Assembly (NCBI RefSeq): GCF_964204865.1
Contig: NC_135255.1
Coordinates: 14,756,001-14,820,000 of the forward strand
Direction: 5' to 3'
DNA length: 64,000 nt
Source of the DNA: Styela clava
Lineage: Eukaryota
Position numbers and translations under genes: made by a program. This document shows, piece by piece, positions 1 through 64,000 of the stretch. The first letter of the stretch is position 1. Every line of letters starts with the position of its first letter. A model generated the notes under the pieces. The model saw nothing but the letters and a program-made list of their open reading frames with translations, was not told the DNA's origin and ran no database searches.

Positions 1-253
1 ACGTCAACTAAATATATATTCACACAATCCGATGCGAAAAAATATTCCTTACCTAACTTAACCTAAACCTCTATACTTCATTACTTTATCTGTTTAATGA
101 TGTGTATAAACACATTATAACACAACTGATAATTATAAAATATGCATATTCTAGAAATACGCTTTCATCTCATATGCCTTAACATACATCTTTGAATCAA
201 ACTATTTTCATATTGTTAGTGTTGAATTAGTTCGCCGAAAGCTAAATCAATAC

Positions 254-3200
254 CTTCTGGTCTTGCTTTCGGTGTTGGCAGTCCTGCATCAGTCATAAGT
301 TCAAAAGCGAATTTTACATTGTGGACTTTATGGTCAAATGATTCTGGCGTGAGGTTGAAACTATGTAAAGGAACAAAGTATCCCTCCAGCATGCCCATCA
401 ATAGAACAAGATATACTCCATCAGCAAACTAAAAACAGATGTAAATTGGCAGTTCACAAGAGATTGCAAAGTAAAATATGAATAATCAGGACCTGATGGT
501 CAACATTTACCCAATCATAATTCAACCTAAAATAATGCAATACGCATAAGTTCATATGAGTTCATATTTACGCCTTAAGATCTGTGATACAGAATATATT
601 TGTTTTCATACCTGTGTGTCTAAATCTGTGACAGCGAGGTTGAGTTTGTCCAAATGACGATTTGCAAATTCTATGAGAGATCTTTTTACTATATTTAGTT
701 TGTCGGGTGCATGATCAAATAGGGTATCAAAGGCATCTCGTTCTGAAAATAAATTCATTGGCATTTTGATGTTAGTTGAGCTATTAATTTAACATGGTCC
801 TAAAAGCTGAATGCAAGTACCAATTCATCAAACATTCGTATTCAATAACAATTTAATATATATGAATGGAGTATTCTAACAAACTTCTGTTCTTGTCCAA
901 TCTGCGATTCCCCGAGAAAAATCATATTTTGTAATATATATGCATTAAAAATATGAACAGATCTCTAAGATCGGTGGCTCCAACCTTATTCATTAAATTC
1001 CCTACTTTGCCTATTTTGAAACTCATCATTCCTCCCTCTGTATATATGGAATCATGGAAAGTACTTTGTTTAATTTAATTTAGCTAGTGTTATGCGCAAG
1101 TCGCAGTCTCGCTTTTGACTGGTCCAATGTGTGCATGAATAAGCATTATAGTAATAATTAAGAACTAAAGAATAATATTACTGATACCACAGCAGGTACA
1201 AAGAAAAATTTCTCCCTGGGGAGCAATTCCGCTCCAGTTCGGAAATGAGATTTAAGATTTAACTTTTACAATGTTTCATATAGCTGAAGGACATTGCAAA
1301 AAAAGCCAAGGGCAATAAAAAGTCTCTTACCAAATTTGCCTCCTGTCATTTGGCTGTAAAACAATATGAACTAATTAGAAACAAATATTCAATTGTTAAA
1401 AAAATGTTTGCTTTGCTTGAATAAGCAATTTGAGCCTGGAACCTTTGACATTGTATGTTAATCAGGCCAAATTGTAGAGAATGAAAAAATCCAAATGATT
1501 GAATTTCAATAATTTTTCTAATGATTCATTCCACCCAGATCAATAGGGTGTTTGTAATATAAAGATCTAGTCCTGTCTTGCATGTGAGGAAAATAATTTT
1601 AACAACATATTAGTTTAGTACTGCAATAAAACAGAGGGCTATTTTGTCAATTAGGCAAACTTTTCTTTCACAGGACAAAAACATCACTCGATTATAACGA
1701 ATGATACCTATATTTCAATTCATTATTTATAACATATCGTAATTTATTACAAAGCAATTGAAATAATTAGATACATTTTACAATTCAACTTACTCCATGG
1801 TAGAAGTGATTTGCTCCTCAACCATTCTGTGTTCTAACTTTCCACCAACTTTCTTGACAACAACAACCTAAAGAAAAGTGTTTCAATCGTTTAAGAATAA
1901 TTGAAGACAGACAAAAAAGAAAGTTAATGAGTCCATAAATATCAAGTATTGACCTGATGATATACAAATACATCTACAACCTTATAACAGACGGACAAAA
2001 ACAATTGACATTTAAATTGTTATATAAAAATGTCATGAATACTGAAGATTCCTTATTTCAAAAATGATTATGGGATAAAAATAAGATTTGATAAATGTAA
2101 GTAATGATCACATGAAAGGGTATTTATCTGCAGAAGTTGGAATTGCATAATTTACAATTAAGGACTTGATTTATCAAGCTAGAATTAAAATATATCACAG
2201 CCAAATACACAAATAATAATAGAATAATGATACATAAGCAGCATATAAAAACAACATACTTTAATATGAACATCTTCTGGCAATCGTATCGGTGCTTTAT
2301 AATGGGCAGCAAGTGCTACTAGTAAATGAAGTATTGCAATAAGATTCTTTGAATGGATACCTGAAAAAGGTGAAAAGTCATAAACACAGCAGTAATGATT
2401 TCAGAAAAACACTGAATTAAAAAAATTGGCGCTCGAGAAGTATGTATGCCAATATGGAGGTCACCAATTTTGTTCGCCTATTTTACATCAAGTTATGTGA
2501 AGGGACTGAAACCTATGGGCAGGGGGATATTTACTCGGCTAACACAGACATTCCTCGAACTCGTAATAGCACTAAAATAAGGAAAATCGAAATAAAATTA
2601 TGGCCCAACCTCAACCTGGCACACATACTTCGGGAGTACCAAAAAATTTTAGGTAAAATATGTCTCGAAAGAGCTTGTCTATAGTCATGGAAATGGCATG
2701 GTGTGGTTTTGAATCCTTACAAGATAATCAAGTGTGTAGTGGGCTAGTAACTGGATGAGATGTCATAATTAACAATATAATTAAGCTGTCTTATAGGCTT
2801 CACTCTTTCCCTTTAAAATATGAAAATCCTATCCTATTGAGATAAGTCAAAAAAAACTGATGACACAGAATGTTCCGATCATAATCATTTTCAGAAAGCA
2901 GTCTTGATAATTATAATTAACAAAAATGCGAGCTAAAATTTAAATTTTATTTTCTTGGATTATGCTTGTGTGTGTCCTAAAAAAAATTACATTGTAAAAT
3001 ACTTACTATCAACACTCCATTTAGTTTCATTCCAGCTTTGTATTTGTAGTTGTTGACTGACTTTATCTAGAACTGCCCTGAGTTTATCTTTTTGTCCTTG
3101 AGCTGTTTGCGTAACTTCCGGAACCTAAATGTTTCGTAGTACAATATCATATTTTTGTTGTATAGGTATACAGAAACAATGTCATGTCTAAATTTGAATT

Positions 3201-4967
3201 TATCTTGGAAAGGTATTAAAAATTATATTACAGAAAAACTCCCCGTTGTAATTGACTAGCTATCTCATTAAAACAGTGAGTAATTTTTACACTCAATATG
3301 AGCAAGATTGAGATAGGTTTGGCAGGAGTAAAGAAATAGAACGATAATAGAAAAAAGTCAAGCCAACCTGTAACTTGACATCACCAAGTTTTTCTAAAAG
3401 TTTCTGCAAAACTTGTCCATCAAACAAATCTTCTTGTATATTTTTAACAATAATTCTTTGTTCGACAAGAACATCATCAATCCATTCCATGAGAACCTAA
3501 AACAGAAGCAATCAGAGTAAGGCAGTGGTTTCCAACCTTTTATGGCTCATGGCTTTCCTGTTTATTAAATCAGTGATATTTATAGTGTTATCTTGATTGG
3601 TAGATTTCAAATCCCAATATGTTCAAACAATTTATACTCAGCAAAGTGAAAACACTCTGCGAAATAACCTTATCGAGCAATGAAACTAGGAAGAACGCGA
3701 GGTTTTCTTGTAAAGTGAAAAGTAAAATGAGTTTTGCGTCTAGCATTGTGGCCTTCTCTGACTGCGTTGTGGCCCCCTTGGAGGAGAACAGATGGAATAG
3801 GGTTTGTTCAAACAGATGAAACAGCCGGAAATACTACCAGACTAGACCTACTGAAATTTTTTTTATCTATATAATTTACCTATTAGCAAACATGAGCTGT
3901 CAAGATTAATAATTAGGTAATGTCCTTTGACAGGGTTTTCATCAACCATTATAATCAATATATTAACAGTAGTATATTAAACAAAAAATTAAATAAGAAT
4001 AATGATATATTATGTAGTTTTTTTAATATTCACACATAAAGTGAGTGAGTAATGTAACGAATCCAGAGTTGTCAATCACACGCACATACTATTAGGACTA
4101 AATTAAACAAAATTAAATAATTTTTTTAAAGTATTTATTAAGAAATTTATGTGTTCTGTTTTTAGGTCACCCTGTACAACTCTAATGAAATTCAATTCAC
4201 ACCCGCTCAAGATCCACAACATCTTTAGCTTCTCTTGATTTTTGATCGATCATAGATCTCTCTTCTCCTTCTTCTAAATGGAAACTCGAAGGATCAATCT
4301 CTTGTGTGACTGTACCTCCATCAATTGCATCTCGAGCTTCTATGTCCAATGCATTTACTGCAAGAGAAAATCAAAAGTTAGAGTACACACTCACATTAAA
4401 ATAGTTTCGAAAAAAGGAAGGAGTAAAAATTCTAACGATTTTAACAAAAGTAATTTAAGATACCACAATTATAACAATGTTTTTACTCGCCAAAGGCCAA
4501 GTTGACAAAGTTATGATTAAAAATATACTTTTGATGACAGTTGATAATAAGATTTGTATGATCAAAATATGGCCACATAAAAATTACAATTTGTGGCTTT
4601 ATATTTGATTCAATATCAACTACAAATCAACCAATTACTTGGTGACACTATTCTGTAATTGGGTAATTTGTGGCATTAGTACATTGAAAATTTGAAATAG
4701 AAATAGCAACACAGGTCTTTATAATTTAACAAAAATTAATTTATATTTGATTCGATAACAAAGAACCTAGAAATCTACAATAGAAAAGGGGAGCGGCAAC
4801 ACCAATCTTTATATGATCTGACAAAGAATTGCCAATGTATGATAAAGTTCCATCCAATATCTGAATATACCAGAATCTCGTTGCTTTTTCTTGCGTCCAA
4901 GTGTTAATGAAAAAAATCCTTCAGATTTTTCCGGTTCCCTTCTTGCGGGAGATTTCTGGTATGACAT
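254..4967 (-). CDS. PARV: Parvin (alpha/beta-parvin-like, two CH domains); 9 exons visible, final exon lies left of the window
   Basis: Exons 4967-4871, 4357-4203, 3496-3368, 3124-3007, 2360-2260, 1867-1794, 1353-1331, 742-612 and 428-254, all GT-AG and in frame. Peptides MSYQKSP...LGRKKKQ, EWIDDVLVEQRIIVKNIQEDLFDGQVLQKLLEKL, ERDAFDTLFDHAPDKL and FADGVYLVLLMGMLEGYFVPLH...KARPE are parvin hallmarks. Confidence 0.96.
2428..2640. mobile_element. Palindromic MITE family, variant with a distinct arm, in a parvin intron
   Basis: Ends ggcgctcgagaagtatgt...acatacttcgggagtacc; homologous in reverse orientation to 31337-31556. Confidence 0.75.
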
Positions 4968-5643
4968 TTTGTATATCCGTTGTTTAATTTCAAATTACAA
5001 TGCTTCTAATTCAACTGAATTCATAAGTTTCAGAGTTTGGTGATGTGTTCATCAATTGTTATCAATTAATTCATTCAAATATTGAAATAATGAGGTACAA
5101 TAATTTCACTATATCCAGATATATGTATACTGGTATATGCTGCTACCGCTGTTTCAGAATTAACAACATCTCCTTTCTGCCACATTCTGACATTGACAGA
5201 AACTGTTGAATGTTCGCGGATACCGTACGGTACCGGTACCGTACCTCAGCAGTTCAAACTGCGGAACTGTGTTCAGTTCAGTTACCGTATGCTACAACGG
5301 CACAATGGATTTTTGTGCGAATTCCATGTTAGATTATCATTTGAAAAACTGAACACTCTAGTCTATTTGTTATTAATATAATATAGTTCAACGTCCCGGT
5401 ACCTCAAAAATCTAAATGATCTGTCGGGGAAGCCAAACGCACATATTATCCTGAAAACGCAATTACTGAATTAAGAATGAGCCGTATACGGCGGCAATAC
5501 CTATGACGTCACTGGCACACCCACCGGTGCTGCCTCCCACCAAAACAAATTTGTATAAGTCTAATCACCGAAACCAAATATTCTTACAAATAAGTACCGG
5601 TACCGGTATCCAATCGGTTGTCTCATTCTACCGATGTCTGGCG

Positions 5644-6495
5644 TAGAGTTGGATTATCCGGATAGCGGTTATCCGGATAACCGATTAACCGAGAGGTATT
5701 TTACTATCTGATATCCGGATAATATTGTGACGGTTAACCGGATAATAGAGGAATATAAATAATGTATATGCGCATTAGTAATTTTTATATTTTTTGTTGA
5801 GTGGCGTCTTGACATCTCCCAGACTCCAGAGCATATAATAACACCTTCTATTCACACTACTCTGCCCATATTTAGCCACCAATTAGGTTGAAAAGCATTG
5901 AATGTGTGGGTGTGGGTTTGTGGCTTTTTGGTCAGGTGTGGCTTTTAGTTTATTGCGTGTATTGAAGGAACGCATTTCATGCTGGAACAAGCCATGACTT
6001 AATTCCCAATACTTCGTAATCTATGTGATCTGTGTAGCATTTCTAAATTTTTGGTTTACGAATGCATGTAATGTGCATGTTTTCAACTTCTTAAATTTTT
6101 CTATTGCGCAAAATAACCAATTTGTGGCTGATTCGAGCATTTTAAAATGTCTTTCCATAATAACTCTGTTCAACGTATCTCTCGATTGCGTCGACATACG
6201 TTGAAATTAAAGCACTTCTACTATAAAATGCCACCGCATTCTGCATATATGAAAATACGTAGTAAGCTGCACAAATAATATCAGTTTTTATTCGTATTTT
6301 TGCGATCTTGCAAATTTGAGCTATTAACAATAGAACTGTGTGGTGGTTTTTGATCAATTCGCCGTAAAAATCTTGCGAAATCGGATCTTTAAAATTAGCA
6401 GTAACTATCCGGTCAACCGGATAGTTAAAATATGGAATACCCGGATATATCCGTTATCCGGATAGTAAAAATTATAGGTATCCGAACTAACCCTA
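5644..6495. mobile_element. Non-autonomous hAT-type element
   Basis: Perfect 8-bp TSD gtctggcg (5636-5643 and 6496-6503); termini tagagttgg / ctaacccta; subterminal ccggata/tatccgg repeats at both ends. Confidence 0.88.
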
Positions 6496-6754
6496 GTCTG
6501 GCGGATAGGGTAGTTTATCGCGCTATCCGCCAGAAATGTTCATGCATTGCAGCATTGGGGGCCCATTCAAATATGCGTAAGGATAACTCACACACAGACC
6601 GACCCTTCAGACGTCTTCAAAATGGAAAACCAATAGCGATGAACGTACGATCCGACCTTCGATTTGTAGAATCAACAGGCAGGATAAATATTCAATTCCG
6701 CCGAACTGATTGAGAGGACATCGACAGTTTGTCGTTTGAGGTTTGTTGGTTTAA

Positions 6755-7057
6755 CTGGCATGAACAAACTACGGCCCGCGGGCCAAATCCGGCCAGTTGA
6801 GTAATTCAATCTGGACTGCCTAATGCTGCCATACCTAAACTAAAACCAAATTTTGATGTTTCAGCTAAAAATAACTAGGAATTTGGTAAATTTGCGATTC
6901 AATTTAGTTTCGGCACGAGGCCTATTGCTTTCCACGTCTGCTCTTGTAACACTGTGAATATTGTTCATATAATGTAACTTTTACGTCACACTTACATGGC
7001 CCGCCAATGTGGATGGGCAAATTTTATGGCCCTGGGTTCAAAAACCTTGCCCACCCG
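6755..7057. mobile_element. hAT-like MITE remnant
   Basis: Ends typical of hAT MITEs (aaactacggcccgcgggccaaatccggcc ... accttgcccacccg); no clear TSD. Confidence 0.55.
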
Positions 7058-7099
7058 TAAACAGTGAGCTTGCTTTTGATTGCCAAAATTCATTAGATC

Positions 7100-10000
7100 T
7101 TGACTGATAACTCGACGCGAGGCAGAGGAGCACCATAGCCTATATGATTTGCAGTGTTTTCTCTTTTTCTCATCCTCCAGCTATTTTGAAGCCGGTACAA
7201 TCCGGTCCGTGTACAGGACTCTCATATCGCCATGGATAACTTTTATTTCATTTTTTATTTTAACCTGATTTTTGTCATCTTGTATTTTATAACAGTGCAC
7301 ATCGTCCAGCAATTCATCATTGTGGATGGCTAAAATCTCCCAAATCATTCCACGGCACTTTTGCTTTAGTTGAAGTGGCGAATCTTGTGGTCTGATGGGT
7401 CTTTGACATGATCTCTAGAGGCCGGTTATTTGTCAAAACCATTCATGTTCAAGAAAACTAGAAAACCATTGGTTCAGTAGTTTTCTCGAACATGAGCACG
7501 AACAACTACAGGTTAGCAAAGCATTTCAATGGTCCACTTCAAACTCACTTAAGTCTGCTGTACCATGTCACAAATATTTGTGGTAATGCCATAACCATTG
7601 AAAGTAAAAGAAATGAGTGTGTTGAATTGATAGGCCTAGGAATAAACATGACAAATAATCGATAAAAATACTTACATTCATCTTTATTTTCCCAATTCGA
7701 CCAAGCCATGTGCGCCATTGTGAATATCTTTTCTTTAGCTTTCTTCAATACGGTATCACAAAAAACACGTCTAGAAGTTGTATTGAACAAAACTAGCTAA
7801 TTGACACAAAATTTGATATAAATAAGCTACTAAAAATTAATTATCAACGGATTTAATCTGCAATGAATAATTCAAAGAACATTCATTTCAATAAGTAATG
7901 CTTGTTTACTAGTCAAGTTCCAATGGAACGATTGTCACAAAATATAAATTAGGTTCGGAATATATTCTTATTCATTTACAAAAATTCCTCTTTCACTTCA
8001 TAAACTCAACCAAACCAATCCTGACGTTTAAAAGAAATTCATTTGTTTGAAAAAGCACCGAAATCAATGAAAAATCACTGAAGAGTTTCAATAAAAAAAA
8101 TCGTGGAATCATTGACAAATCCCTTTCTACAAAGGCTTTCGCCGTACATGTGGAATAGAATGCTCGCTTGACTTTTTAGTTTAAATCTAATACAAACAAT
8201 ATTCTAAGTACTCGCTTTCTTAGCCATAAAACTATTTTTCTCCCTATGTTTGTTAGTTTTACATATCCTGTGTATTTCTCGTTCATACTCTGACAATGTG
8301 GTGATAGCTATTGATCCTGCCTAATCTAAAAAGTATTCGCAATTCGAAAATACCTATACACACCATTGGGCTAAATATATTATAAGAATGCTATGATGTA
8401 AGTTTATGTGTCGACAACATCCATACTTAAACAGATCTTCGTGTGAATATTGTTATATGTATTGTGTTCTCATACGCCGACGTCTGTGCAATCAACGTCA
8501 CAAAACTACAATATATTCCCAAAACGTGCATTTTATGCACTTAAAATACGTGATCAATATTTTATTCTGGGATAGAGTTTTATCAGTCTTTGTGAATTTA
8601 TGTGAAGTCTGAAAGTCGATAAATTTAGCAAAATCGATTAACAAATAATTGATCAAAAAACTTCAACGTGCTTGAGAAAATTCACATTTGAAATTTTAAT
8701 CTAACTAAAATATTGGGATGAAAATATGTTTGAAAATATCATAAAATAATAATCATCTTATATTGCTGTCGTTAGAGTACAATGTCGATAATGGTACACT
8801 AAAAAGAATGAACGACTTGTAGTAAGAACAAGGGCAATATCTATCCACGGTACTTTATATTTCCATCTTTCGTTATCACCTTCTAAGGCGCCATAGAAAT
8901 AGAACGGGGAAATTATATATCCATTAAATTCGTCCCGTTTCGGATTTATTTTGATCACGAATTAAGACACATTACAACAATCCAAGTTTTCTCAGAAATG
9001 CGGATCAATTGCTTTGATTGTATGAGTTAATTTGTCTATATATAAAAAAAAGTCGATAGATAAATGAATGCCAATTTTATACAATAATTAACATAGTCCA
9101 CTACATATTGCGATTTTTTAAAAATAACTAATATAAGATCCCGATTCATGAAAACTTTGCAACAACAAATCACAAAAAATGAAATTTTCTGTCATTTTAA
9201 CCATAAGTGCCCCTTGTCTTACTCTCTCCATTCAAACTTCTCTCCATTCAAAAGCATAATTTACTTGTTCTATCACGTTTTAGGGAGTATAGAGTTCCAA
9301 ATAAATACTCTGTCGAAAGAAAGCAGTTTAGGTACATTCGGTTCTTAAATACCATATTAGTTTTACATGGCAATATATTGCTGAAATCATTATCATTTGC
9401 CACCACTATAGTTCACTTTTTTACGGAACCTAAGAAAAGTATCGATTATATAGTTGTTTGCTACATTTGAACATTTCTCACCTGCCTGATCTTCCTTCAT
9501 TATCTGAACACATTAAATTGACATTGAAACTCAAGCTTATTTCATGAAAGGCACAAAGTAATTACGTTTTTCGTTTTACATCAATATAATGAATAGAATT
9601 TTGTGAGTTTTATTCGTTTCAATATTTACATCGATCACTCTCTATATGTATTTTTCGCTTGAATGTGTAATGAGACAATTTGACACATTAAACTATAATA
9701 TTAATTATGGTACTGCAGCAAAATTGATCAAGTTCAAAACTATATAATAGATCAATTTTGTCAATAACAGTTTACTTATAGATTACTGAATGACCTAATA
9801 CGGGTTGCTATATAACGAAATAGCAAGCAAACTATTGCGCAATCACAAATCAACTACAAATTTACGGTAGTGGTATATGTATGTAAAAATAACAAACCAA
9901 TGCTGTGCAAATATATACAATTCTGATTCCATTACAACATATATTTTCGTTTTTTAAAAATCATAAGTCATTTTCATATCAAACCTCAACTGTTGTAATG

Positions 10001-10470
10001 AAAATATAAAATCGAGATGAATCAAAATAACAAACAAACGAAAGTAATTGAAACTTTGCTGTCTGCCCACAGACCGTGCGCTAAAACTCAATGCGATTCC
10101 AATATCTTGTACTATTGCCAATTCAAAACCATTACTTGTTGCATTACTGCCATTTCCCTGTCATGAGATGACGTTTTTATGTGCAATGCCAAAGAAGAAA
10201 TCTATATAGTCAGGCATTGTGATTTCGGACCAAACTTGGCCAAACGTAACCAATCAGACAATTTCACATCCGGAAATCGACCCTCACTTGCTTTAAGACC
10301 GGAAATGCAAGCAATATTACAAATCGTCCACGTAGTGAATTTCACTTTTCAATAGAACCAGTACAGCCGCATACAGGTCAAATCCCCTCAAATTCTGTAG
10401 ACATCATTGAGCCGTGATGTATTCATGGCATTCACATTATTCAGGTGAACGAGGAACACATATCATCTGT
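7100..10470 (-). pseudogene. Candidate decayed multi-exon gene with a SOCS-box (BC-box)-like motif
   Basis: Minus-strand frame at ~7378-7340 reads PLQLKQKCRGMIW, preceded by in-frame stops. Further protein-like, stop-interrupted stretches, some with splice-like edges, at ~7790-7676, ~8960-8780, ~9400-9130 and ~10465-10060. Linking them into one gene is inference. Confidence 0.35.
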
Positions 10471-11474
10471 TGAGACGATAGTGGAACCGAAAATAAAATA
10501 TGACGAAATATGTTTTCTATACTACCTCACACTATAAAAAAGTCAGAAGGTCATTCCCACCAACTCTTCAATTGTTTGCCTAGAAACATTGGAGTTTTGA
10601 AAATGAAATTCCAGAATTATGAACTGCATTCTTGAATAGGTAGTATTGTAGAGATTAGAACTGTCTACAGGGCAGTATCATGGACTTCGGATTCAGAGGC
10701 CCTAAGTACTTTACTTTTTTCACCTTGGTGACCTATATATAAAAATAATAGTAATGTAACTAGTATTACGTGTTATTTGAAATTGAATATATAAGTTCCA
10801 GTATTCATTACTGATTGAGAGAAAGACTTATTATTCCTCAACCAAAAAAAAAACAATCTTGATGGAAAGAAATAAGAATATCGTTTCTTGGGTAGATACT
10901 GGATGGGCGATACGACCATACGGTCATCGGTCATTAATTTACATGATATTTTTTGGAAATAATTTTCATACCTAAAAACACGGAGAGGTTAAATGATACA
11001 TGAGAAAGAAAAATGAACAAAATTTATTTCAACCGTGCCAATATTGAAGTCTAAATCGTCTGACCAATCATTTCATTCAACACTAAGGTACTATTGAAAA
11101 CTCGGCTATGAATAATTATGTATCACTTAGTACCTTGAATACGTGCTTATTTTGCTTAACGTTGTAACCCAAACGAATACCTTCGGTGAAATCGAATATT
11201 AGCTGTATTGAAGTTACGGTGGAATGCTATTTAAACGTTTAACGACTGAGGCTTTTTAACAGTATTGAAGGTACGGTGTAATGCTATCGTTCAACGACTG
11301 ACGCTTTTTAACAGTACTGTTACGGAAGTGTGGATCCAATTAGCATATTTTATAGATATTTTAAACGGCCTTCGTCCAGCCGATCTGTACAGATTCCCGC
11401 TTGGCCAGTAACGTTCTATGCCTGAAGTTTGTTCCCAGAACCTTCCTTCTCTGTGTAGATTTCAAGCTGTATAG

Positions 11475-12465
11475 CAACGATGGGCAAACCGCGGCTCGCC
11501 AAGGTTTTTATGCCGCTCTTTTCGCCAGCATTAATTATTTTCCAAATTTAATTAAGAGAAACTGTAGTGTAACAGCTTTCTTTTAATTTATTAGTTGGTA
11601 GAAGAAGTTTTCATCAATGATTAAGACAAATTATGTTTTAGTATGAAAATCCTTGTAGCGTGGAATTTTAAATCAGTCAAGCGACCGCAAGCAATCACTG
11701 ATGAGCTGCTAACTCAGAGTAAAGTCAGCAATGTCAAATGGCACCATGAAACGAATCACAAAAACTTCGGCAAGAAAGACAGCAGAGATTTATGATATCA
11801 TTTGGCAAGGAATCCGATGCATCAACTGAAGCTAGTTGGACACGTCAGTGTACATAACGATCGTTTCAATATTACGTTGTTGTTCTTGTTAGTATCATTC
11901 TTCTCTTTCGTCATGATTGCTTTGAAATTTTCAGTGCTTAAAGTTTGATTTTTTTGCCAGGAGGCTATTACTTTTACTTATTTCAAAAATTTCGGTGGAC
12001 TTCAAGAGATTCGTTTTTTATGTGTCAGAATACAAAATAGCGACACTTTGTGACGTGTCCATATATTTGATCACTGCTCTCTTGTTTTGTTATGTCATGG
12101 AATATTGCTCGTGCTAATCATCCATACTCTGACTGTATTTTGTGAAAAAAAATATATTGCTAATGTTCTCAGTCAATAGCCCAAACGCCGGTTTTGCGTC
12201 GCACTATACAAACTACACGCATCTCCAAATTAGAATCGATGTAACAGTTCCAAAGCAACATGCTTTGATGAGCTCTTATTTTAATAATTTCAAAAAAGTC
12301 ACATAAATCTGACTTGCGGCATGCGGTTCTTATACTAAAAAATTTGGCGCTCCGGAAGATGACGCACAAACTGAACAACCCTAACCTGGTACTCATACTA
12401 TGTTCAGGTTGTGCGCCATCTTGGTACGAATACTTCGGAAGCACCAAAAATTTTGCCCACCCCTG
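11475..12465. mobile_element. hAT-type MITE hosting two nested elements
   Basis: TIRs caacgatgggcaaa / tttgcccacccctg; TSD ctgtatag / ctatatag (1 mismatch). Contains a HINE-like copy (11836-12086) and a shortened palindromic MITE (12346-12445). Confidence 0.78.
11836..12086 (+). mobile_element. Helentron-associated (HINE/DINE-like) non-autonomous element
   Basis: ttggacacg ... (ttg)n ... cgtgtccatatatttga...ctctcttgtt; same family as 24370, 51817, 52790 and 61266. Confidence 0.7.
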
Positions 12466-14575
12466 CTATATAGCTACTGCTTCCCCACTGTAGTCGTTTG
12501 CGACTCTTCGGTCAGTACTCTTTCGAATCTTTGTTCAAGTTTGGCTTGAGAACTAAATGTTATATGCAACAGTCTAACTCAGAGATCGTTGAAAAGTTCA
12601 AGTTGTTCAAGTTTAGCTTGAAAAAATGCAACATTCTAATTCAGAGAACGACAAAGTAGTACATGAAAAAAATATATACATTTGACCAACTAACGGTGAA
12701 TATTTGACACCTGGAAAGTTTTATATAGGCGTTTTATCAATCATATTCGAACTCCGAATAGCTTTACGGAACCCTCAGAAAGTACCGTGCTGTGTATATG
12801 GTTTTGTTATCGTCCGCTTTCCTTCAACAGTTCATTGTATCAGTTCTGTTACTTGATCTGATATTAACTATTATTAAATTAAGTAGGCAGGTGCTGAGGT
12901 ACAATAATATGATGAACAAATATAGGTGATACTTGTGTGATCTCAGTGATTTTAGTTAGAGTTAAAACTGAATTCCATGTGAATGTTTTAATGGGACCAA
13001 TGCATACCAGAATGACAACCAAATATCCTATGTTCAATGCCTATTGCTGTAACGTTACCAATATTTGCTTAAACTTTCTAATCCCGAGATGAAACATAAT
13101 GATAATATCAAGTATCCCTTTCCATTCGTTTCTAGATTATTGATGACACAACACAGCCTATAAGGGGAATTCTGATACACCCATGGCTAGGGGTTGAACA
13201 ATGAATACGGTTTTGATATTTCATTTATTTATATCGTAATAAACAGATACGTTGCGTTCAGCGCACTTGTTTTGTTTCTTTTAAAGGATTTGGATATTTC
13301 TACGTTTCGCCACGATGGAAGTTTTTCCGTCTGTGCTTTATATGGTTCTTGTGATTACTATATTCAGCAATATGGCAAGTTTAGTTGGGAGCTGTCGATT
13401 TATAACAGATCAGAGGCAACAAGAGAGAAACAACCCATCCGAAACTGATTGTAACAGTGAGTTACAACCTAGGCTGGTTGGTCATTCATATTTCCAAAGT
13501 AATATTCATAGGTTGGTGGATTTAGCGAGTTTTACTAGTGGTTTTTAAGTCATTTTCACGCTTTAGCGAGTGTTTCAGTGAATTTTTAAGGTTTGCACGT
13601 TTTAACGAGTACATTGGTGGTTTTGACGGATTTTAAGTTGCCGATAAGGAGGTGGTCTCAATTAAAAGTGGAATGAAAAACTGTGACATCACACTGCGTC
13701 GTTCCTGTAAATAATGGCTGTTTTGCCCATTTCGACGCATTTAAGAAGCTTTTGACATCTATCATGAAATACATACACTCACATTTTCTCCAAGAATCGA
13801 TTTTCATCTCCAAATCACAGAGAATTCGATAAACACAACGTGTGAATGTCGCATATTTTTGGAGATGTATTTGACTATTATTTGTATTCAATTCGGGTAA
13901 CCAATGTCGGGTTTTGCTAAATTCATGAAATATTTACGGAGTTTATGAGCTTTAAAGTGACATAGAATAGCAACTTTGCCAAAGTGAGTTTCACCAAATT
14001 CAGCTCTGTAATGGCAAAATATCATTCACTCTAGTCACTGTGCTTTTTGGACGTTTTTTGTAGGTGACATACACTTATAAACACAAATAAATTCGTGACA
14101 CGTTCTAATTTAATTTTGTATGAAAACCAAATTGTATATAAATTGGTGGAGGCGAAGCAAAATGAGTTTTTTCCAGTAGCCAGTTTAACAATAATAGAAA
14201 ACCTAATAAGTATTTGATTATGAAGAATTTGGACGATATAGGCCTACATATATTGTATTAATATAGTCTCTCGGATTTGAATGTAAACTTGAAGGGAACA
14301 CCTGGTGTGTGCTGGGGTGCCGCGGAAGCCTGATTGAAGCCCACTGGGTTAGATGAAAGATAAAAACAGTTGTCGGTAGAAAACATTTTTAAGTTTCCAA
14401 GTTTCTTTTACTTTAGATTAGCCATTATAGAATGAACTCTTCGCAAATGAACTGTTAAAACTGTTTTTTTTTTACACCAGACTTCGGTCATTTTTTATTT
14501 AATTTAATTCTTCTTCAGCAAGATTATTAGAACTTTCACTTTGGTATCGAACTAGGTACAAAGTGAGAAAAACTG

Positions 14576-14817
14576 GGTACTCCCGTAGTATGTAAACCAA
14601 GATGGAGGACACCTGAACATAGTATGTGTACCAGGTTAGGGTTAGGCCATAATTTTATTCCAATTTTCCCTATTTAAGTACTATTATGAGTTCGGGGATT
14701 GGCCAAATGACTTCCGTAGTATTTGTACCTGAAACTATGGCCTGACCCTAACCTGGTACACATACTATGTCCGGTGTCCGCCGTCTTGGTTCACACTTCA
14801 CATACTACGGGAGTACC
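14576..14817. mobile_element. Palindromic MITE (ggtactcc...ggagtacc)
   Basis: Long TIR arms containing ccaagatgg and ccaggttagggttagg; multicopy in the window. Confidence 0.88.
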
Positions 14818-17031
14818 GTAAACTGTCGCGATCTATACCAAAATAGAACAGTGATATGCACGGCAGGCACAATATTTCCCACGCATAGTCAGCACATGAA
14901 TGATCAGGCAGTTAAGGCCAGCCTATTATAGTGTCAATAACAAGCTTTCAACGAGTGAGAGAATTTTCACCTTGACGATAAAAATAATATAACATAATTA
15001 TCGAATTCTATTTATATAGCGTCGAATATTGATTCAAGTCTATTTGACAACACACCATCGCGATGCAACTGAACAGTAATGTGGACAAAAATTTAAAATA
15101 AACAATCATATCAAAGCACCTTGTGGCTGTTTTGTTCATAGTTTCGGTTTCGATTCGAATAATCACGCGTATTCAGATCGTTTATTGTCACAAGCAAGTA
15201 TGGGACACGTGTGAATCTTGCCATTATTTCCTGGTCCATGTATGCTTATGTATGGAAATATTTAATGAAAGTCACTGACGTACTTCAAAATATCATGTGA
15301 AGTTGAATTCATATGAAGGTATAATAGGATGTGGCTTGTTGCGAATGTCTGTCTTTACTTCTATGCCATGTATTTATCTTGCGTGGCGCAGGCTTCATTA
15401 AAACCTTATCATTATCAAAATGTTTACATATCAGTAGCACGAATTGTGCCGTTACTGTACTTGTTGTCGTGATTGTTGTTATAATTGCCCATTTTCTCCG
15501 CAACAAACGGGCCAATCAATTTTAAATTCTCAGCACTAAATGATGGAAAAAGTGTCTGTAAGGCTATTTATTACTTTTTGTTGTCAAATTGCCTGACACT
15601 TTTAGGTCGTATGAGAACACTTGGTTCCTTCATGTTTTTCTCCATACCTTTTTATCGAGCTTGTGCTCAGCTGAAGCTTTGTGTGCAGATAGTGACGCAC
15701 AACCGTTGTCTTCATTTGTGAGCACTGGTCTCTTGTTTTTGTGACAGTTTTGACAGAAAATGTGGTTACCTGGAAATATTTTTGATGTTTATAACTGAGC
15801 ATTCGTATAAATACTTGAATACTAAGTAATCATTTAAAACCAAGCAACGAAAAGTTGCCGCCATTTGAAAAAACAAGTTAGCGCGTGGGAGTTGATTGAT
15901 AGCAAATTTCGAACCATAGCGGCTGGTCTGGAAAAATAAAAAAGGCTGACCCGAGAATGGGTAAACATAACATAAAGAATCGCAATACAGATTATAGAAT
16001 ACGAATAGATACTGTTGAATGTGGATCAAATTATCTAAATGGATTGTCAACTACGGAAAAAGGTGCGTGCATGCTCATGAAGTTTGACCACGAAAAAACT
16101 GACATTTTAATTAAGCAAGCTCTCGACTCCTAACTCCAGGAAAGTTACAATTTTGATTCCGGTTTCGGGAGCTTGGAAATGTAGTAAGTTGGCTCCACCA
16201 CAGTCCTGCCTTAATGTTCTGAGGTGGGATTTTTATATTTGCGTATACGGTATATATGTGCTTTGGCGGTATAGGTCGGGGGTGGTTCATTCAAACAATA
16301 AATAGTTTCAAGCGCAAGTCATACTCCAAAATTATACAAGAAACAAAGTGCACTCGGGCACGAATGAATTTTAAATGCCCCAGGACTTTCCTTTAATTTA
16401 GTTTTCCGTCTTCTTGTTTGAAACTAAATAAAATCGTATCTGTTATAGGCGTTACAGTACTGTACAGCGTCAAAGTAAGAAAATTATCTAAAAAAATATA
16501 CCATGCAAAATCCCCTCGGAGATATTTATATGTTATTTTTCATAAGCTCGTTTTCGGGAGTTTTTACGACGCAACAATGAAATTCTATTTTGAAATTCTT
16601 ACAATACAACGCAACAAAGAGACACATGAGGCACAATACGTCGCACACCCTGTTCTGATGAAGTAATTCGAATAGTTTATTTCAGTTCATCTATTTGAGA
16701 TAGCTCGCTAAGCTGGGTATCTGATATTGACTAACGTATACTTCAGGAAAAACCTGTAGCTATGAAAAATTGTGAGTTGATAGTAAAACATTTCGTTATG
16801 GATTTTGTGTCCATATATTTGAGCATAGCTCGTTTGTTAGTTATAAAGAGCAAAACATATTCAGCATTAAAAATATACTTCGTGAAGGCGCTGATGGACA
16901 CATGTATAATAGTTATGAATATAAAATTAACAAAGTCCGTAAATTTCGTTGTTTTGCATGTCTCTTCGTACATGTACTCTTATTCAGTAGACTCTAAACC
17001 TAAATTTAACAATCTTTATTGAATTTCATTC

Positions 17032-17119
17032 CAATGGGAATCCATGGGATGGGATGGGACAGGCATATTTTCGATGGGATGGGAATGGGACAGAAAAAAA
17101 TGTCCCATGGACAAGCCTG
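17032..17119. mobile_element. Transposon end fragment with (atggg)n subterminal repeats, hAT-like
   Basis: gggatgggatgggac...tgtcccatggacaagcctg; only one end is recognisable. Confidence 0.45.
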
Positions 17120-17854
17120 CAAAATGGTAATTGATGCATCAGTACACGGGCGGGACTTTGGTACGTCATTTAAATGAAGAAAGTTAAAAGAACAAATGTT
17201 AATGTGAATAAACTAAAAGATATGCAATTATATTCGTCCAGAGAGCGTCTTGAAAGGGTAAAATGCACCGGCGATATAGAGGAAAGAGCGAAGCTATTTA
17301 CATCTCTCATTAATCATTGCTGCAAATTTAGCAAAATTGCATAAAAATGACTGTTCTTTTATCCCACACTAAGCTTGATTATGATAATATTGCAATTTGT
17401 CACCGTATCAGTTTTCTTCATATAATGCAGATTTTTATTCCTGATTAGCTGGACGATTAGTAATATTTTGTTACCCTGTGTGACTGTGTTATGGATACTA
17501 AAAATAAAAACAGAATGTTACCCTCTGTTCGAAGTATTTTTCGTTATTATTAAACCACGATCATTTAAAAAACACAATGGAAAGGAAATGGCAGCTTTAG
17601 ATCCAGTAATTTTCTTATTTGAATCGGACATTCCTGATTAAAACTCACAATGTCATACCGTATTCTATTATACGCATTAACGTAATCTGTTCCAAGTGAA
17701 AATTTTTTAGACTATATTTATCTGTAGCAAAGTACGGCGAAAATCATCCTATAGGGAATCACAAACACCCCCTTTGAAATATCTTTTGTAGCTGAATAGG
17801 CGACTCAAGTTACAGTGTAAACACAGTATATAATATCAATTCATATACAGTTCA

Positions 17855-17878
17855 TATATATATATATAGCGCTATAAT
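17855..17878 (+). promoter_or_regulatory. Possible TATA element for the lectin-like gene
   Basis: (ta)n run followed by tataat, ~55-75 bp upstream of the ATG at 17932. Confidence 0.3.
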
Positions 17879-17931
17879 GAGCGTGCCATTGCTGTACAGT
17901 TGTATCATTTCGTCAACGAACTTCTGATAGA

Positions 17932-20900
17932 ATGATGACTCCGATTGCAATTTTTTACATTTTCGTGATTGCGTGGATTACCAGCGCCAGTACACTTCCA
18001 GTTCAAGGAGGGGACTGCAACGATCAAAGTAATCTTATTTTGCATATAATTTAGAATAGATCAAGCTGAATTAATGATTTTGTGTACTATTATCATTTTC
18101 TTTTGCACGGTGCCGGATAAATCTTTATATAGGAAATGGGAATGTAAAAATTTATTAGTGTTTAGGTTAAATAATTTCAAGTGTCTGAAACCTATTTGGT
18201 CCACGCTAAACCTAGATATTAGAACAACATTTCTTGTCGTAATTTGAAGATATATTCGACAATGGTTCGGTTTTTAATGTTTAAATTTTGATTGAAACAT
18301 TTGTTTTCTTGCAGTAGATTTGGTTCGGTTTTTAATGTTTAAATTTTGATTGAAACATTTGTTTTCTTGCAGTAGGTCTTGCTGTAGATTTGCGAACAAG
18401 TTTCAAAAACTGGTATGATGCAAAAGACGAGTGTGAAAAAAATGGTACAATACTCATGCCGTTTCCATTGAGCAATGCTTGGAATCAAAGTCACCTTAAT
18501 TCGGCGACCATGCAGTGCAAGAACTTTACACTTTTTGTCGGAGAGAGTAAGTAAATGGAATATAAAGCAGAGCGCCTAACTGGATAAAAATAGTTGAAAA
18601 TACACCAACTGCCTTGAAATATTAATCCAAGCATAAATATGATAAATAGAATTAAAAAAAAATTAAAGAAATTATACCACCCCTACCTAGTCTTTCTTTT
18701 CGGGATCATCGTGGTGTTTTATTTATTACAAAAAAAACATAAGAGAGAAACAATATTTGGATTCAAATAGGGTTTAAATCAGATCATTATATCCACGTCT
18801 GTACGGCTTGCAATAAACTGGACACAAAATGTCTCACTTATCTCGTGAAATCGGCTCTTTCGCACCTCAGCAGTCACCATTTACATATCGTCACGCTAAT
18901 AACCGAATTGCGTAAGTCATTTTTGGCGATTTTGAGTTTTTATTAAAATAAGTATTTATGTAAGGCTGCGCACCTGTCTGTTAACTCAGATTTTATTTTA
19001 GGAATTCCGAAACCTATAAAAATGGCGATTTAGTATGACATGCACATTTGTGCAATTGTTTCGTCATAATGATTTATCATGGTTACCGCAGGACTATTGT
19101 GACGTCACAAAGGCAAAATAATCTCGGTTAAGTATTTTCCAGTTTTTGCATCTCGGATTCTAGCTTAGCGCGTATTAATTTGAATTTATACTACAGTATA
19201 GGAAGACGTGCACTTGTGATATTCACTGTCCGAGTCCAATTCACCTTGGTTGGCTTTTATATTGGGTGCATTGCTGTTATATTCTTTATATTTATTCTCA
19301 TTCTCATTTCGGTGGGTGTGCAGAACATGTTATATTGATGAAACATATATTTTTAAACATAAAAAATAATGCAATTGAAACTGATTAGCTATTTTGGGGA
19401 TTAGACATTGTAGATACTGAGAATTACATTCGTTTTTGGAATGTTTAGTTTTCAGGACTGGTGCATATAGTAAAGTTGCAAAATTGCGTATGTCCCCAAG
19501 TCATAGACACATTTCTGCCTAAGTCACAGTGCGCCATTATGACGTCACTTAACTGCGTCATACAAATTAACTTAAATCCGGCTACGATCAAAAAATTGAA
19601 CCATGGCAAATTATTGACTCTCAATTGCATAACAATATCATTAGGAAGTTTTTTACGTTTTTCTCAAAACTGCTAAAAATGACTTACGCAATTCGGTTAT
19701 TAGCGTGACGATATGTGGTGTTGTCTAGTTTCCTTATTTGCTAGTTGTTTTGTGGACTTGATCTTATACTTATCATCTACACACGTATATATTTCACTGT
19801 AATGGCATTACCTATTCTCGACATCCTATTCTCATTCATATGTTATGCTTTAAGGAAACGGGTCGGAGTGCCTGACAATACGGAGAGATACAAGTGATAA
19901 ATACATTAAAGAATGGGTCAGCTGTTACAATGAAGAATACTTTCTTTGCATTGTGAACGGTGAGTTTTAGAATTAATTTATATATATATATATATCTATA
20001 ACTATTGTGTCAGGTGTTACGGTGAAACATACTTTCTCTACATTGCGAGCGGTGATTTTACAGGTAATTTTCAGTATATAACAGGCAATATTCTTTTAGT
20101 CTATAACCGCACAATGACTGCTCGATTAAAAAAATAGGTTTACCCTTAAATAGATTTACTAGAATGCATTTACTAGAATTTAAATTTAATCTTGGATACT
20201 TTGCGCAAGTAATAAAGACGACGTAACGTTTTAAATTTGTATAATGACTCATCTGGGACTAATGTTTATTCACTTGATTGGTTTATTATCATACAAAAAT
20301 GAGGTGGGGTTTCATTATTGAAATTTGCTTGCAGAAGCATCACCCAATATCACAGATACAACAACTGATTCAGCAGTTACGTCTACCACTACTGAATCGA
20401 CTACATCGGCGACAAAGGGTAAAAACTTTTATCGACAAAATTAGAAATTTCTCTTTTCTGAATTTGTTTGGTAACAATACAATCGCAGATAATACGATTA
20501 TGAATGCTATTTATCCTGAACTGAATTTGAACACTTCTGGATTCATAGTGACCACGCTCTCAAAATATCAAAAAAGTACGTTTGTTACTGGAGAGAATGT
20601 TTCCGGATATTTTTAGGTACTCCCGAAGTATGTGAACCAAGATGGCGGACACCGGAACGTAGTATGTGTATACCAGGTTAGGGTTAGGCCATAATTTCAG
20701 GTACAAATACTACGGGAGTCACTTAGCTAGTCCACGAAATCCTAATAGAACTAAAATAAGAAGAATTGGAATAAAAGTATGGCCAAATCTAACCTGGTAC
20801 ACATACTATGTTCCGGTGTCCGCCATCTTGGTTCACATACTTCGGGATCAGCTTTTTTTACATCATTCCAAACATATAGATAGAACACCACGACAATCGT

Positions 20901-21015
20901 AATAAAATAATTTAAAGGAAGACTACTTACGTTACAACTTTGTTTTAAAGGATCTCAGTCGGGACTAGGGTTGTTAATCCAACCAGCCTTACTTTACCTA
21001 TTGCTGAAATGGTGA
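17932..21015 (+). CDS. Secreted, probably GPI-anchored protein: compact C-type lectin-like domain plus mucin-like stalk (174 aa, 5 exons)
   Basis: Exons 17932-18028, 18373-18546, 19855-19959, 20335-20418 and 20951-21015; all introns phase 1 and GT-AG; 525 nt in total. Signal peptide MMTPIAIFYIFVIAWITSA; CTLD motifs NWYDAKDECEKNG and ECLTI...EWVSCYNEEYFLC; stalk TDTTTDSAVTSTTTESTTSAT; C-terminus GSQSGLGLLIQPALLYLLLKW*. Confidence 0.8.
18263..18375 (+). repeat. Tandem duplication (58-bp period) of an intron 3' end including the splice acceptor
   Basis: tggttcggtttttaatg...ttttcttgcagtag occurs at 18263-18317 and again at 18321-18375. Confidence 0.95.
18883..19716. mobile_element. MITE with ~50-bp TIRs in intron 2 of the lectin-like gene
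   Basis: acatatcgtcacgctaataaccgaattgcgtaagtcattttt at the left end and its reverse complement ending at 19716. Confidence 0.85.
20616..20847. mobile_element. Palindromic MITE copy in intron 4 of the lectin-like gene
   Basis: ggtactcccgaagtatgtgaaccaagatggcggacaccggaac ... gtgtccgccatcttggttcacatacttcggga. Confidence 0.9.
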
Positions 21016-22186
21016 AGACGCGACTGATGTAAATGACAGTAAGGAGAAAATCAAGCTGCTCACAAGCTCACAGAAGAACAAAGCGTGCAACCTCTTTTTG
21101 AATTGCTAGTTTCAGAAGACGATCACGTTCTATTTCCCCAGTTATCACATAAGCGTTTTGGGATCGGTTAGGGCAGCGACAACTAATTCTAATAATAAAG
21201 AAAACCTGTCAGATGAAGCCGGGATCACAATTTTGGAAACATATACATCCCATTCGGATTAATAGAAATATTTGATGATGATACTTCGAATGGCAGATGG
21301 AATTCAAAGTTGGAAAAGTTCGTGAAGTGGCGCAGACGAAATATGTCGTTTTCACTGAAAAATACCAAGTGGGAGAAACTAAAAATAATAAAATAACCAG
21401 GATTATATCAGCACCTTATTTCTTCTGAACTTTCTTGCCCTCGATGTGACATGAAATTGAAATATTATATTCAACAAAATATGATCATCGAATAACAGCT
21501 AGTGATTGCCTATATATATTAAAATGTAATGCTAAAATGCCAAGTATTTATTTCAGTGCTATTTTGTATTTTCACATATTGAGGGCGCAATGACCTAGAT
21601 CTTCCAACATTGTCGTATATTTTGTTACCGAAAGTGTTAAAACTCCAGGATTGGGAACCTGGCAGGATAGACCATTATTGACACATGCCAGGACAGGCTA
21701 TGACGCACCATACCGATCCACGTTTTTCTTCCCTGTCTTGAGCATGAATCTTTATGAGATGTATGATTGTAATCATTTTTTAGATATTTACTGAATATCG
21801 ATTTCGAAGCCGAAGTTGTATTTTAGCTTCGTGTAAATCGTGCAATATTTCCGTGTTTCCCGTCATTGCTACATTTTAGCAAACGTTCTTATGATAAAAG
21901 TGAGTCAGCCAGGCTTTGCTCTTGAGGAAAGTAGACATTTCTTCCATGTTTATAATAATGCCTGTGTATGACATACCTGGTACCCATATTCTAACGAATC
22001 AAAATTTTATATATTATTATTTTTTAAGATATTGCACTTTTATTTGCCTTTTTTTACAATAAACGCTCACCGTCTGTAGAACTACGATTTATATTGTGTT
22101 TATGATTTGTAAAGTCCAAGATGATATTTTCGGTTATGCGGATGATTTTTAATAACCGTACCAGGAACATTATGTATTGAATTTTG

Positions 22187-22384
22187 GGTACTTCCGAAGT
22201 ATGTGAACCAAGATGGCGGACACCGGAACGTAGTATGTGTACCAGGTTAGGCCATAATTCCAGGTACAAATACTACGGAAGTCACTTGGAACTCGTAATA
22301 AAACTAAAATAAGGAAAATTGTAATAAAATTATGGCCTAACCTTAACTTGGTACACATAATACGTTCCGGTGTCAGCCATCTTG
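22187..22384. mobile_element. Palindromic MITE copy, right end truncated
   Basis: Same arms as the copy at 20616. Confidence 0.85.
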
Positions 22385-22927
22385 ATATTTTGTCTGTTTG
22401 CCATGTACAATTGTCCCTGAATCGATTTAATTTAAATATATATGTATATTAATGGTTAATTTAGACTTGTGGGCTGTGCAAAAGATGTAGCACGTCAGAT
22501 TTGCGCGGATTTCGCTATTTGAGAACATGGATAAATAATACTTTGAGAAAACTAATTAACAGTGACGTAATCTGCTGATAACACAAATAAAACTTTAGGT
22601 CGAGCGAACGCAAACGTTGAACCCCAAGTAAACCAAAATCGAGGGCTATTACTGAGCTATTTTTTCACTGTCTTCATACAACTTTAGATCATTAAAGCTA
22701 CATAAGACAGGACAAGTTTACATTGAAACTATGTAATTCGTACCGTGAAATGGCAAGAGAAATAGATCAAAGTACTGCAAATGCAATATACAAATGGTTA
22801 AGCAATATGAGAATGCATTAAGTATTTCGCATTATTAATATTTAAAAACGAAACTTAGTTTAAATGTACCGCTTAGAGACAACTGATGTAGTGTGATTCA
22901 TAAGTAATTATCCTTTAGTCTAATTCA

Positions 22928-23069
22928 GGATAGGGATAGTATTTGTATTTATATATACCCCGGGGAGAGGAAAGTCGATAAGACGGCCTGTTTATATGGG
23001 GCGCCACGGTCTCTTGTCCGGTTACCAGTCCATGTCGGGTGTGGGGATGGTTAACCAGTTATTTGTTTC
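22928..23069 (-). mobile_element. 5'-truncated copy of the tRNA-derived SINE
   Basis: Reverse complement of the 3' part of 50904-51237 (ccccggggagaggaaag.cgataagacggc...ccggttacca). Confidence 0.8.
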
Positions 23070-24369
23070 AGGTTAAAAATAAGAATTCATATTCAAAATC
23101 AATTCCAAATGCAGCAATTTTTTTTCATAAAAGATAGAATAACAATTATTTGAGGGTAAAATCACCGTCACCATTCTATTTAATTATCATAAAATAAAAA
23201 GCATTAAATATGTTAGAGTGCAATATAAAACATGCGTGAGTATGTAATATTAGTTAAAAGATCTCATTGCCACGCTAATATCCAAAAAAAGTACAATGTA
23301 GCAAGAAACAATACTAAAAAATGGACTACTTGTTAAATTATTTCTTATACTATTCATTTGAAGCTGGTTATTCTGGCAGTGCATGGCATGAACAAATACG
23401 AAATAAAATGAGGTATAATATATACGGACGTTACATTGTTTTACTCCCGCAAGACATGATACTCAACACTGGATTCCCGTTCTCAACATGTCAATTTTTA
23501 CATGCAAATCTCACAAAATTTTTGAGGAGGATATGACTCTGGTGGGCCCGACCCTCTCGTGGATCGCGAAAGAGCAATGGGGTTGCGGTAAAATCCTTTT
23601 CGACGCTAACTTATGTTAAAACAAAATATCAATCGAATTTGAAAGATTTGGAATTCGTCACGAGACTCAGCATTACGAAACAGGGCCAAGATTCGATCTT
23701 TTGTGCGAGAATATGTAAGCACTTCGGTCTTATTAAAGGTATTGTCAATTTTATAATTTTTTTTTTAATATTTTTTGCATTATAAAACTTTAATTTATTT
23801 TTATTTCAGTTTCTAAGGGTTGCGAAAAAATTTGGCCGTGACAAGTTGGTCGTGATGAAAAAAGTTTGAAGAACACGCTAATACATGATTTCAACCTGGG
23901 TAAAACCCATCTGCTTTTTATTAGAATAGCGGATTGACAGAGACGATGGATAAACGCTTACACTCAATTTGAAACAAACGTACATTCAAATTTTCAAGCG
24001 CCTTCGCCATAGGCATACCATCAGATTTCAGATTAAACAATTCAAGTTCCCAATCATGCCTCCAAGGAATAATACCATGTTACGGGAAACAAAATAAATA
24101 AGAAGTGGCAAGTATAAGCAACATAGAATGATGACTAATGATATATAGTTCAAAACACATTTCATTTTATAACATAGCGAATAAAAACCCCGATGTGCAT
24201 ATCAAAAAATAATTGAAAATAAGAGGAAGCAATATCATGTGTGAAATATATTTTAGCATTTACTATTGTGCAATAAGCCTAAGTAGTAATTAATGAGGAG
24301 CAAATCTTTTCAATCCTATCGTAAGGACCACACAACTGGAACGACATAGGAAGAATTTAACTTACATTA

Positions 24370-24770
24370 AACAAGAGAGCGATGCTCAAATATATGGACA
24401 CGAAGGCCAAAACAAATTAGTACAAATATTTTACAGTACCGGTAATCTAGCAACCAGATCACTGAGGTGTGATCACGAAACCACGGCACGTAATTTTTTA
24501 TTATGATGACGTCATCACACAAAACTTCGAAGTAAAAACGAATCCCATAGAACCCACAGATATTTTTGAAATAAATAAAAGTGATGGCCTTCCAGCGACA
24601 GCAACAAGTTTAACCATTGAAAATTTCAAAGCAATTGGTCGAGTAGTTGAAAAAAACAACGATTTGTTTAACAACAACAACATAATAACAAAACGATCCA
24701 CAGGGCCACGAGACATTTTTATATTGGTTTCAAGCATTGTTTGGTGTTTTATAGATATTTACTTATAACA
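24370..24770 (-). mobile_element. HINE-like element just downstream of the ABCC stop codon
   Basis: aacaagagagcgatgctcaaatatatggacacg start; aaaatttcaaagcaattggtc core; (caa)n tract. The right boundary is approximate. Confidence 0.7.
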
Positions 24771-24812
24771 CGAAAATAAAAATTCCATTGGTTTCATTTT
24801 CTGCAAACGTTT

Positions 24813-27800
24813 TTATCCCATAGTTGAAGAAAGTAATTTCGACAGGGCGGAATCTGGATTTTTTGACAAGACATCAGGAGTATCGAACTCTTCGACCGTG
24901 CCTTGGTCCAACACCATAATACGATCGCAAGTCATTACTGTATGCAGTCTATGTGCAATAGTAATTAACGTACAATCTGAAAAATATTCGTTTACAGTAT
25001 CCTGCACAAGTCTATCTGTTCTTGCGTCGATTGACGCGGTGGCTTCATCTAAAATAAGCACCTTATTGCGCCTTAATAATGCTCTCGTAAGGCACATTAA
25101 TTGTCTTTCACCAACGGAAAAATTACCGCCGTTTTCGCTTACTGGGGCTTCTAGTTTCATAGGCAGGGATAATATAGTTTCTTTGAGATGTGTCCGTTCT
25201 AAAGCAAGCCAGATTTCTTCTTCCGAATATTGATCAAACGGGTCGACATTGTATTTGACTGTACCCGTGAATAAAACTGGTTCTTGTGGAATGATTGCAA
25301 TTTTTGATCGCAATTGGGATAATGATAATTCTGCTATATTGACACCATCAATTTCAATGCTGCCTCCACACAGTTCAACAAGTCTAAATAACACAACCCC
25401 CAAAGATGATTTTCCAGATCCCGTGCGTCCAACAACTCCGATTTTTTCGCAAGTATTTATAGTGAATGATATATCCTGTAGAACGAGAGGCAGTCCGTCT
25501 CTGTACCGCATTTTCACGTTGTTGAATCGAACAGAACCAAACTCAGGCCATTTTGGATCTAGATCAGCCTTACCGGCAGATTTTGGCTCCTGTGGAACAG
25601 TGGTTATGTAGTGAACGATTCGTTCAGCGCAAACAAAGTTAGCTTCTGCTTCTACTGACGTTCGTGCCGTGAATTGAAAGATCAGTGACAGCATAAGTGT
25701 CGAAGTAATTGCTAGACCGGCATATGCTGCCTGAATCGCACCATTAGTGAGAACTATAAGCAGAGAACTGAGAACGACTAGTGATATAGCCATAAAATCG
25801 AGTCTGGTGACTAGCCATCGATTAATAGCAACGTAGAGAAAATATGGGATCGAATTTGTGTCCAAAAGTTCTTGAAACCGAACGAGAAAATCTTTTGTTC
25901 GATTGTAAGCTCGAATTGTGTGGATACCAGTAATTGAAGTGGTGATGTGGGATATCCATGGCGAACGTGTTATATTATCCTGACGTTTCATCTCTGTAAC
26001 AGCTCTTTTAAAGATGAAAAATGCAGCCAAAAATACGGGGACATAGATCACCATAGAAGCAAGGAAGTACGGAAACACATACGCGATAAAAATAAGACAA
26101 GAAAGAATTAGAACCCAAAATGACAGAACTAAATCCACCAACATCGGAATTATAGTATCCAACATATCTTGATCCTTTTGAAATCGATTCAGTATTCGTC
26201 CAGTCGGTGTTGTATCAAAAAATTCCATGGTACTGTGCATTATTTTGTCAAATAACATATTATGTAGTCCATGAGATGCACGTAAACTCAATGTGGCGAA
26301 GACATAAGCTTTTAACATCATGGAAAATACAGAAGCAGCAATAGTGTATCCAAAAACAGACAGATAAAAGTACAATTTTGGGTTATCAATTACTCTATCT
26401 TCAACAAAGGGCAGGGGCGATACCGTAGTTTGACTTGGTGTTAGACTAGTTGAAACAGTAAAATCAAACGTAGAGTTAAAACCCGACGAAAAATTTGCTT
26501 CCCTTGGTAGCCCCGTAAAATTGTTGACAATAACTTCGATTGTTGAAACATTGCGACCAGATCCTTGTTTTAGCCAATATGACATCCACGCCGATGAAAA
26601 TTGCTGACAACCAATGAACAAAATAAAAGTGAAAAAGTTAAAAATAGTTACGAACCAACCTCCAGCGGCTTTAATGTACATTCTATAGGCTTCGGCGCTT
26701 ATAGCTCCCTTCGCTTTTTCCTCTATGGTCATGAGTCGACCACGTTTCATTTTTTCTGCATGGCTGTAAATTTCATCATCAACGGAAGGCAATAGTTTCT
26801 CTTTTATTGTATTTTTCGGTTTCTCTTGCTGATCGCCTTCTTTTTCTTTTGACCACATTTTATAAAGTTGGTAATATTCGTCTCCGTCATTCAAAAGTTC
26901 GTCGTGAGTTCCTTGTTCCCAAATGCGACCATCTTTCATCAGAACTACTTTATCACAGTATGGTAAATACTCAAGTCGATGTGTCACTAGCACTATTGTT
27001 TTTCCCATATTTTTCAAAAGTTTCACAATTGCATTTTCAAATAAAGCTTTCCCGACATGGGCATCAACCGCGCTGAGGGGATCGTCTAAAAGATATATGT
27101 CTTTATCCATATAAATCGCTCTTGCAATATTAATCCTTTGTTTTTGGCCGCCGCTCATATTGACCCCGCGTTCACCGACCTCAGTGAAATCTCCACTTTG
27201 TAATATGTCAAAGTCTGGCAACAAACAACACGCCTTTACTATTCTATCATATTTCTCAGTATCATATTGTAATCCGAAAGTTATGTTATCACGAATCGTA
27301 TCGTTCATTATCCACGCTTGTTGAGCGCAGTAAGCAATCGATCCGCTTACAGCTACGGATCCATCATCTAATTGAAGATAACCGAGCATGCTAGATACAA
27401 GAGAACTTTTTCCACTTCCAACACGGCCACAAACACCGATTAACGACCCTTTGGCTATTTCCATGGTAATGTTGCTGAGGCACGAAGATGACTGTGTCGA
27501 TGTGGACAATCCATTTTTAGTCAATCCACTCTTTTCAACATCAATGCTATTTGAAACGTCGTCAGATTTTTCAACACTATTTCCGCCATCCGCGTTCGAA
27601 CTCTCCGTAGGCCACGATAGAGTTGCTTGATTCAGTACAATAGGAACGTCTGGTGATTTTATTTCTTTCGTCAAATAATCGATGAATTCTCTTCGATTTA
27701 ATACTTTTTGAGCTCTGTCAATCGCCACCCCTGCTTCTGCGACATTCTTCATAGCCACAGGTATGACCTTCAAACTGAACGACATGAGATGAAACATTGA

Positions 27801-29574
27801 AAAGCAAGTAAAAGCCTCGGAACTTGTGATGTTCTGACCCAGTAATATCGCTAAGACTATTGTTACTATCGTGGCCACGTAAGGTGTTAGTCCGGCCAAC
27901 CCCATATTAAAACTTTGAAGAAACATTGCACGATGAAGATACTTCCATTCGTTATTTCGTATATGATGAACAACTTTAGTGAAAGATTCCTCCCATGCAT
28001 ACATTTTAATAAGTTTAATGGAAGAGAGAATTTCATTGATTGATTTTACTCTCTGGTCTGTAAATTTGACAGCTTTTTGTCTTAAAAGATTCAAAACTTT
28101 CATCAGACCAATTTGAAGCAGTAAAATTAGAATAAAAATACCGCAACCACTCAATGCAATTGGTCCAACTAAAAAACAAACGTAAGTGGTGCCAACCACG
28201 AACATAATAGGACCAGTTAACAGCAAATGTCCAACATTAATAGCGTCAAATACGCGGTCACCATCGCTAGAGCATAAATTCACAATTTCTCCAACGCTCG
28301 AGGATTCTGTTGGTGGTACTTGGAGTATTTTTTGAAAAACTGCCATTGTTAATGCGGCCCGAGTGCGGGCTCCAGATCTCATGCTTACAGCAAATGACAT
28401 GGAGAAGCAAATCAATCTTATCACTTCAGCTATCAGCATCCCAACGACTAGTAATATCCCGGCTTTCAAGTCTGAGTTTGAGGTTTCAACATATTGCAGC
28501 AAATACCTAACGACGATTCCATTACTTGCAAACTGTGCAAGAACAAAAAATAATATGCATATTGTAGAAACGGCCAGTCTTGTACGTATAAAACGGAAAA
28601 TAACCCGTTTCAAAGATGCCAAGTCCCCTCTATTTTTTATCTCCTCAGACCATAATCGAACGAACCTCTGGCAGTTGGTTTCGGCAGCGTCATACTTTGG
28701 AACTTTCCACAGGCTTTCAATTGGAACTGGAGACCTAAATACATATAGTATTAAATCACAGCCGATAGTAGATAAGAATTCATACCCGCTTAGTCGGAGT
28801 ATACTATTAGACTCTCAGATATCAGCGATGTATAATTGAATTGCATTTAATGCTTTAAAAAAATCATTTGCAAGTTTCCGAAAATGATCGCCAGTGGATC
28901 ATACAGGCAGAAAATGCATAAATAATGCATCAAAAAAAAAAAAAATTGAGCTCGAAAAAATATAAAAAGGAGCTGAAATATAATGTTTTTATGAATTTCC
29001 AGCAAAATTTTTTATTTCATGTCACACTCGTCGATTATCCTGCCACTTCAGAGTTTTCCTTGGGTACTCACTTGTGCAAACATGTTCCAAATTATTCAGG
29101 AAGTTTTTAATTTCACAGGGTTATGTTAGAACCGTGGCTGTATAACAATAATTTCAAACTGAAATATTTCGATAAGGCGGTTATCGCCGTACTGCAGTCT
29201 GTAATATACAAATTCCAGAAAATTTATCTCTTGTTATTTGTTACGGCACGGTGGTATGCATGCCCAAATGCTTCCGACTAAACTAGACATATCATTCACA
29301 TATATATTTATATTACATCAGCGACTACCACAAAAATAAACTATTGGAATAGGGATTGAATATTAAACAACTTAGTAAATGCTCACCTGTATAACTTCCA
29401 TACTAAGCCGGTTACCCACGAATAAAACACAGTGGAAAAGAATCCAGCATTATCAATGGGATGTCCGATTGCTTTCTTACTCCGATAAGGCAACAATGCT
29501 TTTGCAGAATTTCTGTATTTTCCACCTCTGCGAAATTCCACATTAGGTTTGTTGTCTTTTTTATTACCTCCCAT
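24813..29574 (-). CDS. ABCC5: ABC transporter C family, ABCC5/MRP5-like (no TMD0), 1369 aa, two coding exons
   Basis: Exon 29574-29387 (HPIDNAGFFSTVFYSW) splices to 28734-24813. TMD1-NBD1-TMD2-NBD2 order. Walker A GRVGSGKS and GRTGSGKS; signatures MSGGQ and FSVGE; Walker B IYLLDD and LILDE. Assignment within the ABCC5/11/12 clade comes from motif recognition only. Confidence 0.9.
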
Positions 29575-31336
29575 GACAGATTTTTTTTTATAAATAACTG
29601 CATATTTAAAACAATGAGTAAATTACATTGATCATAGCTCATATTGATAGATGATATTGTATAGACTATGAGATATAACGGTTCCGCTGCTTGGACAAGC
29701 CCAATTTAGCAAGCAAGTCAAATTCTCTAGATCTACAACACACAACGAAATCGTATTCTCAAATATAGCTAAACAAGAAAACACGACGAGACATTATGGG
29801 ACAAAACCCATTTTAAGGTTATTACCGAAGCCTAATATAAAATAAGAAAATTGTACCCGGACTGTAACAGCCAGTCGCAAAATGATCGATACTTTCGTTT
29901 CTAGAATCAGGGAGGTATATGTGAAATATAAATCTTTCTCTTGTTGCGTAACAAGCAATGATTTTTTTCCAGGAATGAAACCAATAGAATTCTCTCCCTT
30001 TTTCTCCACGTAACGAGGCTGATAAACAAATCTTGTCGATGAACTATTTACACCGTAAAATCACAGGCCGTCCGTCAGTCAGCATGAAAATACTCTCCCT
30101 TACGAATTTCCAATCACGAATGCAGAATAAACGGAAACGAAATACTCTCCTATTTCAAATTTCTGATTTGGAAGCTGGGAATATCGAGCTTACCGATTGC
30201 GTATTTCAACACTCAGCAATCATCATCAGTACATATCTTAAAGTGGCCTCAAAAATGAATTGAGAAGTATTGGCCAGATCTTGGCAAGCTAGTGATAAGT
30301 TGCGATCAGAAAACATTTTTTAATAACGGAATTAGCCAATTTGGTCTCAAGCAATTAAACGCACGATATTTTGCTAAATAACTTGTTTTTACCAATTTAT
30401 TCATATTCATGGACAGCCATTAAAAATATCTACCAGGCCCATTAGACTAGAGCACTAATGATCTACTAAATGTACAGCGATACTTTTAGGCGGGATATAC
30501 GTACAGGTACAAAACTATTCAGGAATTCCGTCAACATCCTACAATTCTTTTTTGCTGTGTGATCAGCCGCAATTCTGATTATATCTTTAGCATTGTCTAT
30601 ACACAACTTAAAATCATCTTGATAGTTTCGACCGCATCTACTTCTAACTCATTTAGTTTGAAAAGAATGCCGTCGTGGTAAATATTTAGAGAATAATTTT
30701 TCGCCCGACTCACAGGCAAATTCTTTGCAAGGATATTTATTACAAATTGTGGTACCGACACATTTTCATTTGCCCTACAGGTATATACGCGCTGGGACAA
30801 TATACGGGATAAGTATACACATTACAACCTAGTCATCACTTAATTAAAATTGATAATATATACAGCAGCTTGCGATTCTGTCATGCAGAGAATATCGGAA
30901 GTGGCACTATACACAGATCGTGTGAAGTCATTAGTGCTGTATGCGTGACTGCCACGGTGATGGCGCTAACGACCGCCAGAATTCGTAAAACATGTACATA
31001 TTGATAATGGCGTTTCTGAAGTAAGCGTGATTAAGTTGCTTGAAAATTGGAATATTAACTTCAAAGAGATCACGTGACATACCATTCGCAGAAACTACCA
31101 CAGGCAATAAATACAGTAAAATTGCGTAAAGACAAGAAAATGGTTATTAAATATATACGTTCTGGACAACAAGTTTCGCGACATTGTTCAAAAAATAATA
31201 TGGAATTTTCCAGAATTCAAAATAACATTCATAATTGTTACCAGACGCTCCAACCTATTTTCTATCGATCCGAATGTATAAAACGTTCAACGATAGGAAC
31301 CAAACATTAACCTAGCAGGCTCTGAGCTTAAAAAAC

Positions 31337-31556
31337 GGTAGCGTGTGTAGTGTGTACCAGGTTAGCGTTAGGCCATAATTGTATTCCGATTTTCTTTATT
31401 TTAGTTCTAATACGAGTTCAGGGACTATCTGTGTTAGTCAAGTGAATATAACACCTGCCCATAGGTTTCAGTCTCTTTACACAACTTGATGTAAAGTAGA
31501 CGAACAAAATTAGTTACATCTATATTCCATATTGGTACACACACTTCTGGAGCACC
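31337..31556. mobile_element. Palindromic MITE family, variant copy
   Basis: ccaggttagcgttaggccataatt arm; remainder matches the reverse complement of 2428-2560. Confidence 0.75.
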
Positions 31557-32783
31557 TAAAAAACTACTCCAAGCTAATCATCAAATTTCATTCCTCGTCT
31601 GCAAAGGGGAGCTTGAAATTGAATACTACGTTTGAGCAAAATATAAATAATTCATGGACGGTTAGGCCATTGCTTGTGTATACTAGAGAAAATAATGTTA
31701 AATCAGTCTTTCTTTCAGGTCATGCCTGTCTGCGTAATCCACAATCCCGACATCGCGCGAATAGTATGGCACTCCACGCCATCGGTAAATCGTGCAAATT
31801 TTTTCAATTGACGTTGCTAGGCGCAGAAAAATCTCCGGACATTATCCAATGATACATCACTATTTCGAATAATATCCTGAGATGCTATAGTTTGGGAGGC
31901 CCGGAATCTTTCCGGTTCGACATTGACTACCCAATTTATTACCACCTTTTGTTGCATTAGGTCTAAGGACATAATTCGGGTGGCAGATATGATAATTTGA
32001 AGAATGTTTGCCAATTACGAACACTTATTAATGCGCGGAGGAGTGGGAGTGACATGAAGCCAAATGTAATTCCGTAAGATGAGATCGTCACTGTGAATTA
32101 TATACAAACTTTACACGTCCACTGCGTTTTAAAGACCGTAAACGTCCTACTGTCTGTTGTGGTTACATTGTGAAACATGACATGACAAATCTCCCGCATC
32201 AAACAAGAAATATGCGATTTATTACGATTTATGTTTATTGCACATGGCAAAAATTCTGTGCTCACATATTAGATGGTGTACTGTCGGTACGAATTTTGCT
32301 ACATAGAAATTAACAGATTAAGTAACGAAATCTTCCTGCCTCAACTAAAGACGACTAGTTAAACAGCATGCTAATATCATATTACTCGCGGTCATTTCCT
32401 GAGTAGCTTTGTGCAATCTGCTAAACGAGGCCAATGATCAGTGGAAGTAGTAATGATGGTAGGTAGCCTTATCCGAACTTTGTATATTTTTGCTGAATGT
32501 GAAAGGAAACTCATGATGGTTTTTAATTTCTGAGAATGAAGTTAATATGCAAATGATAGCATGGTGAAATTCTCATTATATGAATGATACATGCAACTTG
32601 CAAGGCGATGTGTAAATCAGTGCACAAATTCCGTGAGAATTTCAATGAAATCAACACATTAACAAATACGTTTTGAATCACAACACGTTTATTCTTTCAA
32701 CATAACTGATCGTATTTGCGTCACGCTAATGCTTCTGCTATTTGTTATAAAAAGTACATTACTACTTGTTCTACGATACTAAT

Positions 32784-32965
32784 ATAAATGGTGTCTTATG
32801 TAAATAGTTTTATTCATTCTAGAATTTCCCCAGGACTCACAACACCAGGCCTACATTATTCTGCATAAATGGTGTCTTATGTAAATAGTTTTATTCATCC
32901 TCGAATTTCCCTTGGACTCACAACACCAGGCCTACATTATTCTGCATACCGTATAAATGGTGTTT
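32784..32965. repeat. 81-bp tandem duplication plus a partial third start
   Basis: ataaatggtgtcttatgtaaatag...cctacattattctgc at 32784 and 32865. Confidence 0.9.
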
Positions 32966-35126
32966 ATACGCATCACAATACTGATATTCAATTTCGTGAA
33001 TACCATAACCAAATCCTTTCGCTGTTCTTCTAATCGATATATATCAATGGGTAACTACGCGATATAAATATATGCAACTATCGTCATTTCTGCCAATTGA
33101 ATTATCCTAGCTATCCTAGCCTCTCCAGATTTGACATAAGCAAGCTTACAACGGCTCGAATGGCTTCTCATTTAGGCGCTCGTCGTTCCACCTCGATGAA
33201 TACATTTATGATAGAACAATGAAAAGCCAGATGCCTTACCAAATAAAAACAACCATATCGTGACAAACTGAATCGAAACAATTTAGTCAGCTATTTGGTC
33301 GATAGGACGGGTGCGCCTGTGACTACAGGAAACAGTGCAACCAACTTAAATGCGGTCAATTGATGTTATACTCGCCTGCGGCTACGCCTGTCGACGATAG
33401 ATGCGTAGCACGTAGTTTTGAAACATCTTTACAGACGCCATACAGGGTCCAATTCCTGAAGTGGATTTTACATCCGATTAAACTCGACACACACATCCCA
33501 TATGCGGTAGAGTAGATACAATGGTGAATAACCAGAAATGAATATAAAGGGCATGCTCCTTGGACCATTATAGTTTCTAACAAAAGCGGTACCATACAGT
33601 ACTAGTTTTTTATTATCAAGAAATATTTACACTTCGACAAACCAAGCTTGTCATGTCATATTCTAATCCTATGGTCGAAAGCGCTTCTGCGGAATCTTTT
33701 GAATAATAATAATGATCTTTATGAATAGGTAATTAAGCGTACCAAACTCTCTCTAATAAGAGTGATCATGATCATACAGTTAAATGCTCCATTATGCGTG
33801 GACAGTGCACACTCTTAACATTTTTCTTTGGTAATAAACTGGGTTGGCCCTGACTGGGTGCTGGTCAGCTGACCTGACTTTTATGGGAGTCATTGCAGTA
33901 GGCCTACATAATAATAAGACAAGTGCTGGCGTAATAATTGAAATTTTAGCACCCCTCAGACATTTTTACTCTGATTTTAGGGCATGGTGGTAAACAGCTC
34001 GTTTTCGTGGTTTTGTTCGCTATTTCTCAGTTTTTAGTTCTGCTTACAAAATAAAGTTAGTTGAGCTCGATGGTCTTTTGCCTTCAAAAGAGTTTCGGTT
34101 TTGTTGCAGTTATAAAGAATTAGTACCGATAAATTCGCGATCGGCTGCCCTTATTATTGCCAAACTCTTTTTACGGACACTGGAGAAATCTTCCAGCCCA
34201 GATATTTATTGAATATTTGAAAATTCGTGGTCATACATGTAGTCAGTTTCCATTTGTATGCGCGTACAATAATTTTAAAAGTGAAGGTTTTCAGAAAGGT
34301 CATAGGATATGTGGATAATCACAGCCAAGTAGAAGCCCCCTAGAACACTAACATTGCCTAATCGTCTCCCCAAGACATAGTGGACCACTCACAAAATACC
34401 TCATTAATGCGCAAGACTAGGTCACGTTCATACAAAATTTTATCATGATTAGTTAGAAATGTATTTCAGGACAATCAATTCCATGCACCAAACTAATAAA
34501 AATAATAGAACACACACAATGAACAATTATTAAATACGATTAGATAATAAACATTGTATATCGTAAATCAGTAAAATCTATAACCATAATGACAGTATCA
34601 ACGCAAGAAATTATACCGAGTGAAACAAAATAGTAAATATGTAATGCACCATGATTTTATTTCATTATGACTATGAGGTATTATCTTTCGATGCACATAT
34701 GGATTGTGATTGCATAGTTGGCACAGAAATTTATATGACAAATTAAGACAATATTTAAAAAATACATCTTGAAGAAGTCAAAGAAATCACAAAAAATAAA
34801 TAATTGAACAGGGTTGAATTGAAAAAAACAAGCACTTCTTGAGGTTAATTGTAGGATAATAAGCGAAGTAAATCCAGCATAAATCAAAATTTTCACAGGG
34901 TAAACGATTATAAATCTCTGAATAAAACCACATATAAACAGTGAAGTGCACAACAGTGATATTAAAGGTATTCATAGCTAATACAATGTGAATAGTTGAG
35001 ATTGCTCATGGTTACATACGTCTACATGTATTCGTATTTCTATCTACAACATATTGAAATACAAAACTGCTTGAAACACAGATGCCTGACACATGGTTAG
35101 GGTAACCTGAATATAAATAGATATCC

Positions 35127-35295
35127 CAAGTGAGGAGATTCAGCCGGTCCGCATCGCTTCTATAGAACTGTCTCACAGAATTTTATGAGATCAGTGAATC
35201 AGTTAGCATTGCTAAAAAAACATGTAACAGAACCGGCCGAAAAATATAGCTTTTGTGATGGAACCGGCTGACAAAAAATTTGAATCCCACCACTG
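35127..35295. mobile_element. Short hAT-like MITE
   Basis: Degenerate TIRs aagtgaggagattca / tgaatcccaccactg; internal gaaccggc repeats. Confidence 0.55.
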
Positions 35296-35456
35296 GGTAT
35301 TCATAAAAAGACATTCATTTAAAACAGTTAGAAGCTTGTTGCGACCAAAGTATCTATGAAAGCAATTAGGTATGAAACTTCGTTAACACACACTCAATTA
35401 TGAAACAATTCCATACAAGAAGGAATCTTCGGCAGCTGTACAGTTCATTCATTTCA

Positions 35457-36407
35457 CTATTTTAAGTCCCACTCAGGATGGTGAAAAAATATATTTTTCC
35501 ACGATTTAGCCCACTTTTTGTATACTCTTTTCTCAGTGAGAAATCGATGTGCACCAGCTCTTGCATATTCATGTGTTCTATAAGTAGAACACTGATTAGT
35601 GCCTTTTTTATAATAGTGATATGGGACATCTTTAAACAATTTAACTAGCTGTTTTTCACAGTAATCATCTTCTACCATTCCATAAATATGGATTTGCTTG
35701 CATATATCTTTAGCAAATAAAATACTGAACCACCCAGTTGACAAATATGCTCCAGATTTCATACGATTTTTTCCAGTTTCTATTTCGAAGCGATTGTCTG
35801 CATCTTTAACTCTATTTTGACTCAAAACATGAAGATTGATATCAGGATTTTGTTTCACGATGTCTTTTAAGTGTCTATTTGTTATTTTTCCCGGTTCCAA
35901 ATTCTTCTTCGGACCCCAAACCAGAAACAAGGCATTTGCAACTTCTTCTGGAGTTATTCGTGCATAATTTTTGACATCTACAACTGATGAATGAGCAAAT
36001 ATTCTGTATGTTGTTTTTGACCCAACGTCTTCTTCAAATGTTGCAGTGGGTGCATTGTTCATTCTCAAAACACAATCATGACTATCTATTTCTATCCCAG
36101 CTTTGCTGTCGAGCATTGTACCGGCACTGCTTACTAATGCACATGAATTGCACAATATTGGAAATGTACTTCTACCATTAAACCGAATGAAATCTTGATT
36201 GAAATCAGTTTTGAAGACTGCTCTATTGATTGGCGTAGCATTTACATAATTATCATCATCGCTTTTTTGAAGTTGTATGGAGTATCGTACAGGCGATTTT
36301 GAGATGTTACTATAATACAATATGCCTGCTAACAAAAGCAAAGATGTCACTATAATAAATATCTTCCTATGTCTGAAGATGAACACGTTGCAATTCTGGA
36401 ACAGCAT
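35457..36407 (-). CDS. ST6GALNAC: Alpha-N-acetylgalactosaminide alpha-2,6-sialyltransferase (GT29, ST6GalNAc III-VI-like), 316 aa, single coding exon
   Basis: Type II TM segment (IFIIVTSLLLLAGILYY); sialylmotif L CALVSSAG...EIDSHDCVLRMNNAP...DVGSKTT; motif S LSTGWF...C...IYGM; motif III PYHYY; motif VS HRFLTEK. The first true ATG is at 36407; the ORF track starts at an upstream GTG. Confidence 0.92.
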   Translation of the reverse strand: MLFQNCNVFIFRHRKIFIIVTSLLLLAGILYYSNISKSPVRYSIQLQKSDDDNYVNATPINRAVFKTDFNQDFIRFNGRSTFPILCNSCALVSSAGTMLDSKAGIEIDSHDCVLRMNNAPTATFEEDVGSKTTYRIFAHSSVVDVKNYARITPEEVANALFLVWGPKKNLEPGKITNRHLKDIVKQNPDINLHVLSQNRVKDADNRFEIETGKNRMKSGAYLSTGWFSILFAKDICKQIHIYGMVEDDYCEKQLVKLFKDVPYHYYKKGTNQCSTYRTHEYARAGAHRFLTEKRVYKKWAKSWKNIFFHHPEWDLK

Positions 36408-37117
36408 GATTTTATTTTCAACACAATGTTCCCATGTAACCACACAGAATCTTCACCTTTTCAATGCCTAAACGTATATGATACGAAAAATTATTTGAAA
36501 TGACTCAGAAATCACCACAAAATCAATGAAATATAGCCTCTATACTGTATGTAACAGACCAAATTGGACTTGGCTGAACAGTAAAAAGAGCACAAACAAT
36601 AGATTACTGCATTATGGAATGTCGTACACTTCGCAGACATACAGCTATAACTACCGGTAAGTGTCCACACACTGTTGCTTCATCAGTAAGTACTCTCCAT
36701 ACAGCCATAATTCAGTAATTAGTTGAGGAATCAGGATCTTGTTATAAGGTTTTTTATTTAATTTTTCCATTGAAGTGTCAAACTTTTATTAATGTTGACT
36801 TCGCCTGTTAAAAATCCTTTCCCACCAGACGATAGATAAATTAGTTGAAATCCGACATGTTACAAAAAAGGTCCATGCACAAGCCAAACACACAACGAAA
36901 ATAAACATCTGAACATGATAATCATTCAAAAAAGTATTAATTTACATGGGTAATCAGACCTCGCTACCGGTACTGTACCTACAGACCTATGCCACTGATT
37001 ATAAGTTAACAGGATCCCTCTGAGTGAATCGACTATAACAGACGGCAATATCAAGAAGTGCTGAGGTGTGCATGTACCTGATGTCAGGATAATTTTGTCA
37101 GTAAATTAACAACTTAC

Positions 37118-37544
37118 CGAAACAATTACAGGTTATCTTTTATTTCTCTGGATAGTGATATAGTTACGGTTAACGCATTTCAATTTGAAGTCGGCTGTCC
37201 TCCGACCCCAGCTTCGTCTTGGCAAGTGTGAAACGTGAATTTGCTTGACGCGACAAACACAGAGCTCTGTATTTTGCAGATTACAATTCTGAATACTTGA
37301 TGAAAATATTCCGTTAAAACGATCAGCAATCTACCGCATGAGTACTAATAAATTTTTTTTTATGAAGATTGAGAATTGTGTTAGACGAAATAGCAAAGTT
37401 ATCGGTGAAAAAATAGCACGCAGCAATCCACAATAGCAGGGTTAAATTCAACATTTTTTTCATCAACTATTGCGCGCTTCGCGGTCATCTTCTCGTAAAC
37501 AATCTTTCAAAGTGCGTTCGATACGAGTGCAGTAGATTTTAAGC
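37118..37544. promoter_or_regulatory. Probable bidirectional promoter between the sialyltransferase and ACTR6
   Basis: Minus-strand donor GTAAGT at 37117-37112 and acceptor at ~36468 suggest a 5'UTR exon of the sialyltransferase ending at 37118. The ACTR6 ATG is at 37545, with a CpG-richer patch at 37470-37495. Confidence 0.45.
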
Positions 37545-40500
37545 ATGGAAAAACAAAATACTGTTGTTCTGGATATTGGAGCATGTAACTTAAAAATTGG
37601 CACTGACGATGGAATTCGGTAAGCTGGGAAACTCTTTATTTCTGTGATGCATTATATTCATTTTTATAATTTTTTCATATTAACTGAATAATGCTCTAGG
37701 AATCTGGGAATAGCTATCATCTGAAGTAATTCCTCAAACAGAAATAAAACTAGAATTTATAGATGAGCACAGTGACCCAAGTTTCGTGCCTAGCTGTATC
37801 TTGCAGCCTTCTGCAATGAATTACATCTATGTATTTATTTTAAATTTAAGAAACATCCCAAACTGCATCTTCAAATCAAAAATGGAAAGGAGGAAATCAT
37901 TCATTTCAGGCCAGATTGATAGCTGCAAAGATCATTCTGGTCTTTTCTACCTTCTCCCTTTTCAGAAAGGATATCTTGTGAATTGGGATGTCCAGAAACA
38001 AGTTTGGGATTATGCTTTTGGAAAAGATGTATTGAATGTGAGAAAGACTTTAAAGCTTGTGCACATTTTTTTAAAATGAATTCATGTTTTTGATCTACGG
38101 TATTTCGTATTTATCAAAATTTTAGTTAGCTGAAATTAGTTTAAATTCCACCATGTTGCAAAAATGACATCACACAAAGCGGAAATTCAGGATTTTTCAA
38201 CATGCAATATAAAAATATTGCATACTATAATCTCATTTTTCGATATAGAATATCAGTAAATAAAGTTTCGAGCACATGCAGTAGCATCGGGAATACAATC
38301 AATATCGATGGAGAGAGATAAACATTTCGTTTTGTATGATTCAGATCTTTTTGACCAACCAATGCATTGCTAATCCCATTTCTTTTATTTTTCAGTTGAA
38401 GCCTGCAGATACCTCAATCATATTGACAGAACCGCATTTTAATTTTCCTACAATACAAGAGGCAATGAATGAAATATTCTTCGAAGAATACGAATTTCAA
38501 AGTATTCTAAGGACGAACGCAACTACATTGTCATATAGAAAAGTATGTTGTTGGATTATATTTGTATCACTTTTGTCAACAAACCCTTTACGAAGAGTCA
38601 TATTCTCGATAATTAAGCCACATTGCCTACCAGTGTTCACTATTAGCGCACTTTTTTGCGAAAATTGCGAAGCACTTTCGCAACTTTTTTTAGGGACTGC
38701 GAAATAGCACTTTTTTCCGATTTTGAAGAGAAATAGCACTTTTTTCCGATTTTGAATGGAATAAAAATTCAAAGTTAACAAATATTTTCGAGTATTAAGT
38801 TGACAAATAAGTAACATACTGGTACTTTTGTAACTCAATTCTGCATATCATAACGATATTTACCGGAATTCTAACCTATGAGATGCAGACATAGGAGATA
38901 AAGCTTTTGCATTAACGGCAAAATTCTTGTTTATAATATGACTATTATACAAGCACAGGGATTCCGCTTCTCCCGCAAAAAAACGCTCCCGGGGCGTTTC
39001 TTTGAACGAGAGTGGTCATGTGACTATCAATGATATCGATGAATTCAAAATGACTATAAAAAGTGTTAGTAAGGTGTTATAGTCGCTTTGGATGAATTGT
39101 GACCAAACTGCACGATTTTCAAATCAGACGAAACTTTTAGCAGCATGTCACAGATTTGCAAAATCAACAAATTCACATTAAGTGCCATTTTATTGTAATC
39201 ACAATGTTGAAAGGAGGTGGCATTTTCCGTAATTTTGCGATATTTACACAACTATTTCTCATTGATATGCGAGGAGGGGTGGGCAAAATTCAATATATTT
39301 TTAAATCGAATATTTTTAAGGAGTACCGAATAAACGTGGTGGAAACATTAAAAAATCGGCAACAAAGCCTTTTTACTGGTTAATTCCGTTGTAATCTCTA
39401 ATTGTTCTCGTCACCGATCGTTTTGGCGGCGATATCCAGGTTTTGGGTAATCTATATTCCCGCCCTCTCTTTTTTACAAATATGAATTCTTGTGGGTCGG
39501 CGGACATCGAAGTTTTATATTTCGGGTTTACCCGTTCATTCACATCGGCAACAGCTGTTGAAGACATTGAGGACTCAAATTAACATTTGCGCTGGCTTTA
39601 ATATTACCTATCAAGATTTGTAAATTTACCGTCCCAATTTTATGCAATGGTAATATTATTGTCCATACCGTGATGCAGATATTTATTAAGAGTAAGACGA
39701 TAATTAACTTTCTCATGTATTTCTATGGTGATAAACTTCGCAAATCTGAAATTGTGCCAATCCTGAATGTTGATTTGAAATAGTGATTGAATAATTCGGC
39801 TATAAAGGCATTTCTGCGTGGTCATAAGACGAGATGACGTTAATGAACAGCACTTCTTTCACAGGATATTTTACGTATGCGACTTAATGCTAAAAAGATT
39901 GGGCTCGAGTGCTTTTTTTTCGAGTGCTGGAGTGCCTAATAGAGGTCAGGCGCTAATTGTAACTAATTTCCTCAAGTTTCAACGTGTTTTCAACAAAACA
40001 ATACCCCGGCGATAATTATAGCTAAAATGTTACCGAGCAATTCACAATTTTATTTATGGAATTTGCAAATTCACCAGTTTCTTGACGATTTTGATATTGT
40101 CACGCCCTAATTATTAGTGCAAAAAATACTCCCCTTCTTCCGTGGCGGTTTGACGGGTTCTTTGTTCCATTCTTCAGAAAGTTCTGACACGGGGGATATA
40201 GAATACTGAATCCGGAGGGTTGAATCCCTGTCCACTTACTGGTGATTTTCCGTTTTGAAATGCGTGAAACATTCTCTATTTTAAATTAAATGACGTTTCG
40301 CGGGCTAGAGTTCTCCCCGAAAATGATGTGTTCCAGAGGTTAGTTAGACGATAGATAAAACATTTAATTAATAATTTTCGTGAGGCCCCGTTTTCAAAAA
40401 TACAAAGTTATATCGCAAAAAAATGCGTTATGATACATTTGGAATGAAACATTATTTACCGTGAATTCAGATCACATGTTACTCTCCATGACACCCGGTA

Positions 40501-43500
40501 TCCGAAAAATACAGTTGTATCTCGAAAAATGTGTTTTGTTACATTTAAAATAAAACATTTTTGCGATTAATTTAGATCATATTTTGCTTTTCACGACCCC
40601 CGTTTCCGAAAATACAAGGTTATATCGCGAAAATGTGTTTTGTTACATTTAAAATAAAACATTTTTGCGATTAATTTAGATCATATTTTACTTTTCAGGA
40701 CACCCGTTTTCGAAAATACAAGGTTATATCGCAAAATGTGTTTTGTTACATTTAAAATAAAACATTTTTGCAATTAATTTAGATCATATTTTGCTCTTCA
40801 CGACACCCGTTTTCGAAAATACAAGGTTATATCGCGAAAATGTGTTTTGTTACATTTAAAATAAAACATTTTTGCGATTAATTTAGATCATATTTTACTT
40901 TTCAGGACACCCGTTTTCGAAAATACAAGGTTATATCGCAAAATGTGTTTTGTTACATTTAAAATAAAACATTTTTGCAATTAATTTAGATCAAATTTTA
41001 CCTTTCACGGCAACCCGTTTCCGAAAATACAAAGTTATATCACAAAAAATGCGTTTTGTTACATTTATTTTGCATTCCCAATAAAATACATATTTTCCCT
41101 AATTAAGGTCGTCGATGAATCTGTTCCTGTCGTTCAAGCTCGACACACGTTTGGACGAGTGTGGGGCGGTTTTTTGGTCGACGATAAATTAAAAAGTTGC
41201 CACATGTTATTTGTATAACGATAATAACTGAAAATTAAGATTTCATAATAGAAGTTAATTTGTCTCAAGATGGTATTTTACGATTCCTGCCCACAGAAAA
41301 TAAACACGCTGACAGGCTTGGTTATAATTGATATTCGTTTAATTTATTTTACACTATTAATTAATAAACGCGCCACACCAATTGCGACCATATAAATTGC
41401 AGTCGCATCGGTATGGACTGTATGTTTTTGGCGCTCTCACATTAATAATAATTTTCAACAAAACAATACCCCGACGGTCATTAAAGCTGAATTCGTTACC
41501 GAATAATTCGCAATTTTATTTACGGAATTTGCAATTTCAAGATCTCACTTGACGATTTTGATGATGTCATGCCCTAATTATTACTGCTTAAATGCCTCAA
41601 AATACAACAAATGTAATCATTTTCGACGATAACAGGCGCAACAATTCGTAAACGAGCCGTTATAACGAAATTCGCGATTGATTTTACCTCTCTCTTGTTT
41701 ACAATTTTAACATCCCGCCGGTCATGTATGGTCGAATAAAATGTTCACATATTCGAAACATGACTTGGCCAAGGATGGAAGGGATCACTAAAGAGCTAAT
41801 AGAAAGTACATACGCGAGGGTATGATATTGATATCGAGAATATTTGTGAGCATATCACAGGACGGAAATATTTTGCACCCGGCTGTTTATTGGCAGAACA
41901 ACGATACGCTAAAGTTAATTGATCGAATACAGGGAAGTATTGTCTTCATGTTGTCTTTCTTAAATAATAACTTTTTCAATAAATGTTCATTTTACTTTTG
42001 CGTCTTTATTATATGTCTGGTTTTCATTTATTTTAAATTCGAAATTGTCCGAAATACTCCAACAGGTGTATAGGTACAATAATAATAGTACTTACCAAAG
42101 TACCTACCAGGGAAGTTTAATACACACGATGTGTAAAGGGCGTCGTAACTCCCGTTTATTAATTATAAATTTTTTTACATTCTGCTTAAAAAACAACGGC
42201 AGTCATCTCACGTAACTCTCGCGATCAAATCTTTTTCGTTTTGTATGGCATCGTCTTGGCGACGAATTTATTGCCGACTGAATTTTAATTGTGTTTTAGG
42301 TTAGTTAATTTCTGTTTGTTGGTTTCTAAACTTTACAAACTTGGGTAGCAATTACTATTAATGTGAGATTTGTGCATATGAACGATTGAATATCGCGACT
42401 GGATGTCCGATATCTGAGAATGCGTAATTCTCTTTCAACATTAATTTTCAGAATATCAGCGTTCATGTGGTCGAATAAAAATTATTTATCAAATGGATTG
42501 GTATTTCGAGACACTCTCAAAATTAGTTGGGATCCATTATCCTATCATTCGTTTATTTTTTAATATTCATGTTTTTCTCAAGAATCACCCTCGTTATATT
42601 TAGTGTACCTTCGCAAAAGAAAACTCTTTGATGTCATCGTTCCTATTAGTGTAATTGAAATATATGGAAACCTCGCAAGTGGCGTTGTGATGCGAATATT
42701 TGATACTAGGTCAGCAACATTACAAAGAGTGCTATTTATGAATGCTGAAAGTACATGACATTACTAAACATTTTGCCAATATATGATGTTTTCTGCCCGA
42801 TTTAAACTAACTCGCACGCAAACCAAGGCACGTGGACATTTAAAAATTACTTGTCTTTGGGTAAGCTCTGAAATAGTATAATATAAATGTAAATGAGAAA
42901 TTAGGTCACGCTAGCTCACGAAACGGGAGGATTTTCAAAGTGATCTTGTGTAATATTTCGGAGAAAAAGTTTGAAAAGAAAGTAGGTCAACATATCTCCT
43001 AAAACAGGGGAGTATCCTGCATAATATTTCGGAGGGAACGTAGGTTAACCTATCTTTTAAAACAGCGGGTGGCGACTTTCAAAGTGGTTCAAAATCACAA
43101 ATTAATAATTATCATATTAGGTTTAGGGATGAATCGAAAAGTTGAATTTCCAGCGCACCTAACCCTAATTAGTTGATTGCTATTTATATTTGGGGGGGGG
43201 GGGGGGATTATTTTGCACCGGATTTGTACAAACGATCCACCCTGTAACTAATATGGTTTCCAGTCGGCCTGGTGTCTGTTAGATGGAAGGAGTAACAAAT
43301 GTGAAAGTCTTTGCTGTTTACGCGAATAAGCAACTGACACCGTGATACATTGCATGAAAGTTTTGTCCGCTGCAGGTGTTAGCAGATGTCATTTCGTTGC
43401 CGATGAATTGGCTTGTTTTAATTAAACATGAATTCGCTTAAAGGGAACTCGTTAACGAAAAGGCTTCTCTTTAATTCATAATATTAACCGGAGGAGCGCT

Positions 43501-45657
43501 TTTTCGAGTATCTATGCCGTTTTAAATGGGTTATATGAAAGGCTAGGGCCCCTAACTTGTTAAAATGGGCAAAAGCACTTTCGCACTTTTTTTTTGGACT
43601 GCGAAGCACTTTCGCACTCATAATTTGCTTAGAGTTAACACTGTTGCCTACCCAATTTATCTCACACTGGATGAGATGACAGGCTTTGAACTCGAGATTT
43701 GTAACCTGCAGTGTCAATATAGTTCATCTAACGCTGTAATCAGTAGGCCATCCCGCTTGCATATTATATGTGCTAAATCAAATACCATAAGATTTTAATT
43801 CCAATACTAACAGCTCTTGTGATAAAAAGTAAATATGTCTTGATGATCATTTTTAGTATGAAGAAGAATTTCCGTTAGAGAACTGTTGTATAATCGTCGA
43901 TGCCGGGTATTCATTCACACACATTGTTCCTTATCATGCAGGAAAGAAAATTACAAGTGCACTTTGCAGGTATACCAGGTTTTTAGCAATTTTAGGATAG
44001 AAGAAGTCATTTTTTTTTTGTTGCTCCAATAAAAAGGGATTAAATTGTGCATGCAGCATTTAGATTCTAGCTATCCTTACTGTGATATGTCAAAAACCAA
44101 TTGAGTAATTGATTTCATGAGGGGAAACCTGGCCACCTCACGGAGAGAAGAATGGATGTCTTGTATAATCTCTAGCAACTATTGTTGTTTGGTTAACTAC
44201 AAAATCACCAATATTAACAGTACTCTGAAAACTAAATCTGTTTTTTTTTTTTACCTAGTAAAATTGTGTGTTGGTTTTAATTTCTCTTATTTCAAAAAAA
44301 AAACGAGTCGGAAAATATTACTTAAATTCATAGAAAAAAAAACATTAAAATGATATGTTTCTATTTGCAGAATTGATGTTGGTGGGAAATTACTGACAAA
44401 TCATTTGAAAGAAATAATTTCATATCGACAATTACAAGTTATGGATGAAACCTATGTAATGAACCAGGTAATTTATTGTTGAACTAAAAGTTCTTGACAA
44501 ATTCATCCCTCATCGGTTGGTGCACTACGTTTAGGTTGTTTGCCATTGCAATTCTTCACCCTACCTACGTGGATTCAATCCCTCAACTACTCGTATTTAT
44601 AGCATCCTCCCCATAAGTACATGCAACTGATATGATTAATTGGTCAACTTTACCCAATCGGGGGAGGAAATACAGTTTAATTTTAAAAACATCATACCTA
44701 ACAAAAAAATTACAGGTGAAAGAAGACTCATGTCATATAAGTATGGATTTTTTTAAAGATATGGAAAAATCAAAACTAAAGGGAGATGCAAATCCATTGC
44801 TTTGTGAATATGTACTTCCTGATTATACGCATATCCACAGAGGATTTATAAAAGTAAGTCTTACAGCAAAGTCGCCAATATCGTCGGTGAAATTGTGTCA
44901 AACAGCAATGTTGAATACCTTTCAGAAAAAGGGAGCAGGTAGTGAAAAAAGTAGCAAAACTCAAGAGCAGACCATCAGATTAGCAGGCGAAAGAATATCT
45001 GTACCAGAGGTGCTGTTCCATCCATCCGACATTGGCATACCTCAAATGGGAATTCCTGAAGCAATCGTCCACAGCATTGAAAAATGTCCTGAAGGTAGGT
45101 ATAATGTAAAATGAATGGACATGACTGAACGAAACAGGAGGGCTGTACAGTCTTTTTATTCCTGTCTGTGTCAATATTTTATGATCTTTTCTCGATGTTA
45201 CAGAACTTCGTCCACACATGTATAGAAATATAGTTTTAACGGGAGGAAGCTGCAACTTTAAAAATTCCAAGGAGAGAGTTGAAAGAGAAGTCAGAAGTTT
45301 GACACCGTCACTGTATAAAGTCAGAGTTACAATGTCAGACAGGTGGGTGATTTAATAATTTTTGGAACAGAAGAATTGTACTACATCACTAACTTCAGAT
45401 GCCCCCATTAACCGAAATGTGAGACTTTTTGTGTGTCACAGAATTTTATTTGAATGAACAATATATATTCTAAAAAATAAATACAAAATGTATCGGCTGA
45501 TTTTGATCCATTTACCATCCACAGACCTCAAGAGTATGCATGTGCAGGAGGGCTGGCATGGTCAACAGCAGATCATTTTCGAGAACATCTTCTTACATTA
45601 GAAGAATATCAGGAGGCCGGTCAGAGTGCTTGTCAACGACAGTTCATTGACATCTGA
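37545..45657 (+). CDS. ACTR6: Actin-related protein 6 (SWR1/SRCAP subunit), 398 aa, 9 exons
   Basis: Exons 37545-37618, 37851-38037, 38396-38542, 43857-43969, 44371-44467, 44716-44853, 44926-45094, 45204-45342 and 45525-45657 (1197 nt). Motifs [82 protein letters not shown]. Confidence 0.97.
38631..43643. mobile_element. 5.0-kb non-autonomous hAT-type element in ACTR6 intron 3
   Basis: Perfect 8-bp TSD ttgcctac (38623-38630 and 43644-43651); TIRs cagtgttcact / agttaacactg; subterminal gcactttcgca repeats at both ends; no transposase ORF seen. Confidence 0.92.
40386..41066. repeat. ~104-bp tandem array (about 6.5 units) with a ~207-bp higher-order dimer
   Basis: Units start at about 40386, 40493, 40597, 40701, 40804, 40908 and 41012. 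Units 3 and 5 share cgcgaaaa/gcgatt/cagga; units 4 and 6 share cgcaaaa/gcaatt. Confidence 0.93.
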
Positions 45658-45736
45658 GAGGTAGGAGTCATCCTTTCACATTGAGATGAAATCGTCTTTC
45701 AAATGGTTCAACCGTTGGTTGGTTGTCTTCTTGCTG

Positions 45737-48700
45737 TCATGATAAGAAATCGACAACTTCTTCAAGTTCTCGTTGCCTTGCTTCACCATGGGCCCATCGA
45801 TCTTCTGCCAACCTTGGACTTATATTCCATTTATCGTGATAGATACGGAGACCACAGGTTGGACACATTTTGCCATCTGTTGAATGCAACAAACCAAAAC
45901 TGGTTAATAAATACTATTTGGTAATCAGATAAAAAAAATGAATAGCTAAAAGCTAAAATTATTTAAAAAATAAATGTGAATTCCAGGTTAAACATGACCT
46001 AATTTAGAATTTATTCTTTCATAATAGAATATAAACAATTATACAATTCTGACCAGTCACTGTTCATTACTCACTTTCAAATGGAGGTGTTTTCATGTAG
46101 GCATCCATACATCCGTGGTGATACAAATGGCCACAATACACTCTTTCTATGTATTTATCATCTTTTCCATCCTTGATAATATCCTAAATGAATTTAAACT
46201 ATCAATTACTGAGTGAGAGTGTACAATCTATCATAAGGGAGGTTGTTACGGTAGTAAACCTAAATTGTTCACCATATCATAATAATCCAATGGGAACCTC
46301 ACAGAAAATTTTTAATAGCCTCGGTTAAATATACAAGCTAACATAAATTGACTCACGGCTGGATTCTCTGGTAATGATTGTTTGCCACACATTGGACAAC
46401 ATTCCTGCGGAAATCTTTTACAGCATTTCTTTATTAAAAATTCCATTGTTTTTTTTAAATGAGGTTCTGCTTTGAAAGGGAGAGCTCTAGAAACACAAGA
46501 GAAAAATACTATAAAAATTCAACAGTAATTTCAGTTTTTCTTCACTCTTTACATTATAAAAGAATATGATTTTCCTCAGAAAAAAAGATAATGGATTATT
46601 CTCTGTTTGATAAGGTTATATTTCATTGAGAGGTGCTGTTTTTATTTATTTCCATAATACTACCTCGTCCAAGCATCCTTGTAGCAAAGAAAAAGTACAG
46701 CTCTAAATTTAAAAGTAAACAAGGAGAAAGAACCCCAGTAGAGAATAGGACCGCGTATTTTGGAGCATTGCATCCATGAAATTAAAATATATGAATGTTT
46801 CCTTTATTGACTTTATTCATTCTTTCAAAGGGTATTTTATCACTCTATAACCTAAAAGTTTGAGGCGCTGGAATAAATTTTCTGAAAATACTAGATCTTG
46901 TGTAAAAGTAGTTAAGTAGCTCTGCCCTAGGACATACTTAGGATTTTTCTTCAATGGAGGCTCAGTTGCCTGACGAGCATATTCTTTCGCTTGTGATATG
47001 AAATAGTAAACCATAGGACCAGGAAAATTATGATCTTCTATGCTTAGTTTAACTGGTTCTTCTGGATAATTGTTGGGTATTGTTGCTTGAATCTATGAAG
47101 AATATTTGAGTTACACTAACTGTTATTCTGCGTTGTTCGAATTAAACTAGCAATGACAATGCAATATGTTTTTAATAACTGTGCTTTAAAAATAAATATT
47201 ATATTGTGTTGCGTGTTAATTATATCCCCAAATTAGCTGAAACGTTATGGCTGGTATTGGTCTCTGTTAAAGAGAAATTTTGATACCGATCAATACTACC
47301 TTCAAAAAATAGTTTCCTTGCGTAGCTTTTACTTGTATCATTCCTTTCTTCTGTTTAACTTTATCCGAATCACATTCCTAAACACAGAAAATACATGTGA
47401 GATATGGAGACCATATTTTTTTAGGGGTTAGTATATTTGCCTGACACTTCGCTTTAGTGTAAAGACTGGTTTTCTGATCCTTAGATTATCAAGAGTGCGT
47501 AGCACAATATGTTATAATGTATGGTTCTTCAAACTGGGGGTTGTGGTAAAATCCTGTTTGATACTAACATATGGTGAAACAAAATTATTTTTATTTAATC
47601 ACATAATCTTTGAGTACAATTTTTTCTCTTGGAAGTTAATGAAGCCGTCATTTGATTGTTACACTTTTAGTCACACAGACGGTTGAGAAAAGTATAACAT
47701 AAATTCAAGAAGGGCTTAATATTCACCTCCAAAATATTTTTCTTTATTGATGCCCATTCCTCTCTGCATGGGAGCAATGGATTGTCATCAAGAAATTGTT
47801 GTAGAAATTTCAAAATTAATATTATCTGAAACATGAAGGAATATTGAAATTTTAAAATAAATTGGAGTGTACGAAGACATTGCTACAAAACATAACACAG
47901 AGGAGTTGCCCACACATCATACTACGAGTACACTTCTCTAATCGAATGAATCATTACATTTGTTTATATAAACTGAATGTTGAAAAAAAATCTATGAAAC
48001 AGGAGAAAAATCGATCAGGCTTGAATAAACTCAAAGCTTTTATTGGTTTCGGTCAAAAATTTCAAGCACAATGCCCAACTCTGGAAACTTCAAAACTGTG
48101 CCCACAGGTCTTACGAATATACTGAACACAAAATATCAATCGAATACCGCAAAACAAACCTGTTTTCTTCCAATATGTTTCTTTGCTTCTTTATCACAAA
48201 TTGAGGTAATCATGTTCACCAGAGAAGGAGAGAAAACTTTGCTTTTTACTTCAATGAGAATCGGTTCGTTTGGATAGTCAGCTGGAAACTGTAGGCATGC
48301 TGTCAATTGTTTGTATTTTGTTTTTCTGAGAAATACAAGAGACAAATAATTAAGGGATATAGGTATAGGATTAATTATGTAAAAGTGGATCACATTATCA
48401 CTGTCATATGGTTTTTATGATCATCACTACAATTTGATCAAGGTTACTCCCTGTACCACCAAGCTTGGAATAAAGAATTGGTTAAATATTTTTCCCCTAT
48501 ACTGTGCAAGAACTGGAACAGATTATTGGCACAAATCCTCGAAATTTTTTAGGTAAAAAAATAGAAGCTGCTACTGTGATTTACATATTTATCTGGAGCT
48601 AGGATAATATCAGTATGAAAATCTATCAAACAAGCACTTGTTGTTTACTCACATGAGTTTTACACTGACAAGATTTTTATGACAAGAGATTAATTCGCTT

Positions 48701-48762
48701 CCAGGAACTTTAATTTGAAGAATTTTCTTGATTTCTTCCAATTCTTGATGGATTAAATCCAT
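45737..48762 (-). CDS. Uncharacterised tandem-RWD + RING-H2 protein (putative E3 ligase), 328 aa, 8 exons
   Basis: Exons 48762-48653, 48325-48160, 47825-47727, 47377-47300, 47092-46938, 46486-46357, 46183-46075 and 45876-45737 (987 nt). Two RWD YPxxxP-like turns (FPADYPNEP, IPNNYPEEP). RING-H2 CPMC...CGHLYHHGC...CPTC. C-terminus RWAHGEARQRELEEVVDFLS*. Confidence 0.88.
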
Positions 48763-49466
48763 ATCGGTACCTACTAGTAGTACTTTGGCTGAATTGATCG
48801 ATGGCTACTCTTCAATACAGAATGTCAGTTCATGAAAGTCCAGATCAGCAACAAATTTTGGAGATTAAAATCAGAATACAGTCAACCTTCCAACTAAATG
48901 TGGAACACCAGCAGATCCCCCTTCAGTGTTAAATAATCGAACACAATATCGACACCTACTGCCTAATTTAAGATAATCTAATAAGACACAAGGTGGCGTG
49001 AGGCGTCAGGTAATTTAACCACCCCAAAAAATAATTTAATAATCTGATTGGTGACGCAACAACACAAAAGAAAAATACGTAACTAAAGTCTCCGGTCTTT
49101 ATTTGAACTTAGACTTCAAAAAGTGCTGGTGGTATGTGCTCTTACGCCTTACGGCAGAGTTTCCCAAACTGTTTGAGACTGTTTTTTTTTACGGACCCTC
49201 ATCCTATGTCGTCTTTTGACAAAATGAAACTCATGGCAATCGTAATTAATTTCGTTTCATGCCCCTTTCTTGCGGCAACGGTAACGGGCTCAATTGACCT
49301 TAGCACTTTAGCAGGCGCACAAGGTATTGATTGACTGGTGATAACTCAGTAACCCATACAATCAATTATTACGACGATGTAGCTCTGTAACGATGTTCCA
49401 CCTCACAGACGCTAGAGGAAAGAATCGTTCTGAAACACTTTTTCAATCCCATTGTTTCGCAACATT

Positions 49467-50880
49467 CACTACGTTTACATGTACACGATAATCGTTTCGG
49501 CAAAAAACGTTCCCAAATCGTATTTCGGACAATCGAACGCCATAATTTGTCTCGAGTTTACATGGACACCATTGAATTTCGATCCGGTTAAAAATATCCC
49601 GCGCGTTCAGACTATCGTATTTGACATGAGATTTCGTTACCAGTTTTACGTTTTACTCCTTCTTTTGAATTCCTCGGAACAAACCGGATACAACTTTATA
49701 ATTTTTATATATGTAAACATTTAACCAAGATATTGAAGGTTTTAAGTAGTCATCTTCATAACTTTAAATGCTATTTTTTAAGAAAAACATAAAAACGTTA
49801 TATTTTATTTTGGTAAGTTGTTAATGTTCTTAATCTGGCATACCACTTCAGGTATCTACTTCTGCACCACGTTCCTTGAAACACCGGTAACTGCTTACAG
49901 CATAGGGCGTTGAATTTGTATTTAAAATTCTATGCAGACATTCATTGAAAAGCAATTGTTACGGTAACGTTTCTGCACTTCATAGTTAATAATTATACAA
50001 GAAAGTACTGTAAATGGTTATTTGCTACTGAATGGAACAAAAAAGAAGAACATGGATTTGTCTCAGGTGAAGGATTTAAAATATTTATTTTTTGATGTTT
50101 ATTGGATGAGTTTATGATATTTATTCAAAATACCAAAAGGATACTTGATGTTTTTATGATTTCGCTACTGCATATACCGTGTATTCTATAACAGTATAAG
50201 GCATTTTCGTGGTGGACGAATCATCATCCATAAGATCTTGCCATGGAGGTGATATGTTTGCTCACAGCAGCAGGAGATATTGACCATCATCATATTGTTA
50301 TTTTCAGGTTCTGCCCACTTTGATTACGATTCGAATGATGCAATTAATAATGCTGTTTCTGATGAATGAAAGATTTAAGCTATGTCAGGTTATGCTGAGG
50401 CGTAGCCGGCTCAATTTTTTGAAAAAAGTTTATTGTATTTGTACACCTACGAAGAAAAGACGTCGAAAGCGAAGATTTTGGAAAAAGACACGAACTTCAG
50501 AATGGTGGGATAGAATCGTAAATCAGCATTTTGGCAATGAAGATTGGATAGAAAATTTCCGGGTAAATTTACAGATTTACCTCTTTTAAGACTTTTTAAG
50601 GAAATTTTATATGTACTTAATTTTATCAAATCCAAGTTATAAATGAACTGATGTGAATTTTTTAAAATAAGAAAATTTTGTTTTTAAGGTATCCTGGAGT
50701 ACATTTCAATACATTGTGGAACAAGTCCGACCCTTTATGTCACCAAAACAGAACTGGGTTAGACCGCCTTTGCCAGTGGAAAAAAGGGTTGCTGTGGCTT
50801 TATACAAACTCGCTAGTTGCTGTGAATACAGGGTGGTTGCAAATATATTCGGGATTGCAAAACGACGTGACGAGACGTGA
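49467..50880 (+). mobile_element. Truncated PIF/Harbinger element with a spliced transposase N-terminus
   Basis: RRFWKKTRTSEWWDRIVNQHFGNEDWIENFR, then intron 50563-50688, then VSWSTFQYIVEQV...PLPVEKRVAVALYKLASCCEYRVVANIFGIAK. This is the HARBI1-like N-terminal HTH region; it stops before the DDE core. The left end ctacgtttacatg is Harbinger-like. Confidence 0.8.
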
Positions 50881-50903
50881 CGAGTTGCAATAACGTGAAC
50901 TTA

Positions 50904-51237
50904 GGCGCGGCGGTGTGGCTCAACGAGCTAAGCGTTAGGAATACGCTCGCCACCGCAACCTCTAGTTACTCTGCATGGGTTCGCAGGTTCGAATCCCATG
51001 CAGGGATGGTTATGTGCGAGAGGATTGCTGGACTCCTCGTTGGGTGGTTCACGTAGCCGCTGGTCGGTTACGGCTTCATTCACCACCAAGTCCATGCTTC
51101 CGAAAACAAACAATATATATAACTAATCCCATACCCGACTTGGAATGGTAACCGGACGAGAGGCCGTGGTTCGCCATATGGATAAGCCGTCTTATCGGCT
51201 TTCCTCTCCCCCGGGATAAATAACTAAATCCTATCCT
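50904..51237 (+). mobile_element. tRNA-derived SINE, apparently full length
   Basis: A-box-like tggctcaacgag and B-box ggttcgaatcc; 3' tail aaatcctatcct; a second partial copy lies at 22928-23069. Confidence 0.85.
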
Positions 51238-51624
51238 TATGACTTTATCTTATATACGAATGATTATGTGACAGTGTATCTACGTTGAAATATATATGTT
51301 TCAGACTCTTTTCATGTTGTTGCGGACCCCCTGTGCAGTCGTCGCGGACCCCAGTTTGAAAGACGCTGTTCTACGGCCAATTAAAAAATACTGGTATATA
51401 TCAATAACAATTGAGAACACGACAAAATTTTCGCATACTTTCGAAATGACCGACTGTCAACGCCAGACGTCATGGAAACAATATTTTGAACATTCGATAT
51501 AGAAAATATTCCAATATTCTTTGAGTCTTCGGAAAGCTTTTGTTTCTTCCTTGTGCAAATTGGTGGCGTGATTCCTGCTTTAAGCCACCCAACGACTAAC
51601 CTACCACCCAAGCATAGTTTAGCG

Positions 51625-52413
51625 CAGGTGTGTGCAACCTTTAATACAGGCGGGTCAGATACAAATAACTGGGTGAAACCGCGGGTTGCACATTTATCAA
51701 AACATATGTTTTCTAGTATGAAGAATACACAAAGATTCGAGTTATTGTCTTATGACATGGGCTTTTCGCTTCGCACGAGCTAGCTGTTAGGACATTGTGG
51801 CGCCATAGGTATAGATAACAAGAGAGCTACGCACAAATATATGGACACGTTAGACCAGAGCGAATCAGTCCTTACCGGTACCTTTGACGCTACCGGTACC
51901 CTCAAAAAAGTTCTGAATCTCCAGTAGCAAGAATTTTGCAGAATCAAAACGTACAACCAGTCATGACACTGACTAAAATCCGTGTTCCCATGGATAAAAA
52001 ATAATACAGCAAAATTTTAGACGAAATATCAATTTTCATAGAATTCACGCAAAATTTTGAAATAAATAAAAGTAATAGCCTTCTGGCGAAAAAATTAATC
52101 TTTAACCACTGAAAATTTCAAAGCAATTGGTCCAGTATTCGAAGAGAAAAGCGACTTTTTAAAAACGCGTCAGAGAACAAGAACAACAACAACAACAACA
52201 TAATATTGAAACGATCGTTATGTCCACTACGTGTCCAATAATAAGTTGGACTAAGGTAGCGACGGGATTGGAATTACTCGCAAGTCGCAATGCAGATTTG
52301 GGAAAATTCGTTTCGTGGGCCTCACACCATTCCAGATTGGCACTTCTCAGTGGGCCGCACAAATTTCCTTTGCTGATCGCATTTGGCCCGCGTGCGCAGG
52401 TTGCACACCCCTG
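51625..52413. mobile_element. hAT MITE with a nested HINE-like element
   Basis: TIRs caggtgtgtgcaacct / aggttgcacacccctg; perfect TSD gtttagcg (51617-51624 and 52414-52421). Confidence 0.9.
51817..52240 (-). mobile_element. HINE-like element
   Basis: aacaagagagctacg...atatggacacg ... (caa)n ... cgtgtccaata. Confidence 0.8.
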
Positions 52414-52789
52414 GTTTAGCGGATAGCAGCATCGTGCAAATTCCTGCTTAAACGGTTCAATCTTGAACTCCATGAGAAATGATTACGTGCGAGAGAATTT
52501 TCGGACTCCTAGGAAGTCCATTTATGCCCTCCCCGACGTCCCCGTACCTATTTCCGTACTCATAAATTCAATCCATTCAAAGATTTGTCGTACTATTTTT
52601 GTCGACACCTATACAATTTTTTTCATATCATATATGCAGAAAAAATCTCATATTATATATTCTACTTCCCCGGGCATATGCATATTGCCCATAATCCATA
52701 AAATACAATTGAATAATCATTTTACCCATCCGATATATGTAACTGTTTGATATCTTATCCAACAGACTATGGCATTTACGACATTTCTT

Positions 52790-53056
52790 ATTGGACACGT
52801 AGTGGACATAACGATCGTTTCAATATTATGTTGTTGTTGTTCTTGTTATCCTTGTTGTTGTTCTTGTTCTTTGACACGTTTTTAAAAAGTCGCTTTTCTC
52901 TTCGAATACTGGACCAATTGCTTTGAAATTTTCAGTGGTTGAAGATAAAATTTTTCTCCAGAAGGCTATTACTTTTTTTTTTCGCTACGACGTCATCAAA
53001 ATTATTGCCATTGGGTGGCGCTACGTGTCCATATATTTGAGCATAGCTCTCTTGTT
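52790..53056 (+). mobile_element. HINE-like element, inverted relative to the copy at 51817
   Basis: tt|attggacacgt ... (ttg)n ... acgtgtcca, then 3' hairpin gagcatagctc and tcttgtt. Confidence 0.8.
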
Positions 53057-55009
53057 GAGTATAATGGATACATATCTCTCGAAAGCACAAGATCTATGCC
53101 GAAAAAAGGGAAAGCCGAGAACATCAAGGGTAAATCTTGTTGGTCGTTACAGATACCTCCCTCGAATGGTGGAAGAAGCGTTAGCCAATTATCGTTTGCG
53201 CAAATCCTCTTGCAGGCAGTAAACGCAGGTGAATGACAGATTTTTCTAAACCTTCAGAAGTTAAATCATAGGTTGGAAAGTTTAGAAACAAAATTATTTT
53301 ATCGCAGTAACTGAAGCCAGTAACTAGGGCACGCCTTATCAGCTGTACCGGGATAAATATGTAAATCATATCCAATCCTATACGGTGCTGACGTCATACC
53401 TAGGTAACGCATATAGTTTTGTTCTCCACGTTTATTCCATTTGCTGCAGTGGGACACGATACTAAGTCACGTTATCGCTGTAATTGTTTTTGTTATTATA
53501 TGATATTTTAAAGCAAATGCACAATATTGAGCATTCTATGTTTAAAGAAATTTTCCAATAAACATTCAACACAGTCCTGCCTTGTCAATAGATGAAAGTA
53601 TATCTTATGCTTTGATTTCGAATGAATTGTTTTCAATTCACTACTTTTATTAATTGAGTATTACAATATTGTAACTAATATATTTGAGAATTTACTTATG
53701 CAACTTACAAAAAAATTGAAAGGTTTTGCAGGAAGCTATTCACTGAAAGAGACAGTAAAGAAAATAAAGTGAATATTGTTAACGCTAATTTGGGGGTAAG
53801 AGGTTATATTCTAGTAAATGAGAAATTATGAAGCAGGGTGACATGTTTGAGTTATCGTGCATGGATGAATTGAAATATAACTATCTGAATTAGAACGATA
53901 TCGTTTTGTGATTTTTACCTAATTATTATTATCCTCAGGGGATTGCATACCGCAGCTAATGGCCTTTTCATGCAGAAATACCGTATATAGTATATTTCAT
54001 GACGGTAGTTCATTTACAATTTTATTTAAAGAAGGTTTTCCTCATTAAATTATTGACATATAATAATTTGCTTATATTTTTGATCTTATGAAATGTTCTG
54101 AAAATTAGGTGAAAGGTTATTAATATGAAGAATATTATATTACAATTATAAACAGTGCACAAATATGTACGGAATATTTCAGTTTATCGTTTTGCCATTG
54201 TAATCTAGAATGAACGAATTCGTCACCATAATATTCTCATTAAATGACATTGGCTGTGTAACATTTTAAGTTAAATTTGAATTAAAAAAGTTTTATAGCA
54301 TTCAAGCTATGGCAACCATATACTATGAACAACATTTACTGCTCGATAATCTGAAACTTCTTCAATAAGTTAAGATTCTAACTTTGTAATTAGCTTGATT
54401 GCATAATTAAAGATCAGTATTCAATAACAAAGTCATTAATCGCACCGATTTTCGATTGATCATCTATTTTGGAAGTTCTTGTTTGTTAAATTATATAAGA
54501 TATTATTTTCGATCAACAGTTAATAGTCATTTAATGTCACGCATGTATCATCTATATACAATGAATAACACGGTATGAAATGTCAATGCAAAGTTTTAAA
54601 CTATTTTTAAATTTAAAAAACATTTGATCATGATAAGATGTGCTGATAGAATGTATTGAATTGTGGATGTGAAGACGTAAACACCAACAAGTATTTTGTC
54701 TGGCCAAGTTTAAGTTTTGTTACCTACTAATCAAAATAAATTTTCTATAAGGTTATATTAGCATTTGATTCGTGAAGTCGTCGATATTACTGAAATGCGA
54801 CTGTCAGTGGTATTGCAAGTGACAGTAGCAACCCTTTGTTTACATATAAACTTATCACAAAGTGGGTAACAAACCGACATTCAATATAAAGTACCGAATT
54901 TAATTTACAAACGACCCCATACGTCTGTGAATATCCAGGAATGGAAACAAATCAGTTAAACTAATGAAGTTTTCCTTTTACAGATGTAGATCAGTTCATC
55001 CGCTGTCGG

Positions 55010-55976
55010 TAGGTTTTTTTTTTTTATCAATTTTCATGTTTTAAAACAAGGGCTTGTTTTAAATCAAATTTTTCCTGTATTTTTTGTATTTTTTATTGAA
55101 ATAGCCCTTGTATCGCCGCGGAACTATGCCAAAACGTTGCATTCTGGCAGCTGCACACGCAGCCGAAATTATAATTTCAAAAATGTAAGTAAATATTCTT
55201 ATTTTGATTTTGACTTCTATTGCGTACTGTTATCGCCACGTTTGTATCTCCACCAAAGTCATAAGATTTTAACCGAAATGTTTATCCGAGATATCAGAGA
55301 GACGTTTTGAGTAAGATAAATCATGAAACTCAGCTCACGAGCCTACTACAAATACAAAATCAGGGGCAGCCTGCGGCAAAACGAGTGGTTTTCGATAATG
55401 AAGAATATGCTTAATTCGGCGGCAGTCTACTGATATAAATGATTAGACACTCTAGCCTAGCCTATGCTAATTGTAGATGCAAAGACGCCACAACTAATCT
55501 GTTATGACGCATAGTATGGATTTCGAGTTCATGTATTGGCATTTTTCTCATAAAATGAAGGCATTGTTACGGTTAATACTGTTCGGTTAATTTATGCTTA
55601 GCATACTTTGTTTTTAAGGTTAAAGCGATAGAGTTTTTCAAGGTTATACAAACTCATTTATTCGATCGCATTTTAATTTTCGCAAAGTGGTTTCGTCGTA
55701 GCGGGGTCTTAAACGTAATGGCTTATCGGTTGCGTCTTAACTGCGCAAACCACTGAACTACAGCTTGAGGAGGTGTGTGTGAGCCTCTATCGATATTTAT
55801 GGCATTTTGAAAGATTTATTGCAAATGAGAAGCGCTTGGCATGTTTTTACATTCATTTTTCTTCAACCTATTTTATACAAAAAAATCAAATAGTACAGCC
55901 ATTCTGAACAAAACAGGCAAAAAAAACTTGATTTAAAACAATTGTTTTAAAACGATTCTTTTTGAACAAATCCCTA
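55010..55976. mobile_element. Non-autonomous hAT-type element
   Basis: Perfect TSD gctgtcgg (55002-55009 and 55977-55984); termini tagg / ccta; subterminal gttttaaa/tttaaaac repeats. Confidence 0.85.
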
Positions 55977-56943
55977 GCTGTCGGTGCAGTAAACACGCTA
56001 TAAATTGGAATAATTTTGAATCCAACTATTCGTATCCAGGTTTGGTGTAAGTTAAACAGATTAATAGTCAGTTCGACTTGATGATGGTGGCATCAAATAT
56101 TCACACAAGTCGTGATTATGGCAAATACACATTGTTATCTTTCACGCGGACGATTCTCATTTGCCATGCGAAACGTGTTTTTTGTTGTTTAGTTCCATAC
56201 TTGGATGGACGATAAATGTTATTTTAAATTTCAATTATTTTACCAACGAATTTTTCGTGTTCTTGCTGATGTCCAATTAAAATGTTTTTTTTTTTTCATT
56301 TACCCGTTTATTCCTAATAGTTCTCTCACTAACATTTGTACCCTTGACATTGGCTTCATATATTATTTCCAACTTTTTACTCGTTTTCTTTTATTTCAAC
56401 CACATCGTTCAACTTGGCAGACTGCTAACTTATACTAAACAAAAATTCATGAATTCAGTAATGGGATGTGAGTTGTGAATAAGTTCATATACGGATATTG
56501 CCATTAAAACTTTCATACTGAGTCATGCCATTTACAAGAGCCCTTGGTACTATCCCACTTTCTCCAGCGGGTTTCGGTTTCTCTTTGAACAACGCGACTC
56601 GTTTTCATCTACCAAGGACTTGCTCCTTATTCGGCACCCTGTGATAACATGATCTTTCGTTCTCACGTGTTCCTATATTGTACCAGGGTTTCGTTGTTTG
56701 CAAATACGTTTTTTTTATTTTCGCAGACTACAATATGGGAATATTAATATCTTCATTTATATATGCATTTTACTGTATTGTACACTCCACACCAGTGTTT
56801 CTCTCATTATTTAATGTATGTAGAAAACATAAGTTGTAGCATAACGTAGATGCTAGAGCAATGGGTCAAATCACGGGGTGGCGATGGGAAAATATAGTAG
56901 GCATCCAATTGAAATCAACATGGTTAGAAAATTCACAATTTTT

Positions 56944-57158
56944 GGTACTCCCATAGTATGTGAAACAAGATGGCGGACACCGGAACGTAGTATGTGTATC
57001 AAGTTAAGTTTAGGCCATAATTTTATTTCAATTTTCCCTATTTTAGTACTATTAGGAGTTCGGGGACTAGCCAAGTGACTTCCGTAGTATTTGTACCTGA
57101 AATTATGGCCTAACCCTAACCTGGCCCGCCATCTTGGTTCACATGCTACGGGAGTAGC
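56944..57158. mobile_element. Palindromic MITE copy
   Basis: ggtactcc...caagatggcggac ... ccgccatcttggttcacatgctacgggagtagc. Confidence 0.88.
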
Positions 57159-60100
57159 CAATTTCTACCTACATGAAACTAACATTTTCATTTTTGTTTT
57201 TACAAAGCTGATAACTTATTATTGGATGAGTCACCGATCAGGAAAATTATGGGTGGACTCGGTAGCTTCATAGATTAACTTTATACATTGCTGGTCATGT
57301 TAAAAACTTTGAAAATGCTTAATGATAATATCTAATTTATAGTTTTGAGTTTATTGTTTATTAAAACCGTATACAGATTAAAAAACAAACCGTCATGAAA
57401 ATATTAAAATCCTCAACACATTTCCTGTTTAGTCGGGTATTTGGGATATGCCGACGTGATCATAACCAATTTACATAACCACTGTTATAGAGAAATAACG
57501 TCATAATGCAAAGTAAGGATCAATCGTGATATATATCAACAATACAAGTATAACCAAGAAAGAAATGAAAACATTATAAAAACAAAACCGTTCACTTTTA
57601 ATTTCATTTATAAATTGGCATACACCACATAGCGTAAACTTTTAAATGGAATTTTATTTTTAAATTCTCATACATATATAGCGCGAAGGTTTTTGAAATG
57701 CAATTTTGGGTTTTATAGTGATATTAATCTATTACTGACACGGTAAAAGGCGTCGATTGAAAGTAAGTGTTTTTTCAAAATGCGTTATCGTCATTTATTT
57801 ATTTATTTATAGTTTATAGACATCCTATATACACCAAAATAAACTACTAAAATGTTATAGTTCAGCCCGTATCACGAAACAGAACAGATAGTTAGAGGAT
57901 AAGGTGGTCAGATTTCATTTCATTATTTACTGCAATTTTGTATGTATATAAGTGTAAATACATGTCGCCTTTTGACAATTTTATCATGAACATCGACATT
58001 TTTTATGTTTTGAAAAACGATAATTATTGTTTTTGTAGAGTACATTCTTTTGAGCAAAACTATGCATATGACTATATATAAGTATTTCAGGTTTTTGAAG
58101 GTAAAATGGGGTTGGCAGACTATCGCGCGGCTCGCTTCCTCAGTTGCAACGCTGAGGAATTTGGCACGTACTGGAGTGCTGTGAAAGTTGGATGGGGTGT
58201 TAAAATAAAAAATTCATGACTTCTCACTCATATTATTGTGGGAAACCTCGTTATAATGAAGTAATTGAAAAGATACTCATTTGTAAATTAGTCATTATTA
58301 GATAATTGAGCTTGTGAAATATAATTATGAGCTCACAATTACTTATGCATTAATCAATTATTAAGAACCTATGCATAAGCAGATTGTGCGAGAACATTAT
58401 CTCTTAACAATAGTTTACGGTGGATCGATGCTAAAAACATAAGCCTTGTTGTTAGATTTTGATTATGAAAACCATAAGGAGATGCGTATCAGATAGGAGT
58501 ATCTTGTCGAATATCGCTGAATCAGGCTTTTCAACGATTTCTAGTTTGTAGTACATTGGCATTGTCATTCGTGTCACTCGCGATCAGCATCCCACGCAGT
58601 TTTTGATACCTGATAAATTATGCTACCACGGAAAGGTTTGAGTTCATAAATAACATTAGCACACTCAAGTTCACATTTTTCTTTTGTTTGTTTTGTTCAG
58701 TTGTGAAAGGGAGAAAAGCATATTCCTAAATGTTGAGATCAATAGAAAATTTTGTAGCATAACAAAAATATTTTCTTTCTTATTAACATTTCTATAGTCA
58801 TAGCCTGTAAATGAACCTAAGAAAAAGTTCATGTGCAGCTTTGTATTCAAATTTTGATTTTGATTATTTCCTCATCAGTAGTAAAAACGTTATAATCGAT
58901 CGAATACTCACTGTATTTGACTATACCAATTGTGTCGAACACAAGATAGATTACAAAATGAGTCTTGCATTGCAGGTTTATTTTTTACATGTACTTAAAG
59001 CAATACTAGTGTGTGCGATGGCCCAATAGTTAAAGTTTTGAATTAGTCAAAAATTTTCGGTTGAAATCTTATAACCCTCACCTCACTCCAAGTTTATTAA
59101 ATTGAGGAGACAATTTCCATCTTTCAAAATTCTATAAAGCCTTTACCTATAATTAACTGCTTGCGCACAGCTCTGTTGGGTTTGACTGAACAATCACCGT
59201 TAGATATATAGAAATAAATAAATACTACGTTACTAACACAAAAAAAAAATTGAAATGATATTTGTAACAAACAGTTATTTTCAAAAAACTATTGTAATAA
59301 AATAAACATTGTTTTGGGTGAAATTTAAATCTATAACCAAGAAATGCTGATATTTCTCCTTGATTGTTTGACGCTAGCAATGTTTTTGAGTTTTTAAGCC
59401 GAACTTCATGATTTATGAAACGTGATTTCTATATTGATATGATCGTCATCATTGAGAATTACGACAGGAAATTTGAAACGGTAGAAAAACATTTAATAAT
59501 GATATTGAAACTGCGAATTGATTTTATCAAAATAATTTGTTATGAAAGTCAAAGATCATGTATAAGTATCGGAAGTTGTAGTGAGTTTACTATGAAACGA
59601 TTTCGAAGAAACATTTTGATTGTTATGTTTAATCTGATTGTTTGTAACTGTTTGAATGACTCATTGGAGAAAATAATCGTCATTTTACGTCAGTTTACGA
59701 AGAAATTTTGTAAGCAAATTGGTTATATTTTGACAGCACTAGCAAAAAGGGTTATAGTTATATATAACAAGCATATGTGGCACCATGTCCATTTGTGTCC
59801 AAGAGAGAAACAGACAGAGACGAAACTAGGAAGGAAGCTTATCAGTGGTATTAGAAAGTATCTCCTTAATTGTCCAGTACGAGTTCTCAATTTATCTATG
59901 ACTTATTTCGGCTAAAACGGTTTCTGACTCAAGCAGAATCAAGCGGTCAAAATTTGCATTGTCGGATGGATTATTTGTACTAACTACTGCACCCTATGTC
60001 GATTTTCTGTTTTTAATTAGTTCATGCTCTGTTTTTGTTAACGGGAAGAAAAACGCTTTTTGTGCCACCATATCGATTGAGTGCATTACTATGATCAAAA

Positions 60101-61265
60101 TACACATGTAAATTTGTTTTTTTATAATTTTTTAGTAGATATCATTAAACAATATTTATTTTGACTGTAACAAAATATTTTGCAATATTTAAAGAAATTT
60201 CAACGTGCGTTTAAAGACGTAAATTTTTTTCTATTTTTTATCTGAAGTTCTATTTTCATGAGATATCCGCATTTAAGTTACACGGTCATCAATATTTGAC
60301 CAATTTGACGTAATTTCATTCATGATTGAGGTCAGGTTGGGTCACTCAAAATCAATGACAATTTCTAAAAATAATATGAAAATGCAATTTAGGAGAAAAA
60401 ATACTTAAAATGGCATGATTGTACCATGATTGTAGGAAATTGAAGTAAAATTAACTTGAAACTAGGTGAACAGGAAAGGAAAAATCAAAAATAACCCTGA
60501 AAAATCGGATTGAAAAACTTCGAAATATTCTTACTTTTGGTACTTTTTATTGATGTGTATACGTATAAATAAATAATTTTCACACATTGTTAATATTTGA
60601 ATACTCGATGCCGAGTGTTGCGGTCATGTGACATCATTCGTGTGTTTCGTTAATGTAAGAATATGGTTATCTTGACGAAATAGAAGAAATGTTGAAATAA
60701 TACAATTATTTTTTAATATCAGAATCAATACTTTAGAATTTACTTTTGAATTTTTCACTGAAATATTTATGCCGATTAATCCATCTATTGTGGTTTGTAT
60801 CTACGTCATCATCTTGATATTCGCGTGTGTACCTATGACCTATAACGTTGATCAATGCTTGATCGAAAAACCAATTTATCTATATTATGGTCTGAGTTGT
60901 GTTGTAATATTGAATCGTGAATGCTAAGTTTCCTGTGTTTGGGTAAGTACCTTCAAATAGGAAAAATCATACCAAGATAGAGCATTTTTCAGAGACTGAT
61001 TTGACTGATTGCAAATTAATCCCATTCTATCGATTGAACTAGAAGAGTCTTAGGCTTGTTAAAGAAATATTTAAGCCTTCAAAATGCGACAGAATAAAGA
61101 TGATTGTTTTAATATTTAAATCTATGGACAAAAATAAAGTTTATTTTGGCTCTAGATTTGTATCTAGAAATGTATATCAAGAGACACTTTTACACTTTTA
61201 GGAAAGGTATTTACCTCGGCCTCTACTCCGTAGAAATATGATGTCATTTTTCTTTGTTTCATATT

Positions 61266-61946
61266 TGGACGTTGCGTTCCTGTATATTATCATAAATTTA
61301 TTATTCACGTCATTGCGTTCCGAACTGTCCCGAGTGCAGACTTGTTGTTGTTAGTATACGTCTGCTCGGTATTCTTCTTTTTGTTCATGTGGGGAAACTG
61401 GACCGATTGCTTTGCAATTTTTAGTGGTTCAAGATTGCTGCTGTTTTTCACCGTTAAGTTTTGTGTGATGACGTCTTTAAAGTTAAAAATTACACACCAT
61501 GTGGCGTTCCGCGATCACAATATAACCATCTGGGTATCAGCGAAATCGTGAGAGTTTGTTTCATAAGGTAGAGCAGAGCTACTCAACTGGCGGACCGCGG
61601 TCCGAATCCGGACCTTTCGAGTATTTGATTCGGACCGCAACTAATTCTTTATTTCGAATCATTAGCCCCACTTTTGAAGTTTCCTTTTATAAATGACTTT
61701 TATTGTTTTGAATATATATGAAAAGAACTATAACACCATAATATACAATCTCGATTAGCTGATATAATCATTAGCCGGTTGAGGAAGTGCGCGTTTAAGG
61801 ATGCCGAAATATAATTTCTGCAAACACCGGACCCAAATAATTGTGAAGTTTTGAATGCGGATCTTCGGTAAAAATAGTAGCCCTGAGGTAGAGTGTAGAA
61901 CTGTAGACTGTCAAAGCTTTGATACTATTTGAGCTGCTCTCTTGTT
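61266..61946 (+). mobile_element. Diverged HINE-like element interrupted by a hAT MITE (61574-61885)
   Basis: HINE core ggaccgattgctttgcaatttt and end gagctgctctcttgtt. The inner MITE runs cagagctactc...agtagccctg with a perfect TSD aggtagag. Confidence 0.72.
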
Positions 61947-61986
61947 TTTATGACAAAAATCTCACGTTACATTATTTTTCTAGACG

Positions 61987-64000
61987 ATGCATAGGTTGTT
62001 AGTACATGAACTGATCTTAATATGTATGGTTTTATTGATGCGTACAAGCCTATCACGCGAGGAAAACGTGACATCTCCATACGATGAAGTTACAAGATTG
62101 AACCAATCAGCAGATGTCGCTCGTGTTTCAAAATTTGTATCGTGTGAAGTTCTAAATCCATTAAAATTTAGAGAAAATATCTCCGTACAAAGCAAATGTT
62201 GCCGTTCTCTATATAAAACATTCCAAAAAAGATGGCGTAATATTGATAACAAACTTAGTGAATGGTTGAATTTGCTGAAATTATGGAAATGTCCACAATT
62301 TCGAAAGGAATGCGATTCGCCAACATTTCCTTTCAATGATTTCACGAAGACTTTATATAAACGATTCTGCAATCCTGAGAAATTTTATTCTGAATGCTCA
62401 AAAAAGTTATTTCCCAAAGAAATCGACACTTCGGGATCAGGATCAGGAATGCCGTTTGAAACAGACGAAAGTCCTGTTCATAACAAAACCGATTTTCAAA
62501 TGCTTCCTGCAAAATCCACCGTCATAAAAAGTCTGAAATTCGAAGAACTTTTCGAACCTTGTGTACAAGCATCATTAGTTGAAATTGGAGGAATGCCCAA
62601 ACAAGAAAATTTCTTCGAAATGAAAGTTGGAGATCTTCCTTTCTGTGAAATTGTTTGGTGTGCACTTCCAGCTGAAGTGTTCCTGACTAAAAAAGTGTCG
62701 ATTTCAATGTGTATGCCAATGCGGTAAGTATAGGTTACATGACATAATCAAATCTAGGGGCACAGTTCATTTCGAACATAGGCAACAATTATATTTTGTC
62801 TCATTGAACAGCCATTTCAATAGCATTTGTTTTGCAAAATAAAAGAATAAAATACTACGACAATGTTAATATATAAAACTGTCTCTATAAAACTTAGAAA
62901 AAACTAATTTTTCTAAATTTTTTTTCTGATTATATCCAGTTTAATTTTTTTTTATTTTCTATACAGATGCAAAGTAAACATGTACGTGTTTATGTCGTTT
63001 GCGGGACTTTTAGGGTTAGCAATCATTTGTACCAATATCACTGTACTCGTCGTCTTTTCTGTGAAGAAGCATTCAATGAATAGCCAGCGATTATACAAAA
63101 TATCATTAGCAGTCGCTGATTTACTGGTTGGTCTAGTCGTGCTTCCAACAATGATCACCACGATACACGAAAGCTTCAATTTTCACCATGAGGTGATTGA
63201 TACTGTTGATAAATACGGAAGGAATATCACAACAATAACAGATGTGTTATCATCATATGAGTTTCTAGGAATCTCAGGATTCTTCACAACGCTTTCCTTG
63301 TCTGTCTCGATTTACACACTCATGGTTGCCAGTTTTGATCGACTTATGGTTGTATATAAACCTCTTGAATACAACAAGTTTCGTGCCATATCAATTGCAA
63401 AGATTCTTATAGCTATTGTCTGGATATTGTGTTTGATTTTTTCTCTCCTACCGTTTGCTGTTGATGGCCTGTTCTATGCATTCGTTGCATCTGTTGTTGT
63501 ATCACTAGGTGGGGGATCAGCTTTAATTTTATATTCCGTAGTCATGGTGATTCCCCTGTTAATAGTATGGGGAACGAACATCGCGACCTTGTCATTATTC
63601 AAACGAAACGCCGGGAATGCTCGGATGCCAGCATCTAACGCCCAAACAAACCAAAATAAAACTGAGAACCAGCTTGTGAAAACTTTATCTGTTATGGTCG
63701 GTGTTTTTACTTTTTGTCTCATACCATTGGTGCTTCTTACAATCTCGCAGTTCTTCGTAAGCGGGATTTATCTGAATGATCCGAAAAACTTCAACCAAAG
63801 TTCGTCGTCAATTATGATGTCATTCGAAGCTGTCACTGTACTTATACTAATGTCAAATAGTTTATGGAATATTTTCATTTACAATGGAAGAAGCCCCGAA
63901 TTCAGATCGATGAGTAGAGAACTCTTCAGAAGTATTACCGGTAAAATTCAGCAACAATTTTCTTGCAACAAGTTACATCGTCATCAAGAAAAAGGTGGAA
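61987..64000 (+). CDS. Class A (rhodopsin-like) orphan GPCR with a large Cys-rich N-terminal ectodomain; 3' end outside the window
   Basis: Exon 61987-62723 (signal peptide plus ectodomain) splices to 62967-end, which is open to the window edge. TM1 ...ICTNITV, TM2 SLAVADLLVGLVVLP, TM3 ASFDRL...PLEY, TM4 W, TM6 FTFCLIP, TM7 SNSLWNIFIY, helix 8 PEFR. Confidence 0.92.

What the first reader, a model, noticed from the sequence alone, without database searches (positions are those of the whole stretch)
61987..64000. Class A GPCR with an unrecognised 12-cysteine ectodomain and non-canonical core
After a signal peptide there is a ~225-aa ectodomain with 12 Cys, compatible with six disulfides, that matches no domain I recognise (not LRR, LDLa, GAIN or an evident Frizzled CRD). 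The 7TM keeps LAxAD and DR but lacks the conserved TM3-ECL2 disulfide cysteines. It has CLIP for CWxP, NIFIY for NPxxY and a long ECL1. This points to ligand capture by the ectodomain, possibly of a protein ligand, in a lineage-specific receptor family. Automated pipelines might mislabel it as an amine receptor even though the TM3 Asp is absent.
Basis: partly seen in the sequence, partly recalled or inferred. Interest (0 to 1): 0.7.

Follow-up and report, generated by a model that had tools for sequence, protein, structure and literature searches.

The report
Sea-squirt peptide receptor with undescribed cap
This spliced sea-squirt gene belongs to a known tunicate family of neuropeptide receptors and, like its relatives, carries a cysteine-rich outer domain with no Pfam family that likely helps to catch the ligand, probably a short peptide.

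Summary
Exon 1 (61987-62723) and exon 2 (62967 to 86 nt beyond the window) join over a 243-nt GT-AG intron into a 618-aa class A GPCR. It has 12 ectodomain cysteines, T3.32, no C3.25 or ECL2 cysteine, CLIP and NIFIY. Contigs of two public runs skip exactly this intron. The family is not unknown: the protein is 34% identical over 518 aa, ectodomain included, to the deorphanised Ciona Ci-LF-1 receptor. All five published Ci-LF neuropeptide receptors show the same cysteine pattern, and the odd 7TM motifs are family traits. The genome holds at least 20 paralogues, and all 16 named homologue clusters checked are ascidian. Databases mislabel members as rhodopsin, cannabinoid, melatonin or histamine H2 receptors. 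The ectodomain has no Pfam family and is not mentioned in the main text of the deorphanising paper. AlphaFold predicts it confidently as a helical domain next to a long ECL1 hairpin. Best reading: an orphan LF-receptor-family paralogue whose disulfide-stapled cap likely helps bind a short peptide. A protein ligand is less likely. The ligand of this paralogue and the role of the cap are untested.

The parts
61987..62723 (+). Coding exon 1: N-terminal hydrophobic segment and ectodomain (aa 1-245 plus 2 nt)
   Evidence: covered by spliced contigs from 62001/62016
61987..62055 (+). Predicted signal peptide (aa 1-23)
   Evidence: hydropathy segment 4-23, helix 2-22 in the model; no dedicated predictor run
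62143..62723 (+). Cys-rich ectodomain core, C53-C242: predicted helices 65-141 and 177-196, strands 209-214 and 223-228
   Evidence: AF2 pLDDT 85.3, pTM 0.82 alone; conserved W83, L90, Y124, P191-C192-x-Q194, E211, P218-F-C220, W224
62413..62514 (+). Variable low-confidence linker inside the ectodomain (aa about 143-176, contains SGSGSG)
   Evidence: pLDDT 56-69; length-variable among paralogues
62724..62966 (+). 243-nt phase-2 GT-AG intron; position conserved in the family
   Evidence: skipped in contigs of X1 and X2, not in X8; same position in 19 of 20 modelled loci
62967..64000 (+). Coding exon 2: C247 and the class A 7TM; continues 86 nt beyond the window to the stop
62968..62970 (+). C247, twelfth ectodomain Cys at the top of TM1; inferred partner of C220
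   Evidence: Cys in 20 of 20 own-genome models; pairing is by elimination only
63175..63264 (+). Long ECL1 (about 30 aa) with predicted beta-hairpin 322-326/332-336
   Evidence: 24-53 aa in 44 of 46 family rows
63337..63345 (+). D-R-L (3.49-3.51)
63715..63726 (+). CLIP (6.47-6.50), no W6.48
   Evidence: W is not among the four commonest residues at 6.48 in 45 rows
63868..63882 (+). NIFIY (7.49-7.53) within the family motif NSLWN-x-F-I-Y

Best explanation
This is a spliced ascidian class A GPCR of the family that holds the Ciona LF-neuropeptide receptors; it is likely activated by a short secreted peptide, and its cysteine-rich ectodomain is predicted to fold into a helical cap that likely helps to bind that peptide. 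Shown: gene structure, family membership, and conservation of the ectodomain, its cysteines and the odd 7TM motifs across the family. Predicted: the helical fold and the ECL1 hairpin. Inferred: disulfides C53-C71 and C225-C242 (co-loss); C220-C247 stapling the cap to the top of TM1 (elimination only); the cap and long ECL1 stand in for the short, disulfide-free ECL2 and set selectivity, while the peptide's hydrophobic end enters a hydrophobic pocket with a conserved E7.35; signalling goes through the intact D2.50/S3.39/N7.45/N7.49, D-R and Y7.53 switches to a G protein of unknown class.
For: P0168 (BBC53701.1, 'Ci-LF-1 receptor') turned up in the 90% cluster of a hit of the ectodomain-only profile. 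The query is 34% identical to it over 518 aa, 26% in the ectodomain and 37% in the 7TM. An ectodomain profile built without P0168 scores it at 189 bits. All 5 Ci-LF-R sequences in Dataset S3 of PMC6475428 show the Cys pattern by eye and the 4 other receptors there do not. The paper reports EC50 0.71-5.25 nM for the preferred LF peptides on putative full-length receptors fused to Galpha-q16. Ectodomain and 7TM stay together: 35 of 35 profile hits over 300 aa carry the family 7TM. Co-loss among 130 core sequences: C225/C242 both 95, neither 32, discordant 3; C53/C71 both 97, neither 13, discordant 10 (sequences are related, so these are not independent events). The pocket positions tabulated are mostly hydrophobic or small, with E7.35 in 35 of 45 rows. 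A clade of the query's five-gene Styela subgroup plus two Ci-LF-R-type rows is not rejected (p-AU 0.225).
Against: The query is not a one-to-one orthologue of a deorphanised receptor: a clade of query + Ci-LF-1-R + P0086 is rejected (p-AU 2e-45), and it sits in a well-supported subgroup with no named non-Styela member. That subgroup departs from family consensus near the membrane (A226 for G, S240 for W). Ciona has family members outside the LF-R group for which I found no ligand on record (P0042, P0060, P0079), so most of the family appears orphan. No experiment read here tests the ectodomain. The LF pairs rest on one paper and one assay type.
Confidence: 0.55

Rival explanations
1. Peptide receptor, but the ectodomain is only a structural lid (folding, surface delivery, damping of basal activity); the peptide is bound by the 7TM and its loops alone.
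For: Most conserved ectodomain residues are Cys, aromatic or Leu, as a folding core would be. Short peptides usually bind class A receptors in the 7TM pocket (own knowledge). PMC6475428 predicted its pairs by machine learning and never mentions the ectodomain in the main text.
Against: A 200-aa domain is kept on every long member found (35 of 35), and polar E211 (98%) and Q194 (91%) are conserved. ECL2 is short and has a Cys in only 1 of 46 rows.
Confidence: 0.2
2. This paralogue's subgroup has moved to a different ligand class, such as a secreted protein caught by the ectodomain or a waterborne chemical cue sensed at the siphons.
For: At least 20 paralogues in tandem clusters, with the ectodomain more divergent than the 7TM (mean identity 29% against 35% over 741 pairs). 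Subgroup-specific changes at 226 and 240. Most Ci-LF-Rs are expressed in the siphons (PMC6475428).
Against: The only ligands on record for the family are neuropeptides. Domain architecture and cysteines match Ci-LF-8-R by eye.
Confidence: 0.17
3. Tethered-agonist receptor: ligand binding to the cap moves the conserved membrane-proximal segment (E211, PFC, WCG, C247) into the 7TM, as the hinge of glycoprotein hormone receptors does.
For: The membrane-proximal segment is highly conserved and ends in a Cys at the top of TM1; the analogy to the hormone-receptor hinge is recalled.
Against: No LRR or GAIN/GPS Pfam match; no cleavage motif seen by eye; nothing here shows constitutive activity.
Confidence: 0.06
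4. The database labels are right: opsin (Gq rhodopsin) or amine (histamine H2) receptor.
For: Names of XP_039253864.1 and ART85726.1; best PDB sequence hits are adenosine A2A, beta-1 adrenergic and 5-HT2C receptors.
Against: M7.43 instead of the retinal Lys; T3.32 instead of Asp in the query and in the Botryllus protein; Asp is not among the four commonest residues at 3.32 (T in 38 of 46); no W6.48.
Confidence: 0.02

Closest known systems
Ciona LF-neuropeptide receptors Ci-LF-1-R, -2-R, -5/6-R, -7-R, -8-R; urochordate LF-R clade (PMC6475428; read: abstract and introduction, passages of Results, Discussion and Methods, Dataset S3 cut at about 400 residues per sequence; SI PDF not readable)
   Same: Same architecture: signal segment, Cys-rich ectodomain, long ECL1, no C3.25, no D3.32, no W6.48, no P7.50, E7.35. 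34% identity over 518 aa to Ci-LF-1-R.
   Different: Separate subgroup, one-to-one orthology rejected; has the C53-C71 pair that Ci-LF-1-R lacks; S240 and A226; ligand unknown.
Vertebrate MECA-cluster class A receptors (adenosine, cannabinoid, melanocortin, S1P/LPA)
   Same: Adenosine A2A is the best PDB sequence hit (E 3e-14). The paper also names cannabinoid, adenosine and adrenergic receptors as nearest (21-26%). Lack of the TM3-ECL2 disulfide in CB1, melanocortin and S1P receptors is recalled.
   Different: None is known to me to carry a 200-aa disulfide-rich ectodomain (recalled); W6.48 and P7.50 are absent here.
Class B1 (secretin-type) two-domain peptide binding; glycoprotein hormone and relaxin receptors (class A with LRR/LDLa ectodomains); Ciona LDLRR-GPCRs (PMC2396169; passages read)
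   Same: Works like: a disulfide-bonded N-terminal domain in front of TM1 that likely helps bind the ligand.
   Different: No HRM, LRR or LDLa Pfam match; the domain is predicted mainly helical; the 7TM is class A and not relaxin-receptor-like by best hits.
Botryllus schlosseri 'histamine receptor h2' ART85726.1
   Same: Family member with the full ectodomain (205 bits); sister to own-genome paralogue L026.
   Different: Its name implies an amine ligand, but it has T3.32. The paper behind the name is recalled only and was not found in two searches.

Membership tests
Class A (rhodopsin-like) GPCR | PF00001 above cut-off and 7TM fold | tested here: met
Class A (rhodopsin-like) GPCR | N1.50, D2.50, R3.50, W4.50, P5.50, P6.50, Y7.53 | tested here: met
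   all present; P7.50, W6.48 and C3.25 are replaced, as in the family
Urochordate LF-receptor clade (PMC6475428) | Full-length homology to Ci-LF-Rs far above that to other GPCRs | tested here: met
   34% over 518 aa, 296 bits to Ci-LF-1-R against 56 bits for exon 2 to the best PDB receptor; shared ectodomain. No outgroup receptors were in my trees, so monophyly of the family was not tested by tree.
Urochordate LF-receptor clade (PMC6475428) | Restricted to tunicates | tested here: inconclusive
   16 of 20 clusters looked up are named and all 16 are ascidian (Ciona, Phallusia, Clavelina, Botryllus); the other listed non-Styela hits and the 41 unlisted of 191 have no taxonomy
Ci-LF receptors in the strict sense | One-to-one orthology with a deorphanised Ci-LF-R | tested here: not met
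   query + Ci-LF-1-R + P0086 rejected, p-AU 2e-45; subgroup-level co-orthology not rejected, p-AU 0.225 (only 1 deorphanised receptor and 1 close relative of Ci-LF-7-R were in the tree; 16 of 46 rows dropped)
Ci-LF receptors in the strict sense | Activation by an LF peptide | not testable with these tools
   needs a cell assay; pattern searches for a precursor gave chance-level counts
Opsins | K7.43 | tested here: not met
   M541
Aminergic receptors (histamine H2 included) | D3.32 and W6.48 | tested here: not met
   T353, L497; Botryllus 'H2' has T and C
Known GPCR ectodomains (LRR, LDLa, GAIN/GPS, Frizzled CRD, HRM, Methuselah) | Pfam match above cut-off | tested here: not met
   0 of 19 ectodomains reach any Pfam cut-off; best E 0.004, to a GS low-complexity motif in the linker
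Known GPCR ectodomains (LRR, LDLa, GAIN/GPS, Frizzled CRD, HRM, Methuselah) | Shared fold | tested here: inconclusive
   fold searches of the ectodomain model; see Tried and rejected

The most novel reading that the evidence does not exclude
The ectodomain is a new extracellular fold invented in tunicates and is the main peptide-binding and selectivity module, so that a class A receptor of small-molecule-receptor ancestry became a peptide receptor by evolving a class-B-like two-domain binding mode with an unrelated fold.
Probability: 0.35. Interest if true: 0.72.

Novelty: new member of a known kind. Interest (0 to 1): 0.5.

Why it matters
The receptor family is known, but its 200-aa ectodomain appears undescribed in what I could read. 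Five members already have nanomolar peptide ligands and a working expression system, so the role of the domain can be tested at once with swaps or cryo-EM. If the cap binds the peptide, it explains how tunicates built new neuropeptide receptors from a branch whose nearest vertebrate relatives bind small molecules, and adds a new ectodomain type to class A. The domain is also a clean marker for the family: it exposes at least 20 orphan paralogues in this genome and flags database names (rhodopsin, cannabinoid, melatonin, histamine H2) that the key residues do not support.

Full report
Gene structure. The finding is a two-exon gene on the + strand. Exon 1 is 61987-62723, the intron 62724-62966 (243 nt, GTAAGT...TACAG, phase 2), and exon 2 runs from 62967 to a stop 86 nt past the window end. 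The 618-aa product equals an NCBI gene call (P0002) and differs at 18 positions from XP_039253864.1, named 'rhodopsin, GQ-coupled-like [Styela clava]'. One contig each in runs X1 and X2 skips exactly these 243 nt with GT..AG ends, while a contig of X8 is colinear with the genome. X1 and X2 belong to one study, and their RNA label is a guess. Their contigs run on about 1.3-1.4 kb past the stop.

Anatomy. After a hydrophobic segment (4-23) come 12 Cys: 53, 71, 72, 102, 109, 128, 137, 192, 220, 225, 242 and 247, the last encoded by exon 2 at the top of TM1. The 7TM matches PF00001. It has N1.50, D2.50, S3.39, D-R-L, W4.50, P5.50, E6.30, C-L-I-P and N-I-F-I-Y, with L3.25, T3.32, M7.43, a Cys-free ECL2 of about 24 aa and an ECL1 of about 30 aa. 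So it is neither an opsin nor an amine receptor by the defining residues.

Family in this genome. The ectodomain finds 20 matches among 21 candidates scored (a lower bound). The 7TM finds 21 among 37, and 20 of them lie directly behind an ectodomain match. In 19 of 20 loci the same phase-2 intron joins the parts just before the last Cys; L039 has a further gap. Copies cluster on contigs C6, C13 and C14. One lies tail-to-tail about 2.4 kb beyond this gene's stop, and its predicted 409-nt intron is skipped in contigs of two studies.

Family elsewhere. A profile of 19 ectodomains hit 191 clusters at E <= 0.001 among 1.84 billion proteins, 150 listed. All 35 stored hits over 300 aa also carry the family 7TM, and many short hits end at the same intron position. 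Of 20 clusters looked up, 16 have names, all ascidian: Ciona, Phallusia, Clavelina, Botryllus. Names include 'cannabinoid receptor 1-like', 'melatonin receptor type 1B-like', 'histamine receptor h2' and 'Ci-LF-1 receptor' (BBC53701.1, P0168).

What is known. PMC6475428 (read: abstract, introduction, passages of Results, Discussion and Methods, Dataset S3; SI PDF unreadable) deorphanised five Ci-LF receptors with EC50 0.71-5.25 nM for their preferred peptides. It placed them in a urochordate LF-R clade with Botryllus and Oikopleura sequences and no close non-urochordate relative, and found most of them expressed in the siphons. All five sequences show the ectodomain Cys pattern by eye, with 10-12 Cys; the other four receptors in the file do not. 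The main text never mentions the domain. PMC12441681 (passages) states that Ci-LF-1 to -8 come from one precursor and that their functions await study. That LF peptides are 5-9 residues long is recalled, not read. PMC2396169, PMC9138782 and PMC7002689 (passages) add nothing on the domain.

Place in the family. The query is 34% identical to Ci-LF-1-R over 518 aa, and the odd motifs are shared: no C3.25, S/T3.32, L6.48, F/I7.50, E7.35. In three trees it sits in a subgroup with L021-, L022, L023 and L024/L025 (support 99). One-to-one orthology to the LF-Rs is rejected (p-AU 2e-45), but co-orthology of the whole subgroup is not (p-AU 0.225, 30 of 46 rows, no outgroup). The ligand therefore cannot be assigned by orthology.

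The ectodomain. No Pfam family reaches its cut-off in any of 19 members. AlphaFold2 with 110 homologues gives pLDDT 85.3 and pTM 0.82: five helices (65-141), a loose linker, short helices and two strands (209-214, 223-228). The full-length model (113 rows) gives pLDDT 85.5 and pTM 0.82, with hairpins in ECL1 and ECL2. Such a pTM suggests, but does not show, a fixed seat of the domain on the 7TM. Co-loss across 130 core sequences (of 157 aligned) points to C225-C242 (95 both, 32 neither, 3 discordant) and C53-C71 (97, 13, 10). The other eight Cys are nearly constant, so their pairing is open; C220-C247 is my inference. Fold comparisons were inconclusive (see Tried and rejected).

Mechanism. Most likely (0.55) this is a peptide receptor in which the stapled cap and the long ECL1 replace the usual disulfide-tied ECL2 as the outer half of the binding site, with the peptide's hydrophobic end in a hydrophobic pocket bearing E7.35, and signalling through the intact sodium-site and D-R/Y7.53 switches. 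Family membership is near certain. A peptide ligand for this paralogue and a binding role for the cap are inferred and untested.

Verdict. New member of a known kind. The gene is an orphan paralogue of a published, partly deorphanised tunicate family. What appears new is the recognition of a conserved, confidently folding ectodomain without a Pfam family on all its members, which is directly testable because cognate peptides exist. Interest 0.5.

Noticed in passing
window 24816-28814 (-): Uninterrupted 1333-aa open frame with two ABC_membrane and two ABC_tran stretches: an apparently intronless full-length ABC transporter, unusual for an animal gene of this size; possibly a retrocopy.
   Followed up: no
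window 35460-36452 (-): 331-aa single open frame of a sialyltransferase-like GT29 protein, PF00777 E 8e-32.
   Followed up: no
window 44617-45111 (+): Open frame with an actin-family match, E 7.5e-10; probably one exon of an actin-related protein.
   Followed up: no
window about 61570-61900: High-copy repeat about 90-400 nt upstream of the ATG, with a perfect 12-nt inverted pair (61597-61608/61627-61638) and very many matching contigs in all runs; looks like a MITE-type element.
   Followed up: partly
L021:4963-7279 (-) = G000:C6 about 14822460-14824780: Convergent paralogue about 2.4 kb beyond the stop, 35% identical; its 409-nt intron is skipped in contigs of runs X2 and X5.
   Followed up: yes
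L028:6785-7558 (-): Paralogue with Tyr at the otherwise conserved C220 and an extra Cys in the helix before position 90 (GRACLT), which its two close siblings lack.
   Followed up: no
L039:3222-3966 (-): Divergent paralogue with a short ECL1 (about 11 aa) and a gap of about 128 nt inside the ectodomain relative to P0121: an extra intron or an insertion.
   Followed up: partly
P0039 (ART85726.1): Botryllus protein deposited as 'histamine receptor h2' is a member of this family and lacks D3.32; the name is doubtful.
   Followed up: partly
P0178 (unnamed ENA record): Very divergent member with ectodomain and TM1-TM5 in one called gene on a 2.3-Mb contig, so it may lack the family intron; no named relative found.
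   Followed up: partly
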